Shown piece after piece: positions 1 through 64,000 of a DNA stretch of 64,000 nucleotides. The position numbers and the translations under genes were made by a program. This DNA is from a bacterium (GTDB lineage: Bacteria; Verrucomicrobiota; Verrucomicrobiia; Limisphaerales; RI-55). The stretch covers positions 153,416 through 217,415 of the forward strand of contig WGOC01000013.1 of assembly GCA_016124235.1 (NCBI GenBank). The letters are read 5' to 3'. The notes beneath the pieces are model-generated. The model was not told the origin of the DNA, made no database searches, and was given only the letters and a program-made list of their open reading frames with translations. How positions within the stretch are numbered: position 1 is the first letter of the stretch; each line of letters begins with the position of its first letter.

Positions 1-144
1 TGGATTCACAAACCCTTTGATGCACCGGACGAAGTGTTGCGTGCAGCAGGTGTTAAATTGGGCGGAAATTACCCCGAGCCCATCGTCAATCACGCGATCG
101 CCCGGCAAGTCGCGCTCGAAGCGTACGGCAAACTGAAATCGTGA
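1..144 (+). CDS. phrB: Deoxyribodipyrimidine photolyase, C-terminal fragment (gene begins before the window)
   Basis: Frame 1 reads WIHKPFDAPDEVLRAAGVKLGGNYPEPIVNHAIARQVALEAYGKLKS*, the typical photolyase FAD-domain tail (IH.P...YP.PIV.H..AR..AL). Confidence 0.85.
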   Translation, partial: WIHKPFDAPDEVLRAAGVKLGGNYPEPIVNHAIARQVALEAYGKLKS

Positions 145-425
145 TGAGCGGCGCATTGTTGACAGCTCGGAAGTCATCATTCCCAGCCTGCGCTGATCGT
201 TGACTTGTGATTAAGGAACTGTCTCCCGTACCAGCGGACATCGGTCCGCTCGCATGCGTTCAGCAGGCCACTTGCATTGGCGCTGGCTCACGTCGGCTGC
301 TACTTTCCGAATCTCTGGTATTGAACCCAAGCAAATCTGGTCGTTGATGGGTCAATTAAAGCGCGGCAATTGGTCAGACCGGTGTTGTGCCCGCAGACAT
401 CCCGCCCTAGCTTTCGCGTGTCGCT

Positions 426-2207
426 ATGCTTCGTTTCCAGAAATGGTTTGCGGAATTGATTTGGCCGGCAGGGCTGGTGTCCGCCGTTCTGATTGTTGCG
501 GGCTGCAACGAGAAGCCGGCCGATAAAACGGCAACCACGCCCCACGAGCCTGCCGCTCCAACTTTCGCAAAAGATGTCGCTCCGATTGTCTTCAAAAACT
601 GTTCGTACTGTCATCGCCCGGATCAAACGGCGCCGTTTCAATTGCTGACCTACAAGGACGTAAGCAAACGCGCGCGCCAAATCGGTGAAGTAGTGACTTC
701 CCGATACATGCCACCGTGGCTGCCGGTGCCGGGCTTCAATCATTTCCAGCACGAACGCGTTTTGACCGACGCCGAGATCGCCACCATCACCAACTGGGTC
801 GCCGCCGGCACGCCGGAGGGCAATCCGGCCGAGATCCCGCCAACCCCCGAATTCGTGAGCAAATGGCAAATGGGAACGCCGGACTTGATCGTCAAGCTGC
901 CCGAGCCGTACACGCTCAAGGCGGACGGTCCGGATGTGTATCGCAACTTCGTGGTACCCATTCCGACCACGCGCACGCGTTACGTTCGCGCAATGGAATT
1001 TCGCCCCGGCAATCCCCGCGTCGTTCACCATGCGTTTCTGGCAATCGACTCGACCGACGCATCCCACCGGCTCGACTTAAAGGACGCCGAAGCCGGTTAC
1101 CCCGGCATGCATTTGCCGACTGCGGACGAATCAGCCAGTGGGCAGTTCTTCAGCTGGCAACCCGGGAAACTGCCGATGGGCGGAGATCCGCGCCGCGCTT
1201 GGACGCTCGAAACCAATTCGTGGATGGTGATTCAAGTGCACATGCAGACGACGGGCAAACCGGAGCAACTGCAACCGGAGGTGGGAATATACTTCACCGA
1301 GGAGCCGGGCACGGACATCACCTTCAAATTGGGCCTCACGAGCTACGACCTGGACATTCCCGCCGGCGCAACCAACTTCCTGGCCGAGGACGCGTTTCAA
1401 TTGCCGGTTGACGTCGAACTGCTCGGCATTCTCCCGCACGCCCACTACCTGGCCCATCGGATGCAAGGCCTCGCCAGTCTGCCCGACGGTTCCAACAAAT
1501 GGCTATTGAACATCCAGAAGTGGGACTTCAACTGGCAGGGCGAATACTGGTATCAGCAACCAATCCAATTGCCGCAGGGCACTCGCGTTGGCATGCGTTT
1601 CTTTTACGACAACTCAACCAACAATCTCGCCAACCCATCGACGCCGCCCCAGGCCGTTTCCTACGGCCTCTACACGACGAACGAGATGGCCGAGCTTTGG
1701 ATGATTTTTCGGCTGAAGTCTCAGGACGACCGACGAACGCTGGCCCGGGCCGTTGTCCCCAAAGTGGCGCATGACGTCATCACCTACAGCCAGAAGTTGC
1801 TGGAGAAATATCCGACCGACGCCGGTTCCTGGCTGCAGATCGGCAAGGCTCACTACATGCTCGGGCAGCCACAACCGGCTTTCCAAGCGCTGACCAAAGC
1901 GCTCCAATCCGATCCCAGTCTCGACGAAGCGCACTATTTCATCGGCCTGATCGCCTACGACGCGCGCGACTTCCCACGGGCTGAAAAGGAACTGAAGGCG
2001 GCAATCGTCCTCAATCCGGCGAACTACAAGGCTTACGGATACCTGGGCCTCACCTATCTTGGTTCCGGCGATTACGCAAAATCCGAAGTCAATCTGCTTC
2101 AGGCCTTGCGCATCAATCCCAACGACACCGTCGCGAAGAAGAACCTGCAATTGTTGCGTTCGATCAAGGATGGCCAGAACGCCAAACCTGGATCTTCAAT
2201 CGAATGA
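426..2207 (+). CDS. Lipoprotein: monohaem cytochrome c + copper type II (PHM/DBH-like) monooxygenase + C-terminal TPR repeats
   Basis: Lipobox VAGC; CxxCH (CSYCH); Cu ligand set VVHHA, QVHM, PHAHY, NEMA; WDFNWQ motif; TPR helices in the last ~140 aa. Confidence 0.85.
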   Translation: MLRFQKWFAELIWPAGLVSAVLIVAGCNEKPADKTATTPHEPAAPTFAKDVAPIVFKNCSYCHRPDQTAPFQLLTYKDVSKRARQIGEVVTSRYMPPWLPVPGFNHFQHERVLTDAEIATITNWVAAGTPEGNPAEIPPTPEFVSKWQMGTPDLIVKLPEPYTLKADGPDVYRNFVVPIPTTRTRYVRAMEFRPGNPRVVHHAFLAIDSTDASHRLDLKDAEAGYPGMHLPTADESASGQFFSWQPGKLPMGGDPRRAWTLETNSWMVIQVHMQTTGKPEQLQPEVGIYFTEEPGTDITFKLGLTSYDLDIPAGATNFLAEDAFQLPVDVELLGILPHAHYLAHRMQGLASLPDGSNKWLLNIQKWDFNWQGEYWYQQPIQLPQGTRVGMRFFYDNSTNNLANPSTPPQAVSYGLYTTNEMAELWMIFRLKSQDDRRTLARAVVPKVAHDVITYSQKLLEKYPTDAGSWLQIGKAHYMLGQPQPAFQALTKALQSDPSLDEAHYFIGLIAYDARDFPRAEKELKAAIVLNPANYKAYGYLGLTYLGSGDYAKSEVNLLQALRINPNDTVAKKNLQLLRSIKDGQNAKPGSSIE

Positions 2208-2275
2208 TCCACGGCACGCCGCTTCGGACCTCTGAGTCGATCCCTCCGGAATGGATTGCGACCGGCGACAGATGC

Positions 2276-3835
2276 TCAAGCCTCTGCGAAACTCATCCCA
2301 CAGGCAGCCAGCATTTCACGGATCGCGGCCGGCGATGAATCCAACTTTGCCGCCGCCGCGAGCAGATCTTCCGCGCGTGCGGGATACCAATTTCGCAGCG
2401 CCGGATTCGCCAGACCCGCGACATTAATCGGGGCGATAATATGTGGGATTTGCTCGAGCAGCATCTGACGTCCCGCAACACTTCGATCCGCGCGCGCCCC
2501 CGAAAGCAACTTTTGCATCGGCTCGAAAAATCCCTTTCGTTTGCACAGTAAAAAACCCGGCGCCAATTCGGTTCGCTCCAATCGCCGCGCTGACTCCGAA
2601 TAGCTGGCCGCCGCAAAGTAAAGGAGCGAAAGTGAATTGAAGACTTCCGGATCATCCAAGTACCGCAGCATCGTCCCAATCAGGTCTGCCGTTGCGTCGA
2701 GTTCGTTGTTCGTCGAGCGGGCGTATTCTCGTAGGTGCGATTCGATTTCTTGGTTCGGCTTCGTTTGTTCCAACACGCGCGCTAGTCGATCCACCCCCAG
2801 CAATGTCAATGGGAAGCCGGTCGATAACAATGGATCCACAAATCCGGCGGCCGACGGCAGCATCACCCAATTCTTCCCGAAAATCTCCGACGCACGAAAC
2901 TGCATGCGCGACTGATAGACGAACGGCCGGCAGATTTTCGCGTCGACGAACTGGTCACGAACCGAAGGCAGACGCTGCAAAAGTCTGTGCCACGCCGGTT
3001 CGCCTTCTTCCAATTTCAGTTCAGCCGCCAAGCCTCGTTCGACCGACGCGCCAGCACTCACGATCCCGTTGTTGAAACGCAGCACCCAAATCCAGCCGCC
3101 CGGAAACACGTGGTGCACAGCCGCGGCATCGGGCGGGTATGGCGGGCGTTCTCCATCGAAGATGGAAAATGCCGACTGCTTCACGTCGCGAAAGTGCGTG
3201 TAAAGTGCCTCCATTTGCGGCACGTCGGCGAACAATCGTTCCTGCAAACGGAGTGCCTGTTGCAACATTCCGCGCGGGCCGGACGCATCAATGACCAAGC
3301 GACCGCGGACGCAAACTTCTTCGCCGGCTCGACTCCCGTGCAGCTCGACTGGCTCCTCGGCCAGTTCCACGCCGTCAACCGTCAACTGATCCAGAAACTC
3401 AACTCCGATGGACTTCGCCTCTTCCACGAGGAACGCATCTAAATCCTCGCGAAACCAATGCGTATCGGCGATGCCATCATGAGGACTCGCCGCGACGAGT
3501 AATTGCCGATGTCGTTCGCCATCGAGGGCAAATGGTTCATCAAGACGGTGATGGAAGAAAGTAAAGCCGCGCTTCAGTCCGCAGCCAATTTCAGGACGCT
3601 CGCGCTGCCAGGTTCCCCATTTGGTCAACGGCAACAAACGCGGAAGATCATATCGCCGCGCGAGTTCCTCGAGGAGCAGATTGGCCAACGGTGTCGACGA
3701 CTCACCGATCGCAAATCGCGGATGCCGACCGCGTTCTATCAAAGCCACGGTTCGCCCCAATCGGCGCGCAATCATCGCCACCAACGAACCCGCAAAACCC
3801 GAGCCGGCAACGATGATGTCGAATTCCTTTTTCAT
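2276..3835 (-). CDS. Flavin-dependent halogenase family protein
   Basis: GSGFAG Rossmann motif, FAIGES, Lys in GLKRGF, WIWVL (WxWxI-like), AAGFVDPLLSTG. Start MKKEF overlaps the upstream stop (ATGA). Confidence 0.85.
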   Translation of the reverse strand: MKKEFDIIVAGSGFAGSLVAMIARRLGRTVALIERGRHPRFAIGESSTPLANLLLEELARRYDLPRLLPLTKWGTWQRERPEIGCGLKRGFTFFHHRLDEPFALDGERHRQLLVAASPHDGIADTHWFREDLDAFLVEEAKSIGVEFLDQLTVDGVELAEEPVELHGSRAGEEVCVRGRLVIDASGPRGMLQQALRLQERLFADVPQMEALYTHFRDVKQSAFSIFDGERPPYPPDAAAVHHVFPGGWIWVLRFNNGIVSAGASVERGLAAELKLEEGEPAWHRLLQRLPSVRDQFVDAKICRPFVYQSRMQFRASEIFGKNWVMLPSAAGFVDPLLSTGFPLTLLGVDRLARVLEQTKPNQEIESHLREYARSTNNELDATADLIGTMLRYLDDPEVFNSLSLLYFAAASYSESARRLERTELAPGFLLCKRKGFFEPMQKLLSGARADRSVAGRQMLLEQIPHIIAPINVAGLANPALRNWYPARAEDLLAAAAKLDSSPAAIREMLAACGMSFAEA

Positions 3836-4815
3836 GCGCAGCTCGCGCAAGCGACCCGATCGAGGACTCGCTGTTGTAGATTCATTTGCTCCAAGCGATC
3901 ACGCCTTGCCGAAAGGCAATCAGGACATTTAGAGAATGTTGCCAAATCCCAGAGATCCGCAAACACACGGCCCCGGCCAAGATTGATCCCGGCGTCGAGC
4001 GCATCCTCAAGCTCGCTCAGTCGTGGCAACGAAAACTGCCCGAACTGCGCGAGCACTTCGAGCGCACCATTGCCCGGTCGCGTCGGGATCAACGACGCCA
4101 CGGTCGCACCGCAATCAAACGCAAATTCCACCGATCGCCTCACCCATTCGAGGTCCTCCGATTCATCGACGAACGGTGGCCGAACCAGCAGGAACACACG
4201 TAGCGCCATGCCCTCACGTCGCAGTCGCTCAGCAGATGCCGCAAAGTCATCGACGGAAAATCGCTTATTCAGTCTTTCGAGAAACGCGGGATTGGCAGTT
4301 TCCAGCCCCATCGCAACTTCCAAAGTCACGTCATGGTTCTGGACGGCCAGTAAGTCGCGAAAGCGAATGGTTCGATCACCGATTAATGAAGGATGGCATT
4401 CCACGATCACACGCTCGAATTGGGCCACCCGCCGGGCGATCGTTTCATAATCTCCCACCGGCACGGCGGCGCGATCAAAGAAGCTGCCGCTGTTGTACAA
4501 TTTGATCTGCCTTGGGATTCGGTGCGGCTCCTCATTGTGAAGCTCCTTCAAGGCGCGCTCGATCTGCTTCGGAATCGCGCCCGACGCAGTTCTTTGTTCG
4601 GTCGTGTTTCGCCAGAGATCGCACATCACGCATTTCCACGGGCATTCACTGCCGGTCAGAAAAATGGTGGCACCGTCGACGATCTCACCATCCGCATTTC
4701 GCTCCTTTTCCAGCAACCGTGCATACGCCCGTTGAGGATCTACCTGATTGCGGGGCGGTCGCCGCGCTACGATCCATCGATCGCGCGATTGGGAGTCCGG
4801 GGGATAGGGCGTCAC
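3832..4815 (-). CDS. Radical SAM protein, TIGR01210/RaSEA-like
   Basis: CPWKCVMC (CxxxCxxC), KLYNSGSFFD, VECHP, EVAMGLET, C-terminal CPDC...CASC. Probable GTG start at 4815 after AAGGAG; the ORF is open to 4854. Confidence 0.85.
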   Translation of the reverse strand: MTPYPPDSQSRDRWIVARRPPRNQVDPQRAYARLLEKERNADGEIVDGATIFLTGSECPWKCVMCDLWRNTTEQRTASGAIPKQIERALKELHNEEPHRIPRQIKLYNSGSFFDRAAVPVGDYETIARRVAQFERVIVECHPSLIGDRTIRFRDLLAVQNHDVTLEVAMGLETANPAFLERLNKRFSVDDFAASAERLRREGMALRVFLLVRPPFVDESEDLEWVRRSVEFAFDCGATVASLIPTRPGNGALEVLAQFGQFSLPRLSELEDALDAGINLGRGRVFADLWDLATFSKCPDCLSARRDRLEQMNLQQRVLDRVACASCA

Positions 4816-4825
4816 GGCGCCAACT

Positions 4826-6694
4826 CTACTCCTTGATTTCGATTCGTCGATCAATGCCGATCGAGTCGATCGGCACCTCCGTGTCCGCGCCGGACGGCCA
4901 GTGGACAGTCAACGATTCAACCTTGTCGGCCGTGCCAAAGCCGAAGGTCAACTCAGTGCTCGATTGCGAAACATAACTATGAGTCGGCGTCAACGTGCGC
5001 TGCTGGACAACGCCGCCGGCCTTGACGCTCACCGACGCACCGTATGCATCGCGATTGGATTTGGTTCCCGTCAGTTTGACCTTGAGCCAGTGATGACCGA
5101 GTTGCTGATCGTTACGCAGCAGCAACGGCTCGCCATGAAGTTGCGTCAAGACAATGTCGAGATCGCCGTCGCCATCAACGTCCGCATACGCGCTTCCGCG
5201 GCCAACGATCGGCTTGAACAAATCGCCGCCCGCCTCTTTTTCGGTCACCAGCAGAAAGCCGTTCCCATGGTTGTTCCAAAACAATTGGGCCGGCTGCCGA
5301 TAGTGTTGGCTGGCCTGAACCTTGGTGATGTCTTCATCGAGGTGGCCGTTGACCGTCAACAGGTCGGGCCAGCTGTCGAGATCGTAGTCAAAAAAGAAGA
5401 CGCCAAATTTGAGCGGCAATCGGCTCGCCGGCCCGATGCCCTCGGCGATGGCTTCATCGGCGAAGGGAAACGGTTTGCCCTGCGAAACGTAAAGAGCCGT
5501 CATTTCGTTCGCGAAGTTGCCAATGGCCACGCAGACCGCGCCATCGTTGCGATGATGAACAATGTCGATGCCCATCGCGCCGCGAGTGTTGCCGTTGCTG
5601 TCAAACGCAATGCCGGACGCGCCACCCATTTCCTTGAATTTGCCGTCGCCTTCGTTGATGAAGACGTAATTCTGAACCGTGTCGTTCGCCACGATCAAAT
5701 CCATCCGGCCGTCTTGATTGATATCAAACGGTGACACGCCAAGCGATTTTGCCGCCGGCACACCGGTCGACACGTTCTTGATCATCATGCCGCTGGCTTC
5801 CGTGACATCGGTAAATTTCCCGTTACCATCGTTGTGGTACAATTTCGGAAATGCGCCCTGAAAATCGGTCGGCGGCCCGTACGCCCGGTGCGTTCCATCG
5901 ATTGTGAAGTTCACTTTGAAATCAATCTCACGCGACCAGTGAATGTAATTCGCGACGAATAGATCGAGTCGGCCGTCGTTGTCGTAATCGAAAAACGTCG
6001 CCGCTGTACTCCAGTCATTCGTGCCTCCGGCCACACCCGCGGTTGCGGTCACATCGGCGAATTTCCCGTTGCCTTCGTTGTGGAACAAATGGTTCTCACC
6101 GACGCAAGTGAGCAGCAAATCATCGAGTCCGTCGTTGTCGTAATCGCCCACGGCCACACCCATGCCGTAAACCGGAACATCCAACCCCGATCCGGCGGTA
6201 ACATCGGTGAACTTGACCGGGCCACCGGGTTCCGTGTCGTTGCGATACAGCGCGCCGATTGTCGGTTTGAGCGACGGATCCTTGGCGCGATCCCAAGGCC
6301 ACCAGGTTGAATTCACGAACAAAAGATCCGGCTTACCATCGTTGTTAAAATCGAAAAATGCGACACCACCACCCAACGATTCGGGCAACAACTTATCGCC
6401 GGTCGCACCGTTGTTGTGAGAGAAAGTGATGCCCGCCGCTTTGGTGATGTCGGTGAATTTGACATGCGGGATCTCGGCCTTGGGCTTCTCCGGCTCCATC
6501 GGCGCCGCGATTGCCGTCTTGATTTCGGGCCCTTTCTCCTTTGGGCGGTTGAGCAGCAGCACAACGCCACCAACCAGCACCAAAATTACGAGGATGATGC
6601 CGGCCGAGTAACGAAATGCGCGCCCAATAATCTTGTCGTCCTCATGGCCGAACTCGTCATGCTCCGGAGAATTCTGTGGAGTGGTATTGCTCAT
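4826..6694 (-). CDS. CRTAC1/ASPIC-UnbV family FG-GAP repeat protein with N-terminal membrane anchor
   Basis: Repeated DxDxDG.xD motifs (DFNNDGKPD, DYDNDGLDD, DVDGDGDLD); C-terminal SNRDAYGA...SQS...FGFG...WPSG ASPIC domain; single TM helix. Confidence 0.9.
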   Translation of the reverse strand: MSNTTPQNSPEHDEFGHEDDKIIGRAFRYSAGIILVILVLVGGVVLLLNRPKEKGPEIKTAIAAPMEPEKPKAEIPHVKFTDITKAAGITFSHNNGATGDKLLPESLGGGVAFFDFNNDGKPDLLFVNSTWWPWDRAKDPSLKPTIGALYRNDTEPGGPVKFTDVTAGSGLDVPVYGMGVAVGDYDNDGLDDLLLTCVGENHLFHNEGNGKFADVTATAGVAGGTNDWSTAATFFDYDNDGRLDLFVANYIHWSREIDFKVNFTIDGTHRAYGPPTDFQGAFPKLYHNDGNGKFTDVTEASGMMIKNVSTGVPAAKSLGVSPFDINQDGRMDLIVANDTVQNYVFINEGDGKFKEMGGASGIAFDSNGNTRGAMGIDIVHHRNDGAVCVAIGNFANEMTALYVSQGKPFPFADEAIAEGIGPASRLPLKFGVFFFDYDLDSWPDLLTVNGHLDEDITKVQASQHYRQPAQLFWNNHGNGFLLVTEKEAGGDLFKPIVGRGSAYADVDGDGDLDIVLTQLHGEPLLLRNDQQLGHHWLKVKLTGTKSNRDAYGASVSVKAGGVVQQRTLTPTHSYVSQSSTELTFGFGTADKVESLTVHWPSGADTEVPIDSIGIDRRIEIKE

Positions 6695-6830
6695 GAAATT
6701 GTTCCCAAGTTCGCGTTACATATTAACGAGAGGATTTGATCGCCTTTCGACTCTGTTTCGCAGGTCATTCGATTGTCCAATTGATTCAGGCATTCCCGTC
6801 GCATCTTTCACTGAGCGGTAACAGGCGTCG

Positions 6831-9713
6831 TCATTTGGCGTCCGGCGAAAGACCGCTGGCGGCGGCCAGCTTTTGGTTCGCAGCCGGCAATTCAAATGCA
6901 CCTTCACGCTGCAATGGATAGATCACAATCGCTTGTGCCGCCGCGTTGGCAGCGGGATTCTTTTCGCGAGCCAGGTTAATCGCGCGATCGCGGGCGTTGT
7001 CGTCCGGTTGGTATTTCGCGTGCAGTCGCTGATGCAGTTCCGCTTTTTTCTGATCACCGAGGCGTCCGTAGAGAATGCCCAGGTTGTAGTGCGCCGTTAA
7101 ATTTTCTGAATCGTATTGCAACGTCTTCTCGAAGGTATCGACCGCTGCGTGCAACAACTGATCCTGCTTCGCGGGATCGCCGCGCTCGGCTTTCGCCCTT
7201 TCAAACAAGGCGAGCCCGAGCTCGTTGATCACCATGTAATCGCGGCTGAAATCGAAACCGCGCTCCTCGATCTCGGGATACCGGTCCTCCAGAATGCTCC
7301 GGAACTGTTTGACCGCATCATCGAGGTAACCGTTTTGCATATTCACCAAGCCGGTAAACCACGCCCGCACCCATTTCGGCGCCGGCGGATCAAAGGCCGC
7401 CGCCCGTTGCAAATCGGTTACCGCATCGTCGAGTCGGCCTTCCTTGAAAGCGACCCGTGCGAGATTCATCGGACCGTCGGGCCGGCCCAGTTTCTCGACA
7501 TTCTTAAACGCCTCGGTCGCCTGGATCAGCTCACCCCGCGCGGTCCCCTTGTCTCCCTTGTTCAGCAAACCGATGCCGTAGTCGTTCCAGCGCTGCCAAA
7601 CCGGAATTTTGGAATCGGGATTGGCAATCGCGGATCCGGCGACACCTGCCACCGGAAACGTGATGGAATCAGTCGCGATCACGCGGATCGGCAGATCATT
7701 CGTGAGCTGATAGGCGGCGCCGGCCGTATAGTTCGTGCCGAACACGTAGTTGAAATACGGCGTATCGAACTTCCGGTAATTGAGTTTCGCGTCGAATTGA
7801 ATGGGTGCTGTCACACCTTCCGGGACCGTGAATCGGTAGTGCACAACAAAGCCGGCGCCGGGGGGAATCTGGTTGTTGTAGAGTGGCGTAAAAATGTCCT
7901 GCGGATTGCGGCGATCGATTCGATTGCCGTCCTTGTCGAGCATGTAAACGTTTACAAAATGCGACCACGGATCGACTTCGTTGTGCGGTCCCAAACCACC
8001 ACTGCGACCGATTACTTTGCCGCCGCTCGAGGCCTTCACGTCGACCCAGATGTCATTGGAATCAACCGTGCCTTGCGAGAACAAGTGACCCACTTTCAAC
8101 GTCCGCAGAACGATCTCCACCAAATACGATTTGCCCGGAATCAGCGTGGGAACTTGCGGACGAAGCGGCGCGGTCAACGGACTGTCAATCGTGCCGCCCT
8201 CCTTCACGCCAAAAACATCAAGACGAAGCGAGTCCTTGCTGAATTCTTCGTGCTCCTTGATGACCTCCGGAAAACCGAGCACCTTCGCGAGTGCCGTGTT
8301 GGCGGACGGGAAAAGGTGATTGTGAATGAACCGCTGAGTTTGATTGGTCGGGTTGAAATATTGCGCGCCAAAATCATCGGACGCCACGAGCGGCATGTGA
8401 CACGAGCTGCAGTTTTGCGACGCCTTGGGCGGATAATAGAACGACCGCGCTCCATGGCCGGCTCCACTCAAGATGAATGGATCATAGTGGTTCTGTCCGC
8501 GCAGCCACTCCTTATAATGGTTCACCGCATAGGGAATGCTCACCTTGTGACACGTGGAGCAAAATTCCGGCGTCTTCATGAAATTTTTCAGGAACATCCG
8601 TTTGTGGAATTCCGGCTTCGCTTTTACCAGTTGGTTGTTGATGTATTGCGCGAAAGCGTTCGTGGAATACGCAAACGGGTAATGGATCGGCTCGGCAATG
8701 GTGTAGTCCGCGTTGCCCGTCGTGCTGTCGACCGACGTGATCGCGTGACATGAGGTACAGGTGATACCCGCCTTCGCCGTCGGATGATTGTGGATGTCGT
8801 AGTTCGGATTGTCGAATTGGCCGCTGAAGAAAGGCACTGGATCATGGCACCCGGCACACCAGCGGGACGCCTTCACGTCACCATCCCGCTTCAATCCCAT
8901 TTGCCGCGTCTCATTCACACTGAAGAGATAAAACGGATTATTGAACGAGCTGAAATGGTGGGCACTATGGAACCACCCCTTGTAGGCGTCCTGATGACAT
9001 TTCAGGCAGTAGTCATCCATCATCATGGTCCGCGCTGGAATGAAGTTGCCACTGGCGGTTTTCGCCGAGCTTGGTTCGAAATACTTTTTGCCTTCCTTCG
9101 ACTTTGCCGTGCTCAACGCGGGATGCGCCGAATGGAAAAACACCATGGCAATTGTGGCCACGGCGACCGCAGCTCCGAGTTTGATGCCCACCGCCCACTT
9201 GATCCGCGGGCCCGCAAGCCGATGGAGAATGTACAACCAGATCGCCACCAGTGGCGTGATCACGTGCGCCCAATAAGCGATTTGACGCAAGTTCGGATCC
9301 TTCAGCCCAATGTTCTTGAACTGAAAAATATCAACGCGTGTCAGCGCAATTCCCGTGACGAGGATGATCACGCCGACGAGAAACAGCGCATACCCAACGC
9401 CGACCGCCCGCCGATTGGGACGGTCGTGGGCGTTCTTCATGTGGATGAAGCCGAAGATCAAATACGGCAGGATCAACAAAAGGCCCAGGACAAGGTGGGC
9501 CAGAAACATCAACTGATAAAAATAGTTTTGATACAATGCCGGCCGGTTCACCCATTCGAGAAAGGAAATGGCCGACAGATAGAAGGAATTGGCGCCCAGC
9601 AAGGCGACCAGCGCAAAGACAACATACAGAACGATGCGCAGCTTGGGACCAATGGCGCGGACATACTTCTTGCGCGCCGGCGGGTTCGTGGGTGGGTTGA
9701 TTTCAGAACTCAT
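6831..9713 (-). CDS. Membrane-anchored pentahaem cytochrome c (c554-like) with C-terminal TPR repeats
   Basis: About five N-terminal TM segments; five CxxCH motifs (CLKCH, CAGCH, CTSCH, CSTCH, CSSCH); WQRWNDYGIGL followed by TPRs. Confidence 0.9.
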   Translation of the reverse strand: MSSEINPPTNPPARKKYVRAIGPKLRIVLYVVFALVALLGANSFYLSAISFLEWVNRPALYQNYFYQLMFLAHLVLGLLLILPYLIFGFIHMKNAHDRPNRRAVGVGYALFLVGVIILVTGIALTRVDIFQFKNIGLKDPNLRQIAYWAHVITPLVAIWLYILHRLAGPRIKWAVGIKLGAAVAVATIAMVFFHSAHPALSTAKSKEGKKYFEPSSAKTASGNFIPARTMMMDDYCLKCHQDAYKGWFHSAHHFSSFNNPFYLFSVNETRQMGLKRDGDVKASRWCAGCHDPVPFFSGQFDNPNYDIHNHPTAKAGITCTSCHAITSVDSTTGNADYTIAEPIHYPFAYSTNAFAQYINNQLVKAKPEFHKRMFLKNFMKTPEFCSTCHKVSIPYAVNHYKEWLRGQNHYDPFILSGAGHGARSFYYPPKASQNCSSCHMPLVASDDFGAQYFNPTNQTQRFIHNHLFPSANTALAKVLGFPEVIKEHEEFSKDSLRLDVFGVKEGGTIDSPLTAPLRPQVPTLIPGKSYLVEIVLRTLKVGHLFSQGTVDSNDIWVDVKASSGGKVIGRSGGLGPHNEVDPWSHFVNVYMLDKDGNRIDRRNPQDIFTPLYNNQIPPGAGFVVHYRFTVPEGVTAPIQFDAKLNYRKFDTPYFNYVFGTNYTAGAAYQLTNDLPIRVIATDSITFPVAGVAGSAIANPDSKIPVWQRWNDYGIGLLNKGDKGTARGELIQATEAFKNVEKLGRPDGPMNLARVAFKEGRLDDAVTDLQRAAAFDPPAPKWVRAWFTGLVNMQNGYLDDAVKQFRSILEDRYPEIEERGFDFSRDYMVINELGLALFERAKAERGDPAKQDQLLHAAVDTFEKTLQYDSENLTAHYNLGILYGRLGDQKKAELHQRLHAKYQPDDNARDRAINLAREKNPAANAAAQAIVIYPLQREGAFELPAANQKLAAASGLSPDAK

Positions 9714-10012
9714 CGTTCAAAAGCGATCGGTCAATTGCCCGCGCTCGAACCGGATTGGCTCAAACGCATTGGCTGGTCTTTAATTCGGAAAACTCCGAGC
9801 GTTTTGGGTCGAAACTTGAAGGAACCTTGTCGACAGGCAAATAGGTAAGCAGATGAAGAATCCAGATGCGGGATGGCGATTGACGACTCGCGAAAACAAG
9901 TCCCCGATCGTCCGGCCTTCGCGGGCCAGCTGAAGCGTTTTACGGTTGCTGCACTTGAGCTCATCTTCTGCACAAAACAAGCATCACTGATTGACTGGCC
10001 CTGATAACGAAT

Positions 10013-10050
10013 CCGGCTCGTTTCTTGAGGAAGCGAGCCGGTTTGTTTTC
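10013..10050 (+). terminator. Intrinsic terminator-like hairpin
   Basis: CCGGCTCGTTTC...GAAGCGAGCCGG stem followed by TTTGTTTTC. Confidence 0.6.
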
Positions 10051-10461
10051 CCAAAACCAGTCCAGCCTATGCGTGGTGGACGAGGCCAAATTGCCTGAAA
10101 GTGCGCCTTACGAACAGAGCTTTGGGGCCAGCCGATCCAAGCGAGGGGCGACCTGTCAGAAATCTCGGGCCAAGTGGCGGAATGCGTCGTCCGAGCACGG
10201 CCAAAACCGAAATAATTGAGTGTGAGCAACGCATTCGCGACCAGACAATCGAACGGAATCAACGCATCCACGTTACGCTTTTTCCGACGAGCAGGTCGGC
10301 AAAAGTGCGGCTCGCCACCGCCTAGGCTCGGTTCACCAAATCGCCGCAGCATTGCACCCCATTTATTGCCACACGGCGGCGCAATAAATGTAAAACATCG
10401 CCGTTCCACAAATTCTGCCGCTGGTCCCGGCCACGGCAAACAAACCCTTGCGGCAATCTAC

Positions 10462-11511
10462 ATGCGTACCAAAAACACGATCTATCGAACGGTCTGGCAG
10501 CTGACAGGAATTACCTGTCTGCTGGCCGGGATACTTTCACCCATTCACTCCTTTTCCCAAGGCTGCGTCATCTCCCGCGGCGGCGGCGGCACAATGTTAC
10601 TCGGCGGTGATGGTTTTCTCGAGCCCGGCGACTGGCAACTCAGTCTCGCTTATCGGCATTTCCATTCCGACCGTCATTTTCAGGGCGATGTCGAACAAAC
10701 TCAGCGGCAGGAGCAGGACACCCAGGTCGAGAACTTCAGCAATTTCATCGACCTCACCACCACCTACGCGGTCACCAAACGCGTCTGGCTCAATCTCACC
10801 CTGCCCTTCGTAAGTCACGAACGGTCCTCGCTCTACGAGCACGATCGCACGAACCGTTTTTCAACCTACTCCGGTGGGCTGGCCGACGTACGATTGACTT
10901 CCACGATTTGGATGCTCAATCCCGAGGAACACCACAAAGGTAATTTTTCGTTGGGAGCCGGCGTGAAAGTGCCGACCGGTGATTATACCGCGACCGATGT
11001 TTTTCATCGGCCCGGTGGACCACAAATCCGTTACGTCGATTCGTCCATTCAACCCGGAGACGGGGGCTGGGGAGCCATTCTCGAAGCGCAGGGATTCCTT
11101 ATGCTTACCGAATCGCTCTCTGGTTACGCCAATGGCTTTTATCTCATCAATCCACGGGAGATGGTTGATGAAACAGGCTTTTCAGTTCCGGACGGATACA
11201 TGGCTCGCGCAGGCTTAAGCTACGCCGTCTGGCCGGCCCAAGGGCTCGCGTTGAGTCTGGGCGGCCGCATTGAGGGAGTGCCACCCACGGATTTGTTTGG
11301 CGGCGACCTGGGATTCCGTCGGCCGGGATACACGGTGGGTGTCGAGCCGGGCATCAGTTGGACACACGGCCGGTACTATGCCGAGCTTACCACACCGGTC
11401 GCCGTTTATCGCAACCGGCAGCAAAGCTATCCGGAAAGTCTCGTTGGCCGTCACGGCGATGCGGCGTTCGCCGACTTTTCAATCAACTTTGCGTTGGCGG
11501 TGCGTTTCTAA
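10462..11511 (+). CDS. Putative outer-membrane beta-barrel ('transporter' family)
   Basis: Signal peptide then QGCV; alternating amphipathic strands; GLADV, GVKVPTG and QPGDGGWG motifs; C-terminal Phe. ATG at 10462 is preferred to the ORF start at 10216. Confidence 0.75.
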   Translation: MRTKNTIYRTVWQLTGITCLLAGILSPIHSFSQGCVISRGGGGTMLLGGDGFLEPGDWQLSLAYRHFHSDRHFQGDVEQTQRQEQDTQVENFSNFIDLTTTYAVTKRVWLNLTLPFVSHERSSLYEHDRTNRFSTYSGGLADVRLTSTIWMLNPEEHHKGNFSLGAGVKVPTGDYTATDVFHRPGGPQIRYVDSSIQPGDGGWGAILEAQGFLMLTESLSGYANGFYLINPREMVDETGFSVPDGYMARAGLSYAVWPAQGLALSLGGRIEGVPPTDLFGGDLGFRRPGYTVGVEPGISWTHGRYYAELTTPVAVYRNRQQSYPESLVGRHGDAAFADFSINFALAVRF

Positions 11512-11550
11512 TTTGGGGGGTGGGAAGTTCGCTCATACGTCGAAGACCAG

Positions 11551-11582
11551 GAGCGGCGGCGGGGTTAACCCCGCCGCCGCTC
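11551..11582. terminator. Perfect 32-bp palindrome, probable bidirectional terminator or REP-like element
   Basis: GAGCGGCGGCGGGGTTAACCCCGCCGCCGCTC is its own reverse complement and lies between convergent genes. Confidence 0.65.
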
Positions 11583-11828
11583 TCCTTTCGAGATCACCTT
11601 TTGTTTTCAAGTCGTCACCCTATCAACGCCGGCTGACGCGGTGATCATCGAATTGGTTTGTGAAATCGAACCGCGGCGACAACGCGCGCTCCCTCCTCGG
11701 ATCCGCGGGCTCTTCAATCGCTCACCCGCACCGAACTCTCAGCCCAGAATCCGGTCGTGTTTTTCGCCGAAGACTACAGAACGCTCTCTCACTAAAACTG
11801 CTTACGAAGCCAATCGTAATTTCGTCCA

Positions 11829-12344
11829 TTAGCCGCCAGCCTGCTTCAAAAAAGTGAGCACTCGACTGGCTTCGATTGGATTCTTGGCTGACCAAGGGTT
11901 GCTGTCGGTCGGAGCCAATCGCTTTCCGTTGGCGTCGACGATCACGACGGACGGCGTGCCGTCGGTGAAGACGTTCGAATGGTATTTGTCGATGAGATTG
12001 AGGTTGCGGTTATGAGTGGACGTGCCGACATCGATTGGCACCACCACAAACTCCTTGTCGACCAAAGCATGAACGTCCGGGTCGTTCTCAAACAGCGCAT
12101 GTAGTTTCCGGCAATACGGACACCAATTCGCGCCGAACAATAGAATGACCTTCTTGTTTTCGGCCTTGGCCTCGTCCAGCGCGGCGTTCACGAGCGTCTT
12201 GCCACTGGTGTGCTCATCAAAGATTTGGTTTGCGCTCGAGGTCGCATCCGACTCCGGCGAGGTCTGACATCCGGTGGAAAGTATGATTAAAGCGAACGCA
12301 GCAATCGCGGTCTGATTGAAGCGGATGAATGATTTGTGGTTCAT
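11829..12344 (-). CDS. Thioredoxin family lipoprotein
   Basis: Lipobox STGC; FGANWCPYC active site; GTP cis-Pro loop. Confidence 0.85.
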   Translation of the reverse strand: MNHKSFIRFNQTAIAAFALIILSTGCQTSPESDATSSANQIFDEHTSGKTLVNAALDEAKAENKKVILLFGANWCPYCRKLHALFENDPDVHALVDKEFVVVPIDVGTSTHNRNLNLIDKYHSNVFTDGTPSVVIVDANGKRLAPTDSNPWSAKNPIEASRVLTFLKQAGG

Positions 12345-12416
12345 GGAATTTGTCATGGGCTTGGTAAAAGTGCGATGCAGAGCGCCGGGCAAAATTCCGT
12401 TCGCAGCCCGGAATTA

Positions 12417-12689
12417 TTATAAAACGAGTTTTACCCCTTCGACCGCTCGAAGAGCGGCGTCAATCTCCTTCATACGATCGTGGGTTTCGACGACAAACGA
12501 TGCTTCGTAGCTGATATATTTACCGTGTTCGGATTTGTTGGCAGGTTGGAACGCCAGATCATTGATCCCGAGGTCCACGAGGCATTGGTTCAGATTTTTG
12601 TGCACCCCAACAAGATCAACGGCAATGACTTTGAAATGGCACTCCGCGGGAAACAATTTTTCGAAATCTTCGGCAGTGGGCTGGCGCAT
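12417..12689 (-). CDS. DUF493/YbeD-like protein
   Basis: FPAECHFKVI...SEHGKYISY...VEGVKLVL pattern typical of YbeD. Confidence 0.75.
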   Translation of the reverse strand: MRQPTAEDFEKLFPAECHFKVIAVDLVGVHKNLNQCLVDLGINDLAFQPANKSEHGKYISYEASFVVETHDRMKEIDAALRAVEGVKLVL

Positions 12690-12931
12690 TCCCAGGACTT
12701 TACGGGAACGACCCCGAGTGTCCAATTGCGTTTTGTGCGAATGCCGATTACCACCTGAGGAAGCAGGTGATCACGCCCGGCAGACCATTGAATTTTCGTC
12801 AGCCCAACAGACTTCAGCCCGTCAAAACCAGCCTATCGTCGGGCAAAAACTTGCGGCAATTTCGCTCCATTTTTGCGATGCAACCCATTCCGACTGTGCA
12901 AGTAAGCAAACCTCTGGCAACGTAGCGGTTC

Positions 12932-15900
12932 GTGCGTCCCCATGGTTCAAAACCGAAGAACAGGCGGCGTCGCTGGCTAAAATGGCTCGGCGGGGCGGCC
13001 GTGCTTTGTGCGACGGTGGTGCTCGCACTTCCGCTCTGGTGGCCCTGGGTTCTCGTGCCGGTTTTGCGAAACTTGGGAGTGCGTGTTGGGCATTATGAAC
13101 GCCGCGGAGTCTCGCAACTGGCCCTGAATGACGTGGCCTTCACAAACACCCACGTCGAGGTCACGGCAAAATCACTGGTCATGCAGTTGCCGCAGGAATG
13201 GCTGCGGGATCGTTTTCAATCAGCAACCAACGACGGTGTCCCTGCGCAACTGACGCTCGCCAATTGGCGCGTCCGGGTTCTAGCCAGCAACGCAACGAAT
13301 ACAACGCCATCAACGAACTCCCTCGCCGGCGTACTCGATCAAACCGAATCGATCATCGGTGCGGCACGCCCGTGGGTGCGTCTCGCCAGCGCGACCAATG
13401 GCACGGTAGTGGTGGGCAAACGACAAATCACGTTGCCATCGATCAAACTCACACAAAACGACCTTGCGGTTTCAGCGACCGACGAGGAATCCAATTTGTC
13501 CACTTTGTTGTCGCTGGATTGGGAAGCCACAAATTCATTTCATCTCCGGGCTAGTGCGCCGCACATCGACGCGAGCGCAACGGTGCTCCTTAGTCGCACC
13601 AACCAAACCTGGACGGCCAACGGCAACATACTCTGGCAGACGAATTCGGCGCTGATTCAAGCTGGTCTCGATCGCTCTGACTGGTGGCCGGCAACCATGT
13701 CATTGGTGGCCACCAACGTGAATATCCCGTCCACCACGCTCGGGCTTGCCGGATACCAATCGTTGACGGGCAACTTCGACGTCACGTGGACCAATCGCCA
13801 ATATCATTTCGCGATTCAAGGTGACGCACAGCCGGTACAGGACAATCCCCTGGTGCCTGACATGATTCAAATCGACATCGCGGGCCAGGGCAATCTGGAG
13901 GCTCTGGCGATCGAACGGATGAACATTTCTACGCCCGCCATTCGAGCAAAGCTTTCGGATCCGCTGGCCATTGATTTTTCGGGCAAGATGCTGGTACCGG
14001 AAGCCAAGTTGCAGGTGAACGCCGATCTCGATGAAAACGCCGGACTTCCGTTCAAAGGCCAACTCGATGGTGTGGTCACCGCGCGCCCGGATCGCAACGC
14101 GATGATCAACGCGGGATTTGATGTGCACGTGAATCAGTTTGCCAGCCCGTTGTTGAGCGTCGACCGGGTGAATCTCATGGGTGCGCTGCACTGGCCGCAG
14201 CTGGTCGTTTCGAATGCGTTCTTTTCCTTTCCGAATGCCGGCACATTTCGATTGAACGGAGGGCTCGATTTACTGAGCCGCGCGGCCACGAATGTGAACT
14301 GGACCTTCAATGGGGCCCCGCCCACCAACTTTGTGCCCCAGGGTTTGGCGATTGAATCAGTCGCCGCGCGCGGCCAGGCCTCCGGAACCTGGCCCGACCT
14401 TCAGCAACAGACCGAAGTGCAACTCACACAGCCGACCTGGAACGGCGCGCAAGCGGAAAACCTATCGGTACGATTGGCCGGCAGTACTCGCGGCACGAAC
14501 GATTGGCGATTGCAGGTAAACCGGAGCGACGTTCATTTCGATGGATCGGGGGCGATCAATCTCGGCGCGCTGACGAATTCCGATCTCAGCGCCACCATCA
14601 GCAAATTACAGCTGACGTTAAACACGAACGAATCACTGGCATTGGATCGGGCGGTTGATCTGGAAGTCAATTGGGCGACCAATGCCAACCGGCAGTTCGC
14701 CGCCCAGGTTTCGCCCTTGCGACTGGCCAGCACCAATAAACAATTCGAGCTTTCCGCCGATATCGCGTGGCCGGGTTCAGGCGGTGTGACATTGAGCGCC
14801 ACCAATATCGCGACGAGCGATTTGTCAGCACTTTGGCCACGGGATTGGCCGACCGTTTCGCTGCGTGATCTGGCGCTGACGGCGGGCTGGGATCACAGCC
14901 CATTGATCTTATCCGCGTTGGGCAATGTTTCCTGCGATACACCGCTGGCTGGAAAGGTGGATGCCCATGTCCGAATCAACGCGAACGCCAACGGAATGGA
15001 ATTCTCGCCGGTGAATGTCGGTGTCGATGACCAAGAATTGCTCGCGGTCAGCGGACGGCTACCGATAAAGATCCTGCCTGCCGAAAGCTCCCCGCTGCAA
15101 TGGATTGAAAAAGGAACGATCGACGCCAAGCTCAATTCGGTGGGCGACAATCCGTTTTGGAATCGCCTCGCCGAACGTGGCGGCGTCAGCGTCAGCGGCC
15201 CGGAAATCAAGCTGAACGCCCAAGGCAGCCCGGAAGATTTCCAGGCGCAACTCAATTTAAACGCCGCCTCAATTCATCCATTGCAGCTGACCAATCTGCC
15301 GTCGGATTTTGCGGTCGTCAGCAATCTGCACCTCCACGCTGAAGCGGATCGCCAGATGATTCGACTCACGGACGGTGGGTTTGCGATCGCGGGACAACCA
15401 GGGAAAATCACCGCAGAACTACCCGTGGCGGCCAGTTCATGGGCGGACTGGTTGCGGGCGTTGCGACAGGTGGATTGGAAAAATGCCACCGGCAGCGTTG
15501 CCGTTCCAAAGATTGAAATTGCCGCCCTCACACCATTGACCGGCAGCACCCTGGCCCCGACCGGCCAGGCGGAACTCCAACTCGCGCTCAAAAAGGGCGG
15601 GAACCTGCAGGGCTTCGTCATGGTCACCAATCTGTCCACGAAGCCATTGCCGACCGTCGGCGCGGTTCGTGACATCGCCAGCCGGATCGAGTTCACCGAT
15701 CGCGAGGCCGAGATCAAATCGTTCGTCGCGACGTTGAGCGGTCAACCCGTACGCGCCGGCGGTCGCGCTGAATGGAATACCAAAGGACTGACCAAGGCCG
15801 ACCTGTTCCTGAACGCAACCAATCTTTCGTTGGTGCGCTCGCCGAGTTTATTTTTGCGTGGCGACCTGGACTTACGCCTCGTCGCCGATGGCAAAACCTC

Positions 15901-16672
15901 ACCCACGATCAACGGCGATGTCACCTTGAACAATTCCCTGCTCTTCCAGGACATCGCGCAACTCGTGCAAATCGATCTGCGACGCCCCGAGCGACGACCA
16001 CCATTTTTCAGCGTGCCCAGTCCACCATTCGCCGACTGGCAACTCGACGTTCGCGTGCGCGGACAAAAATTTCTCCGAGTCCTGAGTCCCGTATTCAAGG
16101 GGCAGGTTTCGTCGGGCCTGCAATTGACCGGCACGCTGAAGGAACCGGTGGCCCTGGGCGAAGTCTCGATCGACAAAGGCCAGATGCTTTTTCCGTTCGG
16201 CACGCTCGACGTAACCCACGGCACCGTGCAGTTGACGCGCGAGCATCCGTACCAACCGCAGGTGGACTTTCACGGCCAGGGTCTGAACTTTGGTTACAAC
16301 ATCACTGTCGACGTCACGGGCAATGCCGACGCGCCGAACGTCACTTTCAGTTCGGTTCCGCCGCTTTCCACTCGCGAGATCATGTTGATGCTGACGGCAG
16401 GCGACGTGCCCAGTGGCGCGTACAGCTACTCGAATTTGGACAAGGCCAGCAAACTCGGCTACTTCCTCGGCAAGCAACTGATCACGCAATTGCTCGGCTT
16501 GGACACGGGCGAAGATCGCTTGATCTTCCGAACCGGCGAATACGTGACGGACGACGGCCAGCTGACGTACCGAATCGAATACAAACTCATCAACTGGCTC
16601 TCGATCTTCGGCGAATACACGCGCTTCCGGGACTACAACGGCGGGCTCAAATTCAACATCTATTCCCGGTGA
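12932..16672 (+). CDS. tamB: Translocation and assembly module TamB/AsmA-like protein
   Basis: N-terminal TM anchor, long beta-taco-like region, C-terminal DUF490-like region (SSVPPLSTREIMLML); coupled to an Omp85 gene. Confidence 0.85.
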   Translation: MRPHGSKPKNRRRRWLKWLGGAAVLCATVVLALPLWWPWVLVPVLRNLGVRVGHYERRGVSQLALNDVAFTNTHVEVTAKSLVMQLPQEWLRDRFQSATNDGVPAQLTLANWRVRVLASNATNTTPSTNSLAGVLDQTESIIGAARPWVRLASATNGTVVVGKRQITLPSIKLTQNDLAVSATDEESNLSTLLSLDWEATNSFHLRASAPHIDASATVLLSRTNQTWTANGNILWQTNSALIQAGLDRSDWWPATMSLVATNVNIPSTTLGLAGYQSLTGNFDVTWTNRQYHFAIQGDAQPVQDNPLVPDMIQIDIAGQGNLEALAIERMNISTPAIRAKLSDPLAIDFSGKMLVPEAKLQVNADLDENAGLPFKGQLDGVVTARPDRNAMINAGFDVHVNQFASPLLSVDRVNLMGALHWPQLVVSNAFFSFPNAGTFRLNGGLDLLSRAATNVNWTFNGAPPTNFVPQGLAIESVAARGQASGTWPDLQQQTEVQLTQPTWNGAQAENLSVRLAGSTRGTNDWRLQVNRSDVHFDGSGAINLGALTNSDLSATISKLQLTLNTNESLALDRAVDLEVNWATNANRQFAAQVSPLRLASTNKQFELSADIAWPGSGGVTLSATNIATSDLSALWPRDWPTVSLRDLALTAGWDHSPLILSALGNVSCDTPLAGKVDAHVRINANANGMEFSPVNVGVDDQELLAVSGRLPIKILPAESSPLQWIEKGTIDAKLNSVGDNPFWNRLAERGGVSVSGPEIKLNAQGSPEDFQAQLNLNAASIHPLQLTNLPSDFAVVSNLHLHAEADRQMIRLTDGGFAIAGQPGKITAELPVAASSWADWLRALRQVDWKNATGSVAVPKIEIAALTPLTGSTLAPTGQAELQLALKKGGNLQGFVMVTNLSTKPLPTVGAVRDIASRIEFTDREAEIKSFVATLSGQPVRAGGRAEWNTKGLTKADLFLNATNLSLVRSPSLFLRGDLDLRLVADGKTSPTINGDVTLNNSLLFQDIAQLVQIDLRRPERRPPFFSVPSPPFADWQLDVRVRGQKFLRVLSPVFKGQVSSGLQLTGTLKEPVALGEVSIDKGQMLFPFGTLDVTHGTVQLTREHPYQPQVDFHGQGLNFGYNITVDVTGNADAPNVTFSSVPPLSTREIMLMLTAGDVPSGAYSYSNLDKASKLGYFLGKQLITQLLGLDTGEDRLIFRTGEYVTDDGQLTYRIEYKLINWLSIFGEYTRFRDYNGGLKFNIYSR

Positions 16673-18858
16673 TGCACGCCCGCCAAAGCAAAAGCATCCC
16701 GGTGCCGAAGGTCGCGCGAGATCCGCGCTTACCGAGGCAGGCCGTTCACGTCCTGTGCGGTTTGTGTCTGGCACTCATGTTTCTGATTTTGCCTTCACTC
16801 TGCGTGGGTGAAGACCAGCCGCCGGCCGACGAAAAAAAGGCCGAGCCACCAAAACTCGTCATTCGCGGACTCGGCTTGCTGCAGGATCGCAAATTGAAAC
16901 GCGTGATCCTCCAGGCCTTCCCCGACAACCGCCACGATAAACCGTTCGACGCCAATTTCATCGAAGATTCATTTGTCATCCTGCGTAATCAACTCGTCTC
17001 CGACGGGTATCAGGACGCGATCATTTATGCGCACCTCACCACAACGGACGGCGAGCCGATCAATATCGAATGGGATGGCAGAAAGGACCTCACCGTTCCG
17101 CGTCCGTTAAGCGTGCAGGAGGCGCGTTTCGACGCGGATCGACGGCAGTTGTTTTATTACAACGATTTTACGATCGGTGGTTTGACGGCGATGCCGATTG
17201 ATCAGGCGACCGGTTTCTTTTTCAAGACCGAGATGCTCCTGCGGTTGAAAACCAATCGCCGGTTCAGTCGCCGGCAGTTGAACGATTCCATCGATAATCT
17301 ACGCCAGGAACTCGTCAACCTCGGCTACCGCGATGCGAAAGTGTCCGTTGCGGATTTGCAGGAGAACGTGGCCACCGGCGCCGTGGACGTCGTGGTGCAG
17401 GTCGATCAGGGAAAGCTTTATCGGGTGAACAAAGTGAACGTGGTGGTAAAGGACGATTCGGGTGGCGCGATCGCCCAGTCGTACACCACCGAAACCAACG
17501 CGGTCTGGTCGCCCGCCTGGCAGCAGGATTTCAGCACAACACTCCGCAATGCCCAATACACCAAAGGGCATCCCGACGCCCGCGTGCAGATCAAGCCAAC
17601 CACCAACGAAACCAACAACACGACTACGGTGACTCAGAATCTCGAGGCCACCGTGAATCCCGGGCCGGAGGTCAAACTCGGCGACGTCCGTTTTGAAGGT
17701 CAGCAAAAATCCCGGCTGAGCTGGCTCCAAAAGAAAGGCCGGGTTGAAGGCCCGTTGCTCGACCGACTCAAAGTGGACGCCGCCCGCGAGCGACTTTCAC
17801 GGCAAGGCGTCTTCGACTTTGTGGGGATCCGCTACGAACCCGACACCGGGCCGCAACGCGATGTGGTTTTCGATCTCAACGAAGGCAAACGCATCGATTT
17901 CAGCCTGCTCGCGGGTTATGGCAGTTACGATCAATTCTTTGGCGGCGCGGAGCTGGATCAATACAATCTCTGGGGCATCGGTCACTCGGCTCAATTGCGC
18001 GGCATGATCTCCGTGAAAACGGAAAACGTCGTCTACACCTACAGCATACCCGAGTTCCTTTTTCCCAACCTGAATGTGTTCGCCAACGTTGACGGATTGC
18101 TGCGCAAGGAGCTGACCTTTGAACGACAGGAAATCAAGACAGCGGTCGGTTTGCGCAAGTCGTTTCCGAAGTCCGGTCTGCAGGCGGGCATTCGATACTC
18201 GTATCAGTTTCTCAAGACCCAGGACTCACCCGACCCGACCTTGAACAACGATTTCGCCCGCGTGTCTGCGATCATCCTCGACGGCCAACTCGAGCGTCGC
18301 GACAACCCGCTGGCTCCGCGCAAGGGTTACCGCATCTACGGCAACATCGAGGTCGCCGATCCCGCGATTGCCAGCGACGCGGATTACGAGATGTTGCAGT
18401 TTGGCGCGTCCGGTCATCTGCCATTGCTCCGTGGTTTGGTGTTGCACAGCTCCATTCAGCACGGCGTGATTTTTTCGCCGAACCCAGCCACCGATCTTCC
18501 CTTCAGCAAACGCTTCCTGCCCGGCGGCGAAAATTCCGTGCGTGGCTACCAACGCGGTGGGGCGTCGCCCTACAATTCGATGGGTCAGCAGATCGGCGCG
18601 GAAACCTTTTTGCAATGGAACGTCGAGTTGGAGCAGTTTTTGACTGAACGCTGGTCGGTGGTGGCTTTCCTCGATGGAGCCGGCGTTTCACCCACTCTGG
18701 ATAACTACCCATTCGACGAAGTGCTTTGGTCCGTCGGAGGCGGCCTGCGCTGGAACACGATCATCGGACCGGTGCGTGTGGAGTACGGCTACAATCTGAA
18801 CCGCCGCACATTCGATCCCGAGGGCACACTCCACATCGCGATTGGCTTTCCGTTTTGA
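16672..18858 (+). CDS. tamA: Omp85 (TamA/BamA family) outer-membrane protein
   Basis: POTRA-like repeats, GGENSVRGY, GLRWNTIIGPVRVEYG, terminal GFPF. The ATG overlaps the tamB stop (TGATG). Confidence 0.88.
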   Translation: MHARQSKSIPVPKVARDPRLPRQAVHVLCGLCLALMFLILPSLCVGEDQPPADEKKAEPPKLVIRGLGLLQDRKLKRVILQAFPDNRHDKPFDANFIEDSFVILRNQLVSDGYQDAIIYAHLTTTDGEPINIEWDGRKDLTVPRPLSVQEARFDADRRQLFYYNDFTIGGLTAMPIDQATGFFFKTEMLLRLKTNRRFSRRQLNDSIDNLRQELVNLGYRDAKVSVADLQENVATGAVDVVVQVDQGKLYRVNKVNVVVKDDSGGAIAQSYTTETNAVWSPAWQQDFSTTLRNAQYTKGHPDARVQIKPTTNETNNTTTVTQNLEATVNPGPEVKLGDVRFEGQQKSRLSWLQKKGRVEGPLLDRLKVDAARERLSRQGVFDFVGIRYEPDTGPQRDVVFDLNEGKRIDFSLLAGYGSYDQFFGGAELDQYNLWGIGHSAQLRGMISVKTENVVYTYSIPEFLFPNLNVFANVDGLLRKELTFERQEIKTAVGLRKSFPKSGLQAGIRYSYQFLKTQDSPDPTLNNDFARVSAIILDGQLERRDNPLAPRKGYRIYGNIEVADPAIASDADYEMLQFGASGHLPLLRGLVLHSSIQHGVIFSPNPATDLPFSKRFLPGGENSVRGYQRGGASPYNSMGQQIGAETFLQWNVELEQFLTERWSVVAFLDGAGVSPTLDNYPFDEVLWSVGGGLRWNTIIGPVRVEYGYNLNRRTFDPEGTLHIAIGFPF

Positions 18859-19008
18859 ACTCCAATGGCAACAGTTTGAGAGAGTGCCGGCGTGGGAAGT
18901 TTACAACAGAATCATCAAGTCAACCGAACGGTCTCGTTCAAATTCGCATCGCTCCGATGCTTCTCTGTTCCGCTCAGTCAATTGATGCTATGCCTATTTC
19001 GCTAGCCG
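18736..19008 (+). repeat. Direct repeat copy 1 (tamA last 40 codons + ~150 bp downstream)
   Basis: Aligns with 20135..20404, including the shared GGAAGTTTACAACAGAAT. Confidence 0.9.
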
Positions 19009-19320
19009 TCATCTGTCTGGAATCCATTTCAACTCACCGTCGTCTCTCATCTCTTGTCGCTCAACAACTCCGTGTTCGCGAACTCGAAGGGTGGCTGCAC
19101 GAGTGAAGTGCGTGCCTTCATCGAAGCCGACGTAGATAACCGGGTATCTGCCGTCTGTGCCGTCGAGAAACCAACATGCTCGCTCCCGATTAATGGCATG
19201 TGCACGCTGGAAAGAGAATGAATCTGTGACGGCTCTGTCCACCTCGGTACTGACAATTGGACGAAACGTAGTGCAGCCGAAGCAGAGGCATAGAGCGATG
19301 ATGAATGCCAAGCGACGCAT
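19009..19320 (-). CDS. Small lipoprotein, putative gene cassette
   Basis: MRRLAFIIALCLCFGC lipobox; the ATG lies directly after an attC-like R' box. Confidence 0.7.
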   Translation of the reverse strand: MRRLAFIIALCLCFGCTTFRPIVSTEVDRAVTDSFSFQRAHAINRERACWFLDGTDGRYPVIYVGFDEGTHFTRAATLRVREHGVVERQEMRDDGELKWIPDR

Positions 19321-19323
19321 GAT

Positions 19324-19444
19324 GATTAACGAGTCCACCCATAGCCGCCGGAATCTGGCGTCCGCTGCGACTCGGACGACGGAAGCACCGAGGACTGAGG
19401 CCACTGTGAGGGCGAGCAGCTGTTGGCTCAATGGGGTTTTCGGA
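19324..19444 (-). mobile_element. attC-like site (degenerate)
   Basis: Minus strand TCCGAAA...CCCATTGAGCC...GGCTATGGG...GTTAATC; the arms pair with two bulged bases; 121 bp; sits between two small co-oriented genes. Confidence 0.6.
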
Positions 19445-19448
19445 ATTC

Positions 19449-19745
19449 TTATTGCTTAAATCTCCGCAAGCCCAACTGCGGATTCCGCTGATTGTGCCGC
19501 AACACCCAAACCCTGACATATGTGCCCCGGATATCGTACAGAAAATGATACGGGAAACGATCCAGATTGCAGCGCCGAAGTCCACTCCTGTCAAAATGGA
19601 AGTACTGTGGGTTCGCGGTTGCCTTCCTGATCCCAATTTGAAACTCGGCGAAGAAATCCTCTCCAAGCTGCTCCGACACGCCGTAATACCTGCTCAAGAT
19701 CGCGTCCAAATCCGCCTGCACGCCCTTGTGGAATCTAACGTCCAC
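19449..19745 (-). CDS. RelE/ParE family toxin
   Basis: About 98 aa; LGEDFFAE, RRCNLDRFPYHFLY, VLRHNQRNP motifs; GTG start overlaps the antitoxin end. Confidence 0.85.
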   Translation of the reverse strand: MDVRFHKGVQADLDAILSRYYGVSEQLGEDFFAEFQIGIRKATANPQYFHFDRSGLRRCNLDRFPYHFLYDIRGTYVRVWVLRHNQRNPQLGLRRFKQ

Positions 19746-19947
19746 GGTGCTGAAGCCCGGCAACCAGTTGGTCAAACGTAATCAGCACACCCGGTTCCGC
19801 CTCAGCCTCCCGCATCCGTTGGCCAACTTCATCGTCGGATACGCAGTAAATCGGGGTCTCCAATCCATGGAGGAGCCGGGATGCAAGTGATGCACGCTCC
19901 TCCTCCGATAGCTTTGCGGCCTCAGCAACAATCTCTTCGAGCTTCAT
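19735..19947 (-). CDS. Antitoxin (putative addiction module component, TIGR02574-like)
   Basis: Acidic ~70 aa, AAKLSEEERASLASRLL; directly upstream of and overlapping the toxin. Confidence 0.8.
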   Translation of the reverse strand: MKLEEIVAEAAKLSEEERASLASRLLHGLETPIYCVSDDEVGQRMREAEAEPGVLITFDQLVAGLQHRGR

Positions 19948-19994
19948 AACCACGAAATGTAATCAATCCAAGGGAGAAGCGCCACGAAGTTTTT

Positions 19995-20119
19995 AGTGAA
20001 CGTCAGGCTTACCGACCGACCCAGCCAACGGGCACTGCCGGTCAACCCAAGGTCCGATCAGTCGTGAGTCTCCAATCGGCATCACGGGCCGGCGGATTTG
20101 CTAAAGCAACCGGTTCGCG
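19995..20119 (-). mobile_element. attC-like site
   Basis: Minus strand CGCGAAC...GGTCGGTAAGCCTGAC GTTCACT; the terminal AAC/GTT cores are complementary; 125 bp. Confidence 0.65.
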
Positions 20120-20134
20120 GTTCTTTAGTTGATG

Positions 20135-20257
20135 GGCGGCGGCTTGCGGTGGAACACGATCATCGGGCCCGTGCGCGTGGAATATGGTTACAACCTGAAC
20201 CGCCGCACGTTCGATCCCGAGGGCACGCTGCACATCGCCATTGGCTTTCCGTTCTGA
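20135..20257 (+). pseudogene. Orphan duplicate of the tamA 3' end (40 codons + stop)
   Basis: Translates to GGGLRWNTIIGPVRVEYGYNLNRRTFDPEGTLHIAIGFPF*, identical to the TamA C-terminus; 15 of 123 nt differ, all synonymous. Confidence 0.92.
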
Positions 20258-20258
20258 T

Positions 20259-20404
20259 CGTCAACGGCAAAGGCATGGGCTTTCGGTTGTGCTGGAAGTT
20301 TACAACAGAATTACCAGGTCAATCCACTGGACTCGTTTAACCTCGGATGGCTTCGACGCTCATTCTCCACTCAGTCGGTCAATGCGTTGGCCGTTTCGTT
20401 CGGC
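20259..20404 (-). mobile_element. Heavily decayed attC-like site (homologous to 18860..19008)
   Basis: Begins GCCGAAC just after the TAA of the 20406..20777 gene and ends GTTGACG next to the tamA-tail stop; internal pairing is weak. Confidence 0.4.
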
Positions 20405-20405
20405 A

Positions 20406-20777
20406 TTACTGTTTGTGAAATACCAACTCATTGGTCTTGCCGTAAGCACTTAGTACTACCAATCGCTGAACATCGATACTCACGACCTTGTTGCTCTCCA
20501 CACCAAACGGTTCGCCTGAGGCAGCCGCATTCGTGATACTCGAAATGATCATCCCCTGCTTGACCTGCCAAACTCCGACGAAAGTCAGGGAATTGGTGAG
20601 ATTCACCGTGAACTTGGATACACAGGTGCCGTCCGCTTTGTGCTCGATAATCTTTGAGGGATCCCAATCCGCCACCCAGGTTCCCACAAGTTGCCGACGT
20701 ATTTGCGCGTCGCTTTGCCAATTACTGCAACCGCTCAGACCCGCGGCCAGTACGGCAACTGCCAAGATAAGTTTCAC
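20406..20777 (-). CDS. Small lipoprotein, putative gene cassette
   Basis: MKLILAVAVLAAGLSGC lipobox; LVGTW lipocalin-like start; flanked by attC-like sites. Confidence 0.75.
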   Translation of the reverse strand: MKLILAVAVLAAGLSGCSNWQSDAQIRRQLVGTWVADWDPSKIIEHKADGTCVSKFTVNLTNSLTFVGVWQVKQGMIISSITNAAASGEPFGVESNKVVSIDVQRLVVLSAYGKTNELVFHKQ

Positions 20778-20793
20778 GATCGTTTCTTGCTAT

Positions 20794-20919
20794 GCCGAGT
20801 GACCCGGTTCACCGACCGCCTACGGAAGTCGCCGTCAGCCGCGAATTCACTGTCCAGAGAACCCTACGCATCGAATCAGACGTGCGCGGCGGCAGTTCGT
20901 GTGCATCGGATTATTCGGC
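20794..20919 (-). mobile_element. attC-like site
   Basis: Minus strand GCCGAAT AATCCGATGCAC...GGTCGGTGAACCGGGTC ACTCGGC; the upstream gene's stop overlaps R''; 126 bp. Confidence 0.65.
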
Positions 20920-21390
20920 CCTTTTTGTTCTGAGTGGAACCTTCTTAAGAACGTAGCGGCTCGGATAGCTGGCAAAAGTCTTCGGTAGAGCGGCGTTGTC
21001 GGTGCCGTACGAAGCCAGCGTGAACGTCCCATCTTCAATCTTGAAGATAGCCCCTACCACTTCGCCTTTGGCAACACCGTTAGCACTTTCTTTGATTGTG
21101 GCGTGCAGCTGATTTGGGTCCGTGCCTGTCGAAAGAGTGAAGTTCGTATCAAACCAAAAATCCTTGTCCCGATGGAAATGGAGAGAATTGCCAGTGATCG
21201 TGATGGTGATTTTCTTATGCGACGTATCGCCGACATCGAACCCCTCCCATGTTCCTTGAAGAAGTTGCAGTTCCGAAGTAGTCGTTCGATCGCCCCCACA
21301 ATTGGCGTCGACGGTGAGTTGTTCGGCAGATTGAGCGATGAAACACGTGCTGAGGCAGACGATTGTGATGATCAATCGAAAACGCTTCAT
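20911..21390 (-). CDS. TIGR03067-like secreted protein, putative gene cassette
   Basis: Signal peptide MKRFRLII...; ELQLLQGTW, AIFKIEDGTFTLA and PKTFAS motifs. Confidence 0.75.
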   Translation of the reverse strand: MKRFRLIITIVCLSTCFIAQSAEQLTVDANCGGDRTTTSELQLLQGTWEGFDVGDTSHKKITITITGNSLHFHRDKDFWFDTNFTLSTGTDPNQLHATIKESANGVAKGEVVGAIFKIEDGTFTLASYGTDNAALPKTFASYPSRYVLKKVPLRTKRAE

Positions 21391-21480
21391 ACCTTCAGTG
21401 TTTAGGCGGCTAGCCTTTGGAGCTTCGGAGGGAGTTTTCAAGACTTAGCAAGTTGCACGTCACCACGGCGCGAACGCAAA

Positions 21481-21609
21481 AGCTGACGGCGAGATCAGAC
21501 ACTGGCTCGGAAGCCGTGGTGACGATACTCAGTTGATGGTTCAAGTTTCACGACAAGGTAACGAATCGCGCCGGCATAAGCCAGTTGTCCTGGATCGATT
21601 TTGTTAGCC
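21481..21609 (-). mobile_element. attC-like site (best preserved)
   Basis: Minus strand GGCTAAC (contains the TAA stop)...GATCCAGGACAACTGGCT pairs with AGCCAGTGTCTGATC with three extrahelical bases...GTCAGCT; 129 bp. Confidence 0.75.
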
Positions 21610-21987
21610 CTTCAGCTCATAGTAGTCCTCTCCATAACTTGGCAAATCTAGTGGTGGTGACTCCAAAGGCCAACCGAATGATTTTAGGCATCCACGAGCT
21701 AAGTGTCGGATAGAAATCCAATGAGGAGAGCTAACCAAAGCCTCCTCTCGCCAGTGCTCAACGTTTGTCGGTCCGGAAAAAGATGCAAACGCTGCATGCA
21801 ACGCATCTAAGCTCGCCGTCTGCTCAGGTGTGAGTGCGACACCAGTGGCGACAAGATGCCGTTTGGCTTGGCAAAATCTCTCGGGTAATTCGGCGGGCGG
21901 CTGCAACCAAACTTTTAAGAGACGTTTCTGGAAACCAGCAGACTGTGCCAGCGCTTGGAGAGAGTATTTCAGCGCGTCGGCATTCAT
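21604..21987 (-). CDS. Hypothetical protein, putative gene cassette
   Basis: 127-aa ORF with lower GC; preceded by TTAGCCC, complementary to its own downstream GGGCTAAC. Confidence 0.7.
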   Translation of the reverse strand: MNADALKYSLQALAQSAGFQKRLLKVWLQPPAELPERFCQAKRHLVATGVALTPEQTASLDALHAAFASFSGPTNVEHWREEALVSSPHWISIRHLARGCLKSFGWPLESPPLDLPSYGEDYYELKG

Positions 21988-22349
21988 GGGGCTAAAGTAT
22001 TAATAACCTACATTCAACAGCGGTTATCCCGGAAAGAGCGTGGCGACTCAACGACTGGTTGATTCCCTCTCTCCGATTTCATTTTTTGAGGGCTACGCTT
22101 CCTCTTACTTTCTGTCAACCAAAGCCTTGCGAGCCTGCCACAAGCCGTTGCATTCACATCATCATCCGGACCAACTCAGAGAACTCGCTTTCGCCGCGGC
22201 GTGGGCAATACACGCGTTCGACAGATGCACAGGTTTTCCAATCGGATTTGTGACTCCTTCGCGTGCCAGCCGCCACGCGTTCCGGTTGATTCAATTCCAA
22301 GGGAATCGTCTTTCGTCACACGTTCGCCACGCGAATCAATTTCGAAAAT

Positions 22350-22559
22350 TCAGCGACGCTTGACCGAAGCGTTCCAAGATTGCACACCCGCGAGGAGCCC
22401 GGCCGCCAGACCAATCCAGCCACGCCAGTCCATGAGGATTGAAACGGAACCGCTCTCGGGCCGTGAAATGAGTGAGGTCACAAAGGTCACCAGAAAGCTC
22501 ACCACAAAAAAGACGAAGACGAAGGAAATAACACCGACCAGATAACGGACCCATCGCAT
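22350..22559 (-). CDS. Small two-TM membrane protein
   Basis: Two hydrophobic segments; purine-rich GGGAAGGAA upstream. Confidence 0.55.
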   Translation of the reverse strand: MRWVRYLVGVISFVFVFFVVSFLVTFVTSLISRPESGSVSILMDWRGWIGLAAGLLAGVQSWNASVKRR

Positions 22560-22613
22560 GAAGGGCGTTGTTCCTTCCCCGTAATTAAAGTCAACGGCTA
22601 TGATGGAGCGCCG

Positions 22614-22994
22614 TCAGTCCCACTGTTCAACGCATTGCACCCCGCGATCGCCGTTCATCCAAACCCAGCCGACCTCGCGCGGGTTTTCGCCTTCTGTCCA
22701 GGCGGTGGCGTCCAGGCCGCGGCGCAGGAGGTTCAACAATTCCTGCTCCACATGATCAAAATGTATGCGCTTGATCGTGTGGCTGCCGTGTTCACTCCTC
22801 CATGTGAGCGTGCAATAAACCGGCCGCGTGGCCCCCGGTGGTGGGGTCATTTTCTCGCGTCGCAAACCGCGCTTGTCTGACACAAGCACTTTGCGAAACC
22901 ACGATTGAACCTGATTCCGAGGCATAACAATTTTCGCAATAGATAACCCGGCGGCGGCAAATATCAAGTCAGCACCAGCCGGTCGAGTCAGCAC
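22614..22994 (-). CDS. Hypothetical protein (start uncertain)
   Basis: 126-aa ORF co-oriented with and downstream of miaA; no recognised motif. Confidence 0.45.
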   Translation of the reverse strand: MLTRPAGADLIFAAAGLSIAKIVMPRNQVQSWFRKVLVSDKRGLRREKMTPPPGATRPVYCTLTWRSEHGSHTIKRIHFDHVEQELLNLLRRGLDATAWTEGENPREVGWVWMNGDRGVQCVEQWD

Positions 22995-23055
22995 TGAATT
23001 GCCACCAATTCACATAATATTGTCCGTCGCACCCGAAATCTTACACACATTTTTC

Positions 23056-24012
23056 TCAGGCTTGCCGGACTTGACCCAACAATGAAGCCACGACCGTAGC
23101 AGTTGAGCTGCCTGCTTCCAGATTCACCCAGGTCGGCAGCATTTGGTGACGCAACCAGGTCAACTGGCGCCGGGCAAACTGCCACGTCCGAGTTTTGACC
23201 AACTGAATCGTTTCCGGCAACGGGCGCTCGCCCTGCAAATGCTCCACAACTTGCCGATAACCAATGGCTTGCATCGCGGTTTTGTTTCCCGCCAGGCCGC
23301 GATTCAACAGCGCTTTTACTTCGTCGACCAACCCGGCCGAGAACATCTCATCGACTCGTAAATCGATCCGCGCTCGCAGGTCCGCCGGTTCGCGCGTGAA
23401 GGCGATTACGTGTCCCGTTCCGAGCCGAGCTTTCGCCCACGTGGCCTGCTGCTCAGAATAGGGCCGACCGGTCAGGCGGATCACTTCCAGCGCGCGAATA
23501 ACCCGTCGCGGGTTTTGTTGGTCGATTCGCGCGAACGTCTCCGGATCCGTTTGTTTGAGTTCCGCCAGCAATTCGCCCAAGGGCGCCGATTCCAATCGGG
23601 CGCGCAGCTCGGCATCGGCCGGCGGCGAGTGGCCAATTCCGAAAAGCAATGCCTTCAAGTAAAAACCCGTTCCACCACAGTAAATTGGAATTCGCTCACG
23701 GCTGCGAATCGCTGCGTCGGCCGCGTTGGCAAGCTCAACAAAACGGGCCGCGTCAAAGGATTCTTCAAGTCCGGTCACGTCGATCAAATGATGCGGCACT
23801 CGCGCGCGTTCGGCGGCCGAAGGTTTGGCCGTTCCAATGTCCAGCCCGCGATAAACCTGCATTGAATCCACCGAAATGATTTCGCCGCCCAGCTGCTCCG
23901 CCAGTTCGATGGCGATCGCCGATTTTCCGACCGCCGTCGGGCCGGTGAGGTACCAGGCTTCGGGCGCTTTGGCGGTGCCACCGAATGGGCGCGATGAGGG
24001 CGAAACGGTCAT
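23056..24012 (-). CDS. miaA: tRNA dimethylallyltransferase
   Basis: GPTAVGKS, SVDSMQVYRGLDIGTAKP, GGTGFY, AIGYRQ, FARRQLTW. Confidence 0.97.
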   Translation of the reverse strand: MTVSPSSRPFGGTAKAPEAWYLTGPTAVGKSAIAIELAEQLGGEIISVDSMQVYRGLDIGTAKPSAAERARVPHHLIDVTGLEESFDAARFVELANAADAAIRSRERIPIYCGGTGFYLKALLFGIGHSPPADAELRARLESAPLGELLAELKQTDPETFARIDQQNPRRVIRALEVIRLTGRPYSEQQATWAKARLGTGHVIAFTREPADLRARIDLRVDEMFSAGLVDEVKALLNRGLAGNKTAMQAIGYRQVVEHLQGERPLPETIQLVKTRTWQFARRQLTWLRHQMLPTWVNLEAGSSTATVVASLLGQVRQA

Positions 24013-24112
24013 GTTTTCGTGGAGCGGAAATTAACGGTCGCGCGCCAGAGTGTCAGTGCGATTCTCCGGCCTGGAGGCATGCTGTTGTTTGACTTAACCG
24101 CCGGCAACCCGT

Positions 24113-24802
24113 TTGATGGCGGGCATGCACAGGTTCGCTTTCACACGTGATTTACGCCTCCGTATCCTGGTTGGTCTGTTCACCGTGGCATTCGTTTTGC
24201 GCGGGATCACTGCAGACTCCACCAATGACTGGCAATCGCTCTTCGACGGCAATTCTCTCAAGGGCTGGAAGGTGACCGACTTTGCCGGCCACGGCGAAGT
24301 GAAAGCCAAGGATGGCGTGCTCACGATCGAAATGGGCGCGGCACTTTGCGGCGTCACGTACACAAATCCGGTTCCCAAGATCGACTACGAAGTTTCGCTC
24401 AAGGCGCGCAAAATTGCTGGTGGCGATTTCTTCTGCGGTCTCACCGTGCCGGTGAAGGACGAACACTGCACATTGATCGTCGGCGGCTGGGGGGGTGGGC
24501 TGGTTGGTATCTCGAGTATCGACGGCATGGATGCCTCCGAAAACGAAACCATGAGCGTCCTTTATTTCGAAACCGGCAAATGGTTCGACATTCGGTTCCG
24601 CGTGACGGCCGATCGTTTGACAGCGTGGATCGACAAGGAAGAAGTGGCCGACGTAAACATCAAGGGCCGTCGCATCAGCATGCGTCCCGGCGAAATCGAG
24701 ATTGCCGTTCCCTTCAGCATTTCGACCTACGCAACAACGGCAGAGATCAAGGATATCAAGATCCGCAAGGTGGACCCAAAATCTGTTACGCCCAAGAAGT
24801 AA
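24113..24802 (+). CDS. DUF1080 (3-keto-disaccharide hydrolase-like) secreted protein
   Basis: WQSLFDGNSLKGW, GGDFFCGLT, GGWGGGLVGISSIDG. Confidence 0.85.
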   Translation: MMAGMHRFAFTRDLRLRILVGLFTVAFVLRGITADSTNDWQSLFDGNSLKGWKVTDFAGHGEVKAKDGVLTIEMGAALCGVTYTNPVPKIDYEVSLKARKIAGGDFFCGLTVPVKDEHCTLIVGGWGGGLVGISSIDGMDASENETMSVLYFETGKWFDIRFRVTADRLTAWIDKEEVADVNIKGRRISMRPGEIEIAVPFSISTYATTAEIKDIKIRKVDPKSVTPKK

Positions 24803-24835
24803 CGGACCCGCGATGCTGGAACCTGCTGTTGGCGA

Positions 24836-25975
24836 ATGAGCCCCTCGTCAACCAATCGCGCCAAAGTGCCGTCGCAAAGTCAACTTGTTCGCCGGCTGCT
24901 TCGCTGGTTTGTGGCAAACGCGCGTGACCTCCCTTGGCGGCGCACGCTCGATCCTTACGCGATTTGGGTTTCGGAGATCATGCTCCAGCAAACGCAGGTC
25001 AAAACGGTCATCCCGTATTTCGAGCGATGGATGAAGGATTTGCCGGACGTCGCGAGTCTGTCGAACGTGCCGTCCGACCGCCTGCACAAACTCTGGGAAG
25101 GTCTCGGTTATTACACCCGGGCGCGCAACCTGCAGAAAGCCGCTCAAGCAATTCGTGATCAACACGGCGGCAAATTTCCGACCGACTTCGATTCGGTTCT
25201 CGCGCTGCCCGGCATCGGAGGTTACACCGCCGGCGCGATCACCAGCATCGCGTTTAATCAGCCGAATCCGATCGTCGATGGCAACGTGGTTCGCGTGCTC
25301 GCGCGGTTGTTCACCATCGGCGGCGATCCAAAAGACAAGTCGGCCAGGGAACAATTCTGGCAACTCGCGGAGCAATTGGTGCGGCACGCGCACCGGATGA
25401 AAAACGTTCTTCAGCCCGCTGATTCAGCGCTCGTGCTGGCCGGCAATTGTTCGGCGTTGAACCAATCCTTGATGGAGCTTGGCGCGACAATTTGCACGCC
25501 CGCAAACCCACAATGCGACATTTGCCCGGTCAAAAAATTGTGTCTCGCGCGCGCAACGAGTCGGATTGGTGACTTTCCGGAAATCAGTAAACGTGCCGCG
25601 ACCACCACTCGTCGATTCATCGCCTTCGTCATTCGACGCGGCGACAAGCTACTCGTCCGCCAACGGGCCGAAGGCAGCGTCAACGCGCATCTTTGGGAAC
25701 TCCCCAACGCCGAGATTCAGGTCAACGAACCTGAACCCGTCGTCACCGCCGCAACGGCGCTCCAACTCAAGTTGAACAACGTCGAACCGCTCGGCATGGT
25801 CCGACATAGCATTACTCGTTACCGAATCACGTTGGAATGCTTTACCGCAATTGCGACCGTCAGAATTCCCAAAACAACCGGCGTCTGGATTCCGACGAGC
25901 GAACTCAAAAATCTCGCTTTCACCGCCGCGCATTTGAAACTGCTAAAAATGGCCAACCTTCAAAACGATCGTTGA
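24836..25975 (+). CDS. mutY: A/G-specific adenine glycosylase
   Basis: RDLPWR, VSEIMLQQTQV, WEGLGYY, LPGIGGYTAGA, DGNV, Fe-S cysteines C.P.NPQCDICP...C, NUDIX-like tail. Confidence 0.96.
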   Translation: MSPSSTNRAKVPSQSQLVRRLLRWFVANARDLPWRRTLDPYAIWVSEIMLQQTQVKTVIPYFERWMKDLPDVASLSNVPSDRLHKLWEGLGYYTRARNLQKAAQAIRDQHGGKFPTDFDSVLALPGIGGYTAGAITSIAFNQPNPIVDGNVVRVLARLFTIGGDPKDKSAREQFWQLAEQLVRHAHRMKNVLQPADSALVLAGNCSALNQSLMELGATICTPANPQCDICPVKKLCLARATSRIGDFPEISKRAATTTRRFIAFVIRRGDKLLVRQRAEGSVNAHLWELPNAEIQVNEPEPVVTAATALQLKLNNVEPLGMVRHSITRYRITLECFTAIATVRIPKTTGVWIPTSELKNLAFTAAHLKLLKMANLQNDR

Positions 25976-25983
25976 GCCGATGG

Positions 25984-26007
25984 GTAGGGCGACGGTGCTC
26001 CATCGCC
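25984..26007 (+). repeat. Single GTAG-type REP-like hairpin
   Basis: GTAG + GGCGACGG-TGCT-CCATCGCC just after the mutY stop. Confidence 0.4.
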
Positions 26008-26087
26008 AAGGGCACGCGGCCGTTTCTTTCGAATGGCTAAATTTCTTCCACGGCCGTTCCGCGCGCGAAATGATTTACTTTGGCGTC

Positions 26088-26355
26088 TCACTTCGCTTCC
26101 GCCACCAACAGGTCCTTCACACCCGCCTCGTAGGCGAGTTCCTTCAATTTCTGCACCTGTTTCTGGTCAGACCGATCACGGTCAAAACGATTGCTCCAAC
26201 TACTCTTGTCAACAAACGACGCAGGACTCACGACCGTCCAACTGCCGGTGCGCACGTCGATAACAGCCAGTTTCAAGCGCAGTCGCATCGCCGGCATTCA
26301 TTTCGGCCACGAGCTCCTGATCGGAGCGCGAATCTTCCTGAGGGAAATCGCTCAC
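26088..26355 (-). pseudogene. Probable chimeric remnant: ECF-sigma-like N-terminus joined out of frame to the C-terminus of another gene
   Basis: VSDFPQEDSRSDQELVAEMNAGDATALET in one frame; MRLRLKLAVIDVRTGSW...DQKQVQKLKELAYEAGVKDLL in another. Confidence 0.5.
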
Positions 26356-26474
26356 CGGATGATTTGATCGATCGCAGACCAGCATGCTTGCGGTGAGTTC
26401 AGCGGGCAAGCCGGTCGAAAGGTTCAAAGTTTCTGCTTGGTTCTTTGACTCGGGCGCTTTGTGATCGCCCGACG

Positions 26475-26852
26475 ATGAACGCTAAACTGGCTTTTCGCAT
26501 TGCCGCCGCTCTGGGATTTCTGGCCGTCGGCCTCGGCGCATTCGGCGCCCACGGATTGAAGAATTTACTGACCGAGAACGGAACCGTGGAGATTTGGGAA
26601 AAGGCAGTCTTCTACCACTTCATTCACACGGTGATGCTTTGCGTGCTGGCTTCGCGCACAAACTTCACGCGCGGCCCGTGGATGAGCTTCCTTATTGGCA
26701 TCATCATTTTCTCCGGTTCTCTCTACTTGCTGGCGCTGACCAACATTCGCTGGCTCGGCGCCATCACCCCATTTGGCGGAGTTGCTTTCCTCGTGGGTTG
26801 GGCATGGCTGGCGATTTGTCCGGCCGCCAACAATCCCGAGCCGGTCGATTGA
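26475..26852 (+). CDS. DUF423 (YgdD/TMEM256) membrane protein
   Basis: AVGLGAFGAHGL, YHFIH, FSGSLYLLAL, GAITPFGG. Confidence 0.92.
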   Translation: MNAKLAFRIAAALGFLAVGLGAFGAHGLKNLLTENGTVEIWEKAVFYHFIHTVMLCVLASRTNFTRGPWMSFLIGIIIFSGSLYLLALTNIRWLGAITPFGGVAFLVGWAWLAICPAANNPEPVD

Positions 26853-26885
26853 CTCGATGCTCAGTGACCCGCTGCGGTTCATTCA

Positions 26886-27284
26886 CTATTCCGGACGCCG
26901 AACGGGCAACGGAATTCCCGCTTCGCGAAGGGCCTTTTTTACTCGCGCCAGGAGTTCCACCGGGCTGAAGGGTTTGACCATGTAATCCGCCGCGCCTTGA
27001 TCGAGACCGGTTGTGATGTCGGCATCAGTGCGCCGGGCGGTCAACATGATCACGGGAATCTTCTTCAGATCGGGTGTGGATTTCAGGTGCCGCAGCACTT
27101 CGAATCCATCGAACACCGGCATCATGCAATCGAGGATGATCAGGTCGGGACGTTCCTTCCACGCGAGGTCGAGAGCCACTTCGCCATCCGCCGCCGATAC
27201 CGTCTCAAAGCCCGCCTGCTGCAGTTGGAATTCGAGCAATTCCACCAGCAGTTCCTCATCATCCGCTATGAGTAGTTTGGCCAT
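26886..27284 (-). CDS. Single-domain response regulator
   Basis: LIADDE, PDLIILDCMMP, MLTA, DYMVKPFS; no output domain. Confidence 0.92.
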   Translation of the reverse strand: MAKLLIADDEELLVELLEFQLQQAGFETVSAADGEVALDLAWKERPDLIILDCMMPVFDGFEVLRHLKSTPDLKKIPVIMLTARRTDADITTGLDQGAADYMVKPFSPVELLARVKKALREAGIPLPVRRPE

Positions 27285-27388
27285 CGGCGGGCGAATCATA
27301 GGTACGGGTGGACTTACGGTCAACGCACGGGGGCCACACGTTGATCCCCCTTCAAAACCAGCGGCGGGTTAAAACGCTGAAACGCGGC

Positions 27389-28594
27389 TCAAGCAGTCGT
27401 GGGCACGGCTGTTGGTCGACCAAATCCAATCAGCCACTTGATGCAGCGCCAAATCGACATGATTGCGCGCAACAATCCAATTTCACGCTCGGCTCCGAAT
27501 TGGTAGATCTGCGTCACTTCTTCCTCATGCCCGCGATAACGCGGCGGCAGAGTAAACACTTCCTCCGAATCATCATTGTCCGCCGTTCGCAAAATCCGCC
27601 GCAAGAACAGCCCTCGTCCCACGGCATAATCGCCAGGCGCCAGCTTGACCTGGCGCGCCGGCATCACCAGCCAGGGCTTGAACTGAAAGATCAGTGTTCC
27701 GTCATCCTCGCGCGTCAGCGTTCCGTACGTGCGAATCGGGGCGCGATCAAACGCCTGCGCCGTGAACATCCAATTCGTTTTCGGGTCCGGTTTGAATCGT
27801 TTGCGGCGACGCGTGAAAAAGTCCCAGCAAAAGATCACCCCAAACACACCGGCGCGAAACGACCAACCGGCGATGAACGTCGCGACCAAAAGGATTCCCA
27901 ATGAAAAAACCACCCCGACCGTCGGGCTCACAAAATTGGTCCCGACCACGAGCGAGAGCAAAAACATGCGGAACGATTTCAACGCCAGATCCACGACTGA
28001 AAATGGGCTGATCAAAATCAGAATGTTGATCGCGTGAGCGGCGAGCCAGATGATGAAAAATGCGATCACGGCGAACGGCTTCAATAGGACATTCAAAATC
28101 GCGTTCATGTCGATCGTGGCAAACATCAGACCCGGCGCCACCAATTGATGCGCTTCAGAGCCACTCATGCTCGGCAAAAAATTGGCCGCGATGGGAATGA
28201 ACGCGCCGGCCGCCACCAATCCGCTGACCTTGCTTTCGACGGCTTCGAGCACATCAAAAGGTTGCTTGAGCGAATCCGGAATTGCCGCCCCACCGACGTC
28301 CTTCACGAAGACGAGGCCGACCACAATCAATGCCGGCAACCAGAACAACGGACGCGCATACCACGGGAGTTCAGGCTTCTTTTCCTTCGGTGTGTCAAAA
28401 TAGGTCCACGCACCGTACGCGCCCACACCGAGCAACGGCGAGATGGCCACTCCGATGATCATGGTGATGGTTTTGGCGATCTCCAAACCAACGGTCGGTT
28501 CGGTAGATTTCTTAGGCTTGCTGGCCGCGAAAGTCGAAGGCGCAATCGCAAGCAACATCCCGGCGACCAAAAACAGAGAAAGGACGCGACGCAT
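27389..28594 (-). CDS. Hypothetical integral membrane protein
   Basis: Signal peptide, several TM segments, soluble C-terminal domain. Confidence 0.75.
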   Translation of the reverse strand: MRRVLSLFLVAGMLLAIAPSTFAASKPKKSTEPTVGLEIAKTITMIIGVAISPLLGVGAYGAWTYFDTPKEKKPELPWYARPLFWLPALIVVGLVFVKDVGGAAIPDSLKQPFDVLEAVESKVSGLVAAGAFIPIAANFLPSMSGSEAHQLVAPGLMFATIDMNAILNVLLKPFAVIAFFIIWLAAHAINILILISPFSVVDLALKSFRMFLLSLVVGTNFVSPTVGVVFSLGILLVATFIAGWSFRAGVFGVIFCWDFFTRRRKRFKPDPKTNWMFTAQAFDRAPIRTYGTLTREDDGTLIFQFKPWLVMPARQVKLAPGDYAVGRGLFLRRILRTADNDDSEEVFTLPPRYRGHEEEVTQIYQFGAEREIGLLRAIMSIWRCIKWLIGFGRPTAVPTTA

Positions 28595-28719
28595 ACGTCG
28601 TGGAGGTTGCCGAGCCGGCGGGTCTTGGAAAGGAAATATTTACCGTGCAGGGATATCGGTCGCAAACCGTGACAACGACCGCCATAAGCCCATACATTTA
28701 ACAACCACCAAAAAAATCA

Positions 28720-31700
28720 ATGCGCTCACCAAAACTTTTGGCTGACGTTCGTGGGTCGACCCGTCGACACTTTTCTCAATTCCCTCAAGCGGTTTCCTTC
28801 TGTTGTGGGCTGTCGATTGTCATGCTCGCGGTCCACCCGGGTTCGCTGCTCGCCGATCCACCTGTAAAACTTGATCCACTTGGAATATCCGACGGCAAGT
28901 TCCAGGTCGGAGTAAGCGGTCAGGGAGCTCGTTACGCGATCGAAGTTTCCACGAACCTGACGGACTGGCAGGAGGTCCACTCCGCGGATCTGGTCAACAA
29001 TTCCGGCGCATTTGCCGACACCACCATCGGATCGTTTCCACGACGCTTTTATCGGAGCAAGATCGTTTTGTTGAACGAGCTGGAACCGAAGGAAACGTAT
29101 TTGTTCTCGGGCGACACGGTCCAATTTCACGTTTCCGAGGGACCGGTCGGAACGGCGTGGGTTTTCAAAGTCAACAGTGTGGTGGGCGGGAATGCCTCGG
29201 TGGGGACGCTGCTCATCAATCCCAATGATTCAGCCGACGTCGCGTATCAAGCTCCAGTTGGCATTGGTAGTTCGGTGGATGTTACCGTTTGTGCCGAGGA
29301 TCCGAATGATTCCGGTCGGGTGTTTTGCGGAACGGTTCACGTGTTACCCGTACCAGCAAACATCGCGATCTCTCCGGTTTCGTGGACGATGAAGTTGGGT
29401 GACACCGTACCGTTTCAGGCAGGCGCCGTTGTGACCGGAGTTGGCTACGTGCCGTTCAATCAGGTGTATTGGAAAGTAAATGGCACGCTGGACGCCGACC
29501 CCGCCCTGGATGCGGGGATGATCGGACCGGATGGCATTTATCACGCGCCGGACAAAATGCCCACGTCACTCCCACGCAACATTTTGGTGGGCTTCTCCAC
29601 CTCCCCGTTTGGAGCCGTGGCGGCTTCGAGCCCGATCACGCTGGTTTCCTTGGAACTGACCCCGGCAGAAATCCAATCGGTGCAAACCGGTCCGGCTGGA
29701 AACTTGACAGCAACCTTGCACAAGTCCGATGGGACGAACATCGCTCTCACGCCGGCGCAGGTTTCCTATCACAGCGGTTTTCCCGAGGCGGCGGATGTCG
29801 ATACCAATGGCGCGGTCGCCGTCGGCAATTCACTCGGCAAGGCGACCATTTTTGCAACTGATCTCGCGACCGGCGCCACCGATAGCATGGTGGTTGAATC
29901 GCGACCGGATGTTCATGTCCGGCTGCTCAGCGTGCGCAAACGCTCACAAAACGAATTCAACATCAATCCCACAACCGGGCTCGCCATTCAAACGCCCACG
30001 ACACCCATCCGCGAGATCGAGGTCACCCAGCCGGGCGCGATGCTCAACCTGACGCCGGACCTGTTCTTCTTCCGCGGGACGACCAACCTGAACACCAACT
30101 CGATTTCCGCCACGGGCAATGGCGTCCTGCGTTTCCTGGGCGATGGCAATCTCGTGCGCAATTATCAAATTGGCGGCCCGGTGCCGGACCCATCCGATTT
30201 GGTGGCGCGGGTCGAGGAACGCACCGGATTTGTCGATTTTGGCTACACGCCAGGCAGTGGCACCGTCACCATGGAATACGATGACGGCGTGATCACCCGT
30301 CAGGCAACGGTCAAGCTCACCTTTTCCCGATTGCAGCTCGGCGCCACCATCAAAGGAATGGTCACACAGCAGAGCGGCCAGGCTTATGATTCCGAGTGGC
30401 TCGAATTACGGCCGAAGCTGGCCAATCCCGGAATCACGGACAGCTATTTCATGGGGACGACGCAGGTCCGCATTCGGGAGCAGGGAAACACCTTTACCGT
30501 CGCTCGCATGACCGAGTATACGGGTCTGACGCAGATCCCGACGCAAAAGGAGTTCATCGACACGGCAGAATACGTCGAGGTATTGCCGAGCGGTCCGAGC
30601 GACCGGAATCCAGGTCCATTAACCACGCTTGGTGAAATACTTCTCTACGTCCGGCCGCATCATGCAGGCAATGTGCATTTCGTTGTCGATGTGCCGACCG
30701 ATCCGGCCATTCCGCCAGTGGATCTAGTAATGAACGTTCAGGCTCCCGACCTGCAAATACGCTACGCGTATGGCGCGACGAACGGTTCGCCGGTCATGGC
30801 AAATTCGTATGTCGATATTCAAGCCGGCCCCAACGGCACCGCATTGTTCCTGACGCCGGAACAAGCGGACGCGTTTGGGGGAGGCGGGATTCCTTGGTAT
30901 AAAAAGGATCCGCTCAACTGGTTTGTCATCACACCAAGTGGCGGCACCAACAAGTATCCTTACCAGGATTCCATCGGCCTATACGGGTATTCAACCACCG
31001 GCGAAGCATTTCCGGGAGTCTTCCGGGTGCCCGGTATTCATCAAGTCTGGCTGGCCCACACGAACCATCCGGGTATCCAGACGACGCCGCTCGATGTCAA
31101 AGTGCTCGCGCCCACCGGAAACACATTTCCGGAACTTGCGCTCATCCCTGTTCAAACGCAGACAAATGAATTCGGCGACGCGGTAACCCTGGCCAACCAA
31201 TATGCCGGCATGGCGATCATCAGCCCAACGGACGGCCTGTGGACACCGGGTGTTCCCCTGGATGTGTCGGTGCGATTGTTTTGTGCGGACGGTCAGCCGC
31301 GCAAACTGGGTAAGAAAGTGGTGACCGTGGTACGCAGCAGCCTCAATCCCAACAACCCGTCCATCACAACGAACTATTATCTCGGCGGCGTCTTTGCGAG
31401 CTGGCCGTATGAAGGTCGGTCGGTGAAAATCAACAGCGCGTACGACCTGCCTCCTTTTGGCAGCGCGTTTGGCGTCCCCGACGACAATGGGTTTATCCAT
31501 TTTTCGGTTACCGTGGACGACCAGACCTCAGCCAACGCGGTGGCACTTCCCGCAATCGTCGGCCTGACGGTCGGGTTCAAACAATATCCAGATTACCTCC
31601 TGCCTGCACCGGAGGATGTTCCGGAGGAATACATTGAATACCTCGACGGCACATTGGTAACGCGGACGACGATCCCCATGGCCGTGTCCAAATTTGTCGA

Positions 31701-34700
31701 CGCGGTGAATCACTCCCTGATCGAGCAACGGGTGCGGCTGGATGGGCACGGGGTCACCTCGGTCCCACAGGCAATTCCAGTGGCGACACAACGAGTGCGC
31801 GATGCGGTCACGGCCGGCAAGTTGCCCATTGGGGCAGACCAAGCGGTATTCAAAGTGATCGGCGATGCGAGCTTCGTCACCGCGTTGGCGGGGGGAGTTC
31901 CGACCCTCGACCTCGGCGCCGGACTGGCGGTTATCAATGAACAAGTGCTGAACAACCAGTTGCAGGTGACGGTGGCGACTGATCTGGCATATTTCCAAGC
32001 CAACCCCAGCCAATACGCAAGGCGGCCCATCACGATCACCTTTCCCAACGGAGATTCCTGGGCCACTCAAATTCAAATGTTCGGCTTCCAACTTGCCCCC
32101 GGTGGTTTCGAGTTGGATCGAAACATCCCGTTGAATGCGGCGTTCGCCCATTTTGATCGCGGCTATAATTTTGGCTCCCTCGCGCCCTACCGGGATGAGG
32201 ATGGATCGATTCTGGTTTCCATCACGGCGGCGGGCACGCAGCAAATCTGGGACACCGATCTGCAGTTGATTCCCTCTCTGAACGCCTGCTGGGACGCGAA
32301 CACAAACGGACTGGAAGATCCGGGCGAAGATCTAGATGGTGACGGCTACTTTACTGAAAATGACGTGGCGTTGCCGGCGCTATTCCGCGGCGTGCACCCC
32401 GAAAACCCTCTCGTTGGTTTTCACCGCGACGTGGATCCACGCAACGGGGCGACACGGGTTCGCAAGCTGACAACGTCGATCGTCCCGGGTGCCAGTCAAA
32501 GCATTCGAATCTACGCCGACACGACGGACCATCGGCGGCTCGACCGGCAAACGCTGCAACTGAGCGACAAGTATGATCCCGATTTGATTCCCGACTTTGT
32601 CAGCCCGGCGCCCGACGCCGAATTGTTGGAGGCGCGACACGGACCAAACTTATTCGATGTCCTGTTCTTTTCCGTTTACAATTTCATGGCCGAACAGAAG
32701 CAGGATCTGCCCGACCCGCACATTGATTTCACGACGGTTGGCGGGTCGCGCGACACGGCGTACGAGGCTTACACTGGCGTCACCGGAACGGCTGCATTGG
32801 GCAGCGCACCCACGCTGGCAAAGTTGCAACATCCGATGCTGGGCTTCGTCGATCACGTCGCTACGCCTCGGGATTTCCATGAGGATCCGGCTTATCTGAT
32901 GGGATACTATCCCTTCGATTACTACGGTGGAATTCTCGACCAGAAGTGGCAGCGGACCGTGATGAACGTTTACAATGCCGGGCTCAATCAGGCCCAACCG
33001 CTGTTCGGCGACACTCGCATGCGACCATACATATCCCGATATCAGGGCAACGCGCCCACGGGTTCGCAACGCAGTTATTTCGGGATCGATCTCGACGGAG
33101 TGCTGTTCGATCCCACGTCGATCAATTTTCCGAAACCGCGGTATTACGACCCGGCACCCGTGGTTTCTTTCCTTCTGGCTCAGCGGCTGGACGAAGCCCC
33201 AAACAGCTCGGTGCTCCGAGACATTCCGGTGGTTTACTCGGCGCTCAGTGACACGACCCTGACGAGTGCCAATCTGCTGAAGGGCATCGGCGGGACGTCG
33301 GGAGGTTTTGTGGATCTTACTCGCGACCATCCTGGGCGTTTGGGAGCTGAATCCAAGAGCCCCGGAGCGGACGTTCCGGGTTTGCACGCGGGTTTTCAAT
33401 TTCTCGGTCGCCCCGAGCAATTGATAGATCCACGCACCTCACTCGCAGAGGACGACATTCGGGACGTGATCTTGAAGCGGGATCCGGCCACGGGATATAT
33501 CGTTCGCGAACCTCGCTTCTTTGACACTCGGGCTCCCCGCTTTGTGAATGGTTTCGCTGGCAACGATGATTTGAAGGGGCCCATCACCACTGCCGCCATC
33601 GCCAACCTCAGGTTTGCCATCAGCACCGATCCACCGAACTTGGTGCCCGACGATACCAATACGTGGAAGCTTCGACCCAGCGTCCTGGTTCGGGAACAAC
33701 TTGCGCCGGATAACGGACCGGACATGGTCGTCACCAGCCAAAGCACCGGCAATGAACTAATCATCAAACAGGCGGCGGACGCAGTGACCGATTTTTCCGT
33801 CGATCTCGGTTCCGCGGTTCTCATGAGCGCGGTGTCCGGAGGCGAATATCTTGAGGCCTGTGGCCTCGGTGTGGGCAAAAAGGCGCTCGGCGCGTTCGTT
33901 AATTTCGGAGTCGGTGTCGCCTCCGACGAAATCGTCGAGCCCTACTTTGGCAAGAACACGCGCGACGGCGTGCAATTCGTCGCTCGGAACACATCCACAC
34001 TCAGTAAAATCCCCATCGAAGGAGTAACCTACAACGGCGTCTCCTCGCTCGTGAAAGACCCGCTCGTATTGCCCGTGGCGCTGAAAGGGCTGAGCAATAT
34101 TGTCTATGGAATTTCAACCAACGTATTGGGCCGGCTGGGTGTGACCAACCGCGCCGTCTATGTGGATGTGAGCCCGCAAACACATATCCCTGACTTGATC
34201 AGCCTGCCGACCGATATTTGCGATTTGCTTGGCAAACCGTTTGACAAACTCAAGGACCAGATCAAGGCGAGCTATTCCGCAGAGACTTTCGGTGGCTTGG
34301 GAAGCGCCGAAGCAGTCGGCATCAAAACGCTCTCCATCTGCATTCCGCTGTCGGCGCAGCTAGGCAATGGCGTCTACAGCGCCACTTATTCCGTGACGCG
34401 GAAGATCGATGTGCAACCGAGGGAACCCACCGAAGTGGATCTCAGTTCGCTCCCGTGGAACCAGGTGTTTGCGTCATACCCCTACGCAGATTTGGTCTCG
34501 GACGAGGAGTTCCTTCGGACAGTGCTGGCCAAACGCCTCGATCCCGTTGCCGGCGACTCAGCGACCCAAATCTGGCGTGCGATTCAGAGAAAGTCCGTGC
34601 GTCGCGATGCGCAGGGCGATCGCTACAAGAGCTACAAGATTCGCGCGTGGCAGATGCCAGCGGTTTCAACTTCGATTGCACCATTTCAATCGGTCGGGGC

Positions 34701-34890
34701 CGGCACGGCGGTCGGCGATTTTGTGCTCACGCCCGGCGAGACGGAGATTCCGGTATCGATCGGCGTGGGTGCCGCCGTGCGACGCAGTAACGAAAACTCA
34801 ACCGGCCGGGCAAGAATCACCACTCCCGGCTATGAGATGGTCTTGATCCAGGGCACCCTGATGTCGCCCAAAGACCCTTACGCGCCATAG
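28720..34890 (+). CDS. Giant secreted protein with N-terminal STNL..W...RFYR module, Ig-like domains and an uncharacterised C-terminal region
   Basis: 2056-aa ORF; signal-like N-terminus; VNSVVGGNASVGT...YQAP and GIYHAP Ig-like repeats; Big_2-like domain; DANTNGLEDPGEDLDGDG Ca-binding-like loop. Confidence 0.85.
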   Translation: MRSPKLLADVRGSTRRHFSQFPQAVSFCCGLSIVMLAVHPGSLLADPPVKLDPLGISDGKFQVGVSGQGARYAIEVSTNLTDWQEVHSADLVNNSGAFADTTIGSFPRRFYRSKIVLLNELEPKETYLFSGDTVQFHVSEGPVGTAWVFKVNSVVGGNASVGTLLINPNDSADVAYQAPVGIGSSVDVTVCAEDPNDSGRVFCGTVHVLPVPANIAISPVSWTMKLGDTVPFQAGAVVTGVGYVPFNQVYWKVNGTLDADPALDAGMIGPDGIYHAPDKMPTSLPRNILVGFSTSPFGAVAASSPITLVSLELTPAEIQSVQTGPAGNLTATLHKSDGTNIALTPAQVSYHSGFPEAADVDTNGAVAVGNSLGKATIFATDLATGATDSMVVESRPDVHVRLLSVRKRSQNEFNINPTTGLAIQTPTTPIREIEVTQPGAMLNLTPDLFFFRGTTNLNTNSISATGNGVLRFLGDGNLVRNYQIGGPVPDPSDLVARVEERTGFVDFGYTPGSGTVTMEYDDGVITRQATVKLTFSRLQLGATIKGMVTQQSGQAYDSEWLELRPKLANPGITDSYFMGTTQVRIREQGNTFTVARMTEYTGLTQIPTQKEFIDTAEYVEVLPSGPSDRNPGPLTTLGEILLYVRPHHAGNVHFVVDVPTDPAIPPVDLVMNVQAPDLQIRYAYGATNGSPVMANSYVDIQAGPNGTALFLTPEQADAFGGGGIPWYKKDPLNWFVITPSGGTNKYPYQDSIGLYGYSTTGEAFPGVFRVPGIHQVWLAHTNHPGIQTTPLDVKVLAPTGNTFPELALIPVQTQTNEFGDAVTLANQYAGMAIISPTDGLWTPGVPLDVSVRLFCADGQPRKLGKKVVTVVRSSLNPNNPSITTNYYLGGVFASWPYEGRSVKINSAYDLPPFGSAFGVPDDNGFIHFSVTVDDQTSANAVALPAIVGLTVGFKQYPDYLLPAPEDVPEEYIEYLDGTLVTRTTIPMAVSKFVDAVNHSLIEQRVRLDGHGVTSVPQAIPVATQRVRDAVTAGKLPIGADQAVFKVIGDASFVTALAGGVPTLDLGAGLAVINEQVLNNQLQVTVATDLAYFQANPSQYARRPITITFPNGDSWATQIQMFGFQLAPGGFELDRNIPLNAAFAHFDRGYNFGSLAPYRDEDGSILVSITAAGTQQIWDTDLQLIPSLNACWDANTNGLEDPGEDLDGDGYFTENDVALPALFRGVHPENPLVGFHRDVDPRNGATRVRKLTTSIVPGASQSIRIYADTTDHRRLDRQTLQLSDKYDPDLIPDFVSPAPDAELLEARHGPNLFDVLFFSVYNFMAEQKQDLPDPHIDFTTVGGSRDTAYEAYTGVTGTAALGSAPTLAKLQHPMLGFVDHVATPRDFHEDPAYLMGYYPFDYYGGILDQKWQRTVMNVYNAGLNQAQPLFGDTRMRPYISRYQGNAPTGSQRSYFGIDLDGVLFDPTSINFPKPRYYDPAPVVSFLLAQRLDEAPNSSVLRDIPVVYSALSDTTLTSANLLKGIGGTSGGFVDLTRDHPGRLGAESKSPGADVPGLHAGFQFLGRPEQLIDPRTSLAEDDIRDVILKRDPATGYIVREPRFFDTRAPRFVNGFAGNDDLKGPITTAAIANLRFAISTDPPNLVPDDTNTWKLRPSVLVREQLAPDNGPDMVVTSQSTGNELIIKQAADAVTDFSVDLGSAVLMSAVSGGEYLEACGLGVGKKALGAFVNFGVGVASDEIVEPYFGKNTRDGVQFVARNTSTLSKIPIEGVTYNGVSSLVKDPLVLPVALKGLSNIVYGISTNVLGRLGVTNRAVYVDVSPQTHIPDLISLPTDICDLLGKPFDKLKDQIKASYSAETFGGLGSAEAVGIKTLSICIPLSAQLGNGVYSATYSVTRKIDVQPREPTEVDLSSLPWNQVFASYPYADLVSDEEFLRTVLAKRLDPVAGDSATQIWRAIQRKSVRRDAQGDRYKSYKIRAWQMPAVSTSIAPFQSVGAGTAVGDFVLTPGETEIPVSIGVGAAVRRSNENSTGRARITTPGYEMVLIQGTLMSPKDPYAP

Positions 34891-34998
34891 CATTTTGACC
34901 GCGGGATTGCAGCTTCACCATCCAATGATGAAGAGGCTCGGTCGTTGGACGATTCCAACCGGCATTTGACGCCGACTTGGTTTTGACCTGTGAGTTGC

Positions 34999-35337
34999 CT
35001 AACGGCTTTCCGCAAAAATGCGGGCCTCCGTCTCGGTGATCACGCCGTCCTGATTGGTGTCGCAATCCTTGACGGCTTTATTGAACTCGTAGTTTTCCCC
35101 CGTCACGGTTTCTGTTGTGTGACTGAAGACAATCGGAATGCTGATGTCCGTCTTGCTCTCCCGTTCACCCCGGTGATGAGGAGTTTTGGACAGCGCCTCG
35201 TAAAACATTCGGCCCGCCGCGTCGTTTTCGAATTCCACTTTCACGCGCGAAACGTCCCGGTAAACAGTCTCGGTGTGGTGAATGCATCCGGTGGCCAGAA
35301 CGGCCGCCGCCCCAAGCAAATGAAGTGTTATTTTCAT
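34999..35337 (-). CDS. Small lipoprotein with EF-hand-like loop
   Basis: Lipobox ATGC; DTNQDGVITETE. Confidence 0.75.
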   Translation of the reverse strand: MKITLHLLGAAAVLATGCIHHTETVYRDVSRVKVEFENDAAGRMFYEALSKTPHHRGERESKTDISIPIVFSHTTETVTGENYEFNKAVKDCDTNQDGVITETEARIFAESR

Positions 35338-35490
35338 AGAAGCTGTCCAGTCTTACACGCACTCAAAATCAAATGTTTCAAAAGAAACCCGCATACCTTC
35401 TATTTAGACTGTTCCCACCGGCATTCGGTGGCTCGCCGATGCATTCACGAGATCGCATATTAAACAGATCGCCACGCAGTCGCATGCGAA

Positions 35491-35994
35491 CTAATTTGCA
35501 TAGGTCACTCCGATAATCCTCCACTGATTGTTTACCCGGGCAACCGGAAATTCCATTTTTGTGTGAATCTTGATGGTATCCTCCTCGCCTTTTTTCGCAG
35601 GGCCATTTTCAGCTTTCAGAACTATCCAGTGAGTTGGCTCGATCACAAATCTAAGGTTCTTATTTCCAAATGTTCCGGGAGCTGCAGCAGGTTTATAATC
35701 CCCAAAACGATAGGTATTGATTGATGTCACTTTTAACTCTCCAGCCCCCCAACTATTGCTGAAGAATTGCTCTTGTGCAGTCGATATCTCCGCCGGCACC
35801 CCATTTGTGTAGGAGTGTTGGATCATCCATTTTCCATCCTGCTTTTCGTATGCAGCGTGAAGCTGCTCAGCAAAAGCGCTCAATGAACCGGCAGCTGGGA
35901 AAACTTCGGCGCCAAACATAGACAGGCAAACAAATATTTGCAGGCATACTAAGTAACCGAAAAGCCCCTTAATTGTCGTTCTTCGATTTATCAT
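35491..35994 (-). CDS. Hypothetical secreted protein, AT-rich
   Basis: Signal-like N-terminus; ends FPVARVNNQWRI like NTF2-type folds. Confidence 0.65.
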   Translation of the reverse strand: MINRRTTIKGLFGYLVCLQIFVCLSMFGAEVFPAAGSLSAFAEQLHAAYEKQDGKWMIQHSYTNGVPAEISTAQEQFFSNSWGAGELKVTSINTYRFGDYKPAAAPGTFGNKNLRFVIEPTHWIVLKAENGPAKKGEEDTIKIHTKMEFPVARVNNQWRIIGVTYAN

Positions 35995-36044
35995 TCAAAA
36001 CTAATAGGGTCACTCTGCTCAATAATCCCAACGCCCTTTGTGCT

Positions 36045-37577
36045 TTAGCTCCCCCGGTTCACAAACTGCCGATGCTTGGTAAACACGGTTCGCAGCGCCA
36101 CCGAAGTTTCATCCTGGAGCGCCTGTAATTCGTCATAAATCGCGGCATTCTCACGGATCGGTTCAGCCGTTTCCGCGTCGTTTAACGTCACAAATTGATC
36201 GGTAATTTCGTCGATGCCCACGTTTTCGCCCTTTTGTAAACGCCAGCACCAGAGTGCCTGCAACGCCGCGCCGTAGGCCGCTCCTTCGCCGACCATCAAC
36301 GTCACCACTTCGGTGTTGAAAATATCCGCCATGATCTGACGCCAGACTTTGGATCGGGCACCGCCGCCGGTCGCGCGAATCTGTTTGGGTTTCACGCCCA
36401 GATCGCCGAGTCGACGCAGTCCGTAATTCATGCCGAGCGTCACGCCTTCCATCGCGGCGCGCGCGAAATGTTGCGCGGTGAAAGTCCGTTGATTCGCACC
36501 CAACCAGACACCGGTGCCATCGGGGACATTGGGTGTGCGTTCGCCTTCGAGGTACGGCAAAAGCAACAAACCTTCGCTGCCGACCGGCGCCTTCTCCGCC
36601 TCGGCGGCAAAGCGTTCATGCGTCCATTTGAAATCATTGCGAATCAACTCCGTCGCGACGGTCACGTTCATCGTGCAAAGCAACGGCAACCAGCGATTGG
36701 TCGAATCGCAGAACGCGGCAATCTCGCCATCCGGATCGACCACGGGTTCATCGGCGCAGGCGTAAATGGTGCCACTGGTGCCGAAGCTCGCGGTGATCAC
36801 GCCGGGCTTGGTATTGCCGGTACCGATCGCACCCAGCATGTTGTCGCCGCCGCCGGCGCTGATCACGACGTCCGTGCTCAGGCCGAGATAACGGGCGGTG
36901 TCCGGATGAAGATTGCCGGCCGGTTGATCGCTCTTGATGACCTTGGGAAGCTTGTCTTTCAGAGCCGGATCAATCGTCTTGATGGCCGCCTCGCTCCAGC
37001 GCCGAGATTTCACATTGAACAACGCGGTGCCCGACGCGTCGCCATATTCCATAACCCGTTCACCGGTCAGCCAAAAGTTCAGATAATCGTGCGGCAGCAG
37101 CACCGTCGCGAGACGCGCGTAATTTCTCGGTTCGTGTTTTTTCAGCCAAAGAATCTTGGGTGCCGTAAAGCCGGGTAAAATGAGATTGCCGAGCGACTTG
37201 ATGGTGGACTTCGTGCCGCCGAGCTTTTTCATCATCTCGTCGCATTCGTCGGACGTCGAGGTGTCGCACCAAAGCTTCGCCGGACGGATCACCTGGCCGT
37301 CGCGGTCCAGCGGCACAAAGCCGTGCTGTTGACCGCTAACACCGATCGCCACCACTTCCGTGGACTTCGCCTTGGCCTGGCGCAACGCCTGGCGAATGGC
37401 CGCCGCCGCCGCGTCGATCCACGTTTGCGGATGTTGTTCCTTCGCACCGGGAGGCAGGTCGGGAATCAAATCATACGCCTGCGAACCACCGCCGGCGACC
37501 TTGCCGGTATTCGCGTCGACGACCAGTGCCTTGGTGGATTGCGTGCCGCTATCGATGCCGATCAGAAGTGTTCTCAT
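36045..37577 (-). CDS. xylB: Xylulokinase
   Basis: GIDSGTQSTK, SGQQHG, LWCD, GFTAPK, GGGDN, GTSG, GERTP, TGGGARS. Confidence 0.93.
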   Translation of the reverse strand: MRTLLIGIDSGTQSTKALVVDANTGKVAGGGSQAYDLIPDLPPGAKEQHPQTWIDAAAAAIRQALRQAKAKSTEVVAIGVSGQQHGFVPLDRDGQVIRPAKLWCDTSTSDECDEMMKKLGGTKSTIKSLGNLILPGFTAPKILWLKKHEPRNYARLATVLLPHDYLNFWLTGERVMEYGDASGTALFNVKSRRWSEAAIKTIDPALKDKLPKVIKSDQPAGNLHPDTARYLGLSTDVVISAGGGDNMLGAIGTGNTKPGVITASFGTSGTIYACADEPVVDPDGEIAAFCDSTNRWLPLLCTMNVTVATELIRNDFKWTHERFAAEAEKAPVGSEGLLLLPYLEGERTPNVPDGTGVWLGANQRTFTAQHFARAAMEGVTLGMNYGLRRLGDLGVKPKQIRATGGGARSKVWRQIMADIFNTEVVTLMVGEGAAYGAALQALWCWRLQKGENVGIDEITDQFVTLNDAETAEPIRENAAIYDELQALQDETSVALRTVFTKHRQFVNRGS

Positions 37578-37669
37578 AACTAAATTTGACCCGATTGGAA
37601 CCGGCGAAAGCATGGGCCAACGCGCCGCGAAGTGTCCAACAATTCCTGCCCATTTGACCGGCAGGTTGG

Positions 37670-38581
37670 TTATTTGGCCACCTTCACCCCGCGCGTAATG
37701 GTGGGTCGGCGGTAGATTTTATCCGAGCTGCAAACGTACAGATACCGCAGCCCGTCACCCGCGAACGCGGTGCTGACAGTCGCCTTTGCTTGCGGACGCA
37801 ACAACACGCCGCTGATTCGCCCGGTCTCATCGAACATCTGGATACCCGCGTGGGAAGTCACGTAGTAGCGCCCTTCTTCATCTACCGTTGAACCATCGCC
37901 GCCCGCATCATCTTTTCCGGGAATCCGGCGCAAAGTCATGTAAGGTTCGGCCGCGTCCAAGGTGCCGTCCGACTTCACGCGATAAGCCCAGACATTCGTG
38001 CCCGAGTATTCCGAGACCGCCAGCGTGCCTTCATCAGGCGAGAGCGTGATGCCATTCGGGCCTTTGATTCCCTTGGCGACGACCTGCGATTTTCCAGGGC
38101 CTTTGATCAAAACCACTTCGCCGGCGCCGGTGACCGTGACGTAAACAAAGCCTTTCCGGCTGACGACGAGATCGTTTGGCTGAATATTTTCCGCCAGCAC
38201 CTCGACCGCTTCCGTCTTCGGATCAATGGCAACGATGCGTTTGGGAGCGCCTTGGTCCGCCGCAATGAAGCGACCATCTGGCGCAATCTTCAATCCACTA
38301 ATCTTGGGAACGACCTTGGTGACGGTCGACAGCCGGCCGTCGGGCGTGAGTTTGGTAATCCCCGTGCCCGCGCCGAGATCGCAAAAATAGAAATTCCCAT
38401 CCGCATCGCTGCAGGCCGCGTCGGTGAATTTCAGTCCGCTGGCGACCTCTTCCCAACCCGGGTCCGGATCGGGAAGAATTTTCGACAACGCCATGTCGCC
38501 GGGGAAGTTTTGGGCAACGACGGGAAAAGCCGTCAAACCGGAAATCAAGGCGATAACGGCCAGGAACAAGCGGGATTGCAT
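37670..38581 (-). CDS. SMP-30/gluconolactonase family protein (secreted)
   Basis: PNDLVV, PNGITLSPD, GDGSTVDEEG beta-propeller motifs; signal peptide. Confidence 0.88.
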   Translation of the reverse strand: MQSRLFLAVIALISGLTAFPVVAQNFPGDMALSKILPDPDPGWEEVASGLKFTDAACSDADGNFYFCDLGAGTGITKLTPDGRLSTVTKVVPKISGLKIAPDGRFIAADQGAPKRIVAIDPKTEAVEVLAENIQPNDLVVSRKGFVYVTVTGAGEVVLIKGPGKSQVVAKGIKGPNGITLSPDEGTLAVSEYSGTNVWAYRVKSDGTLDAAEPYMTLRRIPGKDDAGGDGSTVDEEGRYYVTSHAGIQMFDETGRISGVLLRPQAKATVSTAFAGDGLRYLYVCSSDKIYRRPTITRGVKVAK

Positions 38582-38687
38582 CCCGAGGATTTAGCCGGTC
38601 CGCGGCGAATCTTCAATCACGGCTTTTGCACCAGCGGCTCGAACCGTAACCGATCCACCCAACTTGATCGGCGTCCACCAAGGCAGA

Positions 38688-39857
38688 TCAGATGTTGTAC
38701 GGATACTTGACCTTCTCGATCAATAAACCACGCACATCGATTTTCGACAAGTCCGCCGTCCCAAGTCCGGCCTGCTCTGCCATGAGCAAATGGTTGTCGC
38801 AAAAGCCAAAGGGCTTCGTTCCGCGAACGACTCTCGGATCGGGATAACCCATCACCGCCGTCCCGACAGCATCGGTGGACACGCCATTGAGGCCGACAAT
38901 CAACACGCCCGGATTTGTAAACGTCAGCGGATTGGCGTTGCGGCACCATGGTCCTTCACCGCCGCTCATCGACGTAATGCCGTCGATCACGCACAGGTGA
39001 AGCGGCCGGGCCGCCTGCTCATCCACGATGATCCGGGGCACCCGCCACATCGCGTTGTTGGACGTGATGCCTTCCTTGATGCCCGGCAATTGGATACGGT
39101 CGTTGCGATTGTGCAGCGGACCGCGACCGGCAGTGGCGTTTTCATTGCCGGCCTCGTCGCCGTAGAGCGAATTGGGCGTGATCCCGAACATGTTTTTCAT
39201 CGTGAGCGTCACGCCCGCCGTGATGTGATTCTTCAGCTTGCAAAGCGACACCATGACGTCCGTGTCGACGTAGCGATGATTCACGTCGAAGGACGAAAAC
39301 ATCAGGCCCTCGGTCGGGACTTTGATGTGTGAATATTTTTTGCCGCTGCCAAGGTTGCGAGTGTTTTCAAATTGAACATCACCGAGCGAACTCAGCGCCT
39401 TCACATCCCAATCCGCCAACGCCAGCGTGCTTTCGAGTGACGACCGGCTCTGCGTCGACTCGACGAACACGACGCGTTTCGCGCCGGCCTTGAACAGGGC
39501 GGCCGCGAGAGCGTGCGCCGTCGCCGGATGCGTCATGTAAGTCTCTCCCACCGGCCGGTCGAGGAACGGAGTAAAGTTGGTGCCGGTAAGATTGATCTTG
39601 ATGGTCACCGTCTTCCCCTTGACCAGCGAACCAACACCACCCAGCAGATCGAAGCATTGATCGTACGCAGCCCGCACTTCCTTGGGCGCGTACGTCTTGC
39701 AAGCGGCAATGGCGACCTTGGCGTCTGAGAATGATTTGCCGCTCGCTTCAGCCGCCGCCAGAATCCGATTTGCGCTGGACAATGCGAGCGGCACGCCGGC
39801 CGCGAAAAGTGAGGTCGTACGGAGAAATCCTCTTCGGCTGCAAGCGTGCTGGTTCAT
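38688..39857 (-). CDS. DUF362 domain protein with Tat signal
   Basis: SRRGFL twin-arginine motif; IKIN, KLKNH, TLTMKN, GEGP, DAVG. Confidence 0.87.
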   Translation of the reverse strand: MNQHACSRRGFLRTTSLFAAGVPLALSSANRILAAAEASGKSFSDAKVAIAACKTYAPKEVRAAYDQCFDLLGGVGSLVKGKTVTIKINLTGTNFTPFLDRPVGETYMTHPATAHALAAALFKAGAKRVVFVESTQSRSSLESTLALADWDVKALSSLGDVQFENTRNLGSGKKYSHIKVPTEGLMFSSFDVNHRYVDTDVMVSLCKLKNHITAGVTLTMKNMFGITPNSLYGDEAGNENATAGRGPLHNRNDRIQLPGIKEGITSNNAMWRVPRIIVDEQAARPLHLCVIDGITSMSGGEGPWCRNANPLTFTNPGVLIVGLNGVSTDAVGTAVMGYPDPRVVRGTKPFGFCDNHLLMAEQAGLGTADLSKIDVRGLLIEKVKYPYNI

Positions 39858-39943
39858 GAATCGACTTAACACGGTCCAAGCTTTCGTGGCAATGCGGATT
39901 CACATCGCGTCAAAGCAAGGAAACGAAGGCCGAATCACACGAC

Positions 39944-41803
39944 TCAATGTGTCACACCCGTAATGTGTTTGATCAATTGCGGGACATATTCGGCGAGCTT
40001 GCGCGGCATCCCTGGAAGCGTGGTTGGGAGTTTCGCCGCTTCGTCGACCACCGGCTTGGCCCGATCACCCATCGCGTCGATGGCGTTCAAAGCCATCATC
40101 GAAACGTAGAGGTTGGTTTTGTCCATCGGCGCCAATTCCATCAACACACGCAACGCCACAGCCGCGTCTGTATCGCTGCCGTATCGCCCGAGTGCTTCGG
40201 CCGCGGCAATCCGCGGTGCGTCGGCCGGATCGTTCAGCAGCTTCATCAATTCGTCGTGTGCGCCCGCAACCGCTTCCCGGCCGCGCATGACAAATCCGAG
40301 CGCCGCCCAATAACGCACGGCGCTGTCGTCGGCCGTCAACAAACCCTTGAGCTTCGAAGTCGCGTCTGGGTCCAATCCGGAGGCCAGTTCCGCGGCGGCC
40401 ATGATCTCTTTCATCGGATACAAATTCCGATCGTGGCCCATCGCGTAGGGCGCGATTCCCGACGCGCGCGTGTGGATTTCGTTCTCCGGCAAAAACCCGA
40501 TGTCGCGGCTTTGAACGGCGAGATCACGTTGGGCCTTGCGCAAGCGTTTCAACACCCGGCGATGTTCCGGCGAATCCGCGAGGTTATGTACTTCGTCCGG
40601 ATCGGCCTCCAAATCGTAAAGCTCCTCCGGCGGCTTGGTCTCCCAGAATCGGGATTGCACTTCATTCAATTTTCCGGCCTCAAACAAATCGCGCCAGACC
40701 CGGGTGGTCGGCGTCTTGAACATGTAATCGATGTACTGTCCGTAGATTTTGTGCGGCATGTAATTCCGAATGTAGATGTAGCGATCGTTGCGCACGCTCC
40801 GGACCATGTCGTACCGCTCGTCCATCCGGCCGCGAAAGCCAAAGTTGAATCTGCGCGCCTTCCCCGGATAACGCCCGGCGAACGCGCTGCCCTGCATCCA
40901 CTGCGGCGGTTTGATGCCGGCAATGCTCAGCACCGTCGGCGCCAGATCGATGAAACCGACCGGCCGTTTGCTCGTGCCATCGATCTTGTAATCGGCCGGC
41001 GCGAGGTTCGACCAATGGATCGGAAAATAAACGATCATCGGTACGAGCAAACCGGAATTGTACGGCCACCGTTTGCTGCGCGGCATGCCCGAGCCATGGT
41101 CGCCGTAGTAAAAAATGATCGTGTCATCGGCGAGGCCATCTTCCTCCAATTGCGCGAGGATTTCACCGACCTGTTTGTCCATCATGGTCACCCGATCGTA
41201 ATACTGCGCCCAATCTTTCCGCACTTCGGGCGTGTCGGGATGATACGCCGGCACCCGTACCTTGGCCGGGTCGTGAATGCGGTCTTCATCTTTGATCTCG
41301 TCACGAATGTGGCTCTCGTGACTGATTGTGTAATTGAAAACCGCGAAGAAAGGCTGACCCGGTTTGCGATTTCGCCAATGCGCCTTGCGCGACGAATCGT
41401 CCCAGACTTCGCCGGGCTTCACGAGGTTGTAATCCTCCTTGCTGTTGTTCGAGCAATAGTAACCGGCCTCGCGCAAATACTGTGGAAACATCTTCATGAA
41501 ATCCGGCAGCCGCACCTCGCTTCGCATGTGCTCTGCGCCCGTGGCGGGCGGATACACGCCCGAGATGATCGTTGTCCGCGCGGGCGCGCAAACGGGCGCG
41601 GTGGACCACGCGTTCAAGTAACGCATGCCACGCGCGGCTAGCTTGTCGATGTTCGGCGACGTGGCATACGAGTCGCCGTAACAACCGAGTTCCTGGCCGT
41701 TGTCCTCACTCGTGATCCAGAGAATATTCGGACGGTCGGCAGCAAACGAGGCCACCGAAAATGCAAGCAGGGCAAAAAGAAGTAGGGGCGCAATTCGCTT
41801 CAT
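39944..41803 (-). CDS. Sulfatase (formylglycine type) with C-terminal HEAT repeats
   Basis: RPNILWITSED, CAPAR, GDHG, EELYDLEADPDEVHNLA; AVRYWAA and RIAAAEAL repeats. Confidence 0.92.
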   Translation of the reverse strand: MKRIAPLLLFALLAFSVASFAADRPNILWITSEDNGQELGCYGDSYATSPNIDKLAARGMRYLNAWSTAPVCAPARTTIISGVYPPATGAEHMRSEVRLPDFMKMFPQYLREAGYYCSNNSKEDYNLVKPGEVWDDSSRKAHWRNRKPGQPFFAVFNYTISHESHIRDEIKDEDRIHDPAKVRVPAYHPDTPEVRKDWAQYYDRVTMMDKQVGEILAQLEEDGLADDTIIFYYGDHGSGMPRSKRWPYNSGLLVPMIVYFPIHWSNLAPADYKIDGTSKRPVGFIDLAPTVLSIAGIKPPQWMQGSAFAGRYPGKARRFNFGFRGRMDERYDMVRSVRNDRYIYIRNYMPHKIYGQYIDYMFKTPTTRVWRDLFEAGKLNEVQSRFWETKPPEELYDLEADPDEVHNLADSPEHRRVLKRLRKAQRDLAVQSRDIGFLPENEIHTRASGIAPYAMGHDRNLYPMKEIMAAAELASGLDPDATSKLKGLLTADDSAVRYWAALGFVMRGREAVAGAHDELMKLLNDPADAPRIAAAEALGRYGSDTDAAVALRVLMELAPMDKTNLYVSMMALNAIDAMGDRAKPVVDEAAKLPTTLPGMPRKLAEYVPQLIKHITGVTH

Positions 41804-41890
41804 GGTGATTGAAGTCATGTTGCCGGCAAATTCCGGCACGGGCAAAACTTTTGTCCCCCACGATTTCGAACGGTCCGTCGAATCGATGAT

Positions 41891-43615
41891 TCAGCCTTTT
41901 TTGATCGCCGGATTGGCACGCCAGGCCGACGGCAGTCGCGAATTTTGATTCGGATCCCATTCCCTCAACCGCGGGTCGTTCGCGTCCGGCACGGGTTCCA
42001 TCGCGATCTCTCGAAAGTGAAAGATCAGTTTTGTTTTCAACTCCGACAAGGGCGGACTTTCCTCAATCGCGGCGATGAAGATGAACACCACTATGCTCGC
42101 AAAAAAGACAATCACCATCTCGGCAGTTGATCCGGTAGGAAACGTGAACCGGATTGTTCCAGTGGACGACCAGTTGGCCGCCACCCGGTAGAATTGAAAC
42201 ATCATGTAAACGAACCAGATGCGATTGCCCCGCAGATGTCGCCAGTTGCTGAATCCCAGTCGCCCCGTGTTCATCGCGATCCACATGGTCCGCGTGGCGT
42301 CGCCTCGGCCGGTCCGGAAAATCGCGTATATGAGCCAGGCCCAAAGCACCACGTATTCGGTCATGGCACCAAATGTCCAGTCACGCGTCAGCACACCACC
42401 GAGCATCAACAACGCAAAGACACCGGCATAGATCCTGGTCACCGGTGCGAACTGCGAGCGGATCGCGTCCTGCAGACCGTCCACCACCTCGGGAATATGC
42501 AACGGAGTGGTCAACACCAGTTCCAATGTTCCGTCGCGTCGCGATTCCATAAGCAAACGGCCCGAAGCATGGCGCACGTGGGCGCTGTAGATGAACGTAA
42601 GCACCACCGCCTCCAGCAGAAACAGTGTTGCATTCAACCAGCCAGCCGGCCAGAGCCCCCAACCGACCAGCCAGAGCAACGTAACCATCACCAGCGACAG
42701 GACCGTGTAAACCACCGCACGCCGTTCCTGCATCACCAACCATGTGACCGGATTAAGATCGAGCACCGAGGCTCGCAGTCGTCGACGCCATTCCGCCGAA
42801 CCGTAGAGCAATTTGCGAACGGCCGTCTGCCAGCGGGAATCCCGACGCCCGGCGACCTGAACCCGCCATTGGTGTTTCATCGTCAAAACTGATCCCGCAA
42901 GAAAGACGATCGCCCAGACGCACGATACGCCCAGACTTTGCCAGCAGGCCGTGACGTAGTTTGGTGATAATCCACGAATGATGAGAAACGGCGCATACAC
43001 CGGGCTGAAGGCCGAAAGATTGGCCGCGATTCGCGCACCAAAATATCCATTCCCGGCTTCCAACAGCAACGGCACCCCGGCGATCGTCGCAATCATCATT
43101 ACGACCAACGAAAATGCCTGGCCCGCATCCCGGCTGATGGTGGACGCCAAGACCGATGCACCAAGTGTGAGCAACATCAACACCGGCAATGCGACAACCG
43201 AAGCCAAGAACAAATCCATTGATACACCGCCCATGAAAAACGGAACCGCGACGACCGGTACGATCGCGCACAAACGGCTCACGACGATGGCCACCACGCC
43301 GAACAGCTTGCCGACGAACACTTCGCCCGCCGAGAGGCCGGTAAGAAAAAGAAGTCCAAAAGTGCCGTTTTGCCGTTCGTGCACGAACAATCCGGATGCA
43401 ATTTCCCCGGCCTCAAACACAGCGATGTACAAGCCGAGCACAAAGAGAATCACATGCAGACTACGAGCCGATGGATGAACAACAGCCGGCTGCATCAGGA
43501 TGTACAACGCGGTGACGCCCGCCGCGATCGCTGCGGTGAAAAACCGGCGCTGCACCGCTCGACCGCGGCGCAACGCCTGGATCAATTCCCGTTCGATAAG
43601 CGGCCAGCAGGACAT
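41891..43615 (-). CDS. ABC-2-type transporter permease (duplicated domain)
   Basis: PLIEREL, ERQNGTFGLLFLT, GKL; second copy RRDGTLELVLTTPL; many TM segments. Confidence 0.8.
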   Translation of the reverse strand: MSCWPLIERELIQALRRGRAVQRRFFTAAIAAGVTALYILMQPAVVHPSARSLHVILFVLGLYIAVFEAGEIASGLFVHERQNGTFGLLFLTGLSAGEVFVGKLFGVVAIVVSRLCAIVPVVAVPFFMGGVSMDLFLASVVALPVLMLLTLGASVLASTISRDAGQAFSLVVMMIATIAGVPLLLEAGNGYFGARIAANLSAFSPVYAPFLIIRGLSPNYVTACWQSLGVSCVWAIVFLAGSVLTMKHQWRVQVAGRRDSRWQTAVRKLLYGSAEWRRRLRASVLDLNPVTWLVMQERRAVVYTVLSLVMVTLLWLVGWGLWPAGWLNATLFLLEAVVLTFIYSAHVRHASGRLLMESRRDGTLELVLTTPLHIPEVVDGLQDAIRSQFAPVTRIYAGVFALLMLGGVLTRDWTFGAMTEYVVLWAWLIYAIFRTGRGDATRTMWIAMNTGRLGFSNWRHLRGNRIWFVYMMFQFYRVAANWSSTGTIRFTFPTGSTAEMVIVFFASIVVFIFIAAIEESPPLSELKTKLIFHFREIAMEPVPDANDPRLREWDPNQNSRLPSAWRANPAIKKG

Positions 43616-43844
43616 TGGAAAAGGCAGCCGGTTCTCAGCGCCGCCGCCGACTGATCATCATGCAAAAGCCGGCGCGAATTTGCGAAGCAGATTTTGACCA
43701 CATCGGCATGGCGGAAGAAAATTGCTGCTTTGTCTTGGCAGAAGCTTTCTCACCGAACTATTGATTTCCGTCAGCCCAACCGCAACATCACGCCGTGATG
43801 ATTTCCAACCGACCACCGAACCAATCCGGTGTCCCCTGCCCCCT

Positions 43845-44969
43845 ATGAGCCGGTTTTCCATGATGCAATCCGCGCCCGGCCCGGAAACGGTCATCGATGG
43901 CGTGAAGTATCTCTACTTCGGCGGGACGAGTTATCTCGGGCTGGCCAGTCATCCCGAGGTCATCGACGCGGGTTGCGAGGCGATCCGGAAATTTGGTGTC
44001 CACTCCGCGACGTCGCGTTCGCGATTCGGAACCAACCCACCGGTGCTCGAAGTGGAACGGCTGGCGGCGAAACTCTTCGGGACCGAAGACGCCTTCTATT
44101 TCGGGAGCGGCTACGTGGCGAACCATGTCATGGTCGCAGCTCTTGCTTCGGACTCGGATGTCGTGCTGCTCGACGAGGCGGCGCATTATTGCGTGACCGA
44201 AGCCGCCCGGCTGGCCGGCAAACCGGTTCACACCTTTCGCCATCGCGATCCCCAAGATCTGGCAAAACTCGCGGCGCAAAACGATCGCGTTCTCGTCATG
44301 GCCGATGGCGTGAATCCGTCCACGGGCGCAACGGCGCCAGTGCTCGAATTCATTTCCGCGTTAAAGGGCCAGCCGAAAGCCGTGCTCCTCCTTGATGACG
44401 CGCACGGGTTCGGCGTTTTGGGTAAACACGGTCGAGGTTTGCTCGACGAACTTAATCTCTGGCCGCACGTGAACAGTGGACCGCCGATCGACTGCGTGGA
44501 GTTGTTCGTCTGCGGAACGCTGGCCAAAGCACTGGGCGGTTTCGGTGGCGTCATTCCGGGCACGAGCGAATTCGTGACTCGCTGCCGGAACTCTTCTCAC
44601 TATTTTGACGGTGCAAGCGCGCCCGCATCCGCTGAAGCCGGCGCCACCGCCAAGGCCTTGGAAATCGTCATGCGCCTGCCAGATTTGCGTCGGCGATTGA
44701 GCGAGAATATCAAAAGAGTTCACGACGGCCTGCTCAAACTTGGAGTGCCAGCACCCGAAAGTCGCGCCGCCAATTTCGGCGTCACGATCCGCGATGCCGC
44801 CAACATGCGACGCATCTACGAAGCCCTGAAAGCTCGCGGAATCATGCTTCCGTACGTGGGCAATTATTCCGGCCTGCCGCCGGAGGGCGTGTTGCGTTTT
44901 GCCATTTTCGCGACGCACACATTTGATCAAATTGATCGTTTGCTGGCCGAACTGGGTGCGGTTCTGTAA
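43845..44969 (+). CDS. PLP-dependent alpha-oxoamine synthase (BioF/Kbl-like)
   Basis: YLGL, SGY.AN, FRH.D, DDAHGFGVLG, GTLAKALGGFGG. Confidence 0.85.
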   Translation: MSRFSMMQSAPGPETVIDGVKYLYFGGTSYLGLASHPEVIDAGCEAIRKFGVHSATSRSRFGTNPPVLEVERLAAKLFGTEDAFYFGSGYVANHVMVAALASDSDVVLLDEAAHYCVTEAARLAGKPVHTFRHRDPQDLAKLAAQNDRVLVMADGVNPSTGATAPVLEFISALKGQPKAVLLLDDAHGFGVLGKHGRGLLDELNLWPHVNSGPPIDCVELFVCGTLAKALGGFGGVIPGTSEFVTRCRNSSHYFDGASAPASAEAGATAKALEIVMRLPDLRRRLSENIKRVHDGLLKLGVPAPESRAANFGVTIRDAANMRRIYEALKARGIMLPYVGNYSGLPPEGVLRFAIFATHTFDQIDRLLAELGAVL

Positions 44970-44984
44970 AGCTCCGCCGCACGC

Positions 44985-46007
44985 ATGAAACTTCGTCTTC
45001 GTGACATCCACCTGCCGATGCGGCATCCGTTCACCATCGCGCTCGGCACCACGACCGTGCAGCATAATCTGCTGGTCGAACTCGAGCAGGACGGAATGGT
45101 TGGCTACGGCGAGGGCGCTTCGTCGCACGCGTATGAAAGTTTCACCGCCGAATCCATGCGAACGGCGTTGGAGGGCGCCCGCGCAATGATCGAAGATGAA
45201 ACCTTAACCGACCCGACCGAGTTCTGGGATCGAGTGCTACCGGTGCTCGGCCACAACCGCTTTGCATTGTGTGCGCTCGATGAGGCAGCGCACGATTTGT
45301 GGGGCAAGCTGAACGGCGCGCCGGTGTGGAAATTGTGGGGGCTCGACCTGCATCATTTTCCGTTCAGCGATTACACGATCGGCATCGATTCGATCGACAA
45401 GATGGTCGCCAAAATGAAGGAGTTCGAAGGCTGGCCAATTTACAAGATCAAGCTCGGCACCAAGGACGATCTGGCGATTGTTCGCGAACTTCGTCGCCAC
45501 ACCGACGCCACGTTTCGCATCGACGCCAATACAGCGTGGACGGCCGAACAAACGATCGCCATCGCGCCGGAACTGAAGGACCTAGGCGTTGAGTTCATCG
45601 AGCAACCGCTGAAACGCGATGACTGGGACGGCATGAAGCGCGTTTATGCAGAAAGTGCACTTCCGGTAATCGCCGATGAAAGTTGTCTGATTGAAGAGGA
45701 TGTCGAGCGCTGCCAGGGATTCTTTCACGGCATCAACATCAAGTTGACCAAGGCTGGCGGGCTGACACCGGCCCGGCGAATGATTGTTCGCGCCCGACAG
45801 CTCGCGTTGAAGGTGATGGTCGGTTGCATGAACGAAAGCAGCGTCGGCATCAGCGCGATTGGCCAGTTGCTGCCGCTGCTCGATTATGTGGACATGGACG
45901 GTGCCGTGTTGATCGCCAAAGACATTGCCAGCGGAGTTCACCTCGAAAAAGGCCGACCCATATTTCCTGACGAAAACGGTCTCGGCGTGCGGTTGCTCGA
46001 ATCATGA
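44985..46007 (+). CDS. Dipeptide epimerase (L-Ala-D/L-Glu epimerase, enolase superfamily)
   Basis: YKIKLG, IDAN, EQP, ADES, NIKLTKAGG, GCMNES, DMDG. Confidence 0.9.
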   Translation: MKLRLRDIHLPMRHPFTIALGTTTVQHNLLVELEQDGMVGYGEGASSHAYESFTAESMRTALEGARAMIEDETLTDPTEFWDRVLPVLGHNRFALCALDEAAHDLWGKLNGAPVWKLWGLDLHHFPFSDYTIGIDSIDKMVAKMKEFEGWPIYKIKLGTKDDLAIVRELRRHTDATFRIDANTAWTAEQTIAIAPELKDLGVEFIEQPLKRDDWDGMKRVYAESALPVIADESCLIEEDVERCQGFFHGINIKLTKAGGLTPARRMIVRARQLALKVMVGCMNESSVGISAIGQLLPLLDYVDMDGAVLIAKDIASGVHLEKGRPIFPDENGLGVRLLES

Positions 46008-47215
46008 CGTCGCTTATTTCCAGCCACGACTACGCAACGCTTTGGGCGATGATCGTCATTGGGACGGCGCTGTCGATCTGGCTGGAGCAAACCTATCGCT
46101 GGGCCGCGCGCTTGAGTGGGCCCGTGCTGGCATTGCTGATCGCGATGATTCTGACCAATACGCGGGTGATGCCGACCGCGTCGCCCGCCTACGATTTCGT
46201 CGGCGATTGGCTGGTGCCACTGGCAATTCCTCTGCTCCTGTTCCGCGCGAACCTCAAGGAAATCATTCGGACTGGCGGCCGGGTTTTTGCGATCTTTCAC
46301 CTGAGCGCAATCGGAACTTTGCTCGGCGTCGTGATCGCCATCTTCGCGCTGCACAACCATCTTGAAAAATTGCAGATGATCAACGCAGCCGGCATGATGA
46401 CCGCCAGTTATATCGGCGGCGGAGTGAACTTCATGGCGTTGAAAGCCAGCTACAACGTTCCGGAAAACACGACAAACCCGTTGATCGTCGCGGATAATTT
46501 CGTGATGGCCGCGATGTTCGTGGCGATGCTGGCGATCGCTGGCACAAAGTGGTTCCGCTCACGCTTCCCACATCCACACTCCCTCGATGCCGATCAATCA
46601 GCCGCTGGCAACCTCGCGGCGGCACATTGGACACGTAAAGGCATCGGGCTGCTCGATGTCGCCAAATCGTTTGCCATCGCGTTTGCGGTACTGGCCGGAG
46701 CCGAAATGCTCGGTCGCACCGTTCAATGGGTTTTCGATCACATCTCCAGTCAGGCGATGCTCGTGCAAATGTTGCAGGTTCTCTGCACGAACAAGTTTGT
46801 CCTACTCACGTTGATCATGCTGGTCATCGCCACAGTGTATTCGGGACCGCTCTCGAAAATCAACGGCCCGGAAGAATTCGGCGCCTACCTGCTCTGCATT
46901 TTTCTCTTCACGCTTGGATTGCCCGCCGACTTGTGGACCGTGATTACGCAGGCGCCCTTGTTCTTTGTGTTTTGCGGCATCATCGCGATCGTGAATCTCG
47001 CGTTCACGCTGGCCGCTGGCAAATTGCTCCGGCTAAATCTTGAAGAACTTCTGCTGGTCGTGAACGCCAATCTCGGGGGCGCACCCAGTGCCTCCGCGAT
47101 GGCCATCAGCGCAGGCTGGACGCGACTGGTTTTGCCCGGATTACTGGTGGGGATCTGGGGTTACGTCGTCGGTACACCGATCGGGATCATGATGGTGGAA
47201 ATCCTGAAGCGCTGA
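46004..47215 (+). CDS. DUF819 family membrane protein
   Basis: PLAIPLLLF, SYIGGGVNF, ADN, NANLGG, GIWGYVVGT; ATGA overlap with the epimerase. Confidence 0.85.
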   Translation: MTSLISSHDYATLWAMIVIGTALSIWLEQTYRWAARLSGPVLALLIAMILTNTRVMPTASPAYDFVGDWLVPLAIPLLLFRANLKEIIRTGGRVFAIFHLSAIGTLLGVVIAIFALHNHLEKLQMINAAGMMTASYIGGGVNFMALKASYNVPENTTNPLIVADNFVMAAMFVAMLAIAGTKWFRSRFPHPHSLDADQSAAGNLAAAHWTRKGIGLLDVAKSFAIAFAVLAGAEMLGRTVQWVFDHISSQAMLVQMLQVLCTNKFVLLTLIMLVIATVYSGPLSKINGPEEFGAYLLCIFLFTLGLPADLWTVITQAPLFFVFCGIIAIVNLAFTLAAGKLLRLNLEELLLVVNANLGGAPSASAMAISAGWTRLVLPGLLVGIWGYVVGTPIGIMMVEILKR

Positions 47216-47229
47216 AGCGCGCAACCCCA

Positions 47230-48102
47230 TCAAATTTTGAAAAACCGGTAGCTGCCCGAAAAGCCGGGCACGGAGAACAGCAACGGTTCCGCGAATTGAA
47301 AACGGTCGCCCAAAGCCTCGGCCGCCGGCTCACTGATGAGTATGCTGATGCCGTTCGTTCCAGCGACTTTTTCCATGCGGAAAACAAAATTCACCTCCGG
47401 CCCCGCGAGACTTTCTTCACCAGTGTTCCCGATACCGCCCAGAATGATGTCTGCCAAATGCAGCACGATCCGAAAACTGAAGGACAGATCGTCGCGCATG
47501 GCCCGGAACTGCCCGAGCGCGTCGGCAATCTGGTCGGCCGCATTTTCGGTGTCTGGCCAACAAGCGAGAAAACCATCGCCGAGGAACTTGTTCACGACGC
47601 CCCGATTTTTGGCGACGGTTTCCTTGCTCCGGGCGAACCATTCGTCGACGTAGCGGCGGTAAACGGTGGGCTCCAGCCTGGACGCGAGCATCGTCGAATT
47701 CTCGATATCCGCCACCAGCAACCAGCGCTTTTCGTGGCGCAACTCGATGATCGTCTGCTGCGTCGTTACCTGTGTGGCCGATTCTCTCGGGCCGGCGCTA
47801 TCCGACGGGCGCACAAATTCCAATTGAAACGGACCCACGCGAAGCTCGTCGCCACCACGCAGGCGAACGGGTTGGTTGACACGCAATTGATTGATGTAAG
47901 TCCCGTTCGCGCTCCCGAGATCGGACAACCAGTATTCCCCGCCGGCCTGACGGTGAATGATCAGGTGCTTGCGGGAAACCTTGCTGTCCGCCAGCGGAAG
48001 ATCGCAGCCCGAGGAACGGCCCACCGAAAACGAGGCCGAAAGCGGAAATACCTCACCGGCTTCGTTTCGCAGCCACGCATCGGGTTGTTCAGGAATCGAC
48101 AT
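47230..48102 (-). CDS. FHA domain + class III adenylate/guanylate cyclase
   Basis: GR...VSRKH...DLGSANGT FHA motifs; VADIENST, KFLGDG, VNFVFRME cyclase motifs. Confidence 0.9.
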   Translation of the reverse strand: MSIPEQPDAWLRNEAGEVFPLSASFSVGRSSGCDLPLADSKVSRKHLIIHRQAGGEYWLSDLGSANGTYINQLRVNQPVRLRGGDELRVGPFQLEFVRPSDSAGPRESATQVTTQQTIIELRHEKRWLLVADIENSTMLASRLEPTVYRRYVDEWFARSKETVAKNRGVVNKFLGDGFLACWPDTENAADQIADALGQFRAMRDDLSFSFRIVLHLADIILGGIGNTGEESLAGPEVNFVFRMEKVAGTNGISILISEPAAEALGDRFQFAEPLLFSVPGFSGSYRFFKI

Positions 48103-48198
48103 CTCTCGCCCGGCGATTGAAGCGAAGCGCGTCCCCAATGGAAAGCATCATTGGACGAGAACATTTGCCCGCGAACGGGTTTCCGGTAAAACCAAGGC

Positions 48199-49344
48199 AT
48201 GCGCATCTTTCAACCTGCCCTCGTGGGCATCATTTCGATCGTGTCCTCATCGGCTGCCGATCTTCACTGGCGGAAGGTCCAACTTTATCACGATCCCAAC
48301 GAAGCCTGTGCCGTGGCCGATTACAACAACGACGGCAAGCTCGACATCTCCGCCGGACGGAATCTGTTCCTCGGACCGGATTTCATTCCCCGCCCGCTGC
48401 GGGAAGTGCCGGAGTTCGGGGTGGACTATCTTGAGAACAACGGCGAGCACGCAATTGACGTCGACGGTGACGGTTGGATCGATGTTGTCGGTGGCTCCTA
48501 CATGGGCAAGGAAGTTTACTGGTACAAAAATCCCGGCGCGAAAGGCATCGAATACGGCAAGCTCTGGCAAAAGCAGTTGCTCCAAGTGACGGCCCAGGAA
48601 AACGAAATCACGTTCCTCCGCGAGATGGTCGGCGGCCAGAAGCCGGAGTTCGTCGTCGACAGTTGGAATCCCAAAAATCCGATGACGGTCTGGAAGTTCA
48701 CGCAAGCCGATGGCAAACCGACTTTCGATCCGATCGTGATTGGCAACGTCAACGGACACGGCATGGGATTTGGCGACATCAATGGCGACGGCCGCGAGGA
48801 CATCACGTTTCGCTCGGGCTGGTACGAACGGCCGGCCGATGATTCGGGAAGCACTCCCTGGAAGCTCCACGAAGACTGGCTTTACGAACAGGCCAGTTGC
48901 CCGATGATCATCACCGATCTCAATGGCGACGGCCGCAACGATGTGATCTGGGGCGCGGGCCACAATTACGGTGTCTTCTGGGAGGAACAACTCGCTCCCA
49001 AGGATGGCAAAACCCAATGGAAGGAATACGTCATCGACAAAAGCTGGTCACAGGCGCACGCGCTCGCCTGGGAAGACATCGACAACGACGGCCAGCCGGA
49101 TTTGATCACCGGCAAACGAGTGCGCGCGCATTCCGGCAACGACCCCGGAGCGGCCGAGCCGGCGGCGATTTATTATTACACGTGGGACGCCAAAACGCTG
49201 ACATTCACGCGGCACACGATCGACACGAACGACGCCAGCACCGGCTTGTTCATCCGCGTGGCCGATCTGGATGGCAATGGTTGGAAAGACCTCGTGATGT
49301 CCGGCAAGACCGGCACGTTCATCTTCTTCAACGAAGGCAAATAG
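48199..49344 (+). CDS. FG-GAP/VCBS repeat secreted protein
   Basis: Signal peptide; DYNNDGKLD, DVDGDGWID, DINGDGRED, DLNGDGRND, DIDNDGQPD, DLDGNGWKD. Confidence 0.88.
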   Translation: MRIFQPALVGIISIVSSSAADLHWRKVQLYHDPNEACAVADYNNDGKLDISAGRNLFLGPDFIPRPLREVPEFGVDYLENNGEHAIDVDGDGWIDVVGGSYMGKEVYWYKNPGAKGIEYGKLWQKQLLQVTAQENEITFLREMVGGQKPEFVVDSWNPKNPMTVWKFTQADGKPTFDPIVIGNVNGHGMGFGDINGDGREDITFRSGWYERPADDSGSTPWKLHEDWLYEQASCPMIITDLNGDGRNDVIWGAGHNYGVFWEEQLAPKDGKTQWKEYVIDKSWSQAHALAWEDIDNDGQPDLITGKRVRAHSGNDPGAAEPAAIYYYTWDAKTLTFTRHTIDTNDASTGLFIRVADLDGNGWKDLVMSGKTGTFIFFNEGK

Positions 49345-49408
49345 CGCGGTGGCATTGGAATTGATTCATTGAACGAATCGGTTTGCAAAATAGCCGCAAT
49401 CGAACGCC

Positions 49409-50386
49409 ATGCTTTATCCATTCATCTTCGAACCCATTTTCAAGGAACGCGTCTGGGGCGGCCGCCGCATCGCCGAGCTTTACGACAAACCGCTGCCGGC
49501 CGGACGCCCCATTGGCGAATCCTGGGAAATCTCTGATCGTCCCGGCGATATCAGCGTGATCAAAAACGGCCCGTTGGCGGGTCGCGATTTGCACTGGCTG
49601 GTCACAAATCACGCGACGGACGTTTTTGGCGATGCGTTCCCGTTGCCGCCAACTCATTTCCCGTGGTTAATCAAGATTCTCGATGCGCAGGACAAGCTTT
49701 CGCTCCAAGTGCATCCGCCGGCGGAAATCGCCGCCGAAATGGGCGGCGAACCCAAAACTGAAATGTGGTATGTGGCCGCCGCCACACCAGACGCCGATAT
49801 CTTTGCTGGCCTCAAGCGCGGCGTCACCCGTGCCGAGTTCGAGCATAAAACCGCCGACGGCACCGTCGCGGAATGTTTCCATCGGATCGTGGTCAAACCG
49901 GGCGATTGCATGTTTCTCCGGAGCGGACGCGTGCATGCGTTGGGTGCCGGCAGCGTCATCTTTGAAATCCAGCAAAACTCCGACACGACCTATCGTGTGT
50001 TTGATTGGAACCGTGTCGGACTCGATGGCAAACCGCGCGATCTGCACATCGAACAGTCGATGCGCTCGATTGATTTTGCGGACTTCGAACCAGAGCTCGT
50101 TCCACCAAAGATCGAACCGACAGCTTTCGGCAGCACAAGACCATTGGTGGACGATCCGCTGTTTCGCGTGACGAAAGTCGAAATTCAGCCCGACAAATCG
50201 ATGAACCTCGACGACGCCACAATGCAAGTGGTCGGACTGCTGAACGGCTCGGCAAAGATTACTTCACCCGCCGGCGAATTGGAAATCCGGGGCGGCCAGT
50301 TCATGTTGATCCCCGCGGCCGTTTCGCCAACCGCAATCAAAGCGGCCGAAGGGCTTGAATTCTTGTGGGTTCGACCGGGCGAATGA
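49409..50386 (+). CDS. manA: Mannose-6-phosphate isomerase, class I
   Basis: VWGG, IGESWE, KILDA, LSLQVHP, KTEMWY, VHA, EIQQNSDTTYR. Confidence 0.93.
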   Translation: MLYPFIFEPIFKERVWGGRRIAELYDKPLPAGRPIGESWEISDRPGDISVIKNGPLAGRDLHWLVTNHATDVFGDAFPLPPTHFPWLIKILDAQDKLSLQVHPPAEIAAEMGGEPKTEMWYVAAATPDADIFAGLKRGVTRAEFEHKTADGTVAECFHRIVVKPGDCMFLRSGRVHALGAGSVIFEIQQNSDTTYRVFDWNRVGLDGKPRDLHIEQSMRSIDFADFEPELVPPKIEPTAFGSTRPLVDDPLFRVTKVEIQPDKSMNLDDATMQVVGLLNGSAKITSPAGELEIRGGQFMLIPAAVSPTAIKAAEGLEFLWVRPGE

Positions 50387-50433
50387 AATCCGCGTTTGCG
50401 ACGCGGGTTCACCGGCGCTAGTTTGGGGCAGCG

Positions 50434-50883
50434 ATGGCAGACAGGCAAAAAAACGGCTTCCTCAAGAACTGGCTCTTCACCTCGATCTCGGTGCTGGCGG
50501 CGGCAAAAATTGTGCCGGGCATCGAATGTCAGGGCTGGGGCACTTTGCTAATTGCCGCGTTGTTGCTGGGCGTTTTCAACGCGATTTTAAAGCCCATCCT
50601 GTTTCTGCTCACGCTGCCGCTGCAACTTCTCACGCTCGGTTTATTCACGCTCGTGATCAACGCCTTGCTGCTCATGTTGACCGCGCAGTTTGTGAAGGAG
50701 TTCTACGTGGATGGTTTTTGGGCGGCCTTTTTTGGCGGCTTGTTGATCAGCGTCGTCAGCGGGTTTCTAAACCTGTTCTTCGGCGGCAGCGGGAAACGAA
50801 TGGAGGCGCATGTCTACACTCAAAGTGAAGCCCCTCGCCGTCCACCCAAGGATCTCGGCGATGGTCCGGTGATCGACGTTTAA
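50434..50883 (+). CDS. YvlD-like four-TM 'phage holin family' membrane protein
   Basis: NAILKPILFLLTLP...LTLGLFTLVINA, VDGFWAA. Confidence 0.88.
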   Translation: MADRQKNGFLKNWLFTSISVLAAAKIVPGIECQGWGTLLIAALLLGVFNAILKPILFLLTLPLQLLTLGLFTLVINALLLMLTAQFVKEFYVDGFWAAFFGGLLISVVSGFLNLFFGGSGKRMEAHVYTQSEAPRRPPKDLGDGPVIDV

Positions 50884-50956
50884 TTTGTCCGAGTCGAACG
50901 TCTAATCTCACCTTTTCCGCTCGCGCGTGAGGTTGCGCACGGGTAGGAATTCATCC

Positions 50957-52045
50957 ATGCAATTCACCTTTCGCGGACTCACTGTCGCTGCGTTGGCCGG
51001 CGCATTTCTCCTTTCCACTACACAAGCCGAACAATTGAAACGTGTCGCGCAATCGGACTTCGGCAAGGCGGACGACGGTTCCGACGTGAAACTGGTGACG
51101 CTGCGCAACGCGAACGGCATGAGCGCCGAGATCATCACCTACGGCGCGATCATCAAAAATCTTCAGGCGCCGGATCGCGACGGGCATTTCACCAACGTCG
51201 TGCTCTCGACGGATACTCTGAAACATTACGAGCACGGCTTCGGTGGTGCGGCGGCAATCATCGGGCGCGTGGCCAACCGGATTGCGGGCGCGCAGTTCGA
51301 GTTGGATGGCGAAGCCTACCACCTGAACGCAAACAACGGAAAGAACACGATTCACGGCGGGCGCAAGGGTTTCGCACAATCGGTGTGGACGGTGGCCGAT
51401 ACTGCGTTCACCGAGCACGAGGCGTCGGTCACGCTACGTTATCTGAGCAAGGACGGCGAGGAAGGTTTCCCCGGAAATCTCGACACGACGCTGACCTACA
51501 CGTTGACCGACAAAAACGAGCTGGGGCTCGACTACAAGGCGACGACGGACAAGCCGACGATCGTGAATCTCACAAGCCACGCGTATTGGAATCTCGGCGG
51601 TGGCGGCAGCGCGTTGGACAACATCCTTTGTATTCCGTCATCCAGCTACACGCCGGCGGATCGCGAGCTGATCCCGACCGGTGAAATCGCGCCCGTCGCA
51701 GGCACGCCGATCGATTTCAACAAGCCGACCCGGATCGGCGATCGGATCGAACAATTGAAACCGCGCATGAACGGCTACGATCACAATTACATTCTCGGCA
51801 AGGACGGCGTGATGAAGCCCGCCGCGCGTTTGGTGGAACCCAAAAGTGGTCGGGTGATGGAAGTGAGAACCACGCAACCCGCGGTGCAGCTCTACACGGG
51901 AAATCATCTGAACTACACCGCCGTGTGTCTGGAAACGCAGCACTACCCGGACTCCATTCACCACGACAACTTCCCGTCCATCGTCGTTCGTCCCGGCAAG
52001 CCGTTCCACGAAACGACCGTGTTTACGTTTTCAACGGAGAAGTAG
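50957..52045 (+). CDS. galM: Aldose 1-epimerase (mutarotase) with signal peptide
   Basis: GRVANRI, HGG, GFPG, NLTSHAYWNL, YDHNY, CLETQ. Confidence 0.92.
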   Translation: MQFTFRGLTVAALAGAFLLSTTQAEQLKRVAQSDFGKADDGSDVKLVTLRNANGMSAEIITYGAIIKNLQAPDRDGHFTNVVLSTDTLKHYEHGFGGAAAIIGRVANRIAGAQFELDGEAYHLNANNGKNTIHGGRKGFAQSVWTVADTAFTEHEASVTLRYLSKDGEEGFPGNLDTTLTYTLTDKNELGLDYKATTDKPTIVNLTSHAYWNLGGGGSALDNILCIPSSSYTPADRELIPTGEIAPVAGTPIDFNKPTRIGDRIEQLKPRMNGYDHNYILGKDGVMKPAARLVEPKSGRVMEVRTTQPAVQLYTGNHLNYTAVCLETQHYPDSIHHDNFPSIVVRPGKPFHETTVFTFSTEK

Positions 52046-52057
52046 CAGACTTACTGC

Positions 52058-54505
52058 ATGCGAATCCGCTCATCAAAAGCGCGCGGTAAACGTCTGTTCG
52101 CACTCACCGTCATTCTTCCGGCGCTCAGCGCTGTTGCCGCTCAACCGCAGCAGTCCACGCTGAGTGACGCGCCCCAAATGCGGCCGGTGCCTTATTACCG
52201 CGTGGCGCTGTCGGATCCGTTCTGGAAGCCACGGATCGAATCGAACCGCACGACGAGTCTTCCGATGATGTACCAGCTGTTTGTGGACAACCACAACCTA
52301 GACAACTTCAAGAAAGCAGCGGGACGGATGACCGGCGATCAAGATGGATTTCCCTGGGCCGATTCAGACGTCTACAAAACGTTGGAGGGAATGGTCTACG
52401 CCAACAAACTGCATCCCGACCCGGAAATGGAACAGAAGCTGGAAGCGGCAATCAGCGACATCGCGGCAGCGCAGCGCAAGGATGGTTACCTCGATACCTA
52501 CATCCAGCTGGGCAACATGAACCGAGGTGGCGGTGCGGGTTCCTGGGGCGGCGTCAAACCGGCCGATGGTGTTTCCTTCCAGAGCTGGGAACTTCCTTAC
52601 GCCTTGCACGAATCCTACTGCATGGGACACCTGATTGAAGCAGCCGTGGCGGACTACGATGCGACCGGCCGCTCCGATTTTCTGAACATCGCGAGAAAGA
52701 GCGCGGATTACCTTTTCTCCACCTGCGGACCGTCTCCCAAGACCGCGGTCATTCCCGGGCATCAGGGCGTGGAACTGGCGTTGATGCGACTGTGGTCTTT
52801 ACCAGAAAAGGGAAGAGCATCGGACCTCGAGGTCACAAAATATTTTCTCGATGAGCGGGGACGCCAATCCGACGGACGAAGTATCTACGGTGAGTTCTCG
52901 CAGGATCTCCGCCCCGTTCGGCAAGAGACGGAACCACTTGGTCACTGCGTTCGCGGTGCCTACATGTGGGCCGCCGCCACCGATGTGGCCGCGGCAACCG
53001 GAGATGCGCAATTGCTCGAGACGATGGAGAAACTCTGGGACAACGTTGTTTCCAAAAAGATGTATGTAACCGGCGGCACAGGTGGCGGGCTCTACAACGA
53101 AGGATTCGGGCCGGACTACGACCTGTCCCACAACTACGCCTACAACGAAACTTGCGCCGCCTGCGCAATGATGTTCTGGACTCATCGTCTGGCTGGCGTA
53201 AGCGGTGATTCCAAATACACCGATGTGTTCGAGCGTATCCTCTACAACGGTTTCGCCAGCGGACGTTCGCTCGATGGAACTCGGCTTTATTACAACAATT
53301 TTGTCAAACGGACCAAGGTGCGCGGGCGGCAGGGAATCGTCTGTTGCGCCGGCAACACCGTGCGGACGGTGCCCTCGATTTCCGGCTACCAATACGCCAC
53401 GAAAGCGGACGACGGTGTCTGGACGCATCTCTACATGGCCGGCAAAGCAACCATCCCTTACGGCGATGGCGAGATTACGATCGATCAGCAAACGAGCTAT
53501 CCTTGGGACGGAAACGTGAAACTCACGTTCGCTTCGAACGATCCGGTTTCGATGACACTACATCTCCGGATTCCTGAATGGGCCAAAGGTGCTACCACAA
53601 GTATCAACGGACAATCCATCACCATGGATAATCTTGAGAAAGGCTACCTACCCATCCACCGCACTTGGAAAACAGGAGACGTGTTGAAGCTGAATTTTCC
53701 CATGACACCGCGTCGCATTTATTCGGACCCCAAAGTCTGGGCGGACCAAGGGCGAGTCGCGATCGCGCGGGGACCGCTGGTGTATTGCCTGGAGAGCAAC
53801 GATAATTCCGTGCCGGTGGACCAGTTCATCATTCCGCGGGACGCGAGCCTGACATCATCCGACTTCAAAGCCGACGAACTCGGCGGAGTTGTGAAAATCA
53901 CGGGCACGGGAATCAACGCAGTGAACGGTGCAACGGTCGACTTCACCATGATTCCTTACGCTCTGTGGGACAACCGCACGCACGACAGTGGCATGGTCGT
54001 AATGATTCCCGAGACCATGGGAACCAAGGAAGGACCGATTGACGGTGGGCGCGCCACGACGGCGAGGGTCACCTGTTCATCGGTGAAACCGGGCGATTCC
54101 GCAACGGCGGTGAACGACGGTATTTTACCGAGCGCCTGGAACGGTGTGGATGGTAGCAAGGACAAAACGATTCCTCGCTTCACGTGGGCCGGTAAACAGA
54201 GCGACAACGAATGGATCGCTTATGAATTTCCAGAGCCTCTCTCCATCGGACGAACCGATATTTTCTGGGCTGCGGATCACGAGGAAACTGATTTTCCAAA
54301 AACGTTTCACATTGAGTATTGGGAAAACGGCAACTGGAAAACGGTGGAACTGGATGCCGACTACATGAACGCAGTCGATCTCTACTCCGACAGTCACTTC
54401 ACGATCGTACGATTCAAACCCGTCACCACGGCCAAGCTCCGACTGGTGGCCGAACTCAAGGCCGGCAAGTCTTCCGGCATTCTGGAGTGGCGACTGCCGT
54501 ATTGA
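52058..54505 (+). CDS. GH127 (beta-L-arabinofuranosidase-like) glycoside hydrolase with C-terminal discoidin-like domain
   Basis: DSDVYK, YCMGH, GHCVR, YVTGG, YNETC, CCAGN, RGPLVYC. Confidence 0.9.
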   Translation: MRIRSSKARGKRLFALTVILPALSAVAAQPQQSTLSDAPQMRPVPYYRVALSDPFWKPRIESNRTTSLPMMYQLFVDNHNLDNFKKAAGRMTGDQDGFPWADSDVYKTLEGMVYANKLHPDPEMEQKLEAAISDIAAAQRKDGYLDTYIQLGNMNRGGGAGSWGGVKPADGVSFQSWELPYALHESYCMGHLIEAAVADYDATGRSDFLNIARKSADYLFSTCGPSPKTAVIPGHQGVELALMRLWSLPEKGRASDLEVTKYFLDERGRQSDGRSIYGEFSQDLRPVRQETEPLGHCVRGAYMWAAATDVAAATGDAQLLETMEKLWDNVVSKKMYVTGGTGGGLYNEGFGPDYDLSHNYAYNETCAACAMMFWTHRLAGVSGDSKYTDVFERILYNGFASGRSLDGTRLYYNNFVKRTKVRGRQGIVCCAGNTVRTVPSISGYQYATKADDGVWTHLYMAGKATIPYGDGEITIDQQTSYPWDGNVKLTFASNDPVSMTLHLRIPEWAKGATTSINGQSITMDNLEKGYLPIHRTWKTGDVLKLNFPMTPRRIYSDPKVWADQGRVAIARGPLVYCLESNDNSVPVDQFIIPRDASLTSSDFKADELGGVVKITGTGINAVNGATVDFTMIPYALWDNRTHDSGMVVMIPETMGTKEGPIDGGRATTARVTCSSVKPGDSATAVNDGILPSAWNGVDGSKDKTIPRFTWAGKQSDNEWIAYEFPEPLSIGRTDIFWAADHEETDFPKTFHIEYWENGNWKTVELDADYMNAVDLYSDSHFTIVRFKPVTTAKLRLVAELKAGKSSGILEWRLPY

Positions 54506-54525
54506 TGGCGGGACCCGAACGCGAC

Positions 54526-57054
54526 TCACTTGGGCTGCCAGGGAATCGCGTTCGTGAAGAAGTTCGCGTCCAACGCCTCGGCCCAGAGCTGCGCGGCTTT
54601 TCTTTCACCAGATTCGCTGAGGTGAATTCCGTCAACCGTGTCGGCTTTATCCAAGGTGTCGTAGTCCGGTCCCGGGAAACAAACCGGGAACTCCTGGATC
54701 ATGCGTTCCTGCACACGCCGAATCTGACCAAAGGCGTCGGGCGGCGACTGTCGATTGACCACCACCGCCAGATTTGGGAAGCCGACGTCCCTCCGGGCCT
54801 GCTCGATCCACGCTCCGTAATTCGCGAACAGCTTCGCCTCGTCTTTCTCCGGCCAGTCGTTCTGACCTTGATCCGCGAGAATCGCTCTCAGCCCGGTGAC
54901 CGAACAGTAACGAGTCAGAGCGTGGTATAAACGGATGTACGGCATGCGAATGGACGAAGAGACAAACGAATGCTCGAACGGTTCGCCGCGCGCGGACTTC
55001 GCCCAATGTTCCAGACTGGTTCCGCCAAACGCTGCGTTGAGAAGCAACACCGGCACGTTCTGTTCCCGGGCGACTCGTTCCGCAAACGCTGCCCAGAAGT
55101 AAGTGCCGTTCCCCGCCGGAGCAGGCTGCACTTCGGAACCAAATTGCGATCCGACCCCCTGTGGCAGAAAGCGAGGGTCGCCGGTGGACTTGTAGCGCCA
55201 CTTGGATTCTGTGTCGCCCGACGGCAACGCGATGGTATTCACGCGATCGTCCTGTGCGCCGGGAATGTTAATCTCGCCACCGTGCGCCACGGAATGCCCC
55301 ACGACAACAAACACCTCACCCACTCCAACTCGTTGAACGGTTTCAATCGCGCGGAAATCATCTTTGCACGCACGCACTTTCAGAGTGTACCAACCGGCCG
55401 CTGCGTTCAGTCGGCCTTCGTACGAATTGTCGGGCAGAACGGTTCCCAATGAAGACCACTCACCAGCCTCGCTGGTTTCGAGATCGATCAACTGCGCCTC
55501 CACGATTGCTCCCGGCCACGCGCATGTTCCTTTGACGGGGATCGTCGCGTTCCCCTCCTGATTCCGTTGAAAGACCAGCCGGTTCGCCGGTGAGGCAACT
55601 GACAGAGTTCGCTGGGCTGATGCTCCCTCCGTCGGTCGCAAACGAATGAACGCAACGGACGGGGCATTCAACGTCAGGCGAAGCGCAGCGTTCTCGCCAA
55701 CAATTCTCTCGGTCCGCACGTCAGCAAAATTATGTTCCGCGTCGATCGTGTGAATCTCCGCCGTCACACCACCGGTCCAATCGAAGCTTTTCCAATCCAC
55801 GTCAAACTCCGAACGCGGACCGGCGAAATTGCTCACCAACAGTGATGCCTCCCGACCGTCATTACTCACGCCAGCAGCGAAGGCGATTTTGCCCGGCACA
55901 GCACCGCTGGTTTCCACACGGCGCGGCGTCTCCATCAGTCCGTGAAAAGCACGGAGCGCTTGATAGACTTTTGACGGCACGCCCTGTTCGGAGAAGATGC
56001 CGAACGCACCGAGTTCGCCGTGATAGAAATTGCAGATGTTGACCGGAGGGTCCTGCAGTTCCAGAAGCGCGGCGGTGACGAACGCCGCTCCGGGCGCGCC
56101 TGCCATCTCCCGATAGGTGCGCTCGCGGGTAGTCGGCGTCGCCTGACTCATGATCGCCCCCCAATCGTTGTGAGGCAGATAATTCCATTCATTGAGATGA
56201 CTCTCGGTTTCTGTAAATCCTTTTGAATCGAGCAGCCTGCGGATCGCGCGGGAGCGCTTTGTAAGTTCGGTGGGATCGTCGGTGTAACAGTGCCACGAAA
56301 AGAAATTCAACGGCACGTTGTCGCGGCGACACATCGCGAGAAACTCGACCGCGAAATCCGTCGGACGGAATTCGCCCTGAACGAACTGGCCGCTGGCGCC
56401 GAGTGCAGGGCCGCCAACCTTCACATCGGGGAACTCTTTTTTAATCGCCGTCGCCGCCGTGCGGTAGAGCCGCAGGTAGTCATCATCCGTTCCGGTCCAC
56501 ATGGCCGGCCGGTTCTCGGGCTCGTTCCAGATTTCCCAGTAGCGGATGTTGTAATGAAATCCGTTGGCCCAGCCCTCGTTGTAATGACGAATGATTCCGA
56601 GGCATACCGCCGTCCATTTTTCCATGTCCGCCGGTGGATGGACATACCGCTTCACGCTCGTGTGCTCAATGCTCTCGCCCAGCCGGTAAATCGGTTCCGC
56701 GCCGGTCTCGCGCACGGCGGCGATGTATTCATCGGTAAGGGCGAAATCGTAGCTCTCGGGCAGTGACGGATCGGCGTCGGGATTCGGGAAAACCGCGTGG
56801 TGATCGACCACGTAGGGATTGGGCCAGCCGCAGTCGTGCAGGCGCGTGAACGGAATGCCGAGTTCCTTCTGCTCCTTGATGACATCGAAAACTCCGCCGG
56901 GCGCAAGCGGTCCTTTGTTGATTCCGTTGAGCGCACGAATGGTACCGACATGGACGGAGAAATCCGCGCTCAGGACCGTCTCGTCGGCGACCAAGGAAAG
57001 CGGAACCAGCATCGCGACAACCAATGCGGAAATTCGAAAACCGGATGAAAACAT
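54526..57054 (-). CDS. GH39-like glycoside hydrolase fused to a sialate O-acetylesterase-like (SGNH) domain
   Basis: TRLHD, YWEIWNEP, FFSWH, LNEWN; then VGVGEVFVVVGHS, GGTS, DGIH. Confidence 0.82.
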   Translation of the reverse strand: MFSSGFRISALVVAMLVPLSLVADETVLSADFSVHVGTIRALNGINKGPLAPGGVFDVIKEQKELGIPFTRLHDCGWPNPYVVDHHAVFPNPDADPSLPESYDFALTDEYIAAVRETGAEPIYRLGESIEHTSVKRYVHPPADMEKWTAVCLGIIRHYNEGWANGFHYNIRYWEIWNEPENRPAMWTGTDDDYLRLYRTAATAIKKEFPDVKVGGPALGASGQFVQGEFRPTDFAVEFLAMCRRDNVPLNFFSWHCYTDDPTELTKRSRAIRRLLDSKGFTETESHLNEWNYLPHNDWGAIMSQATPTTRERTYREMAGAPGAAFVTAALLELQDPPVNICNFYHGELGAFGIFSEQGVPSKVYQALRAFHGLMETPRRVETSGAVPGKIAFAAGVSNDGREASLLVSNFAGPRSEFDVDWKSFDWTGGVTAEIHTIDAEHNFADVRTERIVGENAALRLTLNAPSVAFIRLRPTEGASAQRTLSVASPANRLVFQRNQEGNATIPVKGTCAWPGAIVEAQLIDLETSEAGEWSSLGTVLPDNSYEGRLNAAAGWYTLKVRACKDDFRAIETVQRVGVGEVFVVVGHSVAHGGEINIPGAQDDRVNTIALPSGDTESKWRYKSTGDPRFLPQGVGSQFGSEVQPAPAGNGTYFWAAFAERVAREQNVPVLLLNAAFGGTSLEHWAKSARGEPFEHSFVSSSIRMPYIRLYHALTRYCSVTGLRAILADQGQNDWPEKDEAKLFANYGAWIEQARRDVGFPNLAVVVNRQSPPDAFGQIRRVQERMIQEFPVCFPGPDYDTLDKADTVDGIHLSESGERKAAQLWAEALDANFFTNAIPWQPK

Positions 57055-57398
57055 AAGTTGGTGACCGAAGGGGCTTCTTACTCGAATCCGCTTCGTGTGT
57101 TGGAAATCTTGTGTCTTTCATCCGCACCCGTCAAACCCGGGCAAGGCTGTCGCGACCGTGGCAACGATCGGATGATGAAACTCAGCCCGGCCGGTTCTGT
57201 CGGCTGTTTTCTATTTCCAGTGCCGAAGTCCGAAGGCATCCTCACTCGATCCACCATTTCCAAATTCACATCCATCATGCGAAATAGAATTCTGCTCCGG
57301 GCAGTCGGAGCATTGATCCAAATCACTCGCACGTTTCCGCCTTGGAAGTGAATATCGGTGCGGTTCAAATCGACTAACCGCCACGATTTAATTCGATC

Positions 57399-57433
57399 CA
57401 GCCGGTCCGCATCCCGAACCGGCTGACTTTTTT
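57399..57433 (+). terminator. Terminator-like hairpin in the leader of the GH92 gene
   Basis: CAGCCGGT...ACCGGCTG followed by ACTTTTTT, ending 9 nt before the ATG. Confidence 0.45.
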
Positions 57434-57442
57434 ACAAGTGTT

Positions 57443-59638
57443 ATGAAATCCGTTTTGAAGTCCGCCCTGACGCTGTTCGCGAGCGCGGCCGTAGTCGCCT
57501 CCCCGTGTCATGTCCATGCGGCCGCAAACGCAAGTTCACCGAGCGCAGGCAAATCCGTGATTGATCGGGTGAATCCTTTCCTCGGCACCGCACCATTGCT
57601 TGATGAAAAAATCATCGGCTACAAACCACCGCGCAATTGGCGTGTGTGGGCGGGCCTGACGTTTCCAGGCGCCGCGCTGCCGAACGCGATGGTGCAGCTC
57701 ACGCCGGTGACAAAGTATGGATCGGGTGCGGGCTACGAATACGAGGACAACGAAATCCTCGGCTTCACGCACACGTGCAAGGGCCACTGGAATTTGTGCA
57801 ATCTCCCGATCCTGCCGATCTCCGGCGATCACGAAGCGCCGTTCAGCGCGCAGTTCACACATGATCGCGAGAGCGCGTCGCCGGCGTTTTATCAGGTGCA
57901 TCTCGACAATTACGATGTGAACGTCCGCCTCACCTCCACGCTGCGTTGCGGTTTCCACGAATACACGTTCGCGAAGCCGGAGAAGCGCGCGATCCTGTTT
58001 GATCTCGGCCGCGCGAACAGCCGGATTTCGAATTGGGAAATCAATCTGGACGGCGACAAGGCGGTGTCCGGTTTTCAGCAGATGGGCCGCGAGAAAATCT
58101 ATTTCTACGCAACGCTCAGCGACGCGATCACGTCGATGGACGTGGTCGAGCGCGAACGTCGGGAGCGCGGCTACGCGTTGCTTCATCTCGCCGATGGCAA
58201 CAACGGTCCGGTCAATCTGAAGATCGGCATTTCCTTCGTCAGCGTCGCCAACGCGAAGGAGAATTTGCAGACCGAAATCGGCAGGCGTTCGTTCAACGAA
58301 GTGCGCGCAGCAGGCGTCGTCGAATGGCAGGCGCTGCTCGGTCAGATTCGGGTGCAGGGCGGCACGGACAAGGAGCAGTCGTTGTTCTACAGTTCGCTCT
58401 ACCGTTCGTTCCTCTGGCCCGCGTTGCGCAGCGATGTGAACGGCGAATTCACCGATGTGCAGGGCAACGTGCGGAAGGAGGACTTCAGCTACTACACGCT
58501 GCCTTCGATCTGGGACACGTTCCGCAACAAGCTCGTGCTGATCGGCATGCTGTCCCCGAAAGTCACGGGCGACATCATTCAATCGATGATCGATCGCGGC
58601 AGCCCGCGCGGGTTCATGCCGACGTTCTTCCACGGCGATCACGCGGCGCAATTCGTCGCCAGCTCCTACTTGCGCGGCATTCGCAACTTCGATGTGAACA
58701 AGGCATACGAACTCCTGCTGAACAATGCTTACAAGGAACACGGTACGCGTCCGCACATCGCAGAATACATCGCGAAGGGCTACATCTCCGATCCGGACGT
58801 GAAGGAGCCGACGACCGAGACGAAGGCCAAGGCCGGTGTTGCGAAGACGCTCGAATATGCCTACGACGACTACGGACTCGCGCTGCTCGCGAAGGCGCTT
58901 GGCGACAACGAGCACTACGAGGATCTGATGAAGCGTTCGAAGAACTACCGCAACACGTTCGATCCCGAAACGAAGTTCATGCGAGGTCGATTGGACAACG
59001 GCGACTGGATCAGCCCGTTCGTTCCTGAGCGCCCGTTCTACGAATACATGTATCGCGAGGCGAACGCGTGGCAGGTTTCCTTTTTTGCGCCGCACGACAT
59101 GCCCGGCCTCGTGGAACTCTATGGCGGCAAGGATGCGTTCGAAGCCAAGCTCGATACCTTCTTCACGCTCCCGTGGAACCCGAAATACATCGCACGGAAT
59201 GTGTCCGGTTTCCTCGGTCAATACTGCCAGGGCAACCAGCCTGATCACGAAGCGCCGTTCTCGTATTACTTCGTCGGCAAGCCGGAGAAATCACAAGCCG
59301 TGCTCGACACCTTGATGCGCGACTACTACGGCATCGGGGAAAGCGGCAACGGTCTGTCCGGCATGGACGACGCCGGTGAGATGTCCGCGTGGTATGTCTT
59401 CGCCGCGAGCGGACTCTACCCGCTCTCGACGGCGGACAACGAATTCATCGTCACCCTCCCGATCTTCGACAAAGTCGAATGGGTCATCCCCAACGAGAAA
59501 CCGTTGACCATTCAAGCTACCGGCGGCACACGCAAACTCGATTCCATCAAACTCAACGGCAAAACGCTCAACGGCTACTTCCTGCCCTACAAACAATTCA
59601 AGAACGGCGGCAAGCTCGAGCTGAAGACTGGGAAGTAA
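57443..59638 (+). CDS. GH92 alpha-mannosidase
   Basis: VNPFLGT, TFPGAALPNAMVQLTP, SIWDTFR, KTLEYAYDD, EANAWQ, GNQP, GMDDAGEMSAWYVF. Confidence 0.93.
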   Translation: MKSVLKSALTLFASAAVVASPCHVHAAANASSPSAGKSVIDRVNPFLGTAPLLDEKIIGYKPPRNWRVWAGLTFPGAALPNAMVQLTPVTKYGSGAGYEYEDNEILGFTHTCKGHWNLCNLPILPISGDHEAPFSAQFTHDRESASPAFYQVHLDNYDVNVRLTSTLRCGFHEYTFAKPEKRAILFDLGRANSRISNWEINLDGDKAVSGFQQMGREKIYFYATLSDAITSMDVVERERRERGYALLHLADGNNGPVNLKIGISFVSVANAKENLQTEIGRRSFNEVRAAGVVEWQALLGQIRVQGGTDKEQSLFYSSLYRSFLWPALRSDVNGEFTDVQGNVRKEDFSYYTLPSIWDTFRNKLVLIGMLSPKVTGDIIQSMIDRGSPRGFMPTFFHGDHAAQFVASSYLRGIRNFDVNKAYELLLNNAYKEHGTRPHIAEYIAKGYISDPDVKEPTTETKAKAGVAKTLEYAYDDYGLALLAKALGDNEHYEDLMKRSKNYRNTFDPETKFMRGRLDNGDWISPFVPERPFYEYMYREANAWQVSFFAPHDMPGLVELYGGKDAFEAKLDTFFTLPWNPKYIARNVSGFLGQYCQGNQPDHEAPFSYYFVGKPEKSQAVLDTLMRDYYGIGESGNGLSGMDDAGEMSAWYVFAASGLYPLSTADNEFIVTLPIFDKVEWVIPNEKPLTIQATGGTRKLDSIKLNGKTLNGYFLPYKQFKNGGKLELKTGK

Positions 59639-59699
59639 GGCCGACCAGACTCACACGAAATCTCGCTTCGAAATGACCCGGTCGACCATGTTGGCCGGG

Positions 59700-62000
59700 T
59701 CATTCAAATTGTTCGATCGGCTGCGTGGTGTTGGGATCCGGTCGTGGGATGTTGGTGCTGGTGTTGATCCATTGACGCAGGAGCTCGATGGCGCGCGCGT
59801 CCGGGACGTTGCGCGTGACGGGCGGCATCTGTGTGGCGAGTTCGGTGGAGTTGAGCCGGATGAACATGCTGGATTTGTGAACGTCTCCCGGCGTCGCGAT
59901 TTTCAGATCGTCGATCCCCAGATTGTTCCGCACTCCGCCGTAGAAGATTCCCTGTTTGGAGAGCGGGGTTTCAAATCGCGCGTCCCACTGCGCTCCGGTG
60001 CCGCCCGGGCGATGACAGTTCGCGCAATTGCCGTCGAGGTAGGAGCGCATACGATCGTCCACGGAGGCGCGTGCGTCGTCGCTCTTCACCGTGTGGGGAA
60101 GCGCGGCGAGTGAACCCTCATCAAGCTTGGTGGTGAACATTCCCATGGTGTTCCATTTGCGAAGCTGATTCGCGCTCGTTCCATTCGGGTAAGTGAAATC
60201 GCCATTGAGCTGACGCGCCTTCGGGCCAAGCACAAATCCAGCATTGGGCGTGTGACAAAGAATGCACGCGCCGCGCGAAGGGTACGTCCACGTTTGTTCA
60301 TGCGCGACACCGTGCGCGTCCTGCGTTTTCAACACTTCCTCTTCGCCCTCCGCTTTTACCAGATCGGCATCACTGCCATCTGCGCGCCAACGATACGTCG
60401 CGCCGTAGCCGAACTTGCCGGTGTCATCCAGAACCAATACGCGTGTTTCGAGGCGTCGCTTGTTCGCGTCGGATTTGTTCGTCGCAATGTTCAGTTGCTG
60501 CACGAAGAGCGCGCCGCCCGGCCAGGTGAATTCGTTGGCCGGCGAGAAGCCAATCTTCTTGCCCTCCGGCAACATGACCCAACGCTGGATGTCCGCGCCG
60601 TCCACCCAGATCGTGCTGTTCAACGTGTAAGGAACAAACCCGGCACGCGGCGTGAGCGCGTTGTCGGTAAAAATTCCGGTCGCAGAAAGTGTGGCGGGCA
60701 TGGCGCCCTCTGAATTGGCGGGAAGGTTGATTCCCTTGAGTACAAGACGGGCGTTGCGATCAACCGGCTTTTGCGCGAGCTCCACGTCCTGATCGCCGCC
60801 GATCCATCGCACTCGCCAGAGCGATCCGTTGTGGCTTGCGCTGTTCGCTTCGTCCGAGCCGCCGGGAATCCCCGCGCGTTCGATGTACCAAAGCGAGCCG
60901 TCCGGGGCGGTGGCGATGTCCAACGCGCGGTTGATGCCGTCGGCAAAATCGTGTCGCACCGATGGCTGCGCGGGATCGATGTATTTGATCCAACCGCCGT
61001 AGTCGCCGAAGAAAAACTTGCCCGTGTATTGCGCCGGGAACGCATCGTTGCCCGGGTGCGCCGGATTGTAAAAATCACCGCCGCACAACGCGAGGCCCTT
61101 GCCGATGCCGTGATCGTAAGGATACTCCGGCGCGCGGTAGTCGGCGGGTAATTCCTGATTGCGCGGCGGGCCGTCGATCTTCGGCCAGCCGTAGTTCACG
61201 CGCACCGGCGCACTCGCGGTCTCGTAGCGTTCGATCTGCTCAAACTGCGCGCCGACCATGCTGATATAGAGCTTCCCCGTTCCCGGCTGCACGGCGATGC
61301 TGAACGGATTGCGCAGACCAAGCGCGACGATCGCGCGGTTCTTCCCAGCGAATTCGTCGTAGTACGGATTGTCGGTCGGAATCGAGCCGTCCTTGTTCCA
61401 GCGCATCAGCTTGCCGAGCAGATTGCCGGGATCCTGCGCGTTCGTGTCCTTCGCATTTTCGCCGGTGCTCAGATAGAGTTTTCCGTCCGCGCCAAAGGCC
61501 AATCCGCCGCCGTTGTGCCAGCCGATCTTTGACAGATTGTCGATCTCGATCAGCACGACCTCGCTGTCGTGCACCGCCGCGTCGCCCTTCGCGGTGAACC
61601 GGCTGACGCGATTGTTGCTCGATGTGTGTCGGGTGTCCTTTGGATCGCGATTGTGCGTGTAATAAACGTAAACCCAGCCGTTGCTCTCGAAGTCGGGATC
61701 AAAACACACGCTCAACAATCCGCGTTCGTTCCAGCTGTCGATCTTGTCCGTGAGATCGAGAAACGGTTGCGTGAGCAACTTCCCGTCGCGCACGACACGC
61801 AGCACGCCGTGCTTCTCGCAAAGGAACAAGCGCCCGTCCGGCGCAAACGCCATCGTCGTCGGATTGAGCCCGGTCGCCACTTGTGTCTCGGCGAAACCCG
61901 GCGGCAGGTTTGCAGCACGGGCGCTTGCGGTTCCCATCAACAACATCCCGGCGACGCAACCGAACAATGCGGCGGGCAAATACGATTTTCTATCGAGCAT
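59700..62000 (-). CDS. Glucose/sorbosone (PQQ-type) dehydrogenase domain + C-terminal dihaem cytochrome c domain
   Basis: PTTMAFAPDGR, ERGLL, HNGG, GLRNPF, NYGWP; RRLETR, CILCH, CANCH. Confidence 0.88.
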   Translation of the reverse strand: MLDRKSYLPAALFGCVAGMLLMGTASARAANLPPGFAETQVATGLNPTTMAFAPDGRLFLCEKHGVLRVVRDGKLLTQPFLDLTDKIDSWNERGLLSVCFDPDFESNGWVYVYYTHNRDPKDTRHTSSNNRVSRFTAKGDAAVHDSEVVLIEIDNLSKIGWHNGGGLAFGADGKLYLSTGENAKDTNAQDPGNLLGKLMRWNKDGSIPTDNPYYDEFAGKNRAIVALGLRNPFSIAVQPGTGKLYISMVGAQFEQIERYETASAPVRVNYGWPKIDGPPRNQELPADYRAPEYPYDHGIGKGLALCGGDFYNPAHPGNDAFPAQYTGKFFFGDYGGWIKYIDPAQPSVRHDFADGINRALDIATAPDGSLWYIERAGIPGGSDEANSASHNGSLWRVRWIGGDQDVELAQKPVDRNARLVLKGINLPANSEGAMPATLSATGIFTDNALTPRAGFVPYTLNSTIWVDGADIQRWVMLPEGKKIGFSPANEFTWPGGALFVQQLNIATNKSDANKRRLETRVLVLDDTGKFGYGATYRWRADGSDADLVKAEGEEEVLKTQDAHGVAHEQTWTYPSRGACILCHTPNAGFVLGPKARQLNGDFTYPNGTSANQLRKWNTMGMFTTKLDEGSLAALPHTVKSDDARASVDDRMRSYLDGNCANCHRPGGTGAQWDARFETPLSKQGIFYGGVRNNLGIDDLKIATPGDVHKSSMFIRLNSTELATQMPPVTRNVPDARAIELLRQWINTSTNIPRPDPNTTQPIEQFE

Positions 62001-62096
62001 GGTATAAAATTCTATGCGATCTCCGACGCGAAACGCGACCCGATCAGGACGCCACATTCGGCGACTTCATTCAACCGGGCGTTGTTCCTCTCCGAC

Positions 62097-62146
62097 AACA
62101 AAAAACAAGGAGCCGAGACGGGCAGTCCCGCGCACGACTCCTTGTT
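62097..62146 (-). terminator. Intrinsic terminator between the two dehydrogenase genes
   Basis: Minus strand AACAAGGAG...CTCCTTGTT followed by TTTGTTG. Confidence 0.6.
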
Positions 62147-62188
62147 GGTTTGAGTTAAAATTGGTCCAAACGCACGCTGCTAGCGAAG

Positions 62189-63973
62189 TCAGTCCTCCTT
62201 CGTTTTGTTAAACTCGGTCTTCGAGAAATCGATCTGGTAGATCATGCCGTTGAAGCCGACGACGTAGATATTGCCCGCTTCGTCTTCGCCGAACGAGACG
62301 ACAGGCTGTGGCGATTTGCCGATGACGCGCGCGGATTCCAGCACGCCGTCTTTCTGCTTCAAGGCGAAGAGCAGATTGGACGTGTAGTCGCCGCAGATGT
62401 AGGTGCCGTAGAAGGAGGAATCCTTGTCGCCGCGATACACGAAACCGCCAGTGACGGACGCGCCGTATTTGCGACGATACGCGAACACGGGCGGCGTGTA
62501 GGCGCGATCGGCGTACCGGTATTCGTTCGAGAATGGCTCGAAGCCTTCATACACATTCCAGCCGTAGTTGTGGCCGGGTTGCACGATGTCGACTTCCTCC
62601 ACGCGATTCTGGCCAACGTCGCCGAGCCAGAGATCGCCGGTCACCCGGTCGAAGCAGAAACGCCACGGATTGCGAAAGCCATAGGCCCAGATTTCAGGCC
62701 GCACGTCGCTGCGCTTCACAAACGGGTTGTCCTTGGGAATGGAATACGCGCGATCGTCCGTCGGATGATCGACGTCGATTCGCATGATGGTGCCGAGCAA
62801 TGTGGACGTATCCTGCGCGTGCCCATTCGGATCGGTTTGCGGGCCGGTATCGCCCATCACGACGTAGAGATATCCGTCCGGTCCGAACTCGATGCAGCCG
62901 CCGCTGTGATCTTCCGCGACGCTCGTGAACCGGATGATCTCGCAGGCCGGCTTTCCGGAGTCCTTTTCGAATGCCTCGTCCACCTGCTTTTCTTCAATGA
63001 TCGAGCGGACTTTGCCGTCCTCGAAGATCTGATAATAGAGGTAATATTTCCGGTTCTTCAAAAAATCCGGATGAAACGTCATGTCGAGCAAACCGTTCGG
63101 ACCGCGATCGCTGAACACGCGTTCCGTCATGTCCGCGAATAGATTCTTCTTCTCACCGTCCGCCGTCTTTTCCATCCGCCAAATGAATCCCTTTTGATGC
63201 AGGACGAAGAACACGTTCGAATGACCAGGCATCTGATGAAATGCAGTCAAACCGGTGAGCACGCGGCCGCGCGGAATGGCAAGTGGCTCAGTGAAGAAAG
63301 GTTTCAAACCAACCGGTTGCGCCAGCTCGGGAATATCCACCGGCATACCACGATTGCTCGCGAGCATGTTCGCCGGTTGCTTGAGATTGGCGAGATATTC
63401 GACGAGATCCGTGAATTCCTCGTGCGTCAGCCCGGCCTGCAAACCTTCGGGCATGAGTGAAATTTCGCTGCCGTGTTGCGAAGCGATGTCTGCAGTGGGA
63501 ATAGAAACGAGCTTCCCGTCCGCTCCCATCAATTCCACGCCTGCGTCACCGGACTTTTTGAGTATGCCCTGGTATTCCGCACCGGTCTTTGTGGTGACAA
63601 CCACGGTGGTATAGCCGACCGCGATGCTGGCCGATGGTTCCAGCACCGCCTTGATCAAATCGCCGCGTCCGAACTTGTCGCCTGCGGCGAATAGGTCCGG
63701 TCCTGCCTTGCCCGCGCTGCCATCGGTCGTGTGGCAATTCGAGCACGCGAGTCGTTTTGGGTCGTGGAAAAGTTCTTCGCCGCGCTTCACGTCGCCCAAA
63801 TGGTTCAAGGCGAAGTTGCGATAGGCCTCGCGATCACGATCGGCCGCGGTCGTTTGCGCGATGCCCTGCAACTGTAGACCAAGAATTGCCCACGAAAGTG
63901 AGACACAAGGCAGGAGTTTGATGAACGTTTTCAAAGGTGAGCGAGCGTGATGATTTTGATCGTCGATCGTCAA
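62189..63973 (-). CDS. N-terminal haem-binding cytochrome c domain + glucose/sorbosone dehydrogenase domain
   Basis: GDVKRGEELF, CSNCH, GPDL, SLMPEGL; HSGG, FGPDGYLY, YGFRNPWR, GDVGQ, NYGW, SFGED. Confidence 0.9.
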   Translation of the reverse strand: MTIDDQNHHARSPLKTFIKLLPCVSLSWAILGLQLQGIAQTTAADRDREAYRNFALNHLGDVKRGEELFHDPKRLACSNCHTTDGSAGKAGPDLFAAGDKFGRGDLIKAVLEPSASIAVGYTTVVVTTKTGAEYQGILKKSGDAGVELMGADGKLVSIPTADIASQHGSEISLMPEGLQAGLTHEEFTDLVEYLANLKQPANMLASNRGMPVDIPELAQPVGLKPFFTEPLAIPRGRVLTGLTAFHQMPGHSNVFFVLHQKGFIWRMEKTADGEKKNLFADMTERVFSDRGPNGLLDMTFHPDFLKNRKYYLYYQIFEDGKVRSIIEEKQVDEAFEKDSGKPACEIIRFTSVAEDHSGGCIEFGPDGYLYVVMGDTGPQTDPNGHAQDTSTLLGTIMRIDVDHPTDDRAYSIPKDNPFVKRSDVRPEIWAYGFRNPWRFCFDRVTGDLWLGDVGQNRVEEVDIVQPGHNYGWNVYEGFEPFSNEYRYADRAYTPPVFAYRRKYGASVTGGFVYRGDKDSSFYGTYICGDYTSNLLFALKQKDGVLESARVIGKSPQPVVSFGEDEAGNIYVVGFNGMIYQIDFSKTEFNKTKED

Positions 63974-64000
63974 GAGCCCAAACTTCTGTCCGGCGAAGTG

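Follow-up and report, generated by a model that had tools for sequence, protein, structure and literature searches.

Within the 64,000-nt stretch of DNA analysed herein (the window), the last 40 codons of an Omp85/POTRA gene occur twice, once at the end of the gene itself and once as a stranded copy among small genes on the opposite strand, which raises the question of how the end of a housekeeping gene came to lie inside what resembles a cassette array. The first-pass annotation of this sequence proposed that the locus is a chimera of two strains' arrays, anchored on this gene end, and that blocks of cassettes are exchanged through it without an integrase.

The tamA-like gene and its displaced end

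The gene (Table 1) joins an Omp85 barrel to POTRA domains and adjoins a tamB gene, judging from its Pfam matches to Omp85, POTRA and TamB, the combination that marks TamA; because its score of 96 bits lies under the NCBIfam TamA equivalog cut-off (625) and the BamA cut-off is missed as well, "tamA-like" is adopted as a safe name, given by context. The resident tail, c1 (18736-18858), and the displaced tail, c2 (20135-20257), both encode GGGLRWNTIIGPVRVEYGYNLNRRTFDPEGTLHIAIGFPF*, that is, 40 residues and a stop codon, and differ at 15 of 123 nt; as initially reported, all 15 differences (14 at third positions and one CTG/TTG change at a first position) are synonymous. Given ~30.3 synonymous and ~89.7 non-synonymous sites, the probability that every one of the 15 would be silent by chance is ~1e-9. 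The view that both tails diverged as coding sequence is likewise upheld by a dN of 0 against a raw dS of ~0.5, with the caveat that 0 residue changes beside 15 silent ones is somewhat below the expectation from 77%-identical orthologs (5-6 residue changes per 21-24 nt changes). The copies are direct repeats, in register at an offset of exactly 1399 nt, and are the only two in the 3.9-Mb, 56%-complete genome; no third tail relic was found there, and one displacement is visible.

Table 1. Features of the cassette region and its flank, in window coordinates.
Feature	Coordinates	Strand	Remarks
TamB-domain gene, upstream of the Omp85 gene	12932..16672	+	Pfam PF04357 TamB, E 1.2e-20
Omp85/POTRA gene ("tamA-like")	16675..18858	+	start codon approximate; Pfam Omp85 E 1.9e-32, POTRA E 9.3e-17
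c1, resident tail	18721..18858	+	18736-18858, last 40 codons and stop; weak homology to c2 from 18721
D1-left, 3' untranslated stretch	18859..18928	.	70 nt; holds the 18-mer at 18895-18912
attC_A, decayed attC-type hairpin 3' of lipoA	18929..19007	-	end boxes GGCTAGC, TTTGAAC; model R2 70.2 bits, E 7e-18; 4/17 pairs non-standard
lipoA, small predicted lipoprotein	19009..19320	-	signal peptide ends ...CLCFGC; no Pfam/NCBIfam family
Element (b), attC-like, 3' of the toxin-antitoxin pair	19321..19448	-	78% identical copy at the start of contig C22 of the same genome
ParE/RelE-like toxin gene, weak match	19449..19775	-	Pfam ParE_toxin E 0.004, under cut-off; no NCBIfam match
Antitoxin-like gene, addiction module component, weak match	19735..19953	-	Pfam PF09720 E 0.0045, under cut-off
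Spacer X, upstream of the antitoxin gene	19954..20119	.	right end is the proposed illegitimate joint to the displaced tail; not homologous to the tamA-like gene
c2, displaced tail	20120..20257	+	20135-20257, 40 codons and stop; 20120-20134 decayed, reads GTT CTT TAG TTG ATG
D2-left, counterpart of D1-left	20258..20327	.	70 nt; 18-mer at 20294-20311; contiguous with a c1-type tail in X3
attC_B, decayed attC-type hairpin 3' of lipoB	20328..20404	-	end boxes GCCGAAC, GTTAAAC; model R2 65.7 bits, E 1.4e-16; 6/17 pairs non-standard
lipoB, small predicted lipoprotein	20406..20777	-	…AAGLSGC lipobox; in X3 at ~5% divergence
lipoC, small secreted protein or lipoprotein	20911..21390	-	NCBIfam TIGR03067 E 2.1e-9, 37.6 bits vs 40.15 cut-off; homologous DNA in G003, G009
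Element (c), attC-like, second family, 3' of orf127	21478..21606	-	five homologous copies in G002, G004 and contig C42 of the same genome
orf127, cassette-like gene	21604..21987	-	translated ORF; no Pfam/NCBIfam family

Upstream of the tails, 18721-18735 and 20120-20134 retain a weak in-register similarity (9/15, P ~0.005), the displaced copy having TAG TTG ATG where the gene has TGG TCC GTC, and left of 20120 the in-register match to the tamA-like gene falls to 9/45, i.e., no homology. The joint at 20120-20134 thus looks illegitimate and of the microhomology type; its 9/15 agreement fits either microhomology or a decayed stretch, within which the exact position of the joint cannot be placed. 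The earlier suggestion that the bases before the joint (...ATCAACTAA) are the stub of a cassette owning the next attC found no support, as the hairpin at 20040-20134 is weak and is detected by neither attC model, and the stub bases also overlap the decayed in-register tamA codons.

Downstream of the stop codons, the ~150 nt described as homologous and more diverged were recovered as such (16/36, an identical 18-mer, 10/16, and 24/33 at the ungapped attC-like start), the common 18-mer occurring twice in the window where 0.03 matches would be expected. This homology breaks off where lipoA and lipoB, two unrelated genes on the minus strand, have their stop codons; blastp between the two returned no match at E<=1. 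Homology across the tail (108/123), the 3' untranslated region (UTR) and the attC in exact register indicates that these are two orthologous gene ends. Comparison with the closest relatives bearing the ortholog, suggested in the first-pass annotation as a way to tell which tail matches the body of the gene, was non-discriminating (102, 99 and 97/123 for c1; 100, 99 and 96/123 for c2).

An attC-type family and its integron context

The terminal boxes of attC sites follow the consensus RYYYAAC ... GTTRRRY, and such sites are also marked by extrahelical bases and by IntI-mediated recombination of the bottom strand. In both downstream regions the distal half is a member of a covarying family of attC-type hairpins with links to integron integrases, so that the attC and cassette wording of the first-pass annotation is justified. 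Model R1 gave 21 matches in 11 of 61 genomes, and among 24 distinct family sequences (matched lengths 65 to 113 nt) 89.2% of stem cells pair, versus 28-40% with slid partners, with compensatory change at 13 of 13 stem pairs; these values were reached by 0 of 500 shuffles, in an alignment that was fitted to the model and hence favours the structure. What the family conserves, as attC sites do, is the structure of an imperfect hairpin with a loop of variable length and not its sequence; in the window copies, 4 and 6 of the 17 pairs are broken. Against the family consensus GCCTAAC ... GTTGAAC, attC_B is one position off and attC_A lacks the AAC and GTT triplets. A strict box-pair regular expression found nothing in 18700-23200, and a scan requiring AAC-GTT pairing found two canonical attCs beside the genome's own integrase on contig C19; the latter scan is conservative, because it missed the family member on contig C66 of genome G009.

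Position supports the same assignment. Each of attC_A and attC_B begins 1 nt past the stop codon of its lipoprotein gene, element (c) overlaps the stop codon of orf127, and element (b) comes after that of the toxin gene; the minus strand holds all of these. The element (c) consensus is a long hairpin of 30 pairs, with compensatory changes at 6 and a GGCTAAC-type 5' box, while the C22 copy of element (b) ends in ACCCAAC ... GTTGGGC, two sequences being too few for covariation. The genome's own IntI (C19:2661-3581) scores 377.5 bits against a cut-off of 265; in G009 the family member (C66:14414-14492) lies 2.9 kb from an IntI (17389-18228) on the same strand; and an IntI above cut-off is present in 4 of 5 checked genomes holding family members. 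The window itself has no integrase and no PF00589 match, the nearest such match on the contig being >150 kb away, and an attC cluster in a window devoid of an integrase amounts to a CALIN abutting the tamA-like gene. CALINs and SALINs are described as clusters of attC sites without an integrase (Cury et al., 2016, PMC4889954; Loot et al., 10.1101/2022.09.11.507474).

A strain polymorphism between the tails

The 1399-bp block between the copies, which holds three ORFs (a lipoprotein gene and the toxin-antitoxin pair) and no recombinase, is a strain polymorphism. In X3, which stems from another, unrelated study, a 1077-nt contig covers 18406-18840 (9 differences) and then 20240-20879 (32 differences, 2 gaps), skipping 1399 nt with 14 nt of ambiguity, such that the joint falls in the last identical 14-mer of the tail (18841-18854). 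A resident-type tail thereby runs straight into the second downstream region and lipoB; c2 is absent from this contig, and no X3 contig covers 18974-20179. Among the differences listed, the X3 tail departs from c1 at only 2 of the 14 positions ahead of the joint where c1 and c2 differ: 18810, which has the c2 base, and 18738, which has the base of neither copy. Contigs of X4, from a third study, pass from a c1-type tail (the type again being read among the differences listed) into D1 (18806-18945, 4 differences). Both X3 and X4 thus carry a c1-type tail at ~2-3% divergence, in contigs of low depth (2.5-5.3) that show presence better than absence.

Two elements of the original proposal gain from these strains. 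The pairing of a c1 tail with the second region and lipoB in X3, and with the first region in X4, agrees with a composite of two lineages' gene ends, and the position of the X3 joint inside the tail, rather than at an attC R' box, fits exchange without an integrase. Since the tails act as direct repeats, gain or loss of the block between strains can proceed by ordinary recombination for which an integron integrase is unneeded.

Origin of the locus

The locus probably arose when two lineages' gene ends, each composed of tail, 3' UTR and terminal attC, were stacked by one illegitimate joint and one homologous recombination event, in the absence of an integrase. The stretch from the tamA-like gene to ~22.1 kb would represent a small integrase-free cassette cluster, its genes all on the minus strand and its last attC directly adjoining the 3' UTR of the tamA-like gene. 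Each of two diverged lineages would have possessed the series tamA tail, 70-nt 3' UTR and terminal attC, followed by differing terminal cassettes; DNA of one lineage would have entered the other, one crossover being homologous and the other, presumably founding, joint connecting cassette DNA of spacer X (20119/20134) to the interior of tamA, 40-45 codons before its stop, in an illegitimate manner. Homology-facilitated illegitimate recombination, or an equivalent two-step path via a circle, could have served as the route. The outcome would be an intact gene ending in c1, with c2 left 1399 nt downstream, a dead fragment before its own 3' UTR, attC and cassette, and one of the tails would be of outside origin. 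The tails, now direct repeats, would then allow the block (lipoA, the toxin-antitoxin pair and c2) to be gained or lost by homologous recombination within the tail sequence. The data are matched equally well by recombination in one step and at one end, by a circle integrating through a tail crossover, and by a later deletion in X3, and the native pairs may be c1-D1 and c2-D2, or c2-D1 and c1-D2.

The block might instead be what is left of a site-specific integrative element aimed at the tamA-like 3' end and carrying a replacement end, much as phage 21 and e14 integrate in E. coli icd and supply a replacement gene end. A silent-only direct repeat of a gene 3' end, with the gene left intact as in these icd-type elements, is a classic footprint of such events, a toxin-antitoxin pair is typical mobile cargo, and the block is present in some strains and absent from others; nevertheless, neither the block nor the window encodes a recombinase, and the X3 joint has ~140 nt of homology to one side and ~150 nt to the other, which does not resemble a short core site. 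Nor does the target appear to be reused. At E<=1e-6 a tail query matched 82 of 301 genomes of the order, a displaced tail occurring only in the present one (other short matches, in G057, G150, G154 and G196, are contig ends or a strain-duplicate contig), and the 18-mer had only 24 matches across 596 Gb, in unrelated taxa and in a number that looks like chance. An integrative element is accordingly an unlikely source.

Still less probable is insertion or excision of the block, as one or two cassettes, by an integron integrase acting on attC x attC or on attC x genome site, even though two attC-type sites of the same family bound the block, exactly 1399 nt apart, the genome encodes an integrase, and a GTT lies beside the joint (20128-20130). 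Integrases are reported to be able to place cassettes at genomic GWT sites (Loot et al., preprint 10.1101/2022.09.11.507474); no TT-RRRY box, however, is seen at the c1 left end. Furthermore, the empty site in X3 keeps D2-left beside a c1-type tail, placing the joint in the coding tail, whereas D1-left would lie in this place after an attC x attC event, and both window sites are decayed, as detailed above.

Fusion of two strains by metagenomic mis-assembly, which the first-pass annotation had named as the reading that could overturn its own, is very improbable. The genome is a metagenome bin of 47 contigs, of the limited completeness given above, and related strains with the other arrangement exist; even so, the assembly is sound, as in each of two runs (X1 and X2, possibly the window's own source and hence not independent support) an independently assembled Logan contig of 76,851 nt covers 17500-21500 with 0 differences. 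The tail copies have no exact word >18 nt in common by which a k=31 assembler might be misled, and with non-tamA sequence left of 20120 a de Bruijn assembler would have no path for a strain switch. The c1-D1 junction has independent support from X4, and the skipped form occurs in no contig of the source runs. Lastly, in-place tandem duplication of the gene end with later divergence, though it would yield direct repeats in exact register, is contradicted by the substitution pattern and scarcely credible, as almost all divergence accrued while both tails were coding, a silent copy would be expected to gain ~three non-synonymous changes per synonymous one (0 of 15 observed), and the genes behind the copies are unrelated.

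Relation to known systems and significance

Stacking by one homologous and one illegitimate joint has a close counterpart in toxin loci. Jackson et al. reportedly described C-terminal displacement in rhs loci in 2009. The displacement of rhs C-termini and the stacked effector-immunity arrays of type VI secretion systems (T6SS) have been ascribed to homology-facilitated illegitimate recombination (Kirchberger et al., 2017, PMC5361080). In the account given there, a new module that bears a conserved anchor is spliced in, the former 3' part becomes a downstream orphan such that arrays build up, and one homologous plus one illegitimate junction suffice with no dedicated recombinase. The present locus would have followed the same course, and it likewise has a displaced copy of a conserved end downstream of a newly placed module. 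Such displacement also involves a diverged donor lineage, with which the 15 silent differences agree, and DNA uptake by transformation or a similar route. The locus differs in that what was duplicated is the end of a housekeeping gene for Omp85 assembly rather than of a toxin gene, and in that the cargo, made up of integron-type cassettes on the other strand, lies past the stop codon, with one displacement only. With CALINs as described in the sources cited above, the locus shares several short same-strand genes each followed by an attC-type hairpin, a toxin-antitoxin pair among the cassettes, and an integrase that is not nearby yet is present elsewhere in the genome; here, in contrast, the attC sites are decayed and the gain or loss seen between strains runs via homology in the flanking core gene instead of via attC.

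This is a single case, with none other found in the 301 related genomes, so the cassette-block exchange that the first-pass annotation envisaged as a general mechanism found no second example, and the mechanism is of a known class; the locus is thus illustrative rather than a new principle. Its value lies in the origin and content change of attC clusters that have no integrase, an open point in integron biology, for which it provides one clean, datable case of a cassette block moved via homology in a flanking essential gene and not via attC, with a natural empty-site strain (X3) at hand for comparison. It also adds the conserved end of an Omp85 assembly gene to the rhs/T6SS toxin loci from which C-terminal displacement is known. 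More tentatively, and with considerable doubt, core-gene tail, 3' UTR and terminal attC may together form a portable array end that travels with cassette blocks and offers a homology handle in related recipients. If so, whole cassette blocks could be stacked or exchanged at the margin of a chromosomal cluster with no integrase involved, which would provide a general route for the growth and content exchange of CALINs, and a displaced core-gene tail would be its datable scar.

Duplicated end of the tamA-like gene

The tamA-like gene, which encodes an Omp85/POTRA protein of 727 codons and is preceded by a gene with a TamB domain (Pfam), scores under the NCBIfam cut-offs for both TamA and BamA, hence the name used here. 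Direct reading of the window and a scripted comparison bore out the duplicated gene end with silent-only substitutions reported in the first-pass annotation: the last 40 codons and stop of the gene (resident tail, c1) recur downstream as a displaced tail (c2) that specifies the same 40 residues and stop, and all 15 of the differences among the 123 nt are synonymous. Synonymous sites in the tail number approximately 30.3 and non-synonymous ones 89.7, so that 15 silent changes out of 15 have a chance probability of about 1e-9. The copies are spaced by exactly 1399 nt, and this register is held in the homologous regions downstream of c1 and c2 (D1 and D2), where 16 of the first 36 nt match, followed by an 18-mer without differences, a stretch with 10 of 16, and then roughly 73%. 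The homology stops where two converging, mutually unrelated lipoprotein genes have their stop codons. Upstream of 20135, the in-register match is weak (9 of 15, P ~0.005), the displaced copy reading TAG TTG ATG versus TGG TCC GTC in the gene; further upstream, beyond 20120, 9 of 45 positions in register represent no match to the tamA-like gene. The genome, a 56%-complete bin, holds two tail copies only, and no third, older relic was found in it (next best nhmmer match, E 0.025).

The displaced tail opens with a stop followed by two possible in-frame start codons. The predicted 42-codon ORF would encode the last two barrel strands only; no obvious ribosome-binding site was seen, and the stretch is absent from the contig of metagenome run X3 described below.

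Features of the duplicated locus and of the integron contig C19 of the same genome
Feature	Position	Strand	Remark
Resident tail, c1	18736-18858		last 40 codons and stop
attC-like element, another family	19321-19448		same cluster
Spacer X	19954-20119		upstream of antitoxin gene
Displaced tail with TAG TTG ATG	20126-20257	+	
Predicted 42-codon ORF	20129-20257		
Displaced tail, c2	20135-20257		
attC-like hairpin, second, longer family	21478-21606	-	3' of orf127; copies L100, L102, L103, L104 and, on own contig C42, L101
orf127	21604-21987	-	cassette-like gene
Motif TCTTTCCGGGATAACC...GGTTATTAA	21996-22070	-	just upstream of orf127 start; 7-bp hairpin
Canonical attC site	C19:330-442		
Canonical attC site	C19:1746-1855		
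Integron integrase gene	C19:2661-3581		TIGR02249

Soundness of the assembly

Given the completeness of the bin, it is fair to ask whether the arrangement is an artefact, and the first-pass annotation had raised mis-assembly of two strains; this explanation is rejected. A 76,851-nt contig from a different pipeline, found in metagenome runs X1 and X2 (possible source runs of the genome itself), covers 17500-21500 with zero differences. The longest exact word common to both copies is 18 nt and the sequence to the left of 20120 does not resemble tamA, so a k-mer assembler would have had no shared path between strains. Lastly, a low-depth contig from X4, a run of a third study, independently carries the junction of a tail, of c1 type by the differences listed, with D1 (18806-18945, 4 differences).

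A strain without the block

Run X3, which belongs to an unrelated study and has an unrelated habitat label, supplies a 1077-nt contig, likewise of low depth, that reads 18406-18840 (9 differences) and then 20240-20879 (32 differences, 2 gaps), thereby omitting exactly 1399 nt, with 14 nt that fit either side. It follows from this order that the 1399-bp block between the copies is a strain-level indel, whose joint falls in the coding tail, within its last identical 14-mer (18841-18854). Among the differences listed, X3 departs from c1 at two of the 14 sites before the joint that separate c1 from c2 (at 18810 it has the c2 base, at 18738 a third base), with at most one further difference beyond those listed in that stretch. 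No X3 contig was found at 18974-20179, and such low-depth contigs are better proof of presence than of absence. The X3-type strain, ~2-5% diverged, thus has a gene with a resident-type tail followed by D2 and the lipoprotein gene lipoB, and this species-level group is thereby shown to have both a c1-type tail and D2-lipoB as native features. The arrangement fits two histories, namely insertion of D1 through c2 into an X3-like ancestor, or later loss, on the X3 side, by deletion between the tails; the block's toxin-antitoxin pair, recognized by weak Pfam matches, would weigh mildly against easy loss.

At 21014-21215, the source runs contain a second contig, of 855 nt and similar or higher depth, that matches the lipoprotein gene lipoC on either side of a 95-nt diverged patch. 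This TIGR03067-domain gene therefore has either a paralogue or another allele from a second strain.

An attC-type hairpin family downstream of both tails

When the 150-nt downstream regions were folded as DNA over their full length, no signal emerged (z 0.66, 0.90, -0.58, and 0.02). Support for attC sites came only from the distal 80 nt of D1 and D2, which DNA searches of 21 relatives showed to recur in other genomes and contexts and which were then modelled. Of 61 genomes of the order, 11 contain matches (21 in total) to a covariance model built from four copies; the aligned family has the layout GCCTAAC, 7 nt, a 13-bp stem, a loop of widely varying length, the return stem, 3 nt, and GTTGAAC GAGCCCG. 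In an alignment that was itself fitted to the model, 89.2% of stem cells are paired (28-40% with slid partners), compensatory changes occur in 13 of 13 stem pairs, and none of 500 shuffles reached the observed covariation scores, which together provide strong covariation evidence for a predicted hairpin family. Its elements lie directly 3' of short same-strand ORFs, and its consensus end boxes fit those of attC sites. The family is present in 1-4 copies per genome, often near contig ends (L089, L114, and L116-L132, in G003, G008, G009, G019, G022, G040, G043, G048, G051, and G059); unusually for attC sites, conservation extends past the R' box, to GAGCCCG.

Both window copies, attC_A and attC_B (3' of lipoA and lipoB, respectively), are decayed: attC_A is without the AAC and GTT triplets, non-standard pairs number 4 of 17 in attC_A and 6 of 17 in attC_B, and a strict consensus scan found no box pairs in 18700-23200. 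The cassette stub and "next attC" that had been proposed at the joint (20040-20134) were not supported, as only a weak branched fold with ends CATCAAC ... GTTGACC was seen and neither attC-family covariance model, R1 or R2, matched there.

The longer family 3' of orf127 is predicted, across 6 sequences, to form 30 pairs, of which 6 show compensatory changes. The motif upstream of orf127 has copies at L100, L105, L106, and L107 and is found again in G001 and G002 as well as on own contig C41; it may act as an operator or promoter element travelling with the cassette.

In the relative G009, a family member and an integron integrase gene are 2.9 kb apart on the same strand, the attC being beyond the 3' end of the integrase gene (G009:C66:14414-18228), an arrangement that marks the "inverted integrase" group of integrons. 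The genome under study has its own integron integrase (377.5 bits versus a cut-off of 265), with two canonical attC sites between the gene and the contig start (boxes GCCTAAC...GTTAGAC and GTCTAAC...GTTAGGC); C19:1-3600 (L110) is a complete integron start whose array runs off the contig start. The attC context claimed for the locus is thus upheld by a covarying hairpin family linked to integron integrases. As the window contains no tyrosine recombinase, 18859 to ~22.1 kb is best described as an attC cluster without integrase (CALIN), its last attC abutting the 70-nt 3' UTR of the tamA-like gene. No tRNA genes were found in the window, Rfam returned nothing on 18000-23500, and promoter-like and terminator-like scans gave background levels.

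Occurrence in relatives

Each tail was compared with those of relatives, as had been proposed, and the closest orthologs, whose C-terminal 352 residues are 77%, 77%, and 64% identical, proved equidistant from c1 and c2, with 102 versus 100, 99 versus 99, and 97 versus 96 matches per 123 nt. A metagenome scan with the same 352 residues gave three loci, the best, at 77% identity, being too distant to match a tail to the gene body. The closest relatives keep the tamB-tamA pair, and nothing downstream of it matches the window.

The proposed look for repeated tails elsewhere gave no second case: among 41 relatives and 301 genomes of the order, 82 of which have a tail match at E<=1e-6, the genome under study is alone in having a displaced tail. 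Short or second matches in G057, G150, G154, and G196 were rejected: those in G150, G154, and G196 are contig ends, and that in G057 belongs to a strain-duplicate contig with a nucleotide-identical tail. In the other metagenome bins G150, G196, and G154 (L079-L084), contigs break no more than 100 codons before the end of the tamA-like gene, a number of breaks estimated to be near chance expectation. The shared 18-mer has 24 matches in 596 Gb of representative genomes, all in unrelated taxa, which looks like chance.

Origin of the duplicated end

Each repeat is best read as an orthologous unit of tail, 3' UTR, and terminal attC from a different lineage. Silent-only divergence of orthologous tails implies that both were working gene ends until recently and supports the central proposal that gene ends of two lineages meet here. 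Cassette DNA (spacer X) would have been joined inside a tamA gene, 40-45 codons before the stop; as it seems to have microhomology at most, this joint would be illegitimate whichever scenario applies. Among one-step routes, the simplest would be homology-facilitated illegitimate recombination, anchored by homology at one end and illegitimate at the other; this has been proposed for rhs C-terminal displacement and for T6SS effector-immunity arrays that are stacked (PMC5361080). A circle later integrated via a crossover in the tail would take two steps and fits equally well. Integrase-mediated exchange, in which an attC site would be the point of joining, is disfavoured: next to the gene X3 has the 3' UTR part of D2 (D2-left) rather than that of D1 (D1-left), which places the joint elsewhere than at an R' box, in keeping with the integrase-independent exchange originally suggested.

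Once in place, the two tails would act as direct repeats through which homologous recombination may spread or drop the block among strains, as the X3 joint illustrates. In summary, the locus records a single event rather than a demonstrated system, and its mechanism is of a known class in a new setting.
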